Shown one piece after another: positions 1 to 64,000 of a stretch of DNA of 64,000 nucleotides. Location: positions 2,642,425 through 2,706,424 of the forward strand of contig NZ_CP050265.1 of assembly GCF_011765465.1 (NCBI RefSeq). The letters run 5' to 3'. Every line of letters begins with the position of its first letter. Within the stretch, counting starts at the first letter, position 1. Made by a program: the position numbers and the translations under genes. The stretch is from Erythrobacter sp. GTDB taxonomy: Bacteria > Pseudomonadota > Alphaproteobacteria > Sphingomonadales > Sphingomonadaceae. The notes below the pieces were generated by a model that saw only the letters and a program-made list of their open reading frames with translations, made no database searches and was not told the origin of the DNA.

Positions 1-545
1 CCCGCGCTGCGGGCGACTTCGATGGCGCGGCGCATCGCCTTGCGCGGTTCCTCGGGATCCCACAGGTAGCCTTCGAGATAGAGGATCGCGCCGCTCGCGA
101 TCAGGCTTTCGTCGAGCGCGGTCGCGGGCAGGTACTGGCCCGCGCCGAGAAAGGTGTTCATCGTCCGCTCCCCATCGGGGGTGACGAAGATCAGGCAGCG
201 CCCGGTCGGCGGGTCGCCTGCGCGCATCGGCGTGTCGAAATCGATCCCCGCCGCGCGGATGTCGTGGGCGAACACCTTGCCGAACTGGTCGTCGGCGACC
301 TGCCCGATGAAGGCGCATTGCGTGCCGAGCTGCGACAGCCCCGCCAGCGTGTTCGCCGCCGAGCCGCCCGATTTCTCGGTCGCGGGGCCCATCGCTTCGT
401 AAAGCCGGTCCGCGCCCGGCGCATCGACCAGCGTCATCCCGCCGCGATTCAGTTCGAGTTCCTCGATCGTTTCGTCGTCGCACGAAGCGATGATGTCGAC
501 GATGGCGTTGCCGATGGCGATCACGTCATAGCGCGGTTCGGTCAC
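1..545 (-). CDS. PfkB-family carbohydrate/adenosine kinase (partial, runs off the left edge)
   Basis: GTG start at 545 translates MTEPRYDVIAIGNAIVDIIASCDD...GGSAANT..., the typical PfkB N-terminus. Not in the ORF track because the 3' end lies outside the window. Confidence 0.85.
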   Translation of the reverse strand, partial: MTEPRYDVIAIGNAIVDIIASCDDETIEELELNRGGMTLVDAPGADRLYEAMGPATEKSGGSAANTLAGLSQLGTQCAFIGQVADDQFGKVFAHDIRAAGIDFDTPMRAGDPPTGRCLIFVTPDGERTMNTFLGAGQYLPATALDESLIASGAILYLEGYLWDPEEPRKAMRRAIEVARSA

Positions 546-700
546 AGATGATGTCCCGTTGCTTGTCTTGGAAAAAGGTGTGCGACAGCGCCTAGCCCGG
601 CGCGCGGCGCAATCCAAGGGGAAGCGTAGGGAGCGATTCGGCGCAGCGTTTCGACGCAGCGGTTTGACAGGGCCGGGCCGGGCACTATCGCTCGCAGCCG

Positions 701-1420
701 ATGCAATCCGTGCTCACCTCCCTTGCCACGGCATTCGGGCAGCTCACCGATCCGGCGGTGATCCGGGTCGCGGCGAAGAGCGTGTTCGTCACCCTGCTGG
801 TCTTCGCGGCGGGCGGGGTCGGGCTGTGGTGGGGGCTCGAAAGCGCCATCGGCGTCTTCTTCGCAAGCTTTCTGCCGGAACGCTTCAATAACGCTGCGGC
901 GGCGGTCCTCGCGGTGTTCCTGTGGCTGGTCGGCTTCTGGCTGTTGTTCCGCATCGTTGCGCTCGCCGTGCTGCAATTCTTCGCCGACGAGATCATTGCC
1001 GCGGTCGAGGCGCGTCACTATCCGCAGGCGGCTGCGCGGGCGAAGCCGCTGCCTTTCGGGCGCGATCTCGCCAATTCGCTGCGCGGGGCGGGCCGCGCGC
1101 TGGCGCTGAACGCGCTGACCCTGCCTCTGATTGTCTTGCTGTGGATCACCGGGATCGGCCCGGCTCTCGTGGTGCTGCTCGTCAACGCTTTCCTGCTGGG
1201 GCGCGAGCTGACCGACATGGCGTGGCTGCGGCACGAGAGCGAGTGCCCGGCAAACCCGGTTCCGAAAGCGCAGCGCTTCGCGCTCGGTGCGGCGGTCGCG
1301 GGGCTGATGCTGGTGCCATTCGCCAATCTCCTCGCGCCCATTGTCGGCGCGGCCGCCGGAACCCATCTCGCCCAGCGCGCGCTCACGGGGCGCGCGGGAA
1401 GGGAGACTGCCGATGCCTGA
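701..1420 (+). CDS. EI24/CysZ-like integral membrane protein
   Basis: 239 aa with several TM helices and the motifs F(F)ADEIIAAVEARHYP and NAFLLGRELTDM typical of EI24-domain proteins. Confidence 0.75.
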   Translation: MQSVLTSLATAFGQLTDPAVIRVAAKSVFVTLLVFAAGGVGLWWGLESAIGVFFASFLPERFNNAAAAVLAVFLWLVGFWLLFRIVALAVLQFFADEIIAAVEARHYPQAAARAKPLPFGRDLANSLRGAGRALALNALTLPLIVLLWITGIGPALVVLLVNAFLLGRELTDMAWLRHESECPANPVPKAQRFALGAAVAGLMLVPFANLLAPIVGAAAGTHLAQRALTGRAGRETADA

Positions 1421-1829
1421 AAGCCCGCGCCTTTTCGCCGCCTGCGCCACTCTGGCGCTGCTGTCGGCCTGCGCCGGAGGCACCGCGGTCCCGCTGCCCT
1501 CGCCCGGAGCGAGCCCCGCGCCCCGCCCCGCCGAGCCCTTCCGCGCGCCCCGCCCCCAGCCGGGCGGCGACCTCGCCGGGGTGATGGGCGCGGACACGCG
1601 AGCGCTCTACGCCCGTTTCGGCGAACCGCGCATCGACCTCGTCGAGGGCGACGCGCGCAAGCTGCAATTCTCGGGCGATGCCTGCGTTCTCGACATCTAC
1701 CTCTACCCCCTTACCCAAGGCGGCGCGCCGGTCGCGACTCATGTCGAGGCGCGGCTGCGGCAAGGCGGCACGGAGACCTCGCGCGAAGCCTGCATCGCCG
1801 AGATCGAGCGCGCGCGCGACACGCGGTAA
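1413..1829 (+). CDS. Putative lipoprotein of unknown function
   Basis: ATG at 1413 overlaps the upstream stop; lipobox LLSAC followed by a Pro-rich linker and a small Cys-containing domain. Confidence 0.7.
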   Translation: MPESPRLFAACATLALLSACAGGTAVPLPSPGASPAPRPAEPFRAPRPQPGGDLAGVMGADTRALYARFGEPRIDLVEGDARKLQFSGDACVLDIYLYPLTQGGAPVATHVEARLRQGGTETSREACIAEIERARDTR

Positions 1830-1892
1830 CGCGGTCTTAAGCCTGTTCGTGCCATGCCCCCATGCAAAGCCACGCAGGGGACAGGCCCGAAA

Positions 1893-2834
1893 ATGACGAC
1901 GCATTTCACCGAACTCGCGCGCCGCGCGGCTGCCGATGGGCAGGTTTCCGCGCACGAGCTGCTCGCGCTGCGCCAGCAGGGCTGGGGCGACGGCATCATC
2001 ACCCGCGAAGAGGCCGAGGCGCTGTTCGCGGTCAACAATGTCCTCACCGAACGGGACGAACCGTGGTGCGATTTCTTCGTCGAGGCGATCGGCGAATATG
2101 TCCTCAACGGCAACGAGCCGCGCCTGCAATGCTCCGAGGCCGAAGCGCAATGGCTGATTGACCAGGTCGACCACGACGGCGTCGTCGAGAGCCTCGTCGA
2201 ACTCGAAACCATCGTGCGCATCGTCGAGCGCGCGCAGAACGTGCCGGTTCGCCTGAAGGATTACGTCCTCGTCCAGGTCGAACGCGAGGTGCTCACCGGT
2301 ATCGGCCCGACCCGCTGCGGCGGGGCGCTTTCCGCGACCCACATCACCGCGGCCGAATGCCGCATCATCCGCCGGGTGATCTTCGCCAGCGGCGGGCACG
2401 GCCCGGCGGCAGTGAGCCGCTACGATGCCGAAATGCTGTTCCGCCTGAAGGACGAGACGCTGGCCGAGGAAAACGCGTCCGAATGGGACGACCTCTTCCT
2501 CGACGGCGTGTCGAACTACCTCAAGGGCTTCGCGCTCCAGAACGCCCAGCTCGACCATGATCGCGCTCGCGAACTGCGGGCCTTCATCGCCGACAGCAAG
2601 CCGAACGTGGCGCGTTTCATGGGGCGGATGGCGAAAGAAGTGCCGAACGTCGCCAACCATTTCGGCAAGGTCTTCGGCAAGAAGGACGCCGGGCCCGGGT
2701 TCGAGGAACAGGCCGCAGCCGGGGCCGAAGTGACCGATTACGAACGCGAATGGCTGGAAAAGATGATCGACGCCGACGGCGAGGTGGACGAACTCGAACG
2801 CCGCCTGCTCGCGCGGATCATCGAGGAAGGCTGA
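1893..2834 (+). CDS. Conserved hypothetical acidic protein with an internal duplication (TerB-like / DxDG loop motifs)
   Basis: 313 aa from ATG 1893; repeated units such as DHDGVVESLVE and DADGEVDELE; high-GC3 codon usage. Confidence 0.7.
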   Translation: MTTHFTELARRAAADGQVSAHELLALRQQGWGDGIITREEAEALFAVNNVLTERDEPWCDFFVEAIGEYVLNGNEPRLQCSEAEAQWLIDQVDHDGVVESLVELETIVRIVERAQNVPVRLKDYVLVQVEREVLTGIGPTRCGGALSATHITAAECRIIRRVIFASGGHGPAAVSRYDAEMLFRLKDETLAEENASEWDDLFLDGVSNYLKGFALQNAQLDHDRARELRAFIADSKPNVARFMGRMAKEVPNVANHFGKVFGKKDAGPGFEEQAAAGAEVTDYEREWLEKMIDADGEVDELERRLLARIIEEG

Positions 2835-2849
2835 GGCGCTCCGGGCGCC

Positions 2850-3212
2850 TTACACCATGAAGCTTTCGCCGCAGCCGCACGCGCCCTTGGCGTTGGGGTT
2901 CTCGAACACGAAACCGGCAGTGAAATCATCCTCCTGCCAGTCCATCACCGAACCGACGAGGTAGAGCACGCTCGCCCCGTCGATGTAGAAGGTGCCGCCG
3001 GGCGTTTCGATCTTCTCGTCGAATTTCTGCTCTTCGGTGACGTAATCGACCGAATAGGCAAGACCCGAGCAGCCCCGGCGCGGAGTCGACAGCTTGACCC
3101 CGATCGCGTCGGCGGGCGCGTTCTCCATCAGGTGCGCGATCCGCGCTTCAGCGCCCTTGGTCAGGGTCACGGCGGCGGGCATCTGGCGAGTTTTCGTTTC
3201 GGTCGTCATCAC
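2850..3212 (-). CDS. sufA: A-type Fe-S carrier (HesB/IscA/SufA family)
   Basis: RRGCSG and CGCGESF motifs; last gene of the suf operon. Start is GTG 3212 or ATG 3209. Confidence 0.9.
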   Translation of the reverse strand: MMTTETKTRQMPAAVTLTKGAEARIAHLMENAPADAIGVKLSTPRRGCSGLAYSVDYVTEEQKFDEKIETPGGTFYIDGASVLYLVGSVMDWQEDDFTAGFVFENPNAKGACGCGESFMV

Positions 3213-3724
3213 AGCATTCCCAGTTCGAGGCGCGCTTCATCCGACATTTTCTCGGGGCTCCACGGCGGATCCCACACGAGCACGACTTCGGCGTCGCGGA
3301 TGCCGGGGACGGAGCAGACGCGCATTTCGACCTCGCCCGGCATCGTCTCGGCGACGGGGCAGTGCGGCGTCGTCAGCGTCATGGTGACGGTCGCGTCGCA
3401 TTCCTCGTCGACCTCGACACCATAGATAAGACCCAGATCGTAGATGTTAACCGGGATCTCCGGATCGTAGATCTCACGCAGCGCCTCGATCACCGCGCCC
3501 TGCAATTCGCCGCCCGCGCCGGTCGCGGGGGTTTCCGCCGGAGTCGCGGCGAGGAAGCCTTCGAGATAGTCGCGTTCGCGCTTTTCGCCCGGCTCATCGG
3601 GATCGACCGCGTCCTCGACCCGCGCGCGCGGGGGTTTCGGGGGCGCTTCGGTCGCTTCGATGACGTTTTCGTTCGGGGCGGGAGCTGCCACGTAGTCGCG
3701 GGTTTCGTTTTCGTTGTCGGTCAT
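3209..3724 (-). CDS. sufT: SUF-system Fe-S assembly protein (DUF59/SufT-like)
   Basis: IYDPEIPVNIYDLGLIY, TLTTPHCP and WDPPW motifs; position in the suf operon. Confidence 0.9.
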   Translation of the reverse strand: MTDNENETRDYVAAPAPNENVIEATEAPPKPPRARVEDAVDPDEPGEKRERDYLEGFLAATPAETPATGAGGELQGAVIEALREIYDPEIPVNIYDLGLIYGVEVDEECDATVTMTLTTPHCPVAETMPGEVEMRVCSVPGIRDAEVVLVWDPPWSPEKMSDEARLELGML

Positions 3725-3736
3725 GAGCCTGATCCT

Positions 3737-4966
3737 TCAGGAACTGTGTCCAAAGATTTTCCGGGTGCGCTGGATTCCGCCGATCAGCGCATCGACATCG
3801 GCCTCACTCGAATAGAGGCCGAAACTGGCGCGGGCAGTCGCGGGGACGCCGAGATAGTCCATCAGCGGTTGCGCGCAATGATGCCCGGCGCGGATCGCGA
3901 CATTCGCCTCGTCGAGGATCGTGCCGAGGTCGTGCGGGTGGATGTCGCCGATCGCGAAGCTGACGATGCCGGCGCTGTCCTCGGGCCCGAAGACGCGCAC
4001 GTCGTTCATCGCGGTGAGTTCGCGGCGGAGCTTCGCCACCAGCTTCGCCTCGCGCTCGTGGATGGTGTCCATCCCGATTTCCGCGACGTAGTCGGCGGCC
4101 GCGGCGAACGCGATCGCTTCGGTGATCGCGGGCGTCCCGGCTTCGAACCGCTGCGGGGCGGGGGCGTAAGTCGTTTTCTCGAAAGTCACGCGGTCGATCA
4201 TCGCCCCGCCGCCTTCCCACGGCGGCATGGCGGCGAGGATGTCGCCTTTCGCCCACAGCGCGCCGATCCCGGTCGGGCCATAGAGCTTGTGCGCGGAAAA
4301 GACGTAGAAATCGCAGCCGAGTTCGGTCACGTCGACCGCCATGTGCGGGGCCGACTGGCATCCGTCGAGCAGCAGCTTCGCGCCCACGCCGTGCGCCAGT
4401 TTCGCGGCGCGCGGGGCATCGAGCACGCTGCCGAGCACGTTCGAGACATGGCACAGCGCAACCAGCTTGTGCTTCGGCGTGAGCATCGCCTCGGCCGCAT
4501 CGAGATCGATCCGGTGGTCCTCGGTCAGCGGACAGACATCGATTTCGGCGCCGGTCGCCGCGGCCACCATCTGCCACGGCACGATGTTCGAATGGTGTTC
4601 GAGCTGCGAGAGCAGGATGCGGTCGCCCTCTTTCAGGTTCGCCCGGCCCCAGGAATTGGCAACGAGGTTGATCGCCTCGGTCGCGCCGCGGGTGAAGACG
4701 ATCTCGTCCTCCTTGCCGCCGAGGAAATCCGCGATCCGCCGCCGCGCGCTCTCATACCCGAGCGTCATCTGCGCCGAGCGCGAATAGACCCCGCGATGGA
4801 CCGTGGCGTAATCCTCGCCCAGCGCGCGGGCCATGGCATCGATCACGGCGCGCGGCTTCTGCGCGGTCGCGGCGGTGTCGAGATAATGCCACGGCTCGCC
4901 CTCGGGCGTGAACATCCCTGGGAAATCGGCCTTCAGGTCGCGGTCTATCGTGGCGGGTGCATTCAT
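3737..4966 (-). CDS. sufS: Cysteine desulfurase, group II (SufS)
   Basis: YLDTAATAQKP, SAHKLYGPTG (PLP lysine) and RAGHHCAQP motifs. Confidence 0.95.
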   Translation of the reverse strand: MNAPATIDRDLKADFPGMFTPEGEPWHYLDTAATAQKPRAVIDAMARALGEDYATVHRGVYSRSAQMTLGYESARRRIADFLGGKEDEIVFTRGATEAINLVANSWGRANLKEGDRILLSQLEHHSNIVPWQMVAAATGAEIDVCPLTEDHRIDLDAAEAMLTPKHKLVALCHVSNVLGSVLDAPRAAKLAHGVGAKLLLDGCQSAPHMAVDVTELGCDFYVFSAHKLYGPTGIGALWAKGDILAAMPPWEGGGAMIDRVTFEKTTYAPAPQRFEAGTPAITEAIAFAAAADYVAEIGMDTIHEREAKLVAKLRRELTAMNDVRVFGPEDSAGIVSFAIGDIHPHDLGTILDEANVAIRAGHHCAQPLMDYLGVPATARASFGLYSSEADVDALIGGIQRTRKIFGHSS

Positions 4967-5721
4967 CGCGGCGCGTTCTCCAGCACGGCGAGCGCGGCGT
5001 CGAGCAGGCGCTCATGCTCGGCCTCGTCCTCCAGCGCCACGAACGCGTCGGCGATGAAGGCTTGCACCAGCAGGCGCTGGGCGAGTTCGGGCGAAAGCCC
5101 GCGCGCGGCCATGTAGAAGCGCGCACTTTCATCGAGTTCGCCGACGGTCGCGCCGTGGGCGCATTTCACGTCGTCGGCGAAGATTTCGAGCTGCGGCACG
5201 GCGTTGGCGCTGGCGCCCGCTTCGAGCAGCAGCCCCTTGAAATCCTGCGCCGCGTCAGTCTTCTGCGCGTCTTTCACGACCTTGATTTCGCCGAGGAAAT
5301 TGCCCGTCGCATCGCCCCAGTGAACGGCGCGGACGGTCTGGTTGCTGGTCGCCTCGCGCTCGGCGTGGATGGTGGTGGTGACGAATTCGCGCGTCACCTC
5401 GTCGCCGCCGATGGTCACGCCGCCGAATTCGAAGTGCGCACCCCTGGCCAGCGTCACCTCGACCTCGACGCGGGTGTAGTCGCGCCCGGCATTGGTGGCG
5501 AACAGCTCGAGCCGCGCCCCTTCGCCCAGCGTCACGCGGATGCGGTGCAGTTCGGGCGAGTCGCCGCCCACGACCATGCATTCGCGCCGCGTCTCGCCCG
5601 CATCGAGCGCGATTTCGCGCCACTGGTCGAGCGCGTCCGCGCCGATCCGGCCGAGCGCGTCGATATCGGCATAGCGCCACGCTTCCTCGCGGCGGGTGGG
5701 AAGGGTCGCTGCCTCAGGCAT
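4963..5721 (-). CDS. sufD: SufD-family Fe-S assembly protein (short form, 252 aa)
   Basis: LPTRREEAWRY N-terminus; PQLEIFADDVKCAHGATVG and FYMAARG C-terminal motifs. Confidence 0.9.
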   Translation of the reverse strand: MPEAATLPTRREEAWRYADIDALGRIGADALDQWREIALDAGETRRECMVVGGDSPELHRIRVTLGEGARLELFATNAGRDYTRVEVEVTLARGAHFEFGGVTIGGDEVTREFVTTTIHAEREATSNQTVRAVHWGDATGNFLGEIKVVKDAQKTDAAQDFKGLLLEAGASANAVPQLEIFADDVKCAHGATVGELDESARFYMAARGLSPELAQRLLVQAFIADAFVALEDEAEHERLLDAALAVLENAPR

Positions 5722-6478
5722 CAGCCATCACCGCGTCATAGCCTTCTTCCTCGAGCCGCAGCGCGAGTTCCGGTCCGCCGGTCTGGACGATCCGGCCGTC
5801 GGCCAGCACGCTCACGCGGTCGGGCTTCACCACGTCGAGCAGGCGCTGGTAGTGGGTGATGAGCAGAACACCCTTGTCGGGCGCGCGCATGATCGCATTG
5901 ATCCCCTCGCCCACGACGCGCAGCGCGTCGATGTCGAGGCCGCTATCCGTCTCGTCGAGCACGGCGAAATCGGGGTCGAGAATGCCCATCTGGACCATTT
6001 CGGCGCGCTTCTTCTCGCCGCCGGAAAAGCCGACATTCACCTGCCGCTTGAGCATTTCCATGTCCATCTTGAGCAGGCCGGCCTTTTCCTTGGCGAGCTT
6101 GAGGAATTCGCCGCCGCTGACGGCTTCCTCGCCCCGGAACTTGCGCTGGGCGTTCAAGGCTTCGCGCAGGAACTGGACGTTGGACACGCCGGGAATTTCG
6201 ACCGGGTACTGGAAGCCGAGGAACAGGCCGGAAGCGGCGCGTTCGTGGGGTTCGAGTTCGAACAGGTCCTGCCCCTTGAAGGTCACGCTGCCGCCGGTCA
6301 CTTCGTAGCCCGGCTTGCCGCCGAGCACGTTGGCGAGCGTCGACTTGCCCGCGCCGTTGGGGCCCATGATCGCGTGGACTTCGCCCGCCGCGACTTCAAG
6401 GGTCAGGCCCTTGAGGATCTGCTTGGTGCCCTTGTCACCATCGGCAACTTCGGCGGTGAGATTTTCAATAGCCAGCAT
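5714..6478 (-). CDS. sufC: Fe-S assembly ATPase SufC
   Basis: Walker A GPNGAGKST; GFSGGEKKR signature; LDETDSGLDID. Confidence 0.95.
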   Translation of the reverse strand: MLAIENLTAEVADGDKGTKQILKGLTLEVAAGEVHAIMGPNGAGKSTLANVLGGKPGYEVTGGSVTFKGQDLFELEPHERAASGLFLGFQYPVEIPGVSNVQFLREALNAQRKFRGEEAVSGGEFLKLAKEKAGLLKMDMEMLKRQVNVGFSGGEKKRAEMVQMGILDPDFAVLDETDSGLDIDALRVVGEGINAIMRAPDKGVLLITHYQRLLDVVKPDRVSVLADGRIVQTGGPELALRLEEEGYDAVMADA

Positions 6479-7010
6479 CGCCAGCCTCCTTGCTTGGTTT
6501 GTCGGTTTCGCCCGTGCCTTCGATTTCCATGCGGCTCTTGACCACGGAGGCGTCGCGCAATTCGATCACCAGCCCCTTGGGCCGGGTCGCCTCGTAGTTG
6601 TCGGTCCTCGCCTGGGCATTGGCGAGGTTCTGAGTGAACTGCTTGTCGAGATCGGCCCCGCGCGCGATGTGGATGAGGCCGATGTTTTCGAACAGGGTTT
6701 CGATCTCGCCGTCGCTCATCGGGGTTTTCGCGCCGCGCATCATGTCCTTCGAAGCGGCGACCGCCTCGGCGCGCTCTTCGGCGCAGCGCGGGATGTCGGC
6801 GCGGTGCTGCTGCTCGAAATCGGCGACGCCGGTGATGCGCCGGTTCGAGAGGTTGAGGCAGCTGCGATAGTCCTGCACGTAGGGCCGCAGGAGGCGCGGG
6901 TATTCCACCACCCAGGTTTCCGGGTCGTCGTTCTTGATCGCGACGGCGGCCTCGCCAACGCCCTGCAGGGCGAAAAGCGGCGCAGCGACGGTGAGGGCGA
7001 GCGAGATCAT
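6465..7010 (-). CDS. Hypothetical exported protein embedded in the suf operon
   Basis: ATG at 7010 gives [17 protein letters not shown]..., a signal-like N-terminus, 181 aa. Overlaps the upstream stop (ATGA) and the sufC start. Confidence 0.7.
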   Translation of the reverse strand: MISLALTVAAPLFALQGVGEAAVAIKNDDPETWVVEYPRLLRPYVQDYRSCLNLSNRRITGVADFEQQHRADIPRCAEERAEAVAASKDMMRGAKTPMSDGEIETLFENIGLIHIARGADLDKQFTQNLANAQARTDNYEATRPKGLVIELRDASVVKSRMEIEGTGETDKPSKEAGDAGY

Positions 7011-7497
7011 CGGCGGCCCCCTGCGTGTTGCGCGTTGTGGCGGTTGCGGGCTTCCTGCTTGTCGGCAATGCGCTGGCGCATCCCGGCGGTGATGCGGGCG
7101 AGCACGCCGTCCATGTTCTCGAGGATTTCCGACGCCTTGATGCGCATGACCTTGATCCCGACCGCCTCGAGGCTCCTGTCGCGGCGAGTGGCGAGCGCTT
7201 CGGTGTCGCCTTCCTCGAAGATGTCGACCGCCATGCCGAGCGTGTGGCAGTTGAAATCGACGATCGCCGAGCCGACCACCGCATGGCGGGTGAATGTGTG
7301 CCGGCCGAGGTCCGCCTTGGCGAACCGCGCCGCGAGCGCCTTGTGCGCCTCGGACGAATGCCGCCGCAGCTCGCGCGCCTGGGCGTGAAGCTGGTCGAGC
7401 CGCTTCTCCGAAATTTCCCACCCGCGCCCCTTTTTCTTGAGCGCGGGGGCGGTGGAGTCCTCGGAGGGCTCGCGGAGTTGGAGGGTCTTGCGGTCGG

Positions 7498-7501
<4 letters not shown>
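7007..7501 (-). CDS. DUF559 (Vsr-like endonuclease fold) protein with degenerate catalytic motif
   Basis: TTG start at 7501 overlaps the sufB stop. ARELRR...IVDF.C...[15 protein letters not shown]...ENMDGVL matches the DUF559 pattern. Confidence 0.75.
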
Positions 7502-9020
<1,519 letters not shown>

Positions 9021-9024
<4 letters not shown>

Positions 9025-9461
9025 GCGGCCCTCTCTTCAATCGTGGGTCGGGTTTTCGGCGGCGGTGGATCGCGCAGCTGGGCGAGCGTGATCTCGGCCA
9101 GTGCGCCGCGCAGCGCGTCGTTGATGATCGGCCAGTGCGGCTTCATCGAGCAGCCGGCCTCGAAATCGCAGTCGCCATGGTCGATGCAGGCGGTCAGCGC
9201 GATGGGGCCTTCGACCGCCTCGACGATGTCGGCAACGGTGATCGCCGCGGCAGGCCGGCCCAGTTGCAGCCCGCCGCCCGCGCCGCGGACCGAGCGCAGC
9301 AGGCCCGCCGCGGTCAGTTTCGACACGAGCCGTTGCACCGTCGGCACCGGAAGCCCGGTTTCGCTCGCCAGTTCCGCCGCGCTCACTCGCCCGTCGCCGC
9401 AATGGCGTGACGCCTGCGACATGGTGATGACGGCATAATCGGCGAGGTTGGAAAGGCGCAT
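9021..9461 (-). CDS. Rrf2-family (IscR-like) SUF-system regulator
   Basis: [19 protein letters not shown], and a C-x5-C-x5-C cluster-ligand motif; first gene of the suf operon. Confidence 0.9.
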
Positions 9462-9486
9462 CGGCTCCTGCTTGCGAATGATTCTC

Positions 9487-9511
9487 AAATCGGACTATTT
9501 CGTTCCGATTA
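9487..9511. promoter_or_regulatory. IscR type-1-like operator upstream of the suf operon
   Basis: AATCGGA-N9-TCCGATT inverted repeat (9488-9510), about 25 bp upstream of the Rrf2 start; core GACTATTT resembles the IscR type-1 site. Confidence 0.6.
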
Positions 9512-9640
9512 GGAAATACGAGCAAAATGCTCGGATTTCAATGCCCGATGGCCTGTTGCGAGTCGTTAGCGAAAGGGGCGCGCAACCTGTCGGCGCGCGC
9601 CCCTCGCTCGATCGAATCGATCGCGGCGGGAAACTGCGGC

Positions 9641-11467
9641 TCAGCCGCCGCGCTTTTCGCGTGCGACCCAGTCCTCGACCCGTTCCTCGAGGATCGACAG
9701 CGGCACCGGCCCGCTCAGCAGCACGGTGTCGTGGAAGCCGCGATAATCGAAATCCTCGCCCAACTCGCCTTGCGCCATGTCGCGCAGTTCCATGATCTTC
9801 AATTTGCCGATCATGTAGGCGGTCGCCTGGCCGGGATAGACGATGTAACGCTCGATCGCCTTGACGATGTCGCCTTCGGGATTGGGCGTGTTGTCCTTGA
9901 GATACTGGATCGCCTCCTCGCGGCTCCAGCGCTTGGAATGGATGCCGGTGTCGACCACCAGCCGGCACGCCCGCCACAGCTCCATGCCGAGCCGCCCGAA
10001 ATCCGAATAAGGATCCTCGTAGAAGCCCATGTCCTTGCCGAGCTCCTCAGAATAGAGGCCCCAGCCCTCGGTATAGGCGGTCCACCCGCCGAAGCGGCGG
10101 AAGGGCGGCACGTCGCCGAGCTCGGTCTGGAGCGCGCGCTGGAGGTGATGGCCGGGCATCCCTTCGTGATAGGCGAGCGCTTCCAGCTCGTTCTTCGACA
10201 TATCCCTGAGATTGTAGAGATTGACGTAATAGGTGCCCGGCCTCGACCCGTCGACCGCGGGGCTCTGGTAGAATGCCTTCCCGGCGCTCTTCTCGCGGAA
10301 AGCCTCGACCGGCTTGATGATCATGTCCGCTTTGGGCAGCCTTCCGAAATATTGCGGCAGCTTCGCCTCGAGCGCGTCGAGCTTGGCCTGCGCATCGGCA
10401 AGGTATTCCTCGCGCGTGTCGTAGAAGAAGCGGTCGTCGGTGCGAGTGTATTCGAAGAAGTCCTGCAGGTCGCCATCAAAGCCGACCCGCTCCATGATCT
10501 TGCGCATCTCGCCGTGGATACGCTCGACCTGCTGCAGGCCGATTTCGTGAATTTCCTCGGCATCGAGATCGGTCGTGGTGTAGTTCTTGAGCAGCGCGGC
10601 GTAATAGGCTTCTCCGTTCGGGAAGCGCCACACGCCGTCGTCGGTCGGGGCCATCGGCTGCTGCCGCTTCAGTTCGGCGAGCAGGCGCTTGTAGGCGGGC
10701 AGGGCTTCGGCGTTCCAGGCGGCGACGGCATCGGCCTTCATCGCTGCGGTCGTTTCGGCATCGAGGCCGAGCGCCTCGACCTTCTTGGCGAAGTCCCTGA
10801 GAACGGCGTTGTCGTCGCCCGCCGCGATCAGTCCTTCGACGTCGGAAATCATGTAGGGATAGGTCCAGTCGGGCGGCATCACGCCCGCCTCGGCCCGCTC
10901 GGCGGCTTCGGCGATATGAGCGTCGAGCTGCGCCCCGATCCCGGCAATGCGCGAGACATAGGCTTCGGCATCGGAAACACTGCCGACGCGGTGGATGTTG
11001 ATGAGAAAGGCCGGGATGCCGGTGTGCGGGCCGGAGCGCTGGTCGAAGACATAGCCGAGCTCGCGATAGGGCCACAGCATCGCGCTGCGCTGCGCGGTGA
11101 GATCGAACAGGCGGTAGGACAGCGCGTCCTGTTCATCGAGCGTGGCGGGATCGTATTTCGCCCGCATCTGCGCGGCGGCATAGAGCAGCATAAGCGCTTC
11201 ACGCCGCTCGGCCTCATCGGAAACCTCGCCCCAGCGCCCGTAATCCTCGTCGCGGATGCCGCGATAAGCCTTGGTCGCCGGGCTCATTTCGAGCTGCGCC
11301 GCGTCATAGGCTTCGAACAGGTCGCCGATCGTTTCGGCCTCGGCGATTGCGGTCCAGGCATCCTCGGCGGCGGTCGCGCTCACCGGGGGCGGCGCGTCCT
11401 GCGCCGTAACAGCGCCGGCAGTGGCGAGTGCGAGGAGCGAAGTGGCGAGGAAACTGGTGCGACGCAT
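9641..11467 (-). CDS. DUF885-family exported metallopeptidase-like protein
   Basis: Signal peptide MRRTSFLATSLLALA; HEGMPGHHLQ, YTEGWGLYSE and PGQATAYMIGKL motifs. Confidence 0.88.
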   Translation of the reverse strand: MRRTSFLATSLLALATAGAVTAQDAPPPVSATAAEDAWTAIAEAETIGDLFEAYDAAQLEMSPATKAYRGIRDEDYGRWGEVSDEAERREALMLLYAAAQMRAKYDPATLDEQDALSYRLFDLTAQRSAMLWPYRELGYVFDQRSGPHTGIPAFLINIHRVGSVSDAEAYVSRIAGIGAQLDAHIAEAAERAEAGVMPPDWTYPYMISDVEGLIAAGDDNAVLRDFAKKVEALGLDAETTAAMKADAVAAWNAEALPAYKRLLAELKRQQPMAPTDDGVWRFPNGEAYYAALLKNYTTTDLDAEEIHEIGLQQVERIHGEMRKIMERVGFDGDLQDFFEYTRTDDRFFYDTREEYLADAQAKLDALEAKLPQYFGRLPKADMIIKPVEAFREKSAGKAFYQSPAVDGSRPGTYYVNLYNLRDMSKNELEALAYHEGMPGHHLQRALQTELGDVPPFRRFGGWTAYTEGWGLYSEELGKDMGFYEDPYSDFGRLGMELWRACRLVVDTGIHSKRWSREEAIQYLKDNTPNPEGDIVKAIERYIVYPGQATAYMIGKLKIMELRDMAQGELGEDFDYRGFHDTVLLSGPVPLSILEERVEDWVAREKRGG

Positions 11468-11560
11468 GGAAACCCTTTCGTGTCTCGGGAGCCGTCCGCG
11501 TGAACGCTCCCGCTTGTCGGCGCCGACATAGCGAAGGCGCGAACTATTGCAAAACGAACG

Positions 11561-11592
11561 AAAAAAGGGCGGCCCCCGAAAGGAGGCCGCCC
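11561..11592 (-). terminator. Rho-independent terminator on the minus strand
   Basis: Minus strand reads GGGCGGCCUCC-UUUC-GGGGGCCGCCC-UUUUUU. Confidence 0.85.
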
Positions 11593-11850
11593 ATCTGAGT
11601 TGAGGAACTCTTCGCATTTCTGCTCCGAGCCCTTCGGGTCGCAAAAATGCTTATAGGGAGCCTTGCGGCGGGATAATTGTATGCAAGCGACAGGCGGACG
11701 GAAGATTGCGCCGCGATCCATTCACCTAGGTTGGAATCCTTGAGGACAGGCGCGCTGCGCACACGCCGATGACGACCGTCATCGGAGCCGAACCGGCTGC
11801 GACCGAAAGCGATTCGGCAGGGGCTGAGCGGCTCCCGGCTCTCGACACCC
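11561..11850 (-). ncRNA. Candidate structured non-coding RNA, family not recognised; 5' end uncertain
   Basis: At least five stems in a gap with no credible ORF, a G-U pair that works only on the minus strand, a GCAA tetraloop, and its own terminator. Confidence 0.5.
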
Positions 11851-11881
11851 GCGCGGGGTGTGGCATAGGCATCGACCGGCC

Positions 11882-12922
11882 ATGCTGTTCGACCTCCTGA
11901 AACCCGCGATCTTCGCGCTCGACCCGGAACGGGGGCATCGCCTCGCGATCGGCGCGCTCAAAGCGCTGCCCGCCCTGCCCCCGCCGCGGCCCGGGGCGCT
12001 GGCGATCGATGTCGCGGGGCTTTCCTTCCCCAACCCGGTCGGGGTCGCGGCGGGCTTCGACAAGGATGCCGAAGTGCCGGGCGCGCTGCTCGGCCTCGGC
12101 TTCGGCTTCACCGAGGTCGGCTCGATCACCCCGCTGCCGCAGGCGGGCAATCCGCGCCCGCGCCTGTTCCGGCTCGCCGAGGACGAAGCCGTGATCAACC
12201 GCATGGGATTCAACAATGCCGGGGCCGAAGCGGCGCTTGCCCGGCTGAAGGCGCGCGCGGGGCGGCCGGGCATCGTCGGGGTCAATATCGGCGCGAACAA
12301 GGACGCCGCCGACCGCATCGCCGACTACGCGACGATGGCGCGGCTGATGACGCCTTACGCCTCCTATCTCGCGGTCAATGTCTCCAGCCCCAACACGCCG
12401 GGCCTGCGCGCGCTGCAGGACGAAGGTGCGCTGACCGCGCTGCTCGACGCGGTGATCGCCGAGCGCGACGCGGCTTCGGGGGCGGTGACACCGCCCGTCT
12501 TCCTCAAGGTCGCGCCCGACCTTACCCCGGCGGATGTCGATGCCATCGCGCGGATCGCGCTGGACAAGGCGCTCGGCGCGCTGATCGTGTCCAACACCAC
12601 CGTCTCGCGGCCCGACCTCGCTTCGCGGCACAGGGGCGAGACGGGCGGGCTGTCGGGCGCGCCGCTGCGCACGCTCGCATTGCGGCGGCTGCGCGAATTC
12701 CGGCAGGCGACGGGCGGGGCGATCCCGCTGGTCGGGGTCGGCGGCATCGCCAGCGCCGAGGACGCCTGGGAGCGCATCCGCGCGGGCGCGAGCCTCGTGC
12801 AGCTCTATTCGGCGATGGTGTTCGAAGGTCCGGGCCTCGGCGGGCGAATCGTCAAGCGGCTGGAGACGCTGATGCGCCGCGACGGCTTCGCAAGCATTGC
12901 AGAGGCGGTGGGAAGCGAATAG
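11882..12922 (+). CDS. pyrD: Quinone-dependent dihydroorotate dehydrogenase
   Basis: AAGFDKDAE, VGSITPLPQAGNPRPR, NRMGFNN, NVSSPNTPGLR and GGLSG motifs. Confidence 0.95.
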   Translation: MLFDLLKPAIFALDPERGHRLAIGALKALPALPPPRPGALAIDVAGLSFPNPVGVAAGFDKDAEVPGALLGLGFGFTEVGSITPLPQAGNPRPRLFRLAEDEAVINRMGFNNAGAEAALARLKARAGRPGIVGVNIGANKDAADRIADYATMARLMTPYASYLAVNVSSPNTPGLRALQDEGALTALLDAVIAERDAASGAVTPPVFLKVAPDLTPADVDAIARIALDKALGALIVSNTTVSRPDLASRHRGETGGLSGAPLRTLALRRLREFRQATGGAIPLVGVGGIASAEDAWERIRAGASLVQLYSAMVFEGPGLGGRIVKRLETLMRRDGFASIAEAVGSE

Positions 12923-12933
12923 CGAACCGCGCC

Positions 12934-14646
12934 ATGAACGACCTGCTCAAACGCCTCGCGCCGCTCGCGCTCGGTCTCGCCCTTGGCGGCTGCGCCACTC
13001 TCGAAGCCCCGGACGCCGCCCCGCCGCCAGCCGCAATCGAGGGCGCGGTCAGCGCCGCCGACCCGCGCGCCGAGGAAGCGGGCCGGGCAATCCTCGCGAA
13101 AGGCGGCTCTGCGACCGACGCGGCAATCGCGGTGATGCTGGCGCTGACCGTGGTCGAGCCGCAGAGCTCCGGCATCGGCGGGGGCGGCTTCATGGTCCGC
13201 GCCGGGGAACAGGGCGTGACCACTTTCGACGGGCGCGAAACCGCGCCCGCCAGCGCCACCGCGACCCGCTTTCTGGATGAGGACGGCAAGCCGCTCCCGC
13301 GCGACGAGCGCGTTACCTCGGGCCTCAGCGTCGGCGTTCCGGGCAATATCGCGCTCGCCGCCATGGCTCATGCCGAACACGGGAAACTGCCGTGGCGCGA
13401 ATTGTTCCAGCCCGCCATCGCGCTCGCCCGCGACGGGTTCCTCGTCAATCGCCGGCTCAACGGATCGCTCGATGATGCCGAGGGCCGCGCCGACCGCGAT
13501 GCCGCCGCGCGGGTGGTGTTCTTCGGCGCGGACGGCGAACCGCGGCCTGTGGGTGAGCGCGTGACGGTCCCCACGCTCGCCAATACGCTCGAGCAGATCG
13601 CCGAGGCCGGACCGCAAGCCTTCTATGAGGGCGGCGCGGCGGCGCTCGCGTCCTATGTCGCGCAGGAAACCCCGCAGGACGGGAAAATGACCGCCGAGGA
13701 CATTCGCGCCTATAGGGCGAAGGAGCGCGAGGCGGTGTGCGCGCCCTACCGCGCCTACCGCGTGTGCGGCATGGGCCCACCGTCCTCGGGCGGGGTCGCG
13801 GTGGCGCAGATCCTCGCCCAGCTCGAACGCTTCGACCTTGCCGAACTCGGCCCTGAAAGCGTCGCCTTCTGGCACCTCTTTCTCGAATCCCAGCGGCTCG
13901 CCTATGCCGACCGCGAGCTCTATCTAGCTGACAGCGATTTCGTCGAAGTGCCCGTCGCGGGCTTGCTCGATCCCGCCTACCTCGCCCGGCGCTCGGCCCT
14001 GATCGACCCGGCCAAGGCGCTGGAAGCCGCCGAGCCCGGCACCCCGCCCGGCGCTCCGCAGGCGCGCGCCGACGGGGACGAGCCGGCGGAGAACGGCACC
14101 TCGCATTTCGCCGTGGTCGACGGCGCGGGCAATGCGGTCAGCTACACCTCCACCGTCGAGGGCGCGTTCGGATCGGGCCTGTTCTGGGGCGGCTTCTATC
14201 TCAACAACGAACTGACCGATTTCAGCCTCACGCCCGAAAAGGACGGCGTTCCCGTCGCCAACCGGGTCGAAGGGGGCAAGCGCCCGCGTTCCTCGATGGC
14301 GCCGACCATCGTGTTCGACGCCGATGGCGAGATCGTCCTCGTGATCGGCGCGGCGGGCGGGCCGACCATCCCGGTGCAGGTCGCGCGCTCGATCATCGGC
14401 GTGGTCGATTTCGGCATGAGCGCCGAAGAAGCGCTCGGCCTGCCGCTCATCATGGCGTTCGGCTCGACCGTCATCATCGAGGACGACAGCGTGCTCACCT
14501 TCATGACCGAGGCGCTGAAGGCGATGGGCCACGAGCAGGTCCGCAGCTTCTCGCCGTCGCTCAAGGCCAATGCGCTGCGCCGCACGCCGCAGGGCTGGGA
14601 AAGCGCGCGCGACCCTCGGATCGAACCGAAACTGGGCTATGAATGA
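12934..14646 (+). CDS. ggt: Gamma-glutamyltransferase (lipoprotein signal)
   Basis: LTVVEPQSSGIGGG, nucleophile Thr in GTSHFAVVD, NNELTDF and KRPRSSM motifs. Confidence 0.93.
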   Translation: MNDLLKRLAPLALGLALGGCATLEAPDAAPPPAAIEGAVSAADPRAEEAGRAILAKGGSATDAAIAVMLALTVVEPQSSGIGGGGFMVRAGEQGVTTFDGRETAPASATATRFLDEDGKPLPRDERVTSGLSVGVPGNIALAAMAHAEHGKLPWRELFQPAIALARDGFLVNRRLNGSLDDAEGRADRDAAARVVFFGADGEPRPVGERVTVPTLANTLEQIAEAGPQAFYEGGAAALASYVAQETPQDGKMTAEDIRAYRAKEREAVCAPYRAYRVCGMGPPSSGGVAVAQILAQLERFDLAELGPESVAFWHLFLESQRLAYADRELYLADSDFVEVPVAGLLDPAYLARRSALIDPAKALEAAEPGTPPGAPQARADGDEPAENGTSHFAVVDGAGNAVSYTSTVEGAFGSGLFWGGFYLNNELTDFSLTPEKDGVPVANRVEGGKRPRSSMAPTIVFDADGEIVLVIGAAGGPTIPVQVARSIIGVVDFGMSAEEALGLPLIMAFGSTVIIEDDSVLTFMTEALKAMGHEQVRSFSPSLKANALRRTPQGWESARDPRIEPKLGYE

Positions 14647-14771
14647 AGCCGGCCCGTTGGCCGCGCAAGCTTGCCGCTACGGCAGACTGCCCCTAGTTCT
14701 GTAATGCATGAGGGCCCCGAAAAGGGCTGAGTGACACGGTCCCCCGTCAGGGGACGAGGAGTTGAGCCAAA

Positions 14772-16658
14772 GTGCACGCGACCCAACCGCCCGCTTCCGC
14801 GTCGAGAGTATCGGCAAGCGCTTTCGACGATCCGCTGCTGCGGGACATCGAGAATGCGAACAACCTCGTCGAGCTTTTCCTGAAACGCGCCGACGAGAAG
14901 AGCGATGCCCCCTTCCTCGGCGCGAAGATCGAGGGCGAATGGCGCACCCGGTCCTGGCGCGAAGTCGCGGACACGGTCTGCCTGCTCGCCGAAAGCCTGC
15001 GCGGGCTCGGCCTTTCGGACGGGGACAAGGTCGCGCTCGTCTCGGAAAACCGCCCGGAATGGTGCATCGCGGACCTCGCGATCATGGCGGCGGGCTGCAT
15101 CACCGTGCCGACCTACACGACCAACACACGGCGCGACCACGCGCACATCCTCGACAATTCCTGCGCGCGCGCCGTGATCGTCTCGACCGAGAAACTGCTC
15201 GGCCCGCTGGTGGGCGCGATCGGCCAGACCGGCATGATCGAGCACGTCATCGGTATCGAGAACCTTCACCGCCAGCAGGCCGGCAGCTTCGACTACCACG
15301 ACTGGGACAGCCTCACACAGGGCGATGCCGCCGCCGCGCGCATCGCGGTCGAGGAGCGGATCGGCAAGATCACGCGCGAGGACACGGCCTGCTTCATCTA
15401 CACCAGCGGAACCGGCGGCGCGCCGCGCGGGGTGATGCAGCACCACGGGGCGATCCTGTGCAACGTCGCGGGCGCGGCCGAAGTGCTGATCGAGGATTTC
15501 GGCATCACCGACGAGCGCTTCCTCTCGTTCCTCCCGCTCTCCCACGCCTATGAGCACACCGGCGGACAATACCTGCCGATCGGGGTCGGCGCGGAAATCT
15601 TCTATTCCGAAGGGCTCGAAAAGCTCGCTTCCAACATCGAGGAAACGCGCCCGACCATCATGGTCGTCGTCCCGCGCCTGTTCGAAGTGCTGCGCAGCCG
15701 GATCATGAAGCAGGTCGAAAAGCAGGGCAAGGTCGCCAACTACATGATGGACGCGGCCCTGCGCATCGCCGACAAGTCGAAGGAAGGGAAAAAGCGCCTG
15801 CGCGACCGGCCGCTCGATTTCCTGGTCGAAAGAACGCTGCGGCCAAAGATCCGCGAGAAATTCGGCGGGCGGATCAAGGCGATGGTTTCGGGCGGCGCGC
15901 CGCTCAATCCCGAAGTCGGCAATTTCTTCGAGGCGATGGGCCTCACCATGCTGCAGGGCTACGGCCAGACCGAGGCCGGGCCGGTGATCGCCTGCAATAG
16001 GCCCAAGGTCGGGCTCAAGATGGACACGGTCGGCCCACCCCTGCGCGGCGTCGAGGTGAAAATCGCCGAGGACGGGGAAATCCTGTGCCGGGGCGAGCTC
16101 GTCATGCACGGCTATTGGCAGAACGCGGCGGAAACCGCGCGCACGATCAAGCCCGATCCGAACGATCCCGAAGGCGGCCCGTGGCTCCACACCGGCGACA
16201 TCGGTGAGATCGACGCGAAGGGCCGGATCAAGATCACCGACCGCAAGAAGGATCTCATCGTCAACGACAAGGGCGACAATGTCGCCCCGCAGAAGATCGA
16301 GGGGATGCTCACGCTCCAGCCGGAAATCGCGCAGGCGATGGTGAGCGGGGACAAGCGCCCCTATGTCGTCGGCCTGATCGTGCCCGATGCAGAATGGGCG
16401 CTGGAATGGGCGCGCGCCAATGGCGAGAAGTTCGACATGACGGCGCTGCAGGACCTCCCCGCCTTCAGGAAGGCGGTGCGCGAGGCGGTCGACCGGACCA
16501 ACGCCGACCTTTCGGTGATCGAGAAGGTGCGCAAGTTCGAATTCGCGGACGAAGCCTTCACCATCGAGAACGAGGAAATGACCCCCTCGATGAAAATCCG
16601 CCGCCACAAGATCCGCGAACGTTATGCCGAGCGGATCGACGGGATGTACAAGAGCTAG
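14772..16658 (+). CDS. Long-chain fatty acid-CoA ligase (AMP-binding family)
   Basis: YTSGTGGAPRG, QGYGQTEAGP and WLHTGDIG motifs; GAGGAG RBS about 10 nt upstream of the GTG start. Confidence 0.9.
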   Translation: MHATQPPASASRVSASAFDDPLLRDIENANNLVELFLKRADEKSDAPFLGAKIEGEWRTRSWREVADTVCLLAESLRGLGLSDGDKVALVSENRPEWCIADLAIMAAGCITVPTYTTNTRRDHAHILDNSCARAVIVSTEKLLGPLVGAIGQTGMIEHVIGIENLHRQQAGSFDYHDWDSLTQGDAAAARIAVEERIGKITREDTACFIYTSGTGGAPRGVMQHHGAILCNVAGAAEVLIEDFGITDERFLSFLPLSHAYEHTGGQYLPIGVGAEIFYSEGLEKLASNIEETRPTIMVVVPRLFEVLRSRIMKQVEKQGKVANYMMDAALRIADKSKEGKKRLRDRPLDFLVERTLRPKIREKFGGRIKAMVSGGAPLNPEVGNFFEAMGLTMLQGYGQTEAGPVIACNRPKVGLKMDTVGPPLRGVEVKIAEDGEILCRGELVMHGYWQNAAETARTIKPDPNDPEGGPWLHTGDIGEIDAKGRIKITDRKKDLIVNDKGDNVAPQKIEGMLTLQPEIAQAMVSGDKRPYVVGLIVPDAEWALEWARANGEKFDMTALQDLPAFRKAVREAVDRTNADLSVIEKVRKFEFADEAFTIENEEMTPSMKIRRHKIRERYAERIDGMYKS

Positions 16659-16689
16659 GCGCAGGGGCCTCGCATCGGACGACTTCGCG

Positions 16690-17028
16690 TCAGTCCCGCG
16701 CCCGCAGCACGGCGAGATAGGCGGAAAGGTTCTCGACGTCGCCCTCTTCGAAGACGAAGACCGGCATTTCGGACGTGTGGCCGAGCTTCACCCCGCGTTC
16801 GAGCGAGCCTTCGACGACCCATTCGGGCAGGCGCCTGGCGACGCGGCGCAGGCTCGGGGCGTCGGCATTGGGCGAGACGCCGTCATCCATCGCGTGACAT
16901 CCGGCGCAATTCGCCTGCGCGAAGGCGCGGCCCTTGGCCGCGTCCTCGGGCAAGGTGACGGTATTGCGGTCCGTCGCGCAACCTGCCGCGAGCAACGCAG
17001 CGGAAAGAATGGAAATCTGCCTCAACAC
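16690..17028 (-). CDS. Small monoheme cytochrome c lipoprotein
   Basis: GTG at 17028 after GAGGA; lipobox LAAGC; CAGCH heme-binding motif; distal EMP Met. Confidence 0.8.
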   Translation of the reverse strand: MLRQISILSAALLAAGCATDRNTVTLPEDAAKGRAFAQANCAGCHAMDDGVSPNADAPSLRRVARRLPEWVVEGSLERGVKLGHTSEMPVFVFEEGDVENLSAYLAVLRARD

Positions 17029-17088
17029 GAACGATCCTCGCGCCGCAGGCGATAGCGCAGGGCGGGGGGCGGGCACAAGCGCGTGCGT

Positions 17089-17661
17089 TCAGGCCGCTTC
17101 GGCTTCTCCGACGTGTTCGGGGAAAAAGCGCGGGTGCGCCTTCGACCAACCGGGCGCGGTCGCTGCGGCTTCGGAGAGCGATTGGAGCAGCACCTTGCGC
17201 CGCTCGGGCCGGATCTGCGGCAGCGCGGCGGCGGCGCAGAAGGCGGAGGGCAGGAAAGGCCGAATCTCCGGCCCGATCAGGCGTTCATAGAGGAAGCGGA
17301 AGGCGGAGAAGCTTGCGATCCGGTCCTGTTCGAGATCGAAGGCGGCGATCCGCACCAGCTTGCCGAGGAAGTGTTCGAGCTCCCCCGCGCTGTCCGCAGC
17401 CGGGACCATCGCGCGCAGGGCCTTGAGGTCCTGGTAGGCGACATATTGCCGCCGGATCGAAACCCGCGCGCGCTCGGTCGTGCCCCACAGGCGGAACGCG
17501 TCGCAGCGGGCGAGGCCGATGTCGAGGCTGCGTTTGATATAGGATTGTTCGCTTGGGCCGAACCCGGCGAATTCCCGCATCTCGCCGATGGCGAGCGGGC
17601 TGGTGCTGGCAAGTGTCACGGGCTGGTCCTCCCTTGTGATGGGAGGAATGTCGCCTGACAT
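17089..17661 (-). CDS. Conserved hypothetical protein
   Basis: 190-aa ORF with host-like codon usage (EMREFAGF...YERL...PSAF...QSLSEAAATAPGWS); start uncertain. Confidence 0.75.
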   Translation of the reverse strand: MSGDIPPITREDQPVTLASTSPLAIGEMREFAGFGPSEQSYIKRSLDIGLARCDAFRLWGTTERARVSIRRQYVAYQDLKALRAMVPAADSAGELEHFLGKLVRIAAFDLEQDRIASFSAFRFLYERLIGPEIRPFLPSAFCAAAALPQIRPERRKVLLQSLSEAAATAPGWSKAHPRFFPEHVGEAEAA

Positions 17662-17766
17662 GGTTAATTATGCGTTAGCCGAGAGGGCACGCGACCACGC
17701 CGGGGCCGAAAAAGTCCGGCCGATGACGGCGCTTACGCCTCGGGGCGTGTCTCGCGTCGTGCGAAT

Positions 17767-18104
17767 TCACGGTCTCAGGTTCGGAAAAGGCCGGTAGGCC
17801 GATACCAAGCACACCACTGCGCCCAAGAAAAAGAAAGAGAAAGCCAGCCAATTAGCGATGTCCTCCGGCAAACCGCTGTTGTGGAACAGGGAGCAAACCT
17901 TCGAGGCCGCGTGACCGACGAGCTGGCCGTGCAGGAGCGAGAAACTTAATTCGTATTTGCGCAGAATCACCACTGCCGCGATCATGACGAGCGCCGCGAT
18001 GACGGGATTGCGATCCACGGAAACTCGGTCATTACGTATAACCCGACAGCGTACCCGAAGAGCGACCAACGGATCTTTGCGAGGATCCGAAATTCGTCCT
18101 CCAT
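17767..18104 (-). pseudogene. Lower-GC small membrane-protein gene apparently split by a 1-nt frameshift near 18004-18006
   Basis: ATG at 18104 (1 nt after the thiG stop) gives MEDEFRILAKIRWSLFGYAVGLYVMTEFPWIAIP; the hydrophobic continuation VIAALVMIAAVVILRK...FSFFFLGAVVCLV lies in another frame. Confidence 0.45.
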
Positions 18105-18105
18105 G

Positions 18106-19104
18106 TCAGATCAGCCCGGCCAGCGGGCTCGACGGATCGGCGTAGCGCCGCCGCCCCATGCGCCCGGCGAGATAAGCCTCGCGCCCGGCCTCGACCGCGA
18201 GCTTCATCGCGCGGGCCATGCGCACCGGGTCCTTCGCCTCGGCGATGGCGGTGTTCATCAGGATGCCGTCGCAGCCCAGTTCCATGCCGACCGCCGCATC
18301 CGACGCCGTGCCAACGCCCGCATCGACCAACACCGGCACGTTCGCGCCCTCGACGATCAGGCGGATCGTGACCTGGTTCTGGATCCCGAGCCCCGACCCG
18401 ATCGGCGCGCCCAGCGGCATGATGGCGACCGCGCCCGCGTCCTCCAGCTGCTTCGCCGCGATCGGATCGTCGACGCAATAGACCATCGGCGCGAAGCCTT
18501 CCTTCGCCAGCACCTCGGTCGCGCGGAGTGTCTCGCGCATATCGGGATAGAGCGTCTTGGCCTCGCCCAGCACCTCGAGCTTGACGAGATCCCAGCCGCC
18601 CGCCTCGCGCGCTAGGCGCAGGGTGCGGATCGCGTCCTCGGCGGTGAAGCAGCCCGCCGTATTGGGCAGGTAGGTGATTTTCTTGGGGTCGATGAAGTCG
18701 GTCAGCATCGGCGCCTTGGGATCGGTGACGTTGACCCGGCGCACCGCGACCGTGACGATCTGAGCGCCCGAAGCCTCGACCGCAGCCGCGTTCTGCTCGA
18801 AATCCTTGTATTTCCCCGTTCCCACGATCAGGCGCGAGGTGAAGGTGCGGCCCGCCACCGTCCACGTGTCCGCCGCGCCCGCGCCGGGATCGTCGCCCCC
18901 GCCGACGAAGTGGACGATCTCCAGCACGTCGCCGTCGCCCAGCGCCGCCTCGCCCAGCGTCGAGCGCGGGACGATCTCGCCATTGCGCTCGACCGCGACC
19001 TTTTCGGGCGCAAGGTCCAGTTCGCGCACGAGGTCGGCGATGGTCGCGGCGGGAGTGCGGCGCGATTCGCCGTTGAGGGTGATTGTCTTGCTCAGGGTGG
19101 TCAT
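18106..19104 (-). CDS. thiG: ThiS-ThiG fusion (sulfur carrier + thiazole synthase)
   Basis: N-terminal ThiS (ITLNGE...[10 protein letters not shown]...EIVHFVGGG) fused to ThiG ([35 protein letters not shown]). Alternative start at 19116. Confidence 0.93.
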
Positions 19105-19163
19105 GCCTGCCGACATAGGCGACAGGGACGCGGGCGCAACCGCACTTTTGCCGGGAAAACGGC

Positions 19164-19577
19164 TCAGTGCGCGGCGCGCAGGTTCATCAGGTGCCCGGCG
19201 GAAACCAGCACGACGCCGACCAGCGTCAGCACCATCTCGTCGAACCCGTGCGCCACGGCGAGCGCAACGCCCATGAAGACGAGGCCGATGGTCGCGGTCA
19301 GCAGCGGCGCGGCGTGGCGGTGGCGAATCGCGCCCCAGCCGATTGCGAGCGCGGCAAGCACCAGCGCGAAGGCGAGGCCGACGCGGTGAATGGCCGGTTC
19401 AAGCAGGAAATGCCCGCCCAGCCCCAATGCCGAGACGACCGCCAGCGTGGCGATGCAATGGACCATGCACAGCCCGGCGAGCCCGATCCCGAACTGGTCG
19501 AGCCGGCGGCGAAGCGATGGGCGACCGGAAAGCCAGGTCGCGGAAGGCGTGGTGCGTTGCATTGGTGCGGGCCACAT
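19164..19577 (-). CDS. MerC-domain membrane protein
   Basis: [16 protein letters not shown] motif, four TM helices, C-terminal GHLMN; start uncertain (19577 or 19562). Confidence 0.8.
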
Positions 19578-19693
19578 ATGTAACAGGGTAACATGATGCA
19601 AGCGCAAACAGCCGCTTTTGCGGCCCGCGCACGCCTTCTTGCGGCAAACGGTCTTGCACATTGTCCGCGCGCGGCACATTTGTGCGCGCAATC

Positions 19694-20782
19694 ATGGCCA
19701 GCATCGCTTCCTCTCCCGCCGCGACGGGCCCCGTCCTGCAGGGCCGCGCCCGCCCGCTCGCGATCGCGCGCTGGCTTCGGGTGACCGCCTTCCTCGTCGT
19801 GTGCATCGTCGTCGTCGGCGGGATCACGCGTCTCACCGAAAGCGGGCTGTCGATCACCGAATGGAACGTCGCCTCGGGCGTGCTCCCGCCGCTGAGCGAG
19901 GCCGAATGGCAGGCCGAATTCGCCAAGTACCGCGCGACGCCCGAATACCGCTACGAGGCGAGCCTCGGCGGCATGACGCTGGCCGATTTCAAGTTCATCT
20001 TCTTCTGGGAATGGTTCCACCGCCTGCTCGCCCGCGCGGTCGGCGCGGTCTATGCGCTGGGTCTCGTCTGGTTCTGGGTGAAGGGCGCGATTCCGACAGG
20101 GTTCAAGCCGCGCCTCGTCGGCCTGCTCGCGCTGGGCGGCCTTCAGGGGCTGTTCGGCTGGCTGATGGTCCAGTCCGGCCTCACCGGGAACATGACCGAC
20201 GTGAGCCATTTCCGCCTCTCGGTCCATCTGTTGACCGCCCTGGCGCTGCTTGCCGGGCTGGTCTGGACCGCGCTCGACATGAAGCGGCTCGCGCGCGATC
20301 CCGATGCCCGGCCCGCCCCGCTCACGCCGGGCTCGGCGCTGGTGGCGGCGGTGCTGTTCGTGCAATTGCTGCTCGGCGCGTGGGTCGCCGGGCTCAACGC
20401 GGGCCATGCCGCCTATGACTGGCCGCTGATGAACGGACGGCTGGTGCCCGAGATCGACTGGTCGGCGGGGGTGTTCTGGACGCTCACCAACGATCCCTAC
20501 CTGCTGCAGTGGCTGCACCGCTGGTGGGCGTGGGTCGCCGTTGCCGCGCTGGTCTGGCTCGCCCGGCGGGTGCGCGCATCCGACCGGCCCGCCTCGATCG
20601 CGGTCCACACCGCCTTCGGGACTATGGTGCTGCTCGGAATCGCGACGGTGATGAGCGAGGTGTCGCTATGGGTCGCCTCGGCACACCAGCTGGTCGGTGC
20701 GCTGACCGTCGCGGCGACGGTCTGGGCGATGCATTCCGACGGGATCGCGCGCCGCCGGGCGAAGAACGCGCTCGCCCGATGA
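19694..20782 (+). CDS. ctaA: Heme A synthase (COX15/CtaA family)
   Basis: VGGITRLTESGLSITEW, FFWEWFHRL, VSHFRLSVHL and HQLVG motifs. Confidence 0.93.
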   Translation: MASIASSPAATGPVLQGRARPLAIARWLRVTAFLVVCIVVVGGITRLTESGLSITEWNVASGVLPPLSEAEWQAEFAKYRATPEYRYEASLGGMTLADFKFIFFWEWFHRLLARAVGAVYALGLVWFWVKGAIPTGFKPRLVGLLALGGLQGLFGWLMVQSGLTGNMTDVSHFRLSVHLLTALALLAGLVWTALDMKRLARDPDARPAPLTPGSALVAAVLFVQLLLGAWVAGLNAGHAAYDWPLMNGRLVPEIDWSAGVFWTLTNDPYLLQWLHRWWAWVAVAALVWLARRVRASDRPASIAVHTAFGTMVLLGIATVMSEVSLWVASAHQLVGALTVAATVWAMHSDGIARRRAKNALAR

Positions 20783-21114
20783 GCGGCGGTCAAACCGCTG
20801 GCGCGCTCGCCTACGCCCCCTTCCCCGACCGTGACAGCGCGCGCGAAATCGCGGGCACGCTGCTCGCCGAAAAGCTGATCGCCTGCGCCAATATCCTCGG
20901 CGCGGTCGAATCCGTCTTCGAATGGAACGGCGAGCGCGCGAGCGAAGAGGAAGTCGGCGTTTTGTTCAAGACCACCGCCGCCGCGCTCGAGCCGCTCATC
21001 GCGCGTTTGGGCGAACTCCATCCCTATGATACACCGGCCATTCTCGGGTGGCGGGCGGATGCCGGCCACCCGGCGACGCTGGACTGGCTGGCCGCGACCG
21101 TCGCGCCCGCCTGA
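20779..21114 (+). CDS. cutA: Divalent-cation tolerance protein CutA
   Basis: LIACANI, VESVFEWNG and HPYDTPAI motifs; ATGA overlap with ctaA. Confidence 0.9.
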   Translation: MSGGQTAGALAYAPFPDRDSAREIAGTLLAEKLIACANILGAVESVFEWNGERASEEEVGVLFKTTAAALEPLIARLGELHPYDTPAILGWRADAGHPATLDWLAATVAPA

Positions 21115-21150
21115 CGGCGGCGGGGGTTGCGAGGGGACCAGGACCGGGAA

Positions 21151-21897
21151 ATGAAAGGGTGCAGTCGGCGCGATGTCCTGCGGGGCGGCAGTGCCCTGAT
21201 GGGGTGGGCCGTATCGGGCGGGCTGGGAGCCTTTGCTCTCACCCTCCGTCCGGCCCTTGCGGCGCAGCCGGTCCCCATACCTCAAGGCCCGATGCGCCTG
21301 TCCCGCCGGATCGAGCGCTACCTTGCCGACGGGAGACGGCTGGCCGTCGCGCGCGAATGGGAAGTCACCTTCACCCGCGGGGGGCGCGGCATCGCGCTCG
21401 CCGGGCGGCAGCTTTCGGCGCGGGTGGATGCGCCGGGCGACCTCGCCCCGGTCGCGCAGGTCGAGGAGGGCCGCTCGACCGCGGGGATGTGGCCGATCCT
21501 GCTTGCACCGGAGGGGACGATCTTCGCTGCCGGGGACGGGCTCGAGGGCAATGACCCCGCCGCGCTTGCCCTGCGGCTCGAACGCGTCATCGCCGAACAG
21601 CGCCTTTCCCCCGCGCAGGCGGAGCGGCAGCGCGCCGTCTTCGCCGAATTGCGCGGGCTCGGCAGGACTTTGCTCGCGAACCTTCCCGAAGACCTGTTCT
21701 ACCCGCGCGGGGAGCCGATCCGGCGAAGCGGCGACATGACCTTTCCCGGCGATCTTACGGGCAGCTTCGAACTGGTCTACCTCGCCCTGCCCGCTGCGGG
21801 CCGGCCGTGGCTCGGCGAGGCGATGCGCGAGATCGTGACCCGGGTCGGCGATGACGAGCGACGCGCGCGCGAAAGCTGGCGCATGGCGCCCGCCTGA
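21151..21897 (+). CDS. Hypothetical protein with twin-arginine (Tat) signal
   Basis: MKGCSRRDVLRGG followed by a hydrophobic stretch and an AxA cleavage site (PALA). Confidence 0.65.
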   Translation: MKGCSRRDVLRGGSALMGWAVSGGLGAFALTLRPALAAQPVPIPQGPMRLSRRIERYLADGRRLAVAREWEVTFTRGGRGIALAGRQLSARVDAPGDLAPVAQVEEGRSTAGMWPILLAPEGTIFAAGDGLEGNDPAALALRLERVIAEQRLSPAQAERQRAVFAELRGLGRTLLANLPEDLFYPRGEPIRRSGDMTFPGDLTGSFELVYLALPAAGRPWLGEAMREIVTRVGDDERRARESWRMAPA

Positions 21898-22081
21898 ACC
21901 GCGCCCGGTCGCCTGACGGTATCATTTTACCTCCTCGGAAAGGCCCGCTTTCGCTTGACTTGGACGGGTCGAGCGCACAAATGCGCGGCTGCTCGCCGCC
22001 CGGCAGGGACGCACTTGGATCGATTCGATCCGCCCCCCGCCGCTCGCGGCATCACACGCAAGACACCAAGGACGCATAGCC

Positions 22082-22561
22082 ATGAAGGCGCTCAGCAAGC
22101 AGACCCGGTCGATCAAGCCGGCCGAGGTCGAAAAGAACTGGCACCTGATCGATGCCGAGGACCTCGTCGTGGGCCGCCTCGCCTCGATCATCGCCAACAT
22201 CCTGCGCGGCAAGAACAAGCCGAGCTACACCCCGCACGTCGATTGCGGCGACCACGTGATCGTCATCAATGTCGACAAGGTGAAGTTCACCGGCAAGAAG
22301 ACGCAGGACAAGCGGTATTACAAGCACACCGGCTATCCCGGCGGCATCAAGGAAACGAGCCCGGCCAAGGTGCTCGAAGGCCGTTTCCCCGAGCGCGTGC
22401 TCGAAAAGGCGGTCGAACGCATGATTCCGCGCGGCCCGCTCGGCCGCCAGCAGATGAAGGCGCTGCACCTCTATGCCGGGACCGAGCATCCCCATGCCGG
22501 GCAGAACCCGCAGGTGCTCGACGTCGCTTCCATGAACCGCAAGAACAAGGTTTCCGCCTGA
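22082..22561 (+). CDS. rplM: 50S ribosomal protein L13
   Basis: [21 protein letters not shown] and MIPRGPLGR motifs. Confidence 0.98.
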
Positions 22562-23079
22562 TGGCTGACGAAAAGAACACCGTGTCCGACCTTTCGGACA
22601 TCAAGGACATCGCTGGCGACGCCCCCGAAGCCGATGCCGCCGAAATCGCCCAGAACCCCGCCGCCCCGCTGCGCGAGCAGGAGCTCGACGCGCAGGGCCG
22701 CGCCTATGCCACCGGCCGCCGCAAGGACGCCGTGGCGCGCGTCTGGGTCAAGCCGGGCACGGGCAAGGTGACCGTCAACGGCAAGGACCAGGAAGTCTAC
22801 TTCGCGCGTCCGACCCTGCGGCTCATCATCAACCAGCCCTTCGCCATCACCGACCGCGACGGCCAGTACGATGTCGTCGCCACGGTGCGCGGCGGCGGCC
22901 TTTCGGGCCAGGCCGGCGCGGTCAAGCACGGCATCAGCCAGGCCCTGACCAAGTACGAGCCCGCGCTGCGCGGCATCGTCAAGTCGGCCGGCTTCCTCAC
23001 CCGCGACAGCCGCGTGGTCGAGCGCAAAAAGTACGGCAAGGCCAAGGCCCGCCGGAGCTTCCAGTTCTCGAAGCGCTGA
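22561..23079 (+). CDS. rpsI: 30S ribosomal protein S9
   Basis: [23 protein letters not shown] and C-terminal QFSKR; ATG overlaps the rplM stop. Confidence 0.98.
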
Positions 23080-23101
23080 TCGCTTCTCACACGCACACGC
23101 G

Positions 23102-23136
23102 AAAGGGCGGCTTCCCGGTGGGGGAGCCGCCCTTTT
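23102..23136 (+). terminator. Rho-independent terminator after rpsI (possibly bidirectional)
   Basis: AAAGGGCGGCTTCCC-loop-GGGGAGCCGCCCTTTT. Confidence 0.85.
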
Positions 23137-23157
23137 CTCTTGTCGAGCGGGCCGTGC

Positions 23158-23355
23158 TCAGCGCTGGAGCAGGATCAGCCCCCAGGCGATGCCGCTGCCC
23201 GAAAAGAACAGCGGCCACGACCAGAACAGGCGGACATCGCCCACTTGCACCGCTTCGATCGCGAGCCGTCCGCCGCTCGATCCCTGCGATCCGATGACGA
23301 GCGCGACGCAGCCCGTGACGATTGCGCCAAAGACCAGTGCCTTCAACATGACCAT
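23158..23355 (-). CDS. Small hypothetical membrane protein (about 65 aa)
   Basis: GGAGG upstream of MVMLKALVFGAIV...; two hydrophobic segments; LFWSWPLF. Confidence 0.65.
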   Translation of the reverse strand: MVMLKALVFGAIVTGCVALVIGSQGSSGGRLAIEAVQVGDVRLFWSWPLFFSGSGIAWGLILLQR

Positions 23356-23496
23356 CGCCTCCCCCGCCCCTGCCGGCGGGAATGGGTTGCACATCGCGGC
23401 CCCGCGGCGCGGAGCACCCGCGGCACCGGGGACAAACATCATCAAGAATCCCTTAACGCGGGTCTGACGGGCAGGGTTAAGGCGTTTTCACCGGCC

Positions 23497-24279
23497 TCAG
23501 CCCGCCAGCCTGTGCTGCGCGGGCGCGGCGAGTCCGGCCTCGTCCACGACCCGCAGCTCGCTCTCGATCCGCCCGCCGCGCTCGCAGCGCAGCACCCGGT
23601 ACGAAGGCGGCGCGCCATCGCGCAGGCGGGTCGAAAGCGTGCCCGCCCCGATCATCCGCATCGCCCGTCCGCCGCGCTCGCGGACCTCGTCGAAGGGCAC
23701 GTGGACATGGCCCGACATCACCGCATGGGCGCCCGCGCGGGCGAGCGCGGCGAAGGCTTCGTCCCCGCCGATGGTCGGGTTGCGTCCCTCGTCACGCGGG
23801 CCCAGCAGCGGGTGATGCGCGGTGACGATGATAGAGCGTGGATCGCCCTCGAGCGCTTCGAGCGCCGCCAGCGTCTCGGCCAGCGCGCGGCGCGTCACCA
23901 CGCCGTCCGACCACGGGAAACGCCTTTGCGCCCGCACCGTCGTGTTGAGCGGAACCAGCACCACGTCATCCGAGTCGAAGGGCCGTCCGAGCGCCGAGCG
24001 CAGCCGGCGATAGCGGCGCAAGGGATCGGTGAAGCGCTCCCACAGGTTGTAATAGGGCATATCGTGATTGCCCGGATCGATCAGCACCGGCACGTCGAGC
24101 GAGGCGAACCAGCGCCGCGCCGCTTCGTATTCGCGGTGCTTCGCGCGCTGGGTGAGATCACCGGTGCACACCAGTGCGTCCGGAGTCTCGCGCGCGATCG
24201 CGTCCTCGACCGCGGCGAGCGCGGCGCGGTTCTCGACCCCGAAATGGATATCGCTGACGTGGAACAGGGTCGTCGTCAT
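23497..24279 (-). CDS. Metallophosphoesterase (calcineurin-like, CpdA/Icc type)
   Basis: SDIH, TGDL, PGNHD, HHP and GHVH motifs. Confidence 0.9.
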   Translation of the reverse strand: MTTTLFHVSDIHFGVENRAALAAVEDAIARETPDALVCTGDLTQRAKHREYEAARRWFASLDVPVLIDPGNHDMPYYNLWERFTDPLRRYRRLRSALGRPFDSDDVVLVPLNTTVRAQRRFPWSDGVVTRRALAETLAALEALEGDPRSIIVTAHHPLLGPRDEGRNPTIGGDEAFAALARAGAHAVMSGHVHVPFDEVRERGGRAMRMIGAGTLSTRLRDGAPPSYRVLRCERGGRIESELRVVDEAGLAAPAQHRLAG

Positions 24280-24548
24280 ACCCGCCCGCTCAGGATCAGC
24301 CAGCCGGCGAGCGCATTGAGGCCGCTATAGGCGGCATAGGCCCAGGCAAGGCCCGGCCAGCCGTTCGCGGCGAGCAGCATGGCCGTCAGCAGGACAATGA
24401 ATTCCGCGATCAGCGTCAGCCGCCGACCGATCCAGCCGACCGAGCGCGGTATCTGCCCGATCAGCGGGTGGCCGCTTTCGAGCACCGCCCGGTGCAGCGC
24501 GAAATTGCCGATGCCGAGGCAGAAGATGACGATGACGCCCAGTCCCAT
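24276..24548 (-). CDS. Small hypothetical membrane protein
   Basis: 90 aa with three hydrophobic segments; stop overlaps the phosphoesterase start (ATGA). Confidence 0.7.
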   Translation of the reverse strand: MGLGVIVIFCLGIGNFALHRAVLESGHPLIGQIPRSVGWIGRRLTLIAEFIVLLTAMLLAANGWPGLAWAYAAYSGLNALAGWLILSGRV

Positions 24549-24790
24549 GGGCGCGCCTTATGGCGCAGACGCCGGTCGGGTGGAAAGTGCCATTTGTCGG
24601 GGATCCGACCTCCTTGGTCGGGGGCGGATGCCTTCCATCGACGATTACGGGCGTTTTCGTCGAGACGCGATGGAGCGAGCAGCGCCGCTGCCTTACCACC
24701 CTAAGACAGCAGGACGCGGCACCCCCGATGGCTCCATCCCGCAAAGGAGCTCCCCCAACCCCGCCCGCGCCCTGCCGGAGGAGAAATGCC

Positions 24791-25102
24791 ATGAAGACTT
24801 TCGCTATCGCAGCCGCCGCTTTCGGCCTTGCCGTCACCGCCACCCCGGCTTTCGCCGGCGGGATCGAGGAGCGCAACACGATGCAGGTCAGCCTCGCCGG
24901 GCTCGATCTCGACACGCCGGAAGGGCAGGAAATGCTCGACCAGCGGATCGAGCGCGCCGCCCGCGACGTGTGCCAGCTCGACCGGATGCGCACCGGCACG
25001 CGGCTCCAGTCGAACGCGGCGAAGGAATGCTACGCCAAGGCCAAGGCCAGCGCCAAGCAGCAGGTCGCGGCGATGCTCGAGAACCAGCGCCGCGGCGGTT
25101 GA
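24791..25102 (+). CDS. UrcA-family exported protein
   Basis: Signal peptide, then VSLAGLDLDTPEG...LDQRIERAARDVC and a second Cys (C..KA); GGAGGAG RBS. Confidence 0.85.
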   Translation: MKTFAIAAAAFGLAVTATPAFAGGIEERNTMQVSLAGLDLDTPEGQEMLDQRIERAARDVCQLDRMRTGTRLQSNAAKECYAKAKASAKQQVAAMLENQRRGG

Positions 25103-25153
25103 TCCGACTAGGCGCACCCACCTGCCCCGCACCCCGAACGCGCGGCAGACCTT

Positions 25154-25195
25154 ACGGCCCGAACCCTTCCAGTCCCTGGGGTTCGGGCCGTTTTT
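25154..25195 (+). terminator. Rho-independent terminator between convergent UrcA and LytTR genes
   Basis: ACGGCCCGAACCC...GGGTTCGGGCCGT (13-bp stem) followed by a T run. Confidence 0.8.
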
Positions 25196-25244
25196 CGTGT
25201 GTGACAGGCGGTCCGGACTGCGCCCCGGCGCGGTCCGAGAACCC

Positions 25245-26024
25245 TTAGCGGCCCGCCATCGCCTTGACCTTGGAAAGATAGGTCCGCCCGATCCTCAACG
25301 CCTCGCCGTTCTGGAGTTCGGCCGACCACACGCCGAGCCCGTCGTGGCGCAGCCCTCGGATATTGTCGCGCTTGAGGATGGTGGAGCGGTGGATGCGGAT
25401 GAATTTCTCCGGGTCGAGCCGCGCCTCGAGCCCCGCGATCGTCTGCAGCAGGAGGTAGGATCGCCCGGCCTCGCCGTCCTCCGCCGGATCGCCGACGTGA
25501 AGGCGGACATAGTCGCGCTCGGCATCGATTCGGTGGACCTCGTCGACATCGATGCGCAGCAGTTCGGAGCGGTGCGGAACCCACAATTCCTCGAGCCACT
25601 GGCTCGATCCCTTGCGCTCCCCGCCGCCCTGTTCGCCGCGCCGCGCCACGGCGCGCTCGATCGCGCGTTCGAGCCGGTCGGCCGCGACGGGTTTCAACAC
25701 ATAGTCGATCGCCTCCAGATCGAACGCCTCGACCGCGAAATGATCGTGCGCGGTGACGAAGATGACGGCGGGCGGGTCGTCGCTTTCCGCGAACTTGCGC
25801 GCGACGCCCAGCCCGTCGAGCTCGGGCATGGTCATGTCGAGCAGGACGAGGTCGGGCGTCAGCTTTTCGGCAAGCCGCAGCGCGGCGGCCCCGTCGCTGG
25901 CCGTGCCGACCACGCGGATCGCGGGGATTTCCGCGCAGATCACCTGGATGCGCTCGACCGCGAGCGGTTCGTCGTCGACGATCAGGGTTCTCAGCGCGCT
26001 GTTTTCGGTATCGCTTTCGGACAT
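25245..26024 (-). CDS. LytTR-family response regulator
   Basis: Receiver domain (IVDDEPLA, LLDMTMP, FVTAH, DYVLKP) plus LytTR domain (FIRIHRS). Confidence 0.92.
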   Translation of the reverse strand: MSESDTENSALRTLIVDDEPLAVERIQVICAEIPAIRVVGTASDGAAALRLAEKLTPDLVLLDMTMPELDGLGVARKFAESDDPPAVIFVTAHDHFAVEAFDLEAIDYVLKPVAADRLERAIERAVARRGEQGGGERKGSSQWLEELWVPHRSELLRIDVDEVHRIDAERDYVRLHVGDPAEDGEAGRSYLLLQTIAGLEARLDPEKFIRIHRSTILKRDNIRGLRHDGLGVWSAELQNGEALRIGRTYLSKVKAMAGR

Positions 26025-26043
26025 TTCGTGCCTCCCGGGCCGC

Positions 26044-27342
26044 TTACCCCTTTCGGCGGGTCCGCGCGGAGGCGGGCCGCGAGAGCGGGATGCGGATCTC
26101 GGTGCGGTATCCACCCCGAACCGGTGCGGATGTAAAGCCGATATCCGGGCCGAAGCGCGCTTCCAGCCGGTCGCGGACATTGGCGAGCCCGATGCCGAAG
26201 CCGTGGGAGGTATCGTCCGGAACGCCCGGCCCGTCGTCGCTGACGGTGATCACCAGCCGGTCGAATTCCTCGCGCGCAGCGAGCGTTATCGTGACTTTGC
26301 GCGAGACGGCGGAGACGGCGTATTTCACGGAATTCTCGACCAGCGGCTGCAGGATCATGCCCGGCACGCGCGCCTGTTCGAGATCCTCGGGCAAGTCGAA
26401 CTCGCACACCAGCCGGTCGGGAAAGCGCACCGCCTCGATGTCGAGATAGAGCTTCTGCAGATCGAATTCGTCGGCCAGCGGCACGTCGCTGGTCGGCTCG
26501 TCGGCGAGGGAGTGGCGATAGAAGCGACTGATGGTCTGGATCATCCGTTCGGCCCGGTCGCGCTTGCCGGTCATCACAAGAGCGGAGAGCGAATTCAAAG
26601 TGTTGAACAGGAAATGCGGGTTCACCTGGTAGCGCAGGGACCGCAATTCGGCGGCCTTGGCGGCGGAGCGGAACTGCTCCTCGCGCCGCTGCGCCGCGCG
26701 CGCCTGAACCCCTGCAAGCAGGGCGAAATAGGTCGAAGCCCAGGCGAGCAGCAGGAAATAGCGCCCGAGCGCGATGTCGAGCAGCTTGCGCCAGAAATCG
26801 GCCGTGGTCTCGGCCGGCGCGATGATGACGCTTTCGGACTGGACCACTTCGCGCCCCTCGCCGGGCCGTTCGGGATCGGCCGGGCTGATCCGCCGCACCG
26901 GCACGTCGACCAGCAGGTTACCCGCCTCGTCGCGCCTGAGGTTGAGGTTGTTCTTGCGCGCGTATTCGGCTTCCTGCCGCGCCTGGATGTCCTCGAACAT
27001 CATCTGGTTCACCTGCCCGATCGCCATCGCGACCGGGAAGGCGAAGATGATCGCGGCGAAGATTTTCACCCACAGCGCGCGCTGGTCGAACAGGCGCAGG
27101 ACGAACCACAGGACCACGGTGAAGCCGACGCCGAGCGCGGTGACGATCAGCCGCCGCCACGCCATTTCGAATTGCAGCCCGAAATCCATCACCAGGCTGC
27201 GCGCCGTGATGAGCACGAAATAGGTCGCCCACAGCACGATCATCGAGACGAGGACCGTGCGGAAGGGGACGCTCACCGGCTCCTTGCGGGCGGGCGTCTT
27301 GGGGGCGCTTTCGACGCCGACGGGGTTCAGGAACGAAGCCAT
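26044..27342 (-). CDS. LytS-type sensor histidine kinase
   Basis: N-terminal TMs; LRYQVNPHFLFNTLN H-box; QPLVENSVKY, DDGPG and GIGLANV. Confidence 0.92.
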   Translation of the reverse strand: MASFLNPVGVESAPKTPARKEPVSVPFRTVLVSMIVLWATYFVLITARSLVMDFGLQFEMAWRRLIVTALGVGFTVVLWFVLRLFDQRALWVKIFAAIIFAFPVAMAIGQVNQMMFEDIQARQEAEYARKNNLNLRRDEAGNLLVDVPVRRISPADPERPGEGREVVQSESVIIAPAETTADFWRKLLDIALGRYFLLLAWASTYFALLAGVQARAAQRREEQFRSAAKAAELRSLRYQVNPHFLFNTLNSLSALVMTGKRDRAERMIQTISRFYRHSLADEPTSDVPLADEFDLQKLYLDIEAVRFPDRLVCEFDLPEDLEQARVPGMILQPLVENSVKYAVSAVSRKVTITLAAREEFDRLVITVSDDGPGVPDDTSHGFGIGLANVRDRLEARFGPDIGFTSAPVRGGYRTEIRIPLSRPASARTRRKG

Positions 27343-27483
27343 GACAGACCTGCGACATAGCGACGCGCGGGTTTACGCGCCATTGCCGCGCGCCCCGATC
27401 GTCGGACAGGATCGCCCCTTGGTCGAAAGCCGTTCATGCAGGAGCAAGGAAAGCGGCGCCCCCGCCCTTTCCGCCGACAGCCC

Positions 27484-28896
27484 TCAATCGCGCGGCTTGA
27501 TCATGTCGGCGGGCACGATCCATTCGGCGAACTGCTCCTCGGTGAGCAGGCCCAGCTCCAGCCCCGCTTCCTTGAGCGTCGTCCCGTCGGCATGGGCCTT
27601 CTTCGCGATCTTCGCGGCGTTGTCATAGCCGATATGCGGGTTGAGCGCCGTGACCAGCATCAGGCTCTCGTTCAGCAGCTTGGCGATGCGGTCCTCGTTC
27701 GCCTCGATCCCGACCACGCAATTGTCGGTGAAGGCGTGGGACGCATCCCCGATCAGCTTCATCGACTGGAGCACGTTGTAGATCATCACCGGCTTGAACA
27801 CGTTCAATTCAAGATGCCCGTGCGACCCCGCCACGCTGACGGCGGTGTGATTGCCCATGACCTGCGCGCAGACCATCGTCATCGCCTCGCACTGGGTCGG
27901 GTTCACCTTGCCCGGCATGATCGAGGAGCCCGGCTCGTTGGCGGGAAGCGAAATCTCGCCGAAGCCGCAGCGCGGGCCGGAGCCCAGCAGGCGGATGTCG
28001 TTGGCGATCTTCATCAGGCTGACCGCGACCGTGTTGAGCGCGCCCGACATTTCCACCATCGCGTCATGCGCGGCCAGCGCCTCGAACTTGTTGGGCGCGG
28101 TGACGAAGGGATGGCCGGTTTCCGAAGCCACCTGCGCGGCGAATTCCTCGGCGAAGCCCGCCTTGGAATTGATGCCCGTGCCGACCGCCGTGCCGCCCTG
28201 CGCCAGTTCGAGCACGCGCGGCAGCGCGCCCTCGATCCGGGCGATGCCGTTCTCGACCTGCTTGGCATAGCCGGAAAATTCCTGGCCGAGCGTGAGCGGG
28301 GTCGCGTCCTGCAGGTGAGTGCGGCCGATCTTGACGATCGACGCGAACGCCTTCGCCTTGTCGTCCAGCGCGCCGTGGAGCTTCTTCAGCGCGGGAACGA
28401 GATGCTCGATCGCCTCGCTCGCGGCGGAAATGTGCATCGCGGTGGGAAAGGTGTCGTTCGACGACTGGCCCATGTTGCAATGATCGTTGGGGTGGACCGG
28501 GTCCTTGCCGCCCTTCTTGCCGGTGAGGATCTCATTCGCGCGGCTCGCGATCACCTCGTTGGCGTTCATGTTCGACTGCGTGCCGCTGCCGGTCTGCCAC
28601 ACCACCAGCGGGAACTGGCCCGAAAGCGTCCCGTCGATCACCTCGCGCGCGGCCTGGACGATCGCCTCGCCCAGTTTCGCATCGAGCACGCCCAGTTTCA
28701 TGTTGGCCTTCGCCGCCGAAAGCTTCTGGATGCCGAGCGCGCGGACCAGCGCGGCGGGCATCTTCTCGCCGCCGATGGGGAAGTTGATGATGCTGCGCTG
28801 CGTCTGCGCGCCCCAGTGCGCCTCGGCCGGGACGTGCACCTCGCCCAGCGAATCGGTCTCGATCCGCGTTTCGCCGCTCGTCGTCATGTCACTCAT
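27484..28896 (-). CDS. fumC: Fumarate hydratase class II
   Basis: [20 protein letters not shown] and [13 protein letters not shown] motifs. Start at 28896 or 28887. Confidence 0.97.
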
Positions 28897-29065
28897 CGAA
28901 ACTATCCCTGTGTAAGTCGAAAACGATCCCTTTGCTTGCGAAACGCCCCTAAGCACCCGGCGACGGGCGCTGGCAAGAGCGCTGTTCGCCCCAACCGGCG
29001 AGCCGTCCCATCGCTTTCGCGGCCCAAGCCCCTTTAATCCGGGCGAGTCGGGGTCTAGGTAGGAG

Positions 29066-29096
29066 TTGACGCGCTGTATTGCGTTCCTAATACAGC
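29066..29096 (+). promoter_or_regulatory. Sigma70-like promoter with overlapping 8-8-8 inverted-repeat operator upstream of pcm
   Basis: TTGACG at 29066; GCTGTATT-N8-AATACAGC perfect inverted repeat at 29073-29096. Confidence 0.6.
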
Positions 29097-29109
29097 TTTC
29101 GGAGTGGAC

Positions 29110-29763
29110 ATGAGCAATACGGAAACCCTCGATAGCAATGAGGCGGAGGCGAACGCGATGAAGCGGTCCGACACCGGCCCCGACACGCGCGAAGCCCGCC
29201 GCGCGATGATCAAGAGCCAGCTGCGCACAAGCGGGGTCAATGACGAGACCACGCTGGAGCGGATGCGCGATGTCCCGCGCGAGGAGTTCCTGCCGCCCGA
29301 AAAGGCGCCGCTCGCCTATATCGACCGCTCGATCGCCCTGCCCGGCGGAGGCGCGATGGCCGCGCCCCTGTTCTACGGCAAGCTGCTGGTCGAAGCCGCC
29401 GCGCGCAAGGACGACCGCGTGCTGGTGGTCGAAAACGGGACCGGATACCTCGCCGAGCTGCTGCGCCCGCTGGTCGGCTCGCTCGAAGTCACCGGGACCG
29501 ACGAAGCCGCGAACGGCAATGTGCCGGGTGACGGCGACTTCACCCTCGTCGTGATCGACGGGGCGATCGAGCAGCTGCCCGAAAGCCTCGCCGCGCGCGT
29601 CGCAGAGGGCGGGCGCGTCGCCGGCGGGCTGGTCCTGCGCGGCGTCACGCGGCTTGCCTCGGGCAAGAAGATCGCGGGCCGGGTCGCCTTCATGCCTGTC
29701 GAGGATCTCGGCATCCCCGTCATCCCCGCCTTCGCCAAGCCGAAGGGCTGGTCCTTCCCGTGA
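29110..29763 (+). CDS. pcm: Protein-L-isoaspartate O-methyltransferase-like protein
   Basis: [26 protein letters not shown]; conserved pcm-tolC-popZ context. Confidence 0.85.
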
Positions 29764-31253
29764 TCCCACGCCCGGCTTTCGCGCCGCGGCGTGCGCTGGT
29801 GCGCGCCGCCGGGCTTGCCGCGCTTGCGGCCTCGCTTGCCGCCGCCCCGGCGCAGGCGGACACGCTGCGCGAGGCGCTGGCGGCGGCCTACAACACCAAC
29901 CCGACGCTCGCCGGGGCGCGGGCGAACCAGCGCGCGACCGACGAGGAAGTGCCGATCCAGCGCGGGCAGGGCCTGCCCAACCTCACCGTCACGGCGACCC
30001 ATATCGAGTTCCTGCGCCAGTCGGCCAACGCCTTCACCGCGCCCGAACGCAACCTCGGCATCAACGCCCAGCTGCAGGTCCCGATCTACCAGGGCGGGCG
30101 GATCCGCAATTCGACCCGCGCGGCCGAGGAACGGGTCGAGGCGGGCCGGGCCGACCTGCGCGGCGCGGAAAGCGCGCTGTTCAGCCAGACCGTTGCCGCC
30201 TACATGGACGTGCTGCGGACCGAGGCGCTCGCCGGGCTCGCCCAGAACCAGGTCGAGGTGCTCGACGTGACCCTGCAGGCGACGCGCGACCGATTCGAGA
30301 TCGGCGACACCACGCTGACCGACGTGGCGCAGGCCGAAAGCCGCCTTGCACTCGCCCAGGGCGACCTGCGCAATGCGCTCGCCAACCTCGTTTCCGCGCG
30401 CGAGACCTATATCGAACTCGTCGGCATGGCCCCCGACAACCTCGAGGCGCCGCCGCCGCTGCCCAACCTGCCCGACACGGTCGGCACGGCAGTCGTCACC
30501 GCGCTCGAGAACAATCCCGACCTCGTCGCCGCGCGCCAGCGGGCCGAGGCGGCGGGATTCGATACCGAAGTCGCAGGCTCCGGGCGGCTGCCGACCGTCG
30601 CCCTGTTCGCCAATGGCGACTATTCCGACTTCTACGGCACCTTGGGCGGCCCGATCGCGGCCAATTTCGTCCAGCGCGAGACGACCGCCAATGCCGGCGT
30701 GCGTGTCACCATCCCGATCTTCCAGGGCGGTGTCCCCGCCGCGCGCCAGCGCCAGGCCGGGGCGCGGGAAAGCGCCGCGCTCGAACAGGTCATCCAGACC
30801 GAGCGTTCCGTGATCCAGCAGACCCGCGCCGCCTATGCCAGCTGGCAGGCCGCGCTCGCCGTGATCGAAAGCTCCAAGGCCGCGGTCGAAGCCGCCGAAC
30901 TCAGCCTCGAAGGCGTGCGCGCGGAGAATTCCATCGGCAACCGCACCATCCTCGACGTGCTCAACGCCGAACAGGAACTCGTCTCCGCCCGCGCCCAGCT
31001 CGTCACCGCGCGGCGCAATGCCTATGTCGCGGGCTTCACCCTGCTCGCCACCATGGGCAAGGCCGAGGCGCGCGACCTCAATCTCGACACCGGCGGGCCG
31101 CTTTACGATCCGACGGTCAATTACGAGCGGGTGCGGGGCAAAATCTGGGACTGGGACCGCGACCCGGAACCCGAAGCGGAATCGACCCGCACCGTTGACA
31201 TTCCCGCGGCGCAGGCGACATTCGGCCCCGTGCTGGAGCCCGGCGAGCGTTGA
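29760..31253 (+). CDS. TolC-family outer membrane protein
   Basis: [31 protein letters not shown] and [14 protein letters not shown] motifs. Confidence 0.93.
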
Positions 31254-31312
31254 TTGTCCCGATTCGGGACCGGCGCACCGGGTTTGCATCAGGCTCTTGA
31301 GACGAGGCGGGA

Positions 31313-31798
31313 ATGGCGAATTCGGGTGAAGCGTCGGTCGAGGAAATCCTCGAATCCATCAAGAAGGTGATCGCGCGCGACAACCGCGAGGACGCGCTTG
31401 CCGCGCGCCGCCGCCGGGAAGCCGAGGCCGAGCGGGCCGAGCAGGAAAGCCAGTCCGGCGTCGAACAGGACGAGGAGGTGCTCGACCTGTCGGCAATGGA
31501 CTTCGCCGATGAAGCGGACCTGGAAGAGGCCGCCGTCGAAACCGAAGAGGACGACGATGCCCCGCTGATCGCCGAGAAGGTGCGCGGCGCGATGCAGGAA
31601 AACCTCGCCGCGCTCGCCATGCTCGCCGAACCGGGGGCGAAGCCGCAGATCGTGCGCTCGGGCGAAACCTCGCTCGAAGGGCTGGTGCGCGAAATGCTCC
31701 GCCCGATGCTGGCGGCGTGGCTCGACGAGAACCTGCCCGGCATGGTCGAGAAGATGGTCCAGGCCGAAATCGCCCGGATCGCGGGCAAGCGCCGCTGA
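31313..31798 (+). CDS. popZ: Pole-organizing protein PopZ (DUF2497)
   Basis: N-terminal EASVEEILESIKKVIA, acidic middle, C-terminal LVREMLRPMLAAWLDENLP. Confidence 0.88.
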   Translation: MANSGEASVEEILESIKKVIARDNREDALAARRRREAEAERAEQESQSGVEQDEEVLDLSAMDFADEADLEEAAVETEEDDDAPLIAEKVRGAMQENLAALAMLAEPGAKPQIVRSGETSLEGLVREMLRPMLAAWLDENLPGMVEKMVQAEIARIAGKRR

Positions 31799-31850
31799 GA
31801 GCGCGGCTTTCGCTGGAAAGCGCGCGGGCGAGGCGCTAACACGCCGGCCC

Positions 31851-34004
31851 ATGAACGCCCTTCGCACGACCGGCGCGATTGCCGCCGCTTTCGCCCTTTC
31901 GCTCGCCGCGCCGCTGGCGGCGGATGACCACGCAGACACCGCGCGCAGCGTTCCGGGGCTAAAGGCCCCCGCGATGAGCGCGCGCGACCTCGTCACCATG
32001 CCGCGCCTCGGCGCACCGACCGTCGCGCGTGGGCGCTACGCGGTCTATTCGGTCACCGTCACGGATCCCGAAACGCTGGCGCGCAGCCGCCGCCACTACA
32101 TCCTCGACCTCGCCGCCGAGGGGGGCGAGCCGGTCGAGTTCGACCTCGGCATCGAAGCACACAGCCTCGCTTTCGGGCCGGACGATTTCCTCTATTTCCT
32201 AAGCAGCGAGCACACCGACGAAACCCGCGAGACACGCACCCGCCTGTGGCGCGCCGCGCTCGAGGCGAGCGGGAACGTCACCGGCCCGATGATGGTCGCG
32301 GACATTCCCGGGACCGACATCGCGGGTTTCAAGCTGTCGCCAGCGGGCAATGCGGTCGCGCTGTGGAGCGAAATCGCTCGCGACTGCCCCGCCTTCGGCT
32401 GCGAGGAGGCGGAGAAGGGCGTCGGCTCGGGGCGGCTCTACGAAGGCGACGCGGGTTTCTACCGCCACTGGGACCGCTGGATCGAACCGGGCGTGTTCAA
32501 CCGCGTCTTCGTCTTCGGGATGGAGAACGGCGAGGCCGTCGGCGATCCGCTCCCGCTCGATGGCGAGCCGGGAGAAGGCGTGACCGGCAACACCCCGACC
32601 ATGCCTTTCGGCGGGGGCGAGGACATCGCCTGGGCGCCGGACGGGTCGGGCGTCTGGTTCGTCGTGCGCGAAGCGGGCGCGAACGAGCCGACATCGACCG
32701 ATCTCGACATCTGGTGGAACGACCTTTCGGGTTCGGGCCCGACCAACCTCACCGCCGCCAACGAAGCGACCGACACCGCGCCCGCCCCGTCGCCCGACGG
32801 GCGCTATCTCGCCTACCTCGCGATGGCGCGGCCCGGTTACGAATCCGACCGGCTGGTGGTGCAGCTGCGCGACCTCGAAACCGGCGAGACGCGCGCGTTG
32901 ACTGAGGACACCGACCTGTCCTTCGGCGGGCTGACATGGAGCGCGGACGGATCCTACCTCCTGGCGACCGCCGCCGACACGCTCGACGTGCCAGCCTACC
33001 GGATCGACCCCGCGAGCGGCGAAGTCACCGAACTCGACCTGATCGCGGGCAACGAGGCGCATATCGCCAACCTCACCCCGCTCGACGGAAACCGCCTGCT
33101 GTTCACGCGCGATTCGATCGGGGTGCCGGCGGAACTCTACCTCTCGAGCGACATGGGCAAGGCGCGCCCGCTGACCGACGTGGTGACGAGCCGGATGGGC
33201 GAACTCGCCTCGATCGAAACCACCCGTTTCCGCTTCGAAGGGGCACAAGGCGACACGGTGTGGGGCCAGATCACCCGGCTTGAGAATCAGGAAGGCCCGA
33301 TCCCCGCGATCCTCTATGTCCACGGCGGACCGCAGGGCACGTTCAACGACGCGTGGTCATCGCGCTGGAACCCGCGCGTGCTGGCGAGCCAGGGCTATGC
33401 CGTAATCTCGGTCGATTTCCACGGCAGCGCCGGATACGGGCAGGACTTCATGGATGCGATCAACCGCGACTGGGGCGGAAAGCCGCTGGTGGACCTGCAG
33501 ATGGGCCTCGCCGCCGCGCTGAAGCTCGATTCGCAGATCGACGGCAGCCGCGCCTGCGCCATGGGGGCGAGCTATGGCGGCTACATGATGAACTGGATCG
33601 CGGGCAACTGGCCCGACCGGTTCGACTGCCTCGTCCAGCACGACGGGCTGTTCGACATGAGGAGCTTCTACTATTCGACCGAGGAGCTGTGGTTCCCGCG
33701 CTGGGATTTCGGCGGCTCCTACGCCGAAGCGCGCGAGACCTACGAACGCTGGAACCCGGTCAACTATGTCGAGAACTGGAAAACCCCGATGCTGGTCGTG
33801 ACCGGCGAAAAGGATTTCCGCGTCCCCTACACGCAGGGGCTGCAGAGCTTCACCGCCCTGCAGGAACGCGGCATCCCCTCGCAGCTCCTCGTCTTCCCGG
33901 ACGAGAATCACTGGGTGCTGGGCGCGGCCAATTCGCTGCAGTGGCACGAAACGGTGTTCGCATGGCTCGATCGCTGGCTCGACAAGGACACCGGGGCTCA
34001 ATGA
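31851..34004 (+). CDS. Exported S9 (prolyl oligopeptidase family) peptidase
   Basis: Signal peptide; beta-propeller repeats; HGGPQ, GASYGG, DFRVP and ENHW catalytic triad motifs. Confidence 0.92.
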
Positions 34005-34420
34005 GCGGCAACGAACTCCTCTCCGCCCGGTCCTCGCTCGCCCGGCATTACGAAAGCGATCCCGCCCGCGCCGACACCGCACCGGTCGAGCGGCACATTT
34101 TCCTGTGCGCGCTGTCGGACAAGGGCAAGTGCTGCTCGCGCGAGGAGGGGGAGGCCGCATGGACCTTCCTCAAGACGCATTTGAAGGAGCGCGGCCTCGT
34201 CGGGCCGAAGCGCACGTCCGACCATCCGAAAGGCGCGGGCGGAGGGGTGCAGCGGACCAAGGCCGACTGCCTCCAGATCTGCGGGAAGGGTCCGATCGCG
34301 GTCGTGTGGCCGGACGGCGTGTGGTATCATTCCTGCACGCCGGAAGCGCTCGAACGGATCGTCGAGGAGCACCTTGTCGGCGGCGTGCCCGTAGAGGACT
34401 ACCGCCTCAGGCCCGAATAG
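34001..34420 (+). CDS. Thioredoxin-like [2Fe-2S] ferredoxin
   Basis: HIFLC...KCC, DCLQIC..GP and VVWPDGVWY motifs; ATGA overlap. Confidence 0.85.
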
Positions 34421-34423
34421 GGG

Positions 34424-34738
34424 TCAATCGCGGTCCTTGCCGCCGAACAGCTCGTCCGCGCTCGGCAGGCGGTTGTCGACCGCGTCGTCGTGCCCGGTCC
34501 CGTTCGACAGGAAGGCAAGCCCCATCAGCCCGCCCGACAGCAGCATGGTGAAGGCGATGCCCAGCGCGACCGCGATGAAGTAATGCACCGAGACCATGCC
34601 ATTGAAGGCATAGAGCAGGCCGAGCGCCACCGTCACGGTCGCGATCGTCACCGCCATCAGCAGCTTCATGATCTGGCGGTAGCGCGCCCAGGCATGGGCG
34701 GCGTTTTCGGGATTATCGAGCGGGGATTTGCGGGCCAT
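34424..34738 (-). CDS. Hypothetical two-TM membrane protein
   Basis: 104 aa with two TM helices; LMGLAFLSNGTGHD. Confidence 0.7.
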   Translation of the reverse strand: MARKSPLDNPENAAHAWARYRQIMKLLMAVTIATVTVALGLLYAFNGMVSVHYFIAVALGIAFTMLLSGGLMGLAFLSNGTGHDDAVDNRLPSADELFGGKDRD

Positions 34739-34863
34739 CGCCCCTCAATGGGGTCTTTGGGCCGACAATGCAAACGCAGTGCGCGCAACTCCCGTCGGCA
34801 CGGTCCGGATTCGCCTTTCGCTGCGAAGAGTGGCATTTTGCGGATCGGAGAGAGGAGTCGATC

Positions 34864-35295
34864 ATGACCACCATTGCCAAGATCATAGCCGGGCGCCGGG
34901 CCGAGGACATCGTCACCTGCGATGTCTCGACCCCGGTGTCGGAAGCCGTGCGTATCCTTGCCGGCCAGCGGATCGGGGCGCTCCCCGTGATGCGGCAGGG
35001 GCGCGTGGCCGGGATCATCTCGGAACGCGACGTGATCTATTGCATGGCCGAAAAGGGACGCGATTGCATGGACTTGCCCGTGGGCGACATCATGACCTCG
35101 CCCGCCGTTACGGTCGAACCCTCGACCAGCGTGGACGAGGCGCTTTCGATGATGACCCGCCGCCGCTTCCGCCATTTCCCGGTGGTCGAGAACGGCAAGC
35201 TCATCGCCTTCATCTCGATCGGCGACCTCGTCAAATCGAAGATCGACGAGGTCGAGCACGAGGCCGAGGCGCTGCGCGCTTATATCCAGACCTGA
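34864..35295 (+). CDS. CBS-domain protein
   Basis: Tandem CBS motifs (IGALPV..GIISERD; RHFPVV...ISIGDLVK). Confidence 0.9.
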   Translation: MTTIAKIIAGRRAEDIVTCDVSTPVSEAVRILAGQRIGALPVMRQGRVAGIISERDVIYCMAEKGRDCMDLPVGDIMTSPAVTVEPSTSVDEALSMMTRRRFRHFPVVENGKLIAFISIGDLVKSKIDEVEHEAEALRAYIQT

Positions 35296-35344
35296 GCCCA
35301 AGCATCTTGAGCCGGACGCAAGCGCGCCCTATCTTGCACGCGCC

Positions 35345-35686
35345 ATGACGGAAACAATGACCCCCACGCTCACCCTCACCCCTGCCGCGGCCAAGCGAGT
35401 CGCGATGATCGCCGAGAAGCAGGCCAAGCCCGCGGTGCTCCGGCTGTCGGTCGAGGGCGGGGGCTGTTCGGGCTTCCAGTACAAGTTCGACCTCGCCGAA
35501 GGGCCGGAAGGCGACGACAGCGTGAGCGAGACCGACGGGGTCAAGCTGGTGGTCGATCCGGTCAGCCTCGACCTTGTCTCCGGCAGCGTCGTCGATTTCG
35601 TCGAATCACTGGGCGGGGCGGCCTTCCGGGTGGAAAATCCCAATGCGGCCGCCGGGTGCGGCTGCGGCTCCAGTTTCGGGATTTGA
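35345..35686 (+). CDS. erpA: A-type Fe-S carrier ErpA
   Basis: LSVEGGGCSGFQY and NPNAAAGCGCGSSF motifs. Confidence 0.88.
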   Translation: MTETMTPTLTLTPAAAKRVAMIAEKQAKPAVLRLSVEGGGCSGFQYKFDLAEGPEGDDSVSETDGVKLVVDPVSLDLVSGSVVDFVESLGGAAFRVENPNAAAGCGCGSSFGI

Positions 35687-35724
35687 ATTAGACCCCGGCG
35701 CCGGTTTGGGGCATCACGCGCCCC

Positions 35725-36531
35725 ATGCGGATAGCGACTTTCAACATCAACGGCATCAAGGCGCGCCTGCCGCGCCTCATCGAATGGCTCGAGGAAACGC
35801 GGCCCGCGGTCGCCTGCCTGCAGGAGATCAAGAGCCAGGACGACACCTTCCCGCGCGAGGAGATCGAGGCGCTGGGCTACCACGTCCTCACCCACGGGCA
35901 GAAGGCGTTCAACGGGGTCGCGGTGCTGACCGACGGCAAGGCGGGGTATGAGCCACCGCGCGAGGTGCAGCGCGGGCTGGGCGTGGACGGGCCGAAAGAC
36001 GGCGAGGGCGAACAGGCGCGCTATCTCGAAGTCGACGCGGTTGGGCCGCATGGGGCGGTGCGCGTCGCGTGCCTCTACCTTCCCAACGGCAATCCGCATC
36101 CGGGGCCGAAATTCGACTACAAGCTCGAGTGGATGGCGGCGCTGCGCGCGCGCATGGCGGCGATCTGGGCGGAGGAAGTCCCCGCCGTCGTGCTGGGCGA
36201 TTTCAACGTCATTCCCGAGGACGACGACGTCTATTCCGTGAAGGCGATGGCGAAGGACGCGCTGATGCAGCCCGAATCGCGCGCAGCCTATGCCCGCCTG
36301 CTCGGCGACGGGTGGACCGACGCGGTGCGCACGCTCAATCCGCGCGGGGGCGTGTGGACCTATTGGGACTACCAGGGCGGCGCATGGCAGCGCGACCACG
36401 GCTTTCGCATCGACCACGTCCTGCTCTCGCCCGAAACCTCCGACCGCCTGCAGGCCGTCGGAGTCGACAAGGCGCACAGGGGCCGCGAAAAGGCGAGCGA
36501 CCACGCGCCCGTCTGGGTGGAATTGAGTTAG
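35725..36531 (+). CDS. xth: Exodeoxyribonuclease III
   Basis: ATFNING, CLQE.K, YLPNGNP, GDFN, RIDH and SDHAP motifs. Confidence 0.95.
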   Translation: MRIATFNINGIKARLPRLIEWLEETRPAVACLQEIKSQDDTFPREEIEALGYHVLTHGQKAFNGVAVLTDGKAGYEPPREVQRGLGVDGPKDGEGEQARYLEVDAVGPHGAVRVACLYLPNGNPHPGPKFDYKLEWMAALRARMAAIWAEEVPAVVLGDFNVIPEDDDVYSVKAMAKDALMQPESRAAYARLLGDGWTDAVRTLNPRGGVWTYWDYQGGAWQRDHGFRIDHVLLSPETSDRLQAVGVDKAHRGREKASDHAPVWVELS

Positions 36532-36540
36532 CGCCAATGC

Positions 36541-36567
36541 AAAACGGGCTCCCCATCGGGGAGCCCG
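36541..36567 (-). terminator. Rho-independent terminator for the minus-strand cell wall hydrolase gene
   Basis: Perfect 10-bp stem CGGGCTCCCC/GGGGAGCCCG with an A run on the plus side (U run on minus). Confidence 0.7.
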
Positions 36568-36643
36568 CAAGGCCAGGCGACAGCCCGCAGCGGAGTCGAA
36601 GACGGCCGAAGGCCATCCGACCGTCAGGTCGCGTGAGCGAGGA

Positions 36644-37336
36644 TCACCTGTAAAAGATATGCGTGTCGATCTGGGCGAGCCGCTGCTTGCGGTAGCTCCA
36701 TTTCGGGCGGACGTAATTCGCGTGGAAATAGACCGCGTCGCCCGCAGGGCTGTCCCACATTCCGTCATGCGCGATCCGCGCGATCGCCTTGGCGCGCTGC
36801 CACGCCGCGGTGTGGGTGCGAATCCTCGGCATCCGCCCGTTCTTCACGAAGGAGAACTGCGCGCGCTGGTAGACGACGCCGCAATAGCTCGCCGGGAAGC
36901 GGCTGTCCTCGGCGCGGTTGATGACGACCCGCGCCACAGCGAGCTGGCCGGCGAGCGGTTCGCCGCGCGATTCGAAATAGACCGCGCCGGCAAGGCAGGT
37001 CATTTCCTCGCTCATGCGATCCTCGGTCGGAATCAGCGAAACGAGCTCGGACAGCGAATTGGCGGCGAAGTCGGAAGCGGGGGCGTCAACCGTCTCACCT
37101 TCACCCGGGAGCGGCTGGACCACTTCCTCGGAAACGAAGACGGTTTCCTGCGGCACGATTTCCACGCTCTCATCGGCCTCCGGGGCCGTTTCGACGAGGG
37201 CCGCGTCCGCTGCGGCATTTGTTTCCTGGGGGGAATCCTGAGCGAAAGCCTCGGCGCCGTCGGCGCTCGAGAAACTTAAGGAAGCCGTCGCGGCGATCGC
37301 GAGGGCGCTGAAGGAATAAGTCTTGCGACCCATCAA
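36644..37336 (-). CDS. Cell wall hydrolase (SleB/Hydrolase_2 family)
   Basis: CLAGAVYFESRGE, GQLAVA.VV.NR, QFSF, YFHA and HIFYR motifs; signal peptide. Confidence 0.92.
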   Translation of the reverse strand: MMGRKTYSFSALAIAATASLSFSSADGAEAFAQDSPQETNAAADAALVETAPEADESVEIVPQETVFVSEEVVQPLPGEGETVDAPASDFAANSLSELVSLIPTEDRMSEEMTCLAGAVYFESRGEPLAGQLAVARVVINRAEDSRFPASYCGVVYQRAQFSFVKNGRMPRIRTHTAAWQRAKAIARIAHDGMWDSPAGDAVYFHANYVRPKWSYRKQRLAQIDTHIFYR

Positions 37337-37533
37337 CTCTACTTACTGTGCGGTGAGCGCGCTCCGACGCAGGCTGGAACCTGTTGCGATATCTCGCGGG
37401 GGTAGGGGGGGGTTCGCTTTGCCTGCCGGCGGCTCCCCGTCTGCGTGCCGATCAGCGGACCGAATTGCCCGCGTCGCGGCCTGCGCACCGTGAAGCTCGC
37501 GGCCAAATAGTCTCAATTGAAACCAAGTCAACC

Positions 37534-37869
37534 TTATTGCGGCAGCAAGGTGGCGAATTTTTCCGGGTCGTCGACGTCGACCTCGACGATCCAGGTGTCC
37601 GGATCCTGCCGGGTGCGACGGTCAAGATATTCGGTAAACGCCTGTTTATCCTCCGGGTCCTCACTGCGCGTGAGGGTCCAGCGGCGCTCGAAATCGAGCC
37701 CCGGCATACGTTCATGAAGTGTGGCATTTTCGCCGCGCCGCATGAGGACGACGAGGATGGTCCCGGCGTCGCGCTCTCCCTTCGCCAGCACGGTTCCCAT
37801 GCCGCCTTCGGATTCGGCAAGGCGCAGGATCGCGCCGACTTCGAGATGGGCGGGAAGGCGAGTGCTCAA
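37534..37869 (-). CDS. DUF1491-family protein
   Basis: KGERDAGTILV and RRTRQDPDTWIVEVD motifs. Confidence 0.85.
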   Translation of the reverse strand: MSTRLPAHLEVGAILRLAESEGGMGTVLAKGERDAGTILVVLMRRGENATLHERMPGLDFERRWTLTRSEDPEDKQAFTEYLDRRTRQDPDTWIVEVDVDDPEKFATLLPQ

Positions 37870-38345
37870 TCCGGCTCGCCCGAAACATAGCCCGGCAGGC
37901 TGGAGAGCGCGATGCGCGAGCGCATGAACGTGCCCGTCCCGCGCCCGATCTCGTCGCCCTCGGCATCGACCAGCCGCGATTCGGCGACGAAGACCCGCCG
38001 TCGCCCGCTCACCCAGCGGCCCTCGGCGACCACTTCGCCCGAGCGCACCGGCTTGGTGAAATGGAGGTTGAAGCTGGTGGTCAGAAGGAAGCGATCCGTC
38101 GCCAGCGTGTTCGCGGCATAGAAAGCCGCATCGTCGAGCATCTTGAAATAGATCGTCCCGTGCGCGGCGCCCGCGGCGTGATAGACGTCCTCGCCCACGG
38201 TGAAGACCAACCGCGAGCGGCCCTCGCCCAGGATCTCGAGCTTCGAGGCGAATTTCGCGTTGACCGGGGCCGAGGCGTAGAGCCGTTCGAGCGCGCGGTG
38301 ATGCGCCTCGGCGCTGCTGCGGTCATGCGATCCCGCGTCGGTCAT
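37866..38345 (-). CDS. PaaI-family thioesterase
   Basis: HAAGAAHGTIYFKMLDDAAFYAAN hot-dog-fold motif. Confidence 0.88.
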   Translation of the reverse strand: MTDAGSHDRSSAEAHHRALERLYASAPVNAKFASKLEILGEGRSRLVFTVGEDVYHAAGAAHGTIYFKMLDDAAFYAANTLATDRFLLTTSFNLHFTKPVRSGEVVAEGRWVSGRRRVFVAESRLVDAEGDEIGRGTGTFMRSRIALSSLPGYVSGEPD

Positions 38346-38377
38346 GCGCGCTTCACCCGCAATCCGGCATCCGCCGG

Positions 38378-38839
38378 TCAGGCGGCATCCCTGAGGAACT
38401 GGTTGGTCAAAACGGCATAGAGCGCCTCGGCATCGGGCGCATCGGCGAGCGCCTGCAGCTTCGCCTCGTCACGCATGAGCCGCGAAATCGCGGCGAGCGC
38501 GTGGAGATGGGTCGCCCCGGCGTTTTCGGGAGAGACGAGGCCGAAGACGAGGCTCACCGGCTGCGCATCGGCGGCGGCGAAATCGACCGGCTGGTCGAGC
38601 TTGAGCACGGCGAGCGTCGGCTTGCGCACGCCCGAATCGCGGCAATGGGGGATCGCCATGCCCCGCCCGAACCCCGTGCTGCCGAGCGCCTCGCGCGTTT
38701 CCAGCCCGTCGAGCACGTCGCCCGCGTCGAGCCCGTAGACTTCGCCGAGACAGTCCGCGAGCGCACCCAGCACCTGCGCTTTCGTCTCGGCCTTGGCGAG
38801 CCGGACCGCTTCGGGCACGATGACGATATTGATATCCAT
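38378..38839 (-). CDS. ptsN: PTS IIA-like nitrogen regulatory protein (EIIA-Ntr)
   Basis: REALGSTGFGRGMAIPH, DFAAAD..PV.LVF and HL.ALA.ISR; downstream of hpf. Confidence 0.85.
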   Translation of the reverse strand: MDINIVIVPEAVRLAKAETKAQVLGALADCLGEVYGLDAGDVLDGLETREALGSTGFGRGMAIPHCRDSGVRKPTLAVLKLDQPVDFAAADAQPVSLVFGLVSPENAGATHLHALAAISRLMRDEAKLQALADAPDAEALYAVLTNQFLRDAA

Positions 38840-38994
38840 GGATCCTACGGTTTTCCGATCAAGAGAGCCCGAGGGGGCAGACTGTCCTGTCGCGCAAAGG
38901 AAGGCCCCATTGGGCGGGATCGGGGGCCAAGCACCTGAGCGAGCCGGACCTTTTCGCGCCCCCACCTTCCTAGCGCGCGGGGGTTCGCAAGGTC

Positions 38995-39561
38995 CTAACG
39001 CGGTTCGACCCAGCCGATCGATCCGTCGGAGCGGCGGTAAACCATATTATGCCTGCCCGTGCCAGCATTTTTGAAGAACAGCGCCGGCGTGTCGCGCAGA
39101 TCGAGCATCATGACCGCATCGGCGACCGTTCCGGTGGGAATATCGACCCGCGTTTCGGCGATGACGGGCGGGGCATCCGCCTCGACCTCCTCCTCGGCTT
39201 CGTCAGCCGGGGCGAAGATCGTGTAGGCGGCTTCTTCCTCGGCGCGGACCTGGCTTGCGCGTTCGTGGCGGTCGACAAGGCGGCGCTTGTAGCGGCGCAA
39301 CTGCTTTTCCATCCTGCCCGCCGCTTCGTCGAGCGCGACATGGGCATCGCCTGCGGAGCCCTGCGCCTTGAGGATGAGGCCCTGCGTCACGTGGGTGACG
39401 ATGTCGCAGGTGAAGCTGCCAGCCGGCGCCTTGCCGAAAGTGACATGGCTCGACAGGGCGCGTTCGAAATACTTGTCGACGATCGCGCCCAATCGTTCGG
39501 TCGCGTGTTCCTGCAGGGCGGCGCCGGTGTCGACCTGGTGGCCGGAAATTCGGATGTCCAT
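38995..39561 (-). CDS. hpf: Ribosome hibernation promoting factor (long HPF)
   Basis: MDIRISGHQVDTGAAL, EKQLRRYKRRL and VYRRSDGSIGWVEP motifs. Confidence 0.93.
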   Translation of the reverse strand: MDIRISGHQVDTGAALQEHATERLGAIVDKYFERALSSHVTFGKAPAGSFTCDIVTHVTQGLILKAQGSAGDAHVALDEAAGRMEKQLRRYKRRLVDRHERASQVRAEEEAAYTIFAPADEAEEEVEADAPPVIAETRVDIPTGTVADAVMMLDLRDTPALFFKNAGTGRHNMVYRRSDGSIGWVEPR

Positions 39562-39617
39562 GGGCCCAATCCTTTCCTTCTGGAGGTCCTCCTTGCTCGG
39601 AAAACGAAACGGCGGCT

Positions 39618-40334
39618 TCAGCGCGCCCAGATGGCGTTCTCTATCCCTGCGATGAATTCGCGGTGGCGTTCGAGTTCGGCGGCGCTGGGCGCATGGGGGC
39701 GCGGTTCGCGGCGCGGGCGGTCGCTCGCACGCGGCACGGAAGCGCCGGGCGCAAGGCCGCGCGCGAGCGTCGTCGTCGAAACCTCGGCGGCGAGTTCGAG
39801 CCCGATCTGCCGCCCGCCGGTCAATTCGACATAGACCTGCGCGAGCAGTTCGGCGTCGAGCAGCGCGCCATGCTTCACCCGGTGACTGCGATCGATGCCA
39901 TAGCGCGTGCACAGCGCGTCGAGCGAATTCTTCGCCCCCGGGTGCCGCTTGCGCGCGATGGCTACAGTATCGACCATCCGCTCCATGGCGATGGGTTCGC
40001 GCCCGATCAGCGCGAGTTCGGCATTGAGGAATCCGAAATCGAAGCCCGCGTTGTGCGCCACGAGCGGGCTGTCGCCCAGGAATTCGAGCAGTTCCTCGGC
40101 ATGGTCGCGGAACAATTTCTTGGTCGAAAGGAAGGCGGTCGACAGGCCGTGGACCCGCTCGGCTTCGACCGGCATATCGCGTTCGGGATTGAAATAGGCG
40201 TGATAGGTCGCGCCGGTAGGCACGCGCCCGATCATTTCCACGCAGCCGATCTCGACCATGCGATCACCGGTCGTGGGGTCGAGCCCGGTCGTTTCGGTGT
40301 CGAAGACGATTTCGCGCAAGGGTTCGGATTGCAT
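39618..40334 (-). CDS. dnaQ: DNA polymerase III epsilon subunit
   Basis: DTETTG, HNAGFD, HGALLDAELL and GGRQ motifs; start may instead be TTG 40319. Confidence 0.95.
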   Translation of the reverse strand: MQSEPLREIVFDTETTGLDPTTGDRMVEIGCVEMIGRVPTGATYHAYFNPERDMPVEAERVHGLSTAFLSTKKLFRDHAEELLEFLGDSPLVAHNAGFDFGFLNAELALIGREPIAMERMVDTVAIARKRHPGAKNSLDALCTRYGIDRSHRVKHGALLDAELLAQVYVELTGGRQIGLELAAEVSTTTLARGLAPGASVPRASDRPRREPRPHAPSAAELERHREFIAGIENAIWAR

Positions 40335-40394
40335 TTCCCGGTGTATCCACCCTAGCGCCGCGATGCGCAAGGGGCAGGCGGTTCGGGAACGGCG

Positions 40395-41012
40395 CTATCC
40401 CCGCGAAGCCTTCAGTTCGGCGATCAGCGCCTCGACCTGCGCGCGCGTTTCCGCAAGGGTGGTGCCGGTGTCGATAACGTGCGTCGCGCGGGCGCGTTTC
40501 TCGGCATCGGGAGTCTGCAGCTTCAGAATATCCTCGAACTTCTCCTCGGTCATGCCGGGCCGGGCAAGCACGCGTTCGCGCTGGACTTGCGGAGGAGCGG
40601 AGACGACGATCACCGCGTCGAAGGCGTTTTCCCCGCCGCGCTCGAACAGCAGGGGGATGTCGAACAGCACCATGTCTGCCTTGGCGTTGTCGGCGTGGAA
40701 CTGCGCGCGCTTGTTGCCGACAGCGGGGTGGACGATGGCCTCGAGCTTTTTCAGCTTCTCGCGGTCGCCGAACACCTGCGCGCCCAGCGCTTCGCGGATC
40801 ACGCCTTCGGGCCCGGTCGAGCCGGGGAAGGCTTCCTCGATCCGCGCCACCAGCTCGCCGCCCGGTCCCTGCATCGCGCGGACCTCGGCATCGGCGTCGA
40901 AGACGGGCACGCCCGCCTCCTCGAACATGGCGGCGACGGTCGACTTGCCCATGCCGATCGAGCCGGTGAGGCCGAGCATGAGCGGGGGGCGAGGAGGGGT
41001 GTCTGCAGTCAT
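40395..41012 (-). CDS. coaE: Dephospho-CoA kinase
   Basis: [19 protein letters not shown] and DIPLLFE motifs. Confidence 0.95.
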
Positions 41013-41863
41013 TGGCGAAGGGATTCCATCAGGTCGTTGTCGGTGTCGCGCGGCGGGGGCTGGCCGAAGAACCGCTCGAAGGCGGCGGCCGCCTGACCGA
41101 CGAGCATCGAAAGGCCCGTGACGGTGGCGAATCCATGCTGGCGCGCGGCGGCGAGGAAGGGCGTCTCCACCGGGTCGGTGACGATGTCATAGGCGATCGA
41201 GCGCGGCGGGGCATGGCTCCAGTCGAAGGCGAGCGGCGGCTGGCCCCGCATTCCCAGCGGCGAAGCGTTGACGACGAGATCGAGGCAATGCTCGCGGTCG
41301 TCGAAGGCGAAATCGGTCGGTGTCGCGAAGTGGGCGAGGTCGATCGCGTGGTGTTCGCCGTCCGGCGCGAGTTCGTCCAGCAGCGCGCGCGCCTTGGCCG
41401 GGTCGCGTCCGGCGAGGACCAGCGTGAAGCCGTGCTCTGCCAGCGCCGCGACGATCGCCCGCGCCGCGCCGCCCGTGCCGAGAATGCGCGCCATGCGGAA
41501 GAGGTGCTGCGTGCCGAGCGCGGGAAGGAGCGGTTCGAGAAAGCCCGGCGCGTCGGTGTTCGCGCCGACCAGCGCATCGCCCTCGCGCGTGACCGTGTTG
41601 ACCGCGCCGATGGTGCGGGCAAGCGGCTCTATCCGGTCGAGCAGCGGGAGGATGTCCTGCTTCAGCGGCATGGTGACATTGCACCCGCGCCAGTCGGGGT
41701 CCGCCCGGCGGCAGGCGAGGTAATCGGCCAGCGTGTCCCGCGTTACGCGGGTGGCGCGGTAATCGGCGTCGAGGCCGAGCCGCTCGATCCAGTGCCCGTG
41801 GATCGCGGGGCTTTTCGACTGGGCGATGGGATCGCCTATGACTTCTGCATAAGGGCGGCTCAT
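41009..41863 (-). CDS. aroE: Shikimate dehydrogenase
   Basis: [27 protein letters not shown] and GTGGAARA motifs. Confidence 0.93.
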
Positions 41864-42468
41864 GCCTCGATCACCCCGAATTCGCGCAGCGCGCCGAGCA
41901 CCGGGAGCAGCGGCATCCCGAGAACGGTGAACTGGTCGCCCTCGATATGGTCGAACAGCTGGACCCCCATCGCCTCGATCCGGAAGGCGCCCGCGCAATA
42001 GCCGATTTCGGGCCATTCGGCGGCGAGGTAGGATTCGATGAAGCTGTCGGACAGGTCGCGCACGTGGAGTCGGGCGATGGCGGCATGGCTCCATTCGCAT
42101 CCGCCCCCTCGCACGATCGCCGCGCCTGAATGAAGCTCCATCACCTTGCCCGAGAAGAAGCACAGGTGATCGGCAGCGGCTTCGCGGCTTTCCGGCTTGT
42201 CGAAGCGTCGGCCGTCCACGACTACCAGCGAATCGCTCCCCAGCACCAGCGCGTCCGGGTGCGCGGGAGCGAGGGCGGCGGCCTTGGCGACGGCGAGCGC
42301 CTCGGCGATTTCGCCCGGCGCGGCGCCTTCCAATGAGGCTTCGACCGCGCGCTCGTCCACATCGGCGGGGATCGCCTCATAAGTCACGCCGGCGGCATCG
42401 AGCATCGCCCGGCGCGAGGCGGACTTGGACGCGAGGATCAGGCGGGCCTTAGGGAATCGGGCGATCAT
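41860..42468 (-). CDS. maf: Maf-family nucleotide pyrophosphatase
   Basis: LILASKSASRR, LGSD, KP and GMPLLP motifs. Confidence 0.92.
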   Translation of the reverse strand: MIARFPKARLILASKSASRRAMLDAAGVTYEAIPADVDERAVEASLEGAAPGEIAEALAVAKAAALAPAHPDALVLGSDSLVVVDGRRFDKPESREAAADHLCFFSGKVMELHSGAAIVRGGGCEWSHAAIARLHVRDLSDSFIESYLAAEWPEIGYCAGAFRIEAMGVQLFDHIEGDQFTVLGMPLLPVLGALREFGVIEA

Positions 42469-43310
42469 ATCGGCTTCGACACCCCGCCGATCTGCGGCGC
42501 GCGACGCGAGCGGTCCTGCACGAGCCGGATGATCGCCGCCGCGGTTTCCTCGATCGAGCGGCGAGTGACGTCGATCACCGGCCAGCCATTGTCCGCGAAC
42601 ATCCGCCGGGCGAATTGCAGCTCGTCCTTCACCCGGTCGTTGTCGACATAGCTCGTCTCGGTCGTCTCGTTCAGTGTCAGCAGGCGGTTGCGGCGGATCT
42701 GCACCAGCCGCTCGGGCGCGGTGGTCAGCCCGACGACGAGCGGGTGGCGCAGGCCGAACAGCGCTTTCGGCGGCGGACTCTCCACCACCAGCGGGATATT
42801 GGCGACCTTGTAGCCGCGATTGGCGAGATAGATGCTGGTCGGCGTTTTCGAGGTGCGCGACACGCCCGCGAGCACGATGTCGGCCTCCTCCCATTCCTCG
42901 TATCCCACCCCGTCATCGTGCGCGATGGTGTACTGGATCGCGTCGACCCGCTTGAAATAATGCTCGTCCATCGAGTGCTGGCGACCGGGGCGCCCGTGCG
43001 CCTCCTGCCCGAGCTGGCTTTCAAGCGCGGCGGTCACCTGGTCGAGAACGGCGACTGCGGGAAGCCCCAGGTGGCGGCAATGCTCCTCCAGCCGCTGGCG
43101 GCTCTCGGCATTGACGAGGGTGTAGAGCACCAGCCCCGGATTGGCGGCGAGTTCGGGCACGATCCGGTCGAGATGCTGGCGCGAGCGCACCATCGGCCAG
43201 AAATGCCGACTGACATGGGGATCGTCGAACTGGGCGAGCGCGGCCTTGGCGATCATCTCCAGCGTTTCGCCGGTCGAATCCGATACGAGGTGGAGGTTGA
43301 GTCGGTTCAT
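42465..43310 (-). CDS. Pyruvate,water/pyruvate,phosphate dikinase regulatory kinase-pyrophosphorylase (DUF299)
   Basis: HLVSDSTGET, HDDG, GVSRTSKTP and DVTRRSIEETA motifs. Confidence 0.93.
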   Translation of the reverse strand: MNRLNLHLVSDSTGETLEMIAKAALAQFDDPHVSRHFWPMVRSRQHLDRIVPELAANPGLVLYTLVNAESRQRLEEHCRHLGLPAVAVLDQVTAALESQLGQEAHGRPGRQHSMDEHYFKRVDAIQYTIAHDDGVGYEEWEEADIVLAGVSRTSKTPTSIYLANRGYKVANIPLVVESPPPKALFGLRHPLVVGLTTAPERLVQIRRNRLLTLNETTETSYVDNDRVKDELQFARRMFADNGWPVIDVTRRSIEETAAAIIRLVQDRSRRAPQIGGVSKPI

Positions 43311-43634
43311 CCCGTCCCTTGGCTTGGGGCCCTGTGGAAAGCAGGGGGCATAAACCACGGGAGCAATCGGCGGACAAGCGGGGCATGGATTTTCCTGCCC
43401 GCTGCGCGCGATTCCGCAATAGGGCTTGTCGACACGGGCGAAGCTTTTGCCACAGGCTGGGAAGAACGGGGATAAACTCGGCTTGACCGCGCGTGCGACG
43501 GGATTCGCGGCTCCACAAGCGGGCTGGCGTCGCTAAGGATAATCGGGCAAGGCCCGGTAATTCCCGCTTTCCACAGGGCCAACTCAAACCATCATTCCTT
43601 TTAAAATAGAATTGTCTTTGTTTAAGGGAGTCCC
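43311..43634. other. Predicted chromosomal replication origin (oriC)
   Basis: DUF299-hemE intergenic position (Caulobacter Cori synteny); near-consensus DnaA boxes at 43333, 43446 and 43567; AT-rich tract at about 43591-43625; three GANTC sites. Confidence 0.7.
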
Positions 43635-44651
43635 ATGCCCGGTCCGTTGCTCGACACTCTCAAAGGTTCCCGCCAGCCCGTGCCGCCGGTCTGGCTCATG
43701 CGCCAGGCGGGGCGCTACCTGCCGGAATACCGCGAATTGCGCGCCGAAAAGGGCGGTTTCCTCGAACTCGTCTATGACAGCGAGGCCGCGGCCGAGGTCA
43801 CGGTCCAGCCGATCCGGCGCTTCGGCTTCGACGGGGCGATCCTGTTCTCCGACATCCTGATCGTGCCGCACGCGATGGGGCAGGGGCTCGAATTCCTTGC
43901 CGGCGAAGGGCCGAAGCTGTCGCCGACCCTGCTCGAGGTGGAACTCGACAGCTTCACGGCCAATCACGAGCGGTTCGAGCCGGTTTACGAGACCGTGCGG
44001 CGGACGCGGGCGATGATCGATGAAAGCGTCACAATGCTCGGCTTTGCAGGCTCGCCCTGGACCGTCGCGACCTACATGATCGCGGGCGAGGGGTCGAAGG
44101 ACCAGGGCCCGGCGCGCCTGCTTGCCTACAAGGATCCCGCGCGCCTGCAGGCGATCATCGATCGGATCGTCGCCACCAGCGTCGAATACCTGCGCGGCCA
44201 GATCGATGCAGGCGCGGAAGCGGTGCAATTGTTCGACAGCTGGGCGGGCAGCCTCGCCCCGGACGAATTCGAACGCTGGGTGATCGCGCCCAATGCGGCG
44301 ATCACGGCGGAACTGAAGGCTTCGCATCCCGACACGCCGGTGATCGGCTTTCCCAAGGGCGCGGGCGCGAAACTGCCGGCCTATGCCCGCGAGACGGGGG
44401 TCGACGCGATCGGGATGGACGAAACGCTCGATCCCGCATGGGTCCACGCGAGCCTTCCCGCCGGGATGCCGGTGCAGGGCAATCTCGACCCGCTGCTGGT
44501 CGAGGCGGGCGGGCCGGCGCTGCCCAAGCGCGTGCGCGCCATCGTCGAGGCGTTCGGCGACCGCCCGCACGTCTTCAATCTCGGCCACGGGATCGGCCAG
44601 CACACGCCGATTCCCCATGTCGAGGAACTGCTGGCGGCGCTGAGGGGATAG
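43635..44651 (+). CDS. hemE: Uroporphyrinogen decarboxylase
   Basis: WLMRQAGRYLPEY, ILFSDIL, QLFDSW and FNLGHG motifs. Confidence 0.97.
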   Translation: MPGPLLDTLKGSRQPVPPVWLMRQAGRYLPEYRELRAEKGGFLELVYDSEAAAEVTVQPIRRFGFDGAILFSDILIVPHAMGQGLEFLAGEGPKLSPTLLEVELDSFTANHERFEPVYETVRRTRAMIDESVTMLGFAGSPWTVATYMIAGEGSKDQGPARLLAYKDPARLQAIIDRIVATSVEYLRGQIDAGAEAVQLFDSWAGSLAPDEFERWVIAPNAAITAELKASHPDTPVIGFPKGAGAKLPAYARETGVDAIGMDETLDPAWVHASLPAGMPVQGNLDPLLVEAGGPALPKRVRAIVEAFGDRPHVFNLGHGIGQHTPIPHVEELLAALRG

Positions 44652-44654
44652 GCG

Positions 44655-45107
44655 ATGCGCGAGGCGATCCTGACGATCTACCCGTGGCTGGTTTCGGGCC
44701 ACGTCATCTTCATGACCTTCTGGCTCGCCGGGCTGTTCATGCTGCCGCGCCAGTGCATCTATATGCTCGACGCCGCCCCCGGCTCGGCCGAGGAAGCGCA
44801 ATGGGCGCGCCGGATGGGCCTGCTGCGGAAGATCATCCTCACTCCCAGCCTCATCATCGTCTGGGTGCTCGGCCTGACGCAAGCCTGGGCTATGGGCTAT
44901 TTCAGCGAAGGCTGGCTCCACATCAAGATCACGCTGGTCGTGCTCCTGTCGGGCTATCACGGCTGGCTGGTGGCCAAGACGAAGGCGATGGCGCGGGGCG
45001 AACGGCCGCTTACCGAAAGCCGCCTGCGCATGATCGGTGAAATCCCCGGCGTGCTGCTCATCCTCATCGTGGTGACGGTCTACGTCGTGCGCAGCCTGCT
45101 CGTCTGA
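44655..45107 (+). CDS. hemJ: Protoporphyrinogen oxidase HemJ (CopD/UPF0093 family)
   Basis: HVIF..FW.AGLF.LPR, WLHIK, RMIGEIP; adjacent to hemE. Confidence 0.85.
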   Translation: MREAILTIYPWLVSGHVIFMTFWLAGLFMLPRQCIYMLDAAPGSAEEAQWARRMGLLRKIILTPSLIIVWVLGLTQAWAMGYFSEGWLHIKITLVVLLSGYHGWLVAKTKAMARGERPLTESRLRMIGEIPGVLLILIVVTVYVVRSLLV

Positions 45108-45367
45108 GCGGTTCGGCGCGGCGCGGGCAGGGCCGGGCGCATTTTCGCCCGTCTGCGTGAAAAGCCCGATTGATTTTGGCGAGCGGGCTACTTATTCCGC
45201 ACATCACCAACCCGGTGGCCGGATTTCCCCGGCCCGAGTCTGCTTTCTCCAAGCCCAGCCCTGAGCCGAACGTCGCGTCGCCGGGGCGCCTCTCCTCGCA
45301 GAGGTACTGACCTGCCGGCCTACCCAATCGCTCTGCGTTGCAGGGCCCATCTTTCGGAAAATTTCCA

Positions 45368-46633
45368 ATGCATCTCAAGGATTTGAAAAAGAAAGCGCCG
45401 GCCGAACTGGTCGCCATGGCCGAAGAGCTGGGGGTCGAGGGCGCCTCGACCATGCGGCGGCAGGACCTGCTGTTCTCGATCCTGCGCGAACTCGCCGAGG
45501 ACGAGGAATACGACGAGAAGATCATGGGCATCGGCACGATCGAGGTGCTGCAGGACGGCTTCGGCTTCCTGCGCTCGCCCGAGGCCAACTATCTCGCCGG
45601 GCCCGACGACATCTATGTTTCGCCCAACCAGATCCGCAAATGGGGCCTGCGCACCGGCGACACGGTCGAAGGCGAAATCCGCGCGCCCAGGGACGGGGAA
45701 CGCTATTTCGCGCTGACCCAGCTTTACAAGGTCAATTTCGACGATCCCGAAGCGGTGCGGCTGCGGACCAATTTCGACAACCTCACGCCGCTCTATCCGG
45801 ACAAGAAGCTCAACCTCGACCAGGTCGACCCGACGGTGAAGGACAAGTCCGCGCGCGTGATCGACATCATCGCGCCGCAGGGCAAGGGCCAGCGCGCGCT
45901 GATCGTCGCCCCGCCGCGCACGGGTAAGACGGTGCTGCTGCAGAACATCGCCAAGGCGATCACCGACAACCACCCCGAGGTCTTCCTGCTCGTCCTGCTG
46001 GTCGACGAACGGCCCGAGGAAGTCACCGACATGCAGCGTAGCGTGAACGGCGAGGTGATCTCCTCGACCTTCGACGAGCCGGCCAATCGCCACGTGCAAG
46101 TCGCTGAAATGGTTATCGAAAAGGCAAAACGCCTGGTCGAGCACAAGCACGACGTGGTGATCCTGCTCGATTCGATCACGCGCCTCGGCCGCGCCTACAA
46201 CACCGTGGTTCCATCCTCGGGCAAGGTGCTGACCGGCGGTGTCGACGCGAACGCGCTGCAGCGGCCCAAGCGGTTCTTCGGCGCGGCCCGCAACATCGAG
46301 GAAGGCGGCTCGCTCTCCATCATCGCCACCGCGCTGATCGACACCGGCAGCCGCATGGACGAGGTCATCTTCGAAGAGTTCAAGGGGACCGGCAACTCGG
46401 AAATCGTGCTCGACCGCAAGGTGTCGGACAAGCGCATCTTCCCCGCGCTCGACGTCGGCAAGTCGGGGACGCGCAAGGAAGAGCTGCTGGTCGAAAAGGA
46501 CCGCCTGTCCAAGATGTGGGTGCTGCGGCGCATCCTGATGCAGATGGGGACCGTAGATGCCATGGAATTCCTTCTCGACAAGATGAAGGATTCCAAGACC
46601 AACGAGGATTTCTTCGACACGATGAACCAGTAA
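45368..46633 (+). CDS. rho: Transcription termination factor Rho
   Basis: [32 protein letters not shown] and FEEFKGTGN motifs. Confidence 0.98.
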
Positions 46634-46670
46634 GGGTTCGCGTGTCTGGGGGCAGGGGCCGGACGGGACG

Positions 46671-47063
46671 ATGCTCAGCCAGTATCTTTACATCAGCACC
46701 GCGCCCAACCTGTCGCGCGAAGAGGTCGATTCGATCCTCGAGGCGAGTGCGCGCAACAATCCCGAGCGCGGGATCACCGGCCTGCTGCTCTACAACGGGC
46801 GCAATTTCCTCCAGCTGCTCGAAGGCGAGGAATCGGCGCTGGTCGCGCTGATGGTGCGGATCGGCAACGACCCGCGCCACACCGGTGTTTCGACCCTCGA
46901 CCGGCGCAAGATCGAACAGCGCGCCTGCCCCGGCTGGGCGATGAAGCGGGTGATCATCGCGGAAAAGGTCGCAATCCGGCGCGAACAGCTCGAACGCGAC
47001 CTGCCCGAAGGTCTGAGCGAGGAAACGCGCCGCATCATCCTCAACTTCGCCACGCTGAACTAG
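46671..47063 (+). CDS. BLUF-domain blue-light photoreceptor (short, stand-alone)
   Basis: YIS, ARNN..GITGLL, FLQLLEG, DPRH and W.M motifs. Confidence 0.92.
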   Translation: MLSQYLYISTAPNLSREEVDSILEASARNNPERGITGLLLYNGRNFLQLLEGEESALVALMVRIGNDPRHTGVSTLDRRKIEQRACPGWAMKRVIIAEKVAIRREQLERDLPEGLSEETRRIILNFATLN

Positions 47064-47144
47064 GCTAGGGGATTTCCCTTAGTCCGGGTGAAGCGGTCGC
47101 TTCGCCTGTTTCTCGCATACACTTTTCGCCGTGAGGAGGCGGGT

Positions 47145-47588
47145 ATGCGCGAGATCATCTACCAGAGCGTGGCGAGCGAGGCTCTCGGCCCCGACGACGT
47201 GTTCCGGATCGTCTATTGCGCGAAGAGGTCGAACGAGACGGTCGGGCTGTCGGGATTCCTGATCTATTCCTCGGGGTGCTTCCTGCAATTGCTCGAAGGC
47301 CCGCATCTGGAATTGCGCAGGACTTTCGGCGCGATCTGCAGGGACCGGCGGCATCGCGACGTTCGGGTGCTGAGCGACCGCCCGATTGTGACGCGGCTGT
47401 TTCCCGACTGGCATATGCGCCGCATCGAGCAATGGGACGAAACACGCGCGCGGCGCTTCCTCGCCGAAAAGCTGGGCGAGCGGATGCCGATCTCGATCGA
47501 GCGGGCGCTGCGTGAATTCTACGGTTCGCTCGACCGCAGCGTGAAGGAGCTGGCGGCGCTGGATGAAACCGCCGTGCGCAGCGGTTAG
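47145..47588 (+). CDS. Second BLUF-domain protein with C-terminal helical extension
   Basis: GAGGAGG RBS; IYQS, FLQLLEG, D.RH and FPDWHM motifs. Confidence 0.88.
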   Translation: MREIIYQSVASEALGPDDVFRIVYCAKRSNETVGLSGFLIYSSGCFLQLLEGPHLELRRTFGAICRDRRHRDVRVLSDRPIVTRLFPDWHMRRIEQWDETRARRFLAEKLGERMPISIERALREFYGSLDRSVKELAALDETAVRSG

Positions 47589-47989
47589 CCGCGCGCCTCC
47601 TCCAGCTGGCGTGCCATCATTTCCCAAACCTTGTTGATCGCTTTCAAGGGCCGCACCATGACCTTGAAATCAGTGATTCTCCCGTCCTCGCCGAAGCGGA
47701 TGATATCGACCCCGTTGACCGTGATCCCGTCCATCTCGGCGACGAATTCGAGCATCATCTCGTTCCCGTCGACAAGCTCGCGGACATAGCGGAAGCTGCC
47801 GTTACCGAACACGTCCGCCGCGGCGGTCAGATAGGCCATGACGAGCGCCTTGCCCGCCTGCGGGGTGTGGACGACGGGCGAATGGAACACCGCGTCGTCC
47901 GCCAGCATCTCCGAGAGCACCGCCGGATCGCTGCCGCCTTCCATGTAGGCGTGCCAGCGGGCGAGGTTTTCCCGCCCCGCCGCGCTCAC
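47585..47989 (-). CDS. NTF2/SnoaL-like protein
   Basis: LADDAVFHSPVVHTPQAG, NGVD.I and VMVRPLKA; GTGA overlap with the upstream gene. Confidence 0.85.
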   Translation of the reverse strand: MSAAGRENLARWHAYMEGGSDPAVLSEMLADDAVFHSPVVHTPQAGKALVMAYLTAAADVFGNGSFRYVRELVDGNEMMLEFVAEMDGITVNGVDIIRFGEDGRITDFKVMVRPLKAINKVWEMMARQLEEARG

Positions 47990-48684
47990 CCGAGATGCTC
48001 CGCGAAGAAGGCCGAGGTGCGCCCGTCGGCGATCCCCGCGGCTTCCTCGTCGCGGCGCTTGCCGATCTCGGTGGCGAAGCCGTGGTCGAGCCCCTCGTAA
48101 TCGTGGAGCGTGACCTTGGGATGGTCGTCGAGCCCTTCGTGCATGGCCTTTTGCGTGGCCTTGTCGACGAAGCCGTCCTCGGTCGGGATGTGCAGCATCA
48201 GCGGATTCGCAATGGCGTGCTTTTCGCCCAGCAGGCCGTCGATCCCGACTCCGTAATAGCCGACGCTTGCATCGATATCGGTGCGCGCCGCGGTCATGTA
48301 GGCGAGCCGCCCGCCGAGGCAGTATCCGACGCAGCCGACCTTGGCGACGCCTTCCTTGTCGCGGACGAAGTGGATCGTCGCCTCGATGTCCTTGATTCCC
48401 TGATCCTGGTCGAACTTGCCCATGAGATCGAGCGCGCGGTTGAATTCCGCCTCGACATCGGGGTCGAGTTCGACGCCGGGCTCGATCCGCCAGAACAGGT
48501 CGGGCGCGATGGCGAGATAGCCCTCGGCAGCGAGCTTGTCGCATTTCTGCCGGATCCCGGTGTTCACCCCGAAGATTTCCTGGATGACGATGATCGCCGC
48601 GCGCGGCGCCTGGGTGGGGCGGGCGACATAGGCATTGAAGCTTGCATCGCCGTCGAGGGTGGGAATGCTCACGGTCTCGGTCAT
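47986..48684 (-). CDS. Dienelactone hydrolase family protein
   Basis: QEIFGVN, GYCLGG nucleophile and HGFA motifs. Confidence 0.93.
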   Translation of the reverse strand: MTETVSIPTLDGDASFNAYVARPTQAPRAAIIVIQEIFGVNTGIRQKCDKLAAEGYLAIAPDLFWRIEPGVELDPDVEAEFNRALDLMGKFDQDQGIKDIEATIHFVRDKEGVAKVGCVGYCLGGRLAYMTAARTDIDASVGYYGVGIDGLLGEKHAIANPLMLHIPTEDGFVDKATQKAMHEGLDDHPKVTLHDYEGLDHGFATEIGKRRDEEAAGIADGRTSAFFAEHLG

Positions 48685-48738
48685 CGCTGGCTCTCTCCTT
48701 CGATTGGTCACGCCCCTTCAAACAGGGTGCGGCGCATC

Positions 48739-48754
48739 GGTTCCACGTGAAACG
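48739..48754. promoter_or_regulatory. parS site (intergenic)
   Basis: GGTTCCACGTGAAACG versus consensus TGTTTCACGTGAAACA. Confidence 0.8.
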
Positions 48755-48841
48755 CGCCATATCCATTGCGCTTGGGCCTTGGCAAACCCAAATGGAATAA
48801 GCCCAAATAGAATAAGACCGGCCCGACGGGAGGAAGCCGCT

Positions 48842-49120
48842 ATGAAGATCAATATCGAAATCGACTGCACGCCCGAGGAAGCGCGGACCTTCATGGGCCT
48901 GCCCGACGTCACCCCCGCGAATTCGATCTATGTCGAGAATCTCGCCAAGGCGATGAAGGGTGTGAGCAATCCCGACCAGCTGCAGGAATATGCCGAACGC
49001 CTCGCCCCGATGGGGCAGATGGGGCTGAAGCTGTTCCAGAGCTTCGTCGAAAGCGGGATGGGGCAGGCGGGCGGCGCGCGGCGCGGGCCGGGCTCCGAGA
49101 AAGACAAACCCACCGACTGA
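48842..49120 (+). CDS. Small conserved protein (DUF6489-like)
   Basis: MKINIEIDCTPEEARTFMGLPDV; GAGGA RBS. Confidence 0.8.
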   Translation: MKINIEIDCTPEEARTFMGLPDVTPANSIYVENLAKAMKGVSNPDQLQEYAERLAPMGQMGLKLFQSFVESGMGQAGGARRGPGSEKDKPTD

Positions 49121-49142
49121 CGCGCGGTTCGGGCGTCTCTTC

Positions 49143-50426
49143 ATGACAGCGACGGACACGATCTTCGCCGTATCGAGCGGCGCGCCCCCGGCGGCGATCG
49201 GCGTCATCCGCGTGAGCGGGCCGGAGGCGGCGCGGGCGGTGGAGGCGCTTGCGGGTAGGCTCCCGCAGCCGCGCCGTGCGAGCCTTGCGCAGTTGCGCGA
49301 TAGCGATGGAGCGCTGCTCGACGAGGCCCTGGTGCTGTGGTTCCCCGGTGAGCGGACCGCCACGGGCGAGGACCTTGCCGAATTCCACTGCCACGGCGGG
49401 CGCGCCGTGCTCGCTGCGGTGGAGAGGGCGCTCGCGGCCCTGCCGGGCCTGCGAGCGGCGCAGCCGGGTGAATTCACGCGGCGCGCTTTCGCCAATGGCC
49501 GGATCGACCTTGCCGAGGCCGAGGGACTTGCGGACCTTTTGTCTGCGGAAACCGAGTTGCAGCGCGCGGCGGCGATTTCGAATGCGAGCGGGGCGCTGTC
49601 GCGTGTCGTCGAGGGCTGGCGCGAGCGTCTGCTCGGCCTGTCGGCGCAGGTCGAGGCGGCGCTCGATTTCTCGGACGAGGAGGACGCGGCGGGCCTGCCG
49701 GAATGTTTCACGTGGAACATTGCCGCGCTTGCGGAGGAAATCGGCGAGTGGCTTGCTCGCCCGCGCTCCGAGCGATTGGGCGAGGGCTTCCGGGTCGTGC
49801 TGGCAGGCCCGCCCAATGCCGGAAAGTCCTCGCTTTTCAATGCTCTGGTGGAAAGCGAGGCTGCGATAACCTCGCCTGTGGCGGGCACGACGCGCGACGT
49901 GATCGAGCGGTCGGTGGCCATCGGGGGCGTGCCTTTCACCTTCGTCGACACGGCGGGCCTGCGCGAAATTGGCTCCGACGAGATCGAGGCCATCGGGATC
50001 GAACGTGCGCGCGGCGCGCTCGGGCGGGCGGATGTTGTGCTGTGGCTGGGCGAGGAAGGACTGGGGCCGGAAGGCGCGTGGGAAATCGCCGCGCGCGCCG
50101 ATGCGCCGGACTTCGCGGGCAAGATGACGGCACGTCACACGGTGTCGGCGGAAACGGGGCAGGGGCTTGCGGGGCTGAAGGAGGATCTCGTCGGCCTCGC
50201 CCGCGAACGCCTGCCCAGGCCAGGTGAGGCGGCGCTCAACGCGCGCCAGCACGCGCGGCTGAGCGAAGCGGGTAGGGCGCTCGAGGCCGCGCAGGGGCTT
50301 TCGGACCTGCTGCTGGTAGGGGAGGAATTGCGCCGCGCGCGGGTCGCTTTCGACGCGCTGGTGGGCCGGGCGACGACCGAGGATATGCTCGACGCGCTGT
50401 TCGGGCGGTTCTGCATCGGCAAGTGA
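49143..50426 (+). CDS. mnmE: tRNA modification GTPase MnmE
   Basis: [36 protein letters not shown] and C-terminal FCIGK. Confidence 0.97.
49704..49719. promoter_or_regulatory. parS site inside mnmE
   Basis: TGTTTCACGTGGAACA. Confidence 0.85.
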
Positions 50427-50438
50427 TCGCGCCGAAAA

Positions 50439-50454
50439 TGTTCCACGTGGAACA
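50439..50454. promoter_or_regulatory. parS site (mnmE-mnmG intergenic)
   Basis: TGTTCCACGTGGAACA within a perfect 20-bp palindrome at 50437-50456. Confidence 0.9.
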
Positions 50455-50508
50455 TTCGCGGCGCTTCCCCCTTTGACGCTCGCTGGCGCAGGGACTATCT
50501 GGCGCGCC

Positions 50509-52374
50509 ATGCATTCCTTCGACGTTCTCGTGATCGGCGGCGGCCATGCCGGGGTCGAGGCGGCCTGCGCGGCGGCCCGCATGGGTGCGCGCACGGGGCT
50601 CGTCAGTTTCGACCTCGAGGCGATCGGGGCAATGAGCTGCAACCCGGCGATCGGCGGCCTCGGCAAGGGGCACCTCGTGTGCGAGGTCGATGCGCTCGAC
50701 GGCGTGCTGGGCCGGGCGGCGGACGCGGGAGCGATCCACTACCGGATGCTCAATCGCTCCAAGGGCAGCGCCGTGTGGGGCCCGCGCGTCCAGGCCGACC
50801 GCAAGCGGTTCAAGGCGGCGGTGCAGAAGATGGTGCGGGCGCAGGCGAACCTCACCTTGATCAAGGGTGAGGCGGCGGCGCTCGTGCTCGAAGGTGGGGT
50901 GGTGCGCGGGCTGGATCTGGCCGACGGCACCCGGCTCGAAGCGCCGCGCGTGATCCTGTGCACCGGGACCTTCCTCGGCGGCATTCTGTTCCGGGGCGAG
51001 GAGCGCTTCGAGGGCGGGCGCATCGGAGAAAACGCTGCGACCCGGCTCGCCGAGCAGCTGCGCGGGGCGGACCTGCCGATGGCGCGGCTCAAGACGGGGA
51101 CCCCGCCGCGGCTCGACGGGCGGACAATCGATTGGGCCGCGCTGCCGGAACAGCGCTCCGACGACGAGCACTGGACCATGTCGCCGCTCACCGAGAGGCG
51201 CGCGAACCCGCAGGTGTTCTGCGCGATCACCCGCACCACACAGGAAGCGCACGACACGATCCGGGCGAACCTTCATCGCTCGCCGCTGTTCTCGGGTGCG
51301 ATCGGGGCAGCGGGGCCGCGTTATTGTCCCTCGATCGAGGACAAGATCCACCGCTTCGGCGACCGCGACGGGCACCAGGTCTTTCTCGAACCCGAGGGGC
51401 TCGACAGCACCCTTGTCTATCCCAACGGCATCAGCACCTCGCTTCCCGTCGACGTGCAGGAGACGATGCTGCGCGCCATGCCGGGCCTGTTTCACGTGGA
51501 AATGGTCGTTCCGGGCTACGCCGTCGAATATGATCACATCGATCCGCGCGCGTTGACGCCGGATCTGCAGGTGCGCGCGATTCCGGGCCTTTATTGCGCG
51601 GGGCAGATCAACGGGACCACCGGATACGAGGAGGCCGCCGCGCAGGGCCTCGTCGCCGGGCTGGAAGCCGGCGCGGCGGCGGTCGGGCGCGCGGCACCGC
51701 GGCTCGACCGGGCGAATTCCTATATCGCGGTCATGATCGACGACCTCACCCTGCAGGGCGTCACCGAGCCGTACCGGATGCTCACCTCGCGCGCCGAATA
51801 TCGCCTGCGCCTGCGCGCCAACAACGCCTCGACCCGACTGACGGGGCTGGGCATCGCGGCGGGGTGTATCGGTGAGGAGCGGCGCGAATGGTTCGAGCGG
51901 CGCGAAGAGGCGAGGGCGCGGATCGGGGAGGCGTTCGACGCGCCGCTCCATGCGCGCGAACTGGCCGATGCGGGGCTTCCGGTCCGGCGCGACGGCGGTG
52001 AGAAGGCGCTGTCGGAATGGCTTCGCCATGACGGGCTCGATCTCGATACGCTTGCGCCCTGGCTGGGCGAGGCGAGGGCGGTGGACCCGCTGCTCGCCGC
52101 CGAAATGGCCGAGGATGCCGCCTACGCCCCTTATCTCGCCCGGCAGGATGCGGAATTGCGCGACCTGCGGGCGAGCGAAGCCCTGCCGCTGTCCGCCGAT
52201 TTTCCCTACGATGCGGTTCCCGGTCTCTCGAATGAGATGGTCGAGCGCCTGACCGCGGCGGCACCCTCGACCCTCGCGGCGGCGGGGCGGGTTCCGGGGA
52301 TCACCCCGGCCGCCCTTTCTGCGCTGCTTGTCCACGCCCGCCGCCGCCAGGCCGAAGCGCAGCGCGCCGCGTGA
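50509..52374 (+). CDS. mnmG: tRNA uridine 5-carboxymethylaminomethyl modification enzyme MnmG (GidA)
   Basis: [36 protein letters not shown] and [16 protein letters not shown] motifs. Confidence 0.98.
51488..51503. promoter_or_regulatory. parS site inside mnmG
   Basis: TGTTTCACGTGGAAAT. Confidence 0.75.
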
Positions 52375-53003
52375 TCGAACGCGCTCCGATCGAAAGCGAA
52401 CACGCCGCGCGCGCCTATGTCGCGGAGTGGGGCGATGCGGGCGCGATGGAGCGGCTGGAGCGGTTCGCCGCCCTGCTGCTCGACGAGAATCGGCGCCAGA
52501 ACCTCATCAGCAAGCCCTCCGAGGCGCAGCTCTGGCAAAGGCATATCGCGGACAGCGCGCAACTGCTCGAATATGTTCCACGTGAAACATCGCCGCCCGG
52601 CCCGTGGCTCGATCTCGGCACGGGAGCGGGCTTTCCGGGCCTCGTCATCGCCGCGCTCAGGCCGGATTGGGAGGTCGTGCTGATCGAATCGCGCGCGCGG
52701 CGGATCGAATTTCTCGCGAATTGCGTTCGCGAACTCGGCGTTGCGCGCTGCCGCGTGATCGGGGAGCGGCTCGAGCGGGTCGAACCCTTCCCGGCATGGG
52801 TCATTTCGGCACGCGCCTTCGCCCCGCTGGAAAAGCTCCTGAGCTTATCCGCACCCTTCTCCACAAAGGCGACCCGCTACGTCTTGCCCAAGGGGCGCTC
52901 GGCGGCGCACGAATTGAAACAGGCGAAAAAGCCGATTCGAGAATTGTTCCACGTGGAACATTCGTTGACCGATCGCGACGCGGGCATCATTGTAAGTGCC
53001 TGA
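52371..53003 (+). CDS. rsmG: 16S rRNA m7G527 methyltransferase RsmG (GidB)
   Basis: [27 protein letters not shown] and PKG motifs. Confidence 0.95.
52574..52589. promoter_or_regulatory. parS site inside rsmG (5' half)
   Basis: TGTTCCACGTGAAACA. Confidence 0.85.
52945..52960. promoter_or_regulatory. parS site inside rsmG (3' end)
   Basis: TGTTCCACGTGGAACA. Confidence 0.85.
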
Positions 53004-53052
53004 AGAGCCTTGCGCCGGCCCTCGGGCCCGGACGCCGACGAGGGACACGACC

Positions 53053-53829
53053 ATGCTGACCATAGCAATAGCCAACCAGAAGGGCGGGGTGGGCAAGACC
53101 ACCACCGCGATCAACATCGCCACCGCGATGGCGGCCACCGGCTGGCGCACGCTGCTGATCGACCTCGACCCGCAGGGCAATGCCTCGACCGGTCTAGGCG
53201 TAGGCGCGGGCGCGCGCGAGATTTCGAGCTATGACCTGCTGGTCGACGACTGCCCGCTTGCCGAAGCGGTCGTGCCGACCAGCATTCCCGGGCTCGACGT
53301 GGTCCCGGCGACGCAGGATCTTTCCGGGGCGGAGGTCGAGCTCGTCTCGGTCGAGGACCGCACCGCCAAGCTGCGCCAGGCGCTCGCCCGGCATTCGGGG
53401 CACGACATCTGCTTCATCGACTGCCCGCCCTCGCTCGGTCTGCTGACGCTGAACGCGCTGTGCGCCGCCGATACGCTGCTGGTGCCGCTGCAATGCGAAT
53501 TCTTCGCACTCGAGGGGCTGAGCCAGCTGCTGCAGACGGTCGAGCGGGTGCAGCAGCGCTTCAATCCCGGGCTCGACATCATCGGCGTGGCGCTGACCAT
53601 GTATGACCGCCGCAACCGTTTGACCGATCAGGTGTCGGACGACGTACGCGAATGTCTCGGCAAGCTGGTGTTCGAAACCGTGATTCCGCGCAACGTGCGG
53701 CTTTCCGAAGCGCCGAGCCATGGCCTGCCCGCGCTCGTCTACGATCATTCCTGCACCGGCAGTCGAGCCTATATCGCGCTCGCGCGCGAGCTGATCGGTC
53801 GCTTCCCGCCCGAAAGGAAGGCCGCGTGA
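53053..53829 (+). CDS. parA: Chromosome partitioning ATPase ParA
   Basis: NQKGGVGKTT, DLDPQGNAS, DCPPSLG and PRNVRLSEAPS motifs. Confidence 0.97.
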   Translation: MLTIAIANQKGGVGKTTTAINIATAMAATGWRTLLIDLDPQGNASTGLGVGAGAREISSYDLLVDDCPLAEAVVPTSIPGLDVVPATQDLSGAEVELVSVEDRTAKLRQALARHSGHDICFIDCPPSLGLLTLNALCAADTLLVPLQCEFFALEGLSQLLQTVERVQQRFNPGLDIIGVALTMYDRRNRLTDQVSDDVRECLGKLVFETVIPRNVRLSEAPSHGLPALVYDHSCTGSRAYIALARELIGRFPPERKAA

Positions 53830-54803
53830 GCGACAAGTCGAACGATCCGATCCGCTTCGCCGTGCCCGAACGTCCCGCCGCCGACCGCCGCAAGAAGCTC
53901 GGCAAGGGGCTGGGCGCGCTGATGGGCGAGATGAAGCGCGAGGAGCCGTTGGTGCAATCCGCCGGCGACACGCCTTCCCCCACCGGCGGGGCGGCGGGCG
54001 ATTCGCCGCTCAGGATGGTGGCGACCGCCTCGATCACCCCGCTGCCGGGCAACCCGCGCAAGCATTTCGACGAAGCCGCGCTCGACGAACTCGCCGCCTC
54101 GATCGCGGCGCGCGGCGTGATCCAGCCCGTCATCGTGCGTCCACGTGGAACACAGGGCTACCAGCTCGTCGCCGGGGAGCGGCGCTGGCGCGCGGCGCAG
54201 AAGGCGCGGCTGCACGAGATCCCTGCGTTGGTGCGCGAGCTCGACGACCGCGAGGTCATGGCGCTTGCCCTGATCGAGAACCTCCAGCGCGAGGATCTCA
54301 ATCCGGTCGAAGAAGCGCGCGCATATCAAAGACTTGCCGACGAAGAGGGCATGACCCAGGCGGAAATCGCGCGGATGGTCGAGAAATCGCGCAGCCATGT
54401 CGCGAATCTTCAGCGCCTGCTCGGCCTGCCCGAGAAAGTGCTCGATCTCGTCGAAAGCGGGCGGCTGTCCATGGGGCACGCTCGCGCGCTGATCGGGCAG
54501 GACGATGCGGCGCGCTTCGCCCGGCAGGCGGTCGAGGAAAACCTGTCGGTGCGCGAGATCGAAAAGCTGGTCAGGAACGCCGCGCGGGCCGCGACCGACG
54601 AGCGCGCCGAAAAGAGCCGCGCAGCCCCGCGCGAAGGCGAGGCCGACATCGAGGCGGTGCAGCGCCATCTCGAGGAATTCCTCGGCCTGCCGGTGCGAAT
54701 CAAGGCCGATGCCGATCCGCGCAAGGGGGCGGTGACGATCCGCTATGCCTCGCTCGACCAGCTCGACCTCGTTTGCCAGAGGCTGACCGGCGGGGACTTT
54801 TAG
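53826..54803 (+). CDS. parB: Chromosome partitioning protein ParB
   Basis: LGKGLGAL, NPRK.F, GERRWRA, ENLQREDLN and SMGHARAL motifs. Confidence 0.97.
   Translation: MSDKSNDPIRFAVPERPAADRRKKLGKGLGALMGEMKREEPLVQSAGDTPSPTGGAAGDSPLRMVATASITPLPGNPRKHFDEAALDELAASIAARGVIQPVIVRPRGTQGYQLVAGERRWRAAQKARLHEIPALVRELDDREVMALALIENLQREDLNPVEEARAYQRLADEEGMTQAEIARMVEKSRSHVANLQRLLGLPEKVLDLVESGRLSMGHARALIGQDDAARFARQAVEENLSVREIEKLVRNAARAATDERAEKSRAAPREGEADIEAVQRHLEEFLGLPVRIKADADPRKGAVTIRYASLDQLDLVCQRLTGGDF
54137..54152. promoter_or_regulatory. Degenerate parS site inside parB
   Basis: GCGTCCACGTGGAACA: right half perfect, left half degenerate. Confidence 0.5.
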
Positions 54804-55042
54804 CGGCGCGTTAGCCACCCTTTCCCTCTGAAAAATCGCCGGAAAGCTGCGCCTTCTGGGGCTGGGGCGTTAAGTCCTACCGCGCTGTTAACCATAACCG
54901 CGAACGAACCTTGAACTGGGTATCCCTACCTAGCGACAGCGAACGGGCCGCACTGTCCGTTCGGCAGACATTCGCCGGGGGTCCACAAGGGCGTCGGGCG
55001 GCTTCGCTGCAACGGGTAAGACCACGCTTGGAAGGACCAGAC

Positions 55043-55579
55043 ATGATCAAGACCATTCGTTTCGGCGCGGCGGGCATCGCTCTCTTCGCCGCCATGGGCA
55101 TGAGCAACGCCGCTTTCGCCCAGGAGACCGCTAACGCGACCGCGACTGCGGAAGTGCTCGATTCGCTCACTCTCAACAATAGCGCCGGCCTCGATTTCGG
55201 GACGATGGTCGTCGACGGGGCGGGCACCGTCTCGCTCGCCGCTGACGGCACGCTCGATTGCTCGGCCGCCGACATCGTGTGCTCGGGCACCTCGTCCGTC
55301 GCCGCGTTCGACGTGACCGGCACCGCGAACAAGGCGGTGACGATCAACCTGCCGACCGGCGACATCGATCTCAACCACCCCGACCTTTCCGCCGCCAGCC
55401 TCCCTGGTCAGCACACCATCGTACTCAACGCCTTCGTTTCGAGCGAAGCGGGCAACGAGATCACCCTCGATGGTGCGGGCGACGGCAACTTCACTGTCGG
55501 CGGTACGATCACCTTCGACGGCAACGAAGCCGCGGGCATCTACACCGGCAGCTTCGACGTCTCGGTCGAATATTCGTAA
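55043..55579 (+). CDS. DUF4402-like exported beta-rich protein (putative pilin-like subunit)
   Basis: Signal peptide (AAFA|Q), L..GLDFG, two Cys, ...F.VGGT.....Q/E.AG.YTGSF.V.V.Y C-terminus ending in aromatic-x. Confidence 0.8.
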   Translation: MIKTIRFGAAGIALFAAMGMSNAAFAQETANATATAEVLDSLTLNNSAGLDFGTMVVDGAGTVSLAADGTLDCSAADIVCSGTSSVAAFDVTGTANKAVTINLPTGDIDLNHPDLSAASLPGQHTIVLNAFVSSEAGNEITLDGAGDGNFTVGGTITFDGNEAAGIYTGSFDVSVEYS

Positions 55580-55638
55580 GCCTACGGGCTGACAGGCTCC
55601 GCGAGGTGGGCACTCACCTCGCCAGGGTACTGCAAGAG

Positions 55639-55670
55639 GGCCGCGCATCCGCAGGGTGCGCGGCCTTTTT
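55639..55670 (+). terminator. Rho-independent terminator after the DUF4402 gene
   Basis: GGCCGCGCATCC-GCA-GGGTGCGCGGCC-TTTTT. Confidence 0.85.
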
Positions 55671-55724
55671 CATGGGTGGGGCGCGCAAATTTCATGGGTG
55701 AGGCGCGCAAAACAGCACCTTGGC

Positions 55725-55745
55725 ATGGTTAGAAGGATGTTAACC
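55725..55745. promoter_or_regulatory. CtrA-like binding site upstream of the chaperone-like gene
   Basis: ATGG-TTAG-N7-TTAACC versus consensus TTAA-N7-TTAAC. Confidence 0.6.
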
Positions 55746-55839
55746 ACATTCGCTTACCAAACTCCGTGAAACCACGCAGGCTGGCCGGCGACGGGAGTTT
55801 CGACCGGGCGGCCCTGCCAGTTTACGGAGCTGTTTTCCC

Positions 55840-56676
55840 ATGCCTTTCAATCCGATGCGTGCCCTTGCGCGCGGTGCTGCGGTTCTCGCCGCCGCTTCCT
55901 CCATCGCCATCGCGCCCCCGGTTTCGGCCCAGGGCGACCTGCTGGTCGCGCCGACCCGCGTGATCCTCGACGGGCGGCGCGGGACCGAGGTGATCCTGAG
56001 CAATATCGGCGACGAGGAAGCGACCTACCGCATCGGTCTGGAACTGCGGCGGATGCTGGAGAACGGGCGGCTCGTGCCCGTGGAAGAGACCGATGCGAAC
56101 GACAAGGAGAAGGCCGCGCTCGGCATGATCCGCTATGCGCCCCGGCGCATAGTCCTGCCGCCGGGCCAGCCCCAGGCGGTGCGGCTTGCGGCGCGGCCCG
56201 GCGCGGACCTGCCGGACGGCGAGTATCGCGTGCATATGTCCTTTCGCGCGATTCCCAAGCCGCGCGCGCTGACCGCCGAGGAGCGCGCGAGCGACCAGGT
56301 CTCGATCCAGCTCATCCCGATCTACGGCGTGACCATTCCGATCATCGTGCGCCACGGCCGGGTCGAGGCGCAGGCCGCGATCGCACAGCCGCGCATCGTC
56401 GCGGGCGAGGACGGACCCGAACTCGCCGTCACCATCCAGCGCTCGGGCGATAGCTCGACCTATGGCGAACTGCGCGTGACCAAGGCCGGGGTCGAGGATC
56501 CGCTGGTCCTGCTGCGCGGGGTCGCGATCTATCCCGAGATCGGCAAGCGCGACATCCGCATCGCTCTCACCCCCGAACAGGCCGCGGCGATCAAGGGCGA
56601 TGTGCGCGTCGAATACCGCGATATGCCCGAAGCGGGCGGCGGGCTCATCACCGCGCTCGACACGCGGATCGACTGA
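55840..56676 (+). CDS. Periplasmic pilus chaperone-like protein (PapD/EcpB-like)
   Basis: Signal peptide; LLVAPTRVIL, V.L.N.G, IRYAPRR..L.PG..Q.VR..ARPG..LPDGEYR.H.F.A.P and IPIIVR motifs. Confidence 0.75.
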   Translation: MPFNPMRALARGAAVLAAASSIAIAPPVSAQGDLLVAPTRVILDGRRGTEVILSNIGDEEATYRIGLELRRMLENGRLVPVEETDANDKEKAALGMIRYAPRRIVLPPGQPQAVRLAARPGADLPDGEYRVHMSFRAIPKPRALTAEERASDQVSIQLIPIYGVTIPIIVRHGRVEAQAAIAQPRIVAGEDGPELAVTIQRSGDSSTYGELRVTKAGVEDPLVLLRGVAIYPEIGKRDIRIALTPEQAAAIKGDVRVEYRDMPEAGGGLITALDTRID

Positions 56677-56719
56677 GCGGGCCGCAAGCAGCGGGCCTTA
56701 GCCACCTCACCCCAGAGCC

Positions 56720-59494
56720 ATGGTTTCCCTTCGCCCCTCCTTTTCCGGCGCCGTCGCAGGTCTTGCGGCGGCGTTCGGCGTGTGGGCCAGCCCCGCGCCG
56801 GCGCTGGCGCAGGATGGCGACGGGCGGGATGTGACCTGGCAGGCGAACGAGGACGACTTCCTGTTCCTCCAGCCCGTGATCGGCAAATACAAGCTCACGC
56901 TCGACGTGCGCGGATACCGGACCGACCGCGGCGTGTGCCTGGACCTTGCCGACGTGATCCAGTCGCTCGACCTGCCCATCCGCATCGACAAGAAGTCGCG
57001 CCGCGCAACTGGCTGGCTGTTTGCGGAGGACCGGACCTTCACTCTCGACCGCGACACGAATACGGTACAAAACGTGAACGTGGGAGGGCGCGCGCCGATC
57101 TCGGGCGACATCTACGACACGCCTGAGGGCTGGTGCGTCGATACCAAGGCCCTGTCACGCTGGTTCGGGATCACCTTCACCCCGGATCTCTACAATTCCA
57201 TCGTCCGGCTCGAAACCGACCGCGACTTGCCGTTCATGCAGGCGATCGAGCGGCGAAGTCGCGCAGCGCGACTTGAGCGCCGGTCGAAGCAGACCTTCGA
57301 TTTGTCCAAGTTCCCGACCGCCGACATGGAATACAAGCCGTGGCGCACACCGTCGGTCGACATTGTCGCCCAGGGCGAGGTCACGAGCGGCGAGGCGGGG
57401 CGCGAGCCGACCGGGGGCCGGGTCGAACTCTACGCCGCGGGAGAGGCGCTGGGGGCGAGCTATTTCGCCCGCTTCGCGACCGACCAGCAGCTCAATCCGC
57501 AGACCGTGCGCCTGCGGGCCTATCGCAATGATCCCGAGGGCGGGTTGCTCGGCCCGCTGCAGGCGACGCAGGTCGCGGTGGGAGATGTCGAGACGATCGC
57601 GGGCCGCCTCACCGGGCAGACCCAGGTCGGGCGCGGGGCGTTCGTCTCGAACCGCCCGCTCGGCCAGACCAATCGCTTTTCCGCAACGACCCTGCGCGGG
57701 ACGCTCCCCGCCGGGTGGGATGCGGAGCTTTATCGCAACGGCCAGCTGATCGCCTTCCAGGATGATCGCGGCGATGGGCGCTATGAATTCGTCGAAATCG
57801 AGCTGTTCTATGGCCGCAACGATCTCGAAGTGGTCCTCTACGGGCCGCAGGGACAGATCCGGCGCGAAAAGACCAGCGTGCCGGTCGGCTTCAACCAGAT
57901 CGAGCCGGGGCAGACCTATTACTGGGCGGGCGTGTTGCAAACGCAGCGCGATCTCATCCAGCTCAACCGGCAGAATGTCTTCCTGCCGCAGAAATGGCGC
58001 TGGGGGGTCGGAGTCGAACGCGGACTCGACCAGAGGACGAGCGTGTCGCTCGGGATGCAAAGCCTGTTCTTCCAGGGCGCCCGCCGCACCTATGCTGAGG
58101 GCGCGCTGGTGCGCACGCTCGGTGCGATGCAGGTCGAACTGATCGGCGCGCATGAATTCGGCGCCGGCGCGGTTGCCGAGGCGAATGCGCTCGGCCGGGT
58201 GGGCGGCATCAATTTCGGGGTCAACGGGCTCGTGTCCTTCGGAAGCTTCACGAGCGAATTCGCCGCGAACGACCTCGACTGGCGCACCGGGTTCACTTTC
58301 GACACCTCGCTCGCCTTGGGCAAGGCATCGATCCCGATCCAGGGCGACTTGCAATATTCGCAACTAAGGGACGGCGCGCAGCTGACCGAGGCGATGTTGA
58401 CCACCTCGGTCACGGCCGGGAGAGTCGCGCTCTCTGCGCAGCTCAGTCGGCAGGACCGAACCGCCGGCGTGCTCGCCCCCGCGCGGACCGACACGCGATT
58501 GCGCCTGCTCGCCAACACGCGGTTGGGCCGCTTCCGGTTGCGCGGCAACGCGATCTGGGCTTTCGAGGGGCCGCGCACCGGGCTCGAGCGGGCCAATGTG
58601 CGCGTCGATGCCAATATCGACGAGCGCTCGGATATGCAGGCGCAGGTGGAATATCTCGGCCAGTCGGACGAATTCCGCTTCACCGGAGCCTATACGCGCC
58701 GCTTCGACAAGCTGCTCCTGCGCGGCGATGCCTTCGTCACTTCGCGCGGAGGGGTGGGGGCCGGAGTGCAGGTCGCCTTCAGCCTCGGCCCGGACCCGGT
58801 CAAGGGCGGGGTCCGCGTCTCGCAGGCCAAGCTCGCCCGCAACGGCCAAGCCGATGTCACCGTCTTTCGCGACGACGACGGAAACGGTCGGCGCGATCCG
58901 GGCGAGCCGGTGCTCAAGGACGTGCTGGTCGAAGCCGGGTAGCGCAGCACCGATGCTTTCACCGGAGAAAACGGCCGCGCGATCGTCGACGAGTTGCGCC
59001 CCTTCCGCCCGGTGCTGGTCGGGGTGGATGAAAGCACGCTGGGCGATCCCTTCCTCGCGCCCGCGGTCAAGGGCATCGTCGTCACTCCGCGCCCCGGCGT
59101 GATGGCGAAGATCGACATCCCGATTTCCCCCAGCGGCGAGGTCGAGGGAACCCTGCTGAGCGTTTCGGGGACCGAGCAGCCGGGCGTAGCCCTCGAACTG
59201 GTCGACGAACGCGGGAACGTGGTCGCGGAGACGGTCAGCGAATTCGACGGCTTCTTCCTGTTCCAGCGCGTGCCCTATGGCCGCTACAGCCTGCGCGTCG
59301 CCGACGAGGCGGCGAGGAAGCTCGAGGTGGTCCAGGCGCTCCCAGGGCCGCGCGGCGCGGCGGGCTTCACGATCCGGCAGGGCGAGGACATCGTGCGGAT
59401 CGGCCCGATCAAGCTGCGCAGCACCGACACACCGCCGCCTCCAAAAGCCGACCAGGTCGCGGCGCGCGGCCCGGCTTCCGTTTCGCCGGAATAG
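56720..59494 (+). pseudogene. Large exported usher-like / carboxypeptidase-regulatory-like-domain protein, interrupted by an in-frame TAG at 58940-58942
   Basis: 740-aa ORF and 166-aa ORF are in the same frame (offset 2274 nt); ...VEAG*RSTDAFTGENG... reads through to give 924 aa. Contains ELYRNG.L, GRYEF..L.YG.N and D.DGNG.RDPGE motifs. Confidence 0.7.
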
Positions 59495-59497
59495 GCG

Positions 59498-60427
59498 TCA
59501 GTCGCCCTTGATCATTTTCGGCGAGGGCTGCGGCCGGGGAACCGGGCGCGGCGCGGGGGCCGGGGCAGGCGCGGGGATCGAGCGCGCCGCCGGGACCGTT
59601 TCCTCGCGCACCGTTTCGCGCACGATCACGCGCTGCGGCTGTTCGTAGCGGACCGGGACCATCACCATCTGCGGCGGCGGGGCATAGGAATAGCTCGGCG
59701 CGTAGCCATAGCCGTAGCCCGGATAGGCATAGCCATAGGCCGGAGCGGGGGCCGGGGCCTGCGCCGGGGAGGACGGGATGCTGCGCGAGGCGATCCGCGC
59801 CGGCTGGCCCGCGGGATAGCCGTATTGCGAGATGTAGCTGTCGAGCGCCGCCTCGCAATCATAGCGGTCGTTCTTCTTCCCCCCGCCGATCAGGTTGCCG
59901 AGCAGCAGGCCGGCCAGCCCGCCCGTACCGGCCCCGATCAGCGTGCCGGCGAGCCGTTCGCCGTCCGCGACGCGGTTGCCGATGATCCCCCCGGTGATCG
60001 CGCCGAGCAGCGCGCCGATGATGCCGCCCTTCTCGCGCTCGTCCCGGCCCGAGGTGCGGCGCTCGCATTCTTCGATCCAGCGCTCGCGCTCGAACACGAC
60101 CGGGGCCGGGCCATAGGGCTGGTAGCCGGGTGAGGGCGGCGCGCCTGCCTGCCGGGCGTAGGCTTGTCCTGTATACCCCTCGTAGCCCTCGGGGTAGGCG
60201 GGTGCCTGGGCCTCGATCCGGCGGGTGCGGGTGATCACCTCGACCCCGTCCGGGCCTTCGGTCACGTCCTCGCTCACGATCGGGCCGGTGCGATATTCGG
60301 GCGGGAGCTGGCTAACCTCTTCGGCGCTCATCGGGGCGTCCTGCGCCGCGGCGGCGGTGCCGAGCGCGAGCAGCGGAAGCCCGGCGAGCGCAAGGGTGGA
60401 ACGGACGAGACGGCGAGTGGCAGGCAT
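59498..60427 (-). CDS. Exported glycine-zipper protein with Pro/Tyr-rich low-complexity regions
   Basis: Signal peptide; GGIIGALLGAITGGIIGNRV...GTLIGAGTGGLAG glycine zipper flanked by two Cys; PAPAP and GYGY tracts. Confidence 0.75.
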   Translation of the reverse strand: MPATRRLVRSTLALAGLPLLALGTAAAAQDAPMSAEEVSQLPPEYRTGPIVSEDVTEGPDGVEVITRTRRIEAQAPAYPEGYEGYTGQAYARQAGAPPSPGYQPYGPAPVVFERERWIEECERRTSGRDEREKGGIIGALLGAITGGIIGNRVADGERLAGTLIGAGTGGLAGLLLGNLIGGGKKNDRYDCEAALDSYISQYGYPAGQPARIASRSIPSSPAQAPAPAPAYGYAYPGYGYGYAPSYSYAPPPQMVMVPVRYEQPQRVIVRETVREETVPAARSIPAPAPAPAPRPVPRPQPSPKMIKGD

Positions 60428-60592
60428 GGCGAATTCCCCCGCAGGCTGCGCCGACCCGCGTGGCGCGCGACTCGCGCCCGGTCAGGTCGGCCGAATGGTT
60501 AGGAGAAAGTTACCACCGCCACGCTCCCACGCCCAAGCGCCCCGCGCCGCGCTGTCTCGTTTCGGGGCGTTCGCGCGGGGATGCGCTAATCG

Positions 60593-61090
60593 TCAGATCC
60601 GGTCGGCGAGCAGGTCCGCGAGTGCCTCGACCCCGCGCGCGTCGGCCTCGGCGAAGCGCGCAGGCGAGGGGCTGTCGAGGTCGATCACCGCGACGACTGT
60701 GCCATCGCGCTTCACCGGCACGACCAGTTCCGAACGGCTCGCCGCGTCGCAGGCGATATGGCCGGGGAAGGCGTGGACGTCCTCGACCCGCTGCGTTTCG
60801 CCCGAAGCCGCCGCCGCGCCGCACACGCCCTGGCCGAAGGGGATGCGGATGCAGGCCGGCCGCCCCACGAATGGGCCGAGCACCAGTTCCTCGCCGCCGG
60901 ACTTGGCGGGCGCGACGCGGTAGAACCCAGCCCAGTTGAGATCGGGCAGGAATTCCCACAGGAGCGCCGCGACATTCGCCATGTTGGCGACACCGTCGGG
61001 CTCGCCCTCGGTCAGAGCGGCGGCGGCCTCGACAAGCTGGCGGTGGAGTTCTGCGGGCGCGAGGCTTTCATCGGGTCGGAAATCGAACAT
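60593..61090 (-). CDS. msrC: GAF-domain free methionine-(R)-sulfoxide reductase
   Basis: LNWAGFY, GPFVGRPAC.RI..G.GVCG and HIACD..S.SE motifs, with the three conserved Cys. Confidence 0.85.
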   Translation of the reverse strand: MFDFRPDESLAPAELHRQLVEAAAALTEGEPDGVANMANVAALLWEFLPDLNWAGFYRVAPAKSGGEELVLGPFVGRPACIRIPFGQGVCGAAAASGETQRVEDVHAFPGHIACDAASRSELVVPVKRDGTVVAVIDLDSPSPARFAEADARGVEALADLLADRI

Positions 61091-61154
61091 GGGAATGCTC
61101 CATAAGGCCAAGCGCCATTGCGGCAAGCCGCGCCGCGCACTAATCGCTGGCGAC

Positions 61155-62636
61155 ATGGCTATTCTTCGCAAGATCGCAATCGCGCTGCTGGTGATCGTCC
61201 TCGTCGTCGGCATCGCGCTCTGGTTCCTCACCCGCGGCGACACCGCCGACCTGCCGGTGGAGGAGGTCGCCGGGACCGACCCCGTATTGCAGGAGCCCGA
61301 TGCCGAGGCTTTCCCGACGGTCCAGATCGCCGATCCGGTCGGCTGGGAAGAGGGCGAGAAGCCGACCACCGCCGAGGGGCTGGTGGTGGGCCGCTTCGCC
61401 GAGGGGCTCGACCATCCGCGCGTGCTCTATGCGCTGCCGAACGGCGACATTCTCGTCACGCTCACCCGCGCGCCGGCCAAGGAAGACGATGGCGAGGGCG
61501 GGATCATGGCGACGATCGAGGGATGGGTCGCCTCCTACCTTTTCTCCAAGGCCGGCTCCGCCGGGACTTCGCCCAACCAGATCGTGCTGCTGCGCGATGC
61601 CGACGGGGACGGGGTGGCCGAGATCCGCAAGGTGATCCGCGAGGCCGACCTCGATTCGCCCTCGGGCCTGAGCTGGAAGGACGGAACGCTCTACGTCGCC
61701 AATCACGACGCGGTGCTCGCCTTCGATTACGAGCTGGGCGCCGATGCGGTGACCGGGGAGCCGCGCAAGCTGATGGACCTGCCCGCGGGGGGCAACCACT
61801 GGATGCGGAACATGGAACTCTCCCCCGACGGAGAGGAGCTTTACGTCGCGGTCGGTTCGGCCAGCAATATCGGCGAGCGCGGGATGGAAGCCGAGGCCGG
61901 CCGGGCGATGATCTGGCGCTACGACCTGACCGAAAACCGCCAGGCGCAGTTCGCCGCCGGGCTGCGCAATGCCAACGGACTCGATTTCAGCCCGTGGACG
62001 GGCGAATTGTGGACCACGGTGAACGAGCGCGATATGCTCGGATCGGACCTCGTGCCCGACTACCTCACCAATGTCCCGATCGGCGCGCAGTACGGCTGGC
62101 CGTGGCTCTACTACAAGGACAATATCGACCGCCGGGTCGAAGCGCCGATGCCGCAATACCTGATGGAATACACCCGCAATCCCGAATACGCGCTGGGCCC
62201 GCACGTCGCCGCGCTCGGGCTGGTCTTCACCCGCGGCGGGCACCGCATGGGCGAAGCTTTCGCGCGCGGCGCCTTCATCGCGCGGCACGGGTCGTGGAAC
62301 CGCAAGCCGCCCTCGGGCTATGACGTGGTCTTCGTGCCCTTCGACGATCGCGGCAACCCGGTGGGCAAGCCGAAGCCGGTGCTCGGCGGGTTCCTGCAGG
62401 GCGACGGGACGACCAATGGCCGCCCGACCTGGGTGGAGTGGGCCGAGGACGGTGCGCTGCTGGTGTCGGACGACACGGCGGGAATCATCTGGCGCACGGT
62501 CAACCCGGATACCGAGCCCGCCGCTCCGATCGAGGCGAACGAGAGCGAGCCATTGAAGCCCCGCGAGCAACTGCGCGACCCGCGCGCCGAGCGTGAGGCG
62601 CGCGCCCTGCGCGAACAGGCGGCGCAGCAGGACTAG
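61155..62636 (+). CDS. L-sorbosone dehydrogenase-like / PQQ-dependent sugar dehydrogenase family beta-propeller
   Basis: N-terminal TM; GL.HPR, NHW.R, YV.VGS.SN, GLRN..G, NERD.LG.DL.PDY and HGSWNR motifs. Confidence 0.85.
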   Translation: MAILRKIAIALLVIVLVVGIALWFLTRGDTADLPVEEVAGTDPVLQEPDAEAFPTVQIADPVGWEEGEKPTTAEGLVVGRFAEGLDHPRVLYALPNGDILVTLTRAPAKEDDGEGGIMATIEGWVASYLFSKAGSAGTSPNQIVLLRDADGDGVAEIRKVIREADLDSPSGLSWKDGTLYVANHDAVLAFDYELGADAVTGEPRKLMDLPAGGNHWMRNMELSPDGEELYVAVGSASNIGERGMEAEAGRAMIWRYDLTENRQAQFAAGLRNANGLDFSPWTGELWTTVNERDMLGSDLVPDYLTNVPIGAQYGWPWLYYKDNIDRRVEAPMPQYLMEYTRNPEYALGPHVAALGLVFTRGGHRMGEAFARGAFIARHGSWNRKPPSGYDVVFVPFDDRGNPVGKPKPVLGGFLQGDGTTNGRPTWVEWAEDGALLVSDDTAGIIWRTVNPDTEPAAPIEANESEPLKPREQLRDPRAEREARALREQAAQQD

Positions 62637-63457
62637 AGCCGCTTGCCCGCGCGCCCGGCCAGTTCGGTGGCGAATTGCAGCGCGGTGCGGCCCGACCTGT
62701 TCCCGCGCGCGATGGCGAAGCCGAGCGCTTCCTCCTCGTCGAAGGCGAGTCCAGCAGGCTCGGTGTATCCGCGCAGGATCGCAAGATAGGTCTCCCGGTC
62801 CGCCGGATGGAAGGCGAGTGTCAGTCCGAACCGGTCGGCCAGCGCCAGCGCATCGTCGCGTTCGTCGCGTTCGTGGAGCGCGCCCGCCTCCGCCTCCTCG
62901 CGGCGCACAATCGCGCGGCGGTTCGAGGTCACGGCGATGCGGACATGAGGCGGGCGCGGAACCACGCCCCCGTCGAGCAGGCTGCGCAGCGCAAGCATAT
63001 CCGCGCGGCCCTCTGGCCCGAAGCCGAGATCGTCGATGAACAGGAGGAAAGCGCGGTCCTCGCCGGCGAGCGCTTCGATCAGCGCGGGAAATCCCGAAAG
63101 CGAACCGGGTGCGAGCTGGACCAGCGCGATGCGGCCCGGCCTATCCTCTTCCAGCGCCGCAATTGAGGCGCGCACCAGCGCAGACTTACCCATGCCGCGC
63201 GCGCCCCACAGGAGCACGTCGTGCGCCGCCGCTCCCTGAGCCAGCCGGGTTAGGTTGTCCATCAGCGCGCGCTTCTGATCGTCCACCCCGCGCAAGCTAT
63301 CGAGCGGCAGCGCGTCGATCCGAGCGACCGGATGTGCCGCGCTCCCGTCCCAGCGATAGGCCGGCGCGCTGCGCCAATCGGTGGGGCGCGGCGCGGGCGG
63401 GGCGATGCGCTCGAGCGCCGCGGCGATCCGTTCGAGCAGCGCGCGGCTCTCGTCCAC
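62633..63457 (-). CDS. DUF815-family AAA+ ATPase
   Basis: LLWGARGMGKS, FIDDL.F, TSNRR, L.DRFGL and GNRSGR.A.QF motifs. Confidence 0.88.
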   Translation of the reverse strand: MDESRALLERIAAALERIAPPAPRPTDWRSAPAYRWDGSAAHPVARIDALPLDSLRGVDDQKRALMDNLTRLAQGAAAHDVLLWGARGMGKSALVRASIAALEEDRPGRIALVQLAPGSLSGFPALIEALAGEDRAFLLFIDDLGFGPEGRADMLALRSLLDGGVVPRPPHVRIAVTSNRRAIVRREEAEAGALHERDERDDALALADRFGLTLAFHPADRETYLAILRGYTEPAGLAFDEEEALGFAIARGNRSGRTALQFATELAGRAGKRL

Positions 63458-63461
63458 CGGA

Positions 63462-64000
63462 TCAGCCCGCGAGCTTTTCCGTGGGCAGCGCGTAGAGCAG
63501 GTCCGCCCCGCCGATCGCGCCCGCCTTCAGCCCGCTCGCTTCGCCCACGATCCGGTCGAGGAAGAAGCGCACGGTGACGGGCTTCGTTTCCGCCAGTGCC
63601 GGGGCGCTGCCTTCGGCGACCGCGGCGAGCTGCTTCGTCAGCTGCCACCCGGCGACCGCGACGGCGGCCATGGTGCAGAAGGGGACGCTTCCCGCGAGCC
63701 TGTCATCGAGGCTTGCCTCGTCCCGCATCCAGCGCGCGACGTTTGCGCAGTCGGTGGCGAGCGCGGCCAGCGCCGGTTCGTCCGCCGCATCGCGCGCGAT
63801 TTCCTCGAACAGCGCGATCATCGGCTCGCCGCCTTCGAGGCCGAGCTTGCGGGTGACGAGGTCGGCCGCCTGGATGCCGTTCGTGCCTTCGTAGATCGGG
63901 GCGATCTTCGAATCGCGCCAGTGCTGCGCCGCGCCGGTTTCCTCGACGAAGCCCATGCCGCCGTGGACCTGGATGCCGATCCCGGCGACTTCGACCCCGA
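63462..64000 (-). CDS. Acyl-CoA dehydrogenase, C-terminal part (5' end outside the window)
   Basis: GIQVHGGMGF.EETGAAQ.WRD..I.PIYEGTNGIQA.DL motif. Confidence 0.92.
   Translation of the reverse strand, partial: GVEVAGIGIQVHGGMGFVEETGAAQHWRDSKIAPIYEGTNGIQAADLVTRKLGLEGGEPMIALFEEIARDAADEPALAALATDCANVARWMRDEASLDDRLAGSVPFCTMAAVAVAGWQLTKQLAAVAEGSAPALAETKPVTVRFFLDRIVGEASGLKAGAIGGADLLYALPTEKLAG

Follow-up and report, generated by a model that had tools for sequence, protein, structure and literature searches.

A previously uncatalogued small RNA (sRNA) gene of about 82 nt probably occupies the minus strand between the DUF885 and pyrD genes of Erythrobacter sp., from about 11642 to about 11561 of the window (the whole 64-kb stretch of DNA that was analysed), and would give rise to an independently transcribed, trans-acting RNA of the Hfq type. 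Judged by comparison of homologous sequences, the sRNA is a well-supported new family of a familiar kind that is conserved across Sphingomonadales. The predicted RNA (~82 nt, 11561-11642, minus strand) reads 5'-GCGACCCGAAGGGCUCGGAGCAGAAAUGCGAAGAGUUCCUCAACUCAGAUGGGCGGCCUCCUUUCGGGGGCCGCCCUUUUUU-3' and is supported by covariance model R1 and by fold energy. The model, which was built from 109 non-redundant homologs, scored the window at 82.4 bits (E 2e-21) at 11644-11559 of the minus strand and found no second copy of the sRNA in the 64 kb. The MFE of the 81-82-nt window RNA was -39.1 kcal/mol (z -2.65), and the fold was that of the model with helices P1 and P2 and a terminator described below.

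Identity and distribution of the small RNA

The intergenic gap is 414 nt long (11469-11881) and is flanked by divergent genes for a DUF885 secreted protein (minus strand, ATG 11467; Pfam E 1e-177) and for pyrD (plus strand, ATG 11882; DHO_dh E 2e-85). The first-pass annotation had described it as a gap lacking a credible ORF and holding an RNA of no known family, and both statements stood. No conserved ORF was found in the gap or in alignment A1, where the sole AUG (11618-11616) falls in the variable P2 loop region, and a small protein gene was rejected because A1 contains no conserved reading frame with a start codon. Rfam 15 at curated thresholds gave 0 matches in the 64-kb window, and scans of the window and its relatives at gathering and E-value thresholds returned no family; in the E-value scans, matches other than RF00519 spanned little except the terminator or the linker. 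The invariant 14-16-mers did not turn up in the text of papers, and nothing corresponding to the sRNA was found in the literature on sphingomonad, Zymomonas or suf-linked sRNAs.

Conservation in relatives, which the first-pass annotation had proposed as a check, was found by blastn of the gap against 80 pyrD loci (one genome per species): only ~11558-11699 is kept across Sphingomonadales pyrD loci, with matches upstream of pyrD in Erythrobacter, Altererythrobacter, Allopontixanthobacter, Novosphingobium and other Sphingomonadaceae. The conserved DNA unit measures about 135 bp (11692-11561). More than 110 distinct homologs are present in Sphingomonadales genomes and metagenomes. Metagenome contigs were scanned using the pattern GCGACCCGAAGGGCTC-N(10-26)-GAGTYC, under which nt 11-16 and GAGUYC could not vary in the metagenome set; 120 stretches were retrieved, amounting to ~115 further distinct homologs, and all but 4 (coding-sequence or terminator-less matches) share the sRNA architecture. 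Read on the RNA strand, this architecture consists of TGTCG-N6-TACAAT, 20 free nt, TAnnnn and ~7 nt before GCGACCCGAA, followed by GGGCUC and GAGUUC on either side of a variable hairpin, and then by a U/C-rich linker and a GC-rich hairpin with 6-8 U behind it.

In Erythrobacter dokdonensis (LZYB01000004.1) and Erythrobacter sp. BLCC-B19 (CP117516.1) the sRNA scores 82-83 bits and occupies a gap without a called gene. Divergent members detected with the covariance model at 35-40 bits belong to Hephaestia mangrovi, a Sphingomonas MAG and a Sphingomonadaceae isolate, and the most AT-rich members adjoin Sphingorhabdus by pyrD similarity. The model found no homolog at pyrD loci of Rhizobiales, Caulobacterales, Rhodospirillales or Rhodobacterales, and at the Sphingomicrobium and Novosphingopyxis loci a copy was undetectable at the corresponding position.

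RNA structure, strand and conserved 5' end

The RNA begins with a single-stranded 5' end, GCGACCCGAA (11633-11642, minus strand), which comparison of homologs marks as a putative seed. It is invariant in 11 homologs that were found by synteny, a set without any imposed sequence pattern; at locus L017 a 1-nt insertion turns it into GCGACCCAGAA. The core GCGACCCGA is unchanged in the divergent members L021 and L059 despite an altered helix P1, and GCGACCCGA(A) is unpaired in the consensus fold, divergent members with a changed P1 included.

Downstream lies a long hairpin (11605-11632, minus strand) made up of P1, an internal loop and P2, and recognised by its G.U pairs and covariation. P1 pairs GGGCUC (11632-11627) with GAGUUC (11610-11605) and is nearly invariant, with G.U at two positions in 101-108 of 109 sequences, which on the other strand would be A.C. 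Where P1 does change, pairing is kept: C-G is replaced by U-A and G.U by G-C in L059, and G.U by A-U and U-A by U.G in L021. P2 (GCA/UGC, 11623-11621 with 11616-11614) encloses a GAAA loop at 11620-11617; it covaries across the family, and its loops are often GNRA (GCAA, GAAA, GCGA, GGAA). An alternative 5' hairpin proposed by RNAalifold, GACCC/GGG-UC, was rejected, being 5 kcal/mol worse than P1 plus P2 and broken in L021.

The hairpin is followed by a single-stranded U/C- and A-rich linker, CUCAACUCAGAU (11593-11604, minus strand), semi-conserved as YUCNACUU in alignment A1, which is a possible second pairing or Hfq-contact region. The first-pass annotation had taken GAGUUCCUCAACUCAG, just before the terminator, to be unpaired and to carry an anti-Shine-Dalgarno-like UUCCUC. 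The segment is unpaired only in part, as its GAGUUC forms the 3' arm of P1, and UUCCUC is not family-wide, other members having UUCUCG or UUCUUU in its place.

The minus-strand terminator reported earlier at 11561-11592 was recovered by a terminator scan as an intrinsic terminator with an 11-bp GC-rich stem (11592-11567), a UUUC loop and a run of 6 U (11566-11561). All nine modelled pairs (9/9) show compensatory changes, 92-95% of cells are paired, and every member of the family has 6-8 U.

Covariation, another check proposed in the first-pass annotation, supported the pairs in both MAFFT and model-fitted alignments. In the structure-blind MAFFT alignment, 84% of cells were paired under the three-helix model, compared with 35-51% when the partners were slid; the covariation score was 0.242 against 0.154 for shuffles (0/500 reached it), and all five measures applied to this alignment exceeded 500/500 shuffles. 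The model-fitted alignment of 52 diverse members, which is biased toward structure, gave 89% paired cells and double changes at 16 of 21 pairs. Single-sequence folding did not distinguish the strands; the assignment to the minus strand follows from the U-run, from the G.U pairs of P1 and from the GNRA loops that close P2. The earlier description of a structured minus-strand RNA is borne out just upstream of the terminator, and not for the whole of 11561-11850. Its 10-bp stem 11614-11623/11641-11650 was not confirmed: most of the 5' arm precedes the inferred start, and 3 uncompensated changes fall in the stem in a relative of ~93% identity.

Genomic context and separate transcription

On the minus strand past DUF885, the window contains the Rrf2-family SUF regulator gene iscR (TIGR02944 above cut-off, true ATG at 9461) and then sufB. 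Wherever iscR/sufB were detected (~85 loci), they lie downstream of the sRNA and are co-oriented with it. In ~45 loci iscR is directly next, 70-200 nt past the U-run and with no AraC gene between; elsewhere iscR follows a ~1-kb AraC-family gene, DUF885 (as in the window) or both. The sRNA is usually divergent from pyrD. At L017 and in a marine group, where DUF885 lies upstream of the sRNA and pyrD is non-adjacent, the sRNA stays beside iscR-suf. This position of the gene at the head of iscR-suf had been missed by the first-pass annotation.

An AraC-family gene is the immediate downstream neighbour of the sRNA in 48 of 106 loci and stands behind DUF885 in 5 more; of the AraC-like orthologs looked up from the protein side, 3/3 adjoin the sRNA. 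No NCBIfam model covers this neighbour, and Pfam gives only HTH_18, with or without DUF6597. The 64-kb window contains no AraC-family homolog, yet the promoter box and the sRNA are intact in it, which weakens the AraC link at least for the Erythrobacter sp. described here.

The downstream genes carry promoters of their own, which argues that the sRNA is a separate transcription unit. Between the sRNA terminator and iscR there is a conserved iscR promoter (TTGAAA/CTAGAT) together with a palindromic operator, AAATCGGAnCGAnTCnCTCCGATTT, and the AraC-like gene has its own promoter, TTGAC-N17-nATAnn, right behind the sRNA terminator. The operator is probably the counterpart of IscR-alpha-II, a motif that has been predicted for Sphingomonadales (PMC1698941).

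Transcript evidence was sought in public RNA data. Two raw RNA runs gave zero reads on the sRNA. RNA-run contigs with homologs or with the relative of the window (X6, X8, X28-30, X38-40, X45, X48, X53) overrun both gene ends, with upstream ends at -8, -21, -32, -34, -53 and -117, and are indistinguishable from DNA carry-over or read-through.

A different reading makes the element a cis-acting 5' leader or attenuator, whose transcript from the box promoter would normally end at the terminator and, on some signal, run on into the genes beyond (DUF885 in the window), the short RNA being a by-product. The element is indeed co-oriented with the next gene and just 15-200 nt upstream of it, and the RNA-run contigs do cross the terminator; these contigs, however, also reach upstream of the promoter and may be DNA. 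The gene that would be controlled varies by lineage (iscR, AraC-like or DUF885), and each following gene has its own conserved promoter past the terminator, joined at iscR by the operator. A conserved anti-terminator pairing is impossible because the 5' end never varies whereas the arms of the terminator are free to covary, and the upstream segments are all either invariant or locked in P1/P2. The terminator is moreover strong, with 9-11 GC-rich pairs and 6-8 U. A leader is considered quite unlikely, and an independently transcribed sRNA remains the preferred reading.

Promoter box and transcription start

Upstream of the RNA lies a 17-bp box, TGTCGCTTGCATACAAT (TGTCG-N6-TACAAT; 11676-11692, minus strand, -49 to -33), which is near-invariant in 116 homologs. 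It consists of two near-invariant blocks one helical turn apart, and its distance to the G of GCGACC is fixed at 37-38 nt in 116 of 118 upstream sequences, a set in which there is no conservation upstream of the box. Each locus has a single copy, at the sRNA every time; a regulon search found no other copies in the 64-kb window (chance expectation 0.87 matches with 2 mismatches allowed) or in the loci. The box is a probable activator binding site, with its centre near -41 and abutting the -35 position.

Base frequencies were tabulated relative to the invariant G. Position -12 is T in 64% and position -11 is A in 78% of sequences, with a 1-nt register shift in the rest; -1 is a pyrimidine (T in 85%) and +1 is G in 100%. 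From these frequencies we infer a weak, activator-dependent -10 promoter with the hexamer TATAAG (11650-11655, minus strand; T-12, A-11) and a start at G 11642 of GCGACCC. The 32 nt from TACAAT to the G are constant in length and show neither conserved sequence nor conserved structure (mean z -0.44). Hairpins in this promoter spacer were accordingly rejected as a 5' RNA domain, as they are not conserved across homologs; among them is the GCC-GCAA-GGC GNRA hairpin (11660-11669) to which the first-pass annotation had drawn attention.

The first-pass annotation had also proposed an Hfq-type sRNA of about 110 nt driven by TACAAT as an internal -10. A predicted promoter and a terminator of its own were found and TACAAT is near-invariant, so the core of this proposal was retained, with the length corrected to ~82 nt and TACAAT read as more probably the promoter-proximal half of an activator box. 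Were TACAAT (11681-11676) instead the -10 of the same gene, the RNA would be ~108 nt long and have a variable 5' extension. The hexamer matches 5 of 6 consensus positions and is highly conserved, and two low-depth RNA-run contigs begin 32-34 nt upstream of GCGACC, immediately past TACAAT. These contigs, however, begin too near the hexamer, and others begin at -8, -21, -53 and -117. Among homologs, 15% have C or G as the second base of TACAAT and 16% have G as the last, the next 32 nt are fixed in length and free in sequence and structure, and T and A stand exactly at -12/-11 from the invariant G in a Y/R start context. On the strength of the variable second base, the featureless fixed 32 nt and the T/A at -12/-11, TACAAT is more probably an activator half-box (-38 to -33) than a -10, and the longer RNA is regarded as improbable.

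A single AraC-type DNA-binding domain would contact two blocks one helical turn apart next to the -35, as at the marbox. The activator of the sRNA may be the neighbouring AraC-family protein.

Proposed function

The sRNA is most likely a trans-acting, Hfq-type base-pairing RNA with a 5' seed and an activator-driven promoter. In the proposed mechanism, an activator bound at the -49 to -33 box would switch on the weak -10 promoter, with transcription starting at the G of GCGACCC; the candidate activator is the AraC-family protein that is encoded beside the sRNA in half of the genomes, though not in the window. The RNA would then base-pair in trans through its invariant 5' end, GCGACCCGA(A), acting as seed, and the terminator hairpin with its U-tail would serve as the chaperone handle. 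The Hfq-type reading is derived from the anatomy of the RNA, in which the invariant 5' end is left unpaired, a stable hairpin and a linker rich in A/U and C come next, and the terminator carries a U-tail. Its own inferred promoter, a terminator with at least 6 U and a conserved unpaired putative seed are the features found that bear on membership of this class. The Hfq-sRNA system is functional in sphingomonads.

The regulon of the sRNA may touch Fe-S, iron or redox homeostasis, a link that is suggested by gene position as its sole basis. Searches for targets gave little: no complement of the seed was found elsewhere in the 64-kb window, and the translation-initiation region of iscR paired with the whole RNA or with the seed alone no better than shuffled sequence did. 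Seven-mer seed complements showed a weak, ~2-fold enrichment downstream of the sRNA, and the AraC-like gene of a few lineages bears, in its 5' region, UCGGGUCG, which is complementary to nt 2-9 of the sRNA.

The empty searches of the window and of iscR would also suit a real sRNA that does not base-pair, its 5' end and hairpin binding or titrating a protein, or the DNA from +1 to +9 being an operator half-site. Sixteen invariant nt exceed what most seeds need (nt 11-16 being pattern-imposed in the metagenome set), and TTGCGA resembles the first half of the Fur-box-like TTGCGAATGATTCTCAA at iscR. However, just 6-7 nt of that 17-bp Fur-like box match and the second half-site is absent, and the retention of GCGACCCGA while P1 undergoes compensatory change points to a constraint at the RNA level, the usual signature of a seed. 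Such a non-pairing role is given a low probability, and base pairing through the 5' end is preferred.

Comparison with known systems

In RybB, OmrA/OmrB and MicA the extreme 5' end is the seed, and the regulators are sigma-E or OmpR. The sRNA described here resembles them in having an unpaired 5' end as its most conserved part, followed by a hairpin and a terminator; there is no homology, and the type of regulator is different. InvR in Salmonella is activated by HilD and TarA/TarB in Vibrio cholerae by ToxT, both nearby AraC-family regulators. Here, in contrast, the window and ~45 other loci lack an adjacent AraC gene, and the site is a predicted one. The marbox of MarA/SoxS/Rob has the form GCAC-N7-YAAA and overlaps the -35. 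With GTCG-N7-ACAA, two blocks one turn apart and abutting the -35, the box resembles the site of an AraC domain, but its sequence is not a marbox.

RyhB, PrrF, IsaR1 and Caulobacter RusT are likewise small and trans-acting and serve iron or Fe-S economy, and the sRNA here lies physically beside iscR-suf. They are repressed by Fur, whose box covers the promoter, whereas the conserved site here, at -49 to -33, is typical of an activator; no Fur box overlaps the sRNA promoter, and no sequence similarity to RyhB, PrrF, IsaR1 or RusT was found. A target of RyhB is iscRSUA (summarised in PMC11475020 and PMC6956336). The sRNA might be the missing Fe-S/iron riboregulator of Sphingomonadales, a functional counterpart of RyhB under the control of an activator instead of Fur repression and with a dedicated AraC-type sensor beside it, an idea that is judged rather unlikely as it stands. 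The invariant 5' seed would then control a conserved regulon that tunes the demand for Fe-S proteins alongside the IscR- and Fur-controlled suf genes.

MmgR and SuhB share with the sRNA an alphaproteobacterial intergenic origin, a size of ~60-80 nt, a 5' hairpin, a pyrimidine-rich strand and a Rho-independent terminator, and SuhB is Hfq-dependent and activator-controlled in a sphingomonad. They differ from it in sequence, hairpin, 5' end, promoter motif and genomic place. SuhB of Sphingopyxis granuli TFA, the sole sRNA characterised in that strain according to a 2025 preprint (bioRxiv 10.64898/2025.12.09.693200), has 61 nt, starts with CACACUUGCCUUUUAGGCAUCCUCUC and has the promoter site ATTGCAAAAAATGCAAC, which is bound by a LysR regulator (PMC6563040; bioRxiv 10.64898/2025.12.09.693200 supplement). 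Identity with SuhB/MmgR was rejected, as the published SuhB primers and promoter probe differ from the sRNA here. That the sRNA is a distant member of the alpha-r8/MmgR/SuhB family (RF00519) was weighed separately. RF00519 was the best alphaproteobacterial Rfam family in the E-value scan (16 bits, E 0.3-0.9), and its layout of hairpin, pyrimidine-rich single strand and terminator is comparable. The score of 16 bits nevertheless compares with a gathering threshold of 41 and comes from a terminator-based alignment with a forced 43-nt insertion in the hairpin; RF00519 has a short GCCC/GGGC-type 5' hairpin and a GUUUCCUCCCU-type strand, in place of which the sRNA has the linker CUCAACUCAGAU; 0/16 Sphingomonadales loci reach threshold; and the published S. 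granuli TFA SuhB differs in sequence and promoter. Membership is very improbable.

Spacer toward pyrD

Between the sRNA box and the pyrD promoter lies a hypervariable spacer (11693-11840) that is outside the RNA. In an alignment of 14 close relatives it varies in length (~20-150 nt) and also in sequence, and for 11700-11881 neither a homolog in 200 loci nor a repeat within the 64-kb window was found, on which grounds an origin from a repeat or mobile element was rejected. Contigs of the ~93% identical relative keep 11300-11738 and have 94 unrelated letters in place of 11739-11834. The hairpin CCGATGAC/GTCATCGG and the GGAGCCG/CGGCTCC helices (11766-11835), which the first-pass annotation had counted as part of the structured RNA, lie in this spacer, lack a homolog in the 200 loci and are replaced in the relative; nor was its "second element" found, the spacer being unconserved beyond ~11700. 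A single structured RNA of ~290 nt spanning 11561-11850, for which many local stems can be drawn in the single window sequence, has practically negligible probability, since conservation ends at ~11700 in all relatives, the spacer shrinks and grows between 20 and 150 nt, the 93% relative replaces the region and the promoter box would fall inside the proposed transcript.

The candidate pyrD promoter proposed earlier (plus strand, 11841-11869; -35 CTCGAC(A), -10 CATAGG, N17), which ends 12 nt before ATG 11882, proved to be conserved: both hexamers of CTCGACA-N16/17-CATAGG are kept in 14/14 aligned Erythrobacteraceae-type loci. The earlier view that the RNA is not simply a pyrD leader was likewise supported.

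Significance

In Sphingomonadales, which are important for the degradation of aromatic pollutants and for marine carbon cycling, the number of known regulatory RNAs is very small. The family is unusually well defined: its sequences number more than 110, their 5' end is invariant, a dedicated box precedes them and their place by the Fe-S assembly operon is fixed. It offers a handle for experiments, for a new Rfam entry and for annotation (in complete Erythrobacter genomes the gene has gone without one). If the positional links to iscR-suf and to the AraC-family gene are functional, they would show how Fe-S and iron homeostasis in these bacteria gains a further, post-transcriptional level of control.

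Distribution of the sRNA locus

Within the window, a weak match to the covariance model of the sRNA (15 bits, E about 0.01) was located at 23065-23140 on the plus strand and was rejected as a paralog, being merely another GGGCGGC...GCCGCCC terminator. Among the related loci, no sRNA copy was detectable in L011, L014, and L015 (Sphingomicrobium) or in L012 (Novosphingopyxis), all members of the Sphingomonadales in which pyrD and iscR-sufB are still together; the pyrD-iscR gap in L014 and L015 spans 62-148 nt, which is insufficient for a copy.

Control regions of the flanking genes

The pyrD promoter, CTCGACA-N16/17-CATAGG (window 11841-11881, plus strand), is kept in 14 relatives. Just 12 nt separate its end from the ATG; the leader of the pyrD mRNA is therefore very short. 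The start of iscR is placed at a TTG (9488) in the ORF list, as against a conserved ATG at 9461. Four motifs were observed on the minus strand 5' of this ATG, in the iscR-suf control region (9472-9567), namely AACGACTCGCAA (9567-9556), a TTGAAA -35 element (9542-9537), AATCGGAACGAAATAGTCCGATT (9510-9488), a palindromic operator also present in approximately 45 related loci, and the Fur-box-like palindrome TTGAGAATCATTCGCAA (9488-9472).

Directly after the sRNA terminator, TTGCAATAGTTCGCG (window 11538-11552, minus strand) was noted. It is similar to a box preceding iscR in some relatives (e.g., TTGAGAATAGTTCGCAA in L120) and may serve the DUF885 gene as its promoter or operator; in L100, the closest relative of the window, TTTTGCAATA from this same region is kept.

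Methylation motif in the promoters of sRNA homologs

A GANTC site was found at -24 to -20 of the sRNA promoter spacer in 49 of 117 homologs, compared with approximately 13 expected by chance, and is often in the form CGAWTCG (e.g., L095, L104, L173, and L180); the spacer of the window sRNA does not contain it. GANTC is the CcrM methylation motif, and this finding hints at methylation- or cell-cycle-linked control in some lineages.

AraC-family neighbor of the sRNA

Immediately 3' of the sRNA, roughly half of the loci encode an AraC-family regulator of approximately 306 aa with an HTH_18 domain and, in some cases, DUF6597 (L001, 2747-3667; L090, 2462-3382; L180, 4097-5998; L087, 8605-9447; L201/L202, 4001-4927), with two tandem paralogs in some loci. 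In L100 the gene lies between DUF885 and iscR. It is absent from the window, and in this genome is either lost or kept elsewhere. In L081, L088, L184, L199, and L008, UCGGGUCG(A) is located 25-45 nt after the sRNA terminator, within the 5' region of the neighboring AraC-like gene. Because this element is complementary to sRNA nt 2-9, the sRNA might exert feedback on its AraC-like neighbor in these lineages.
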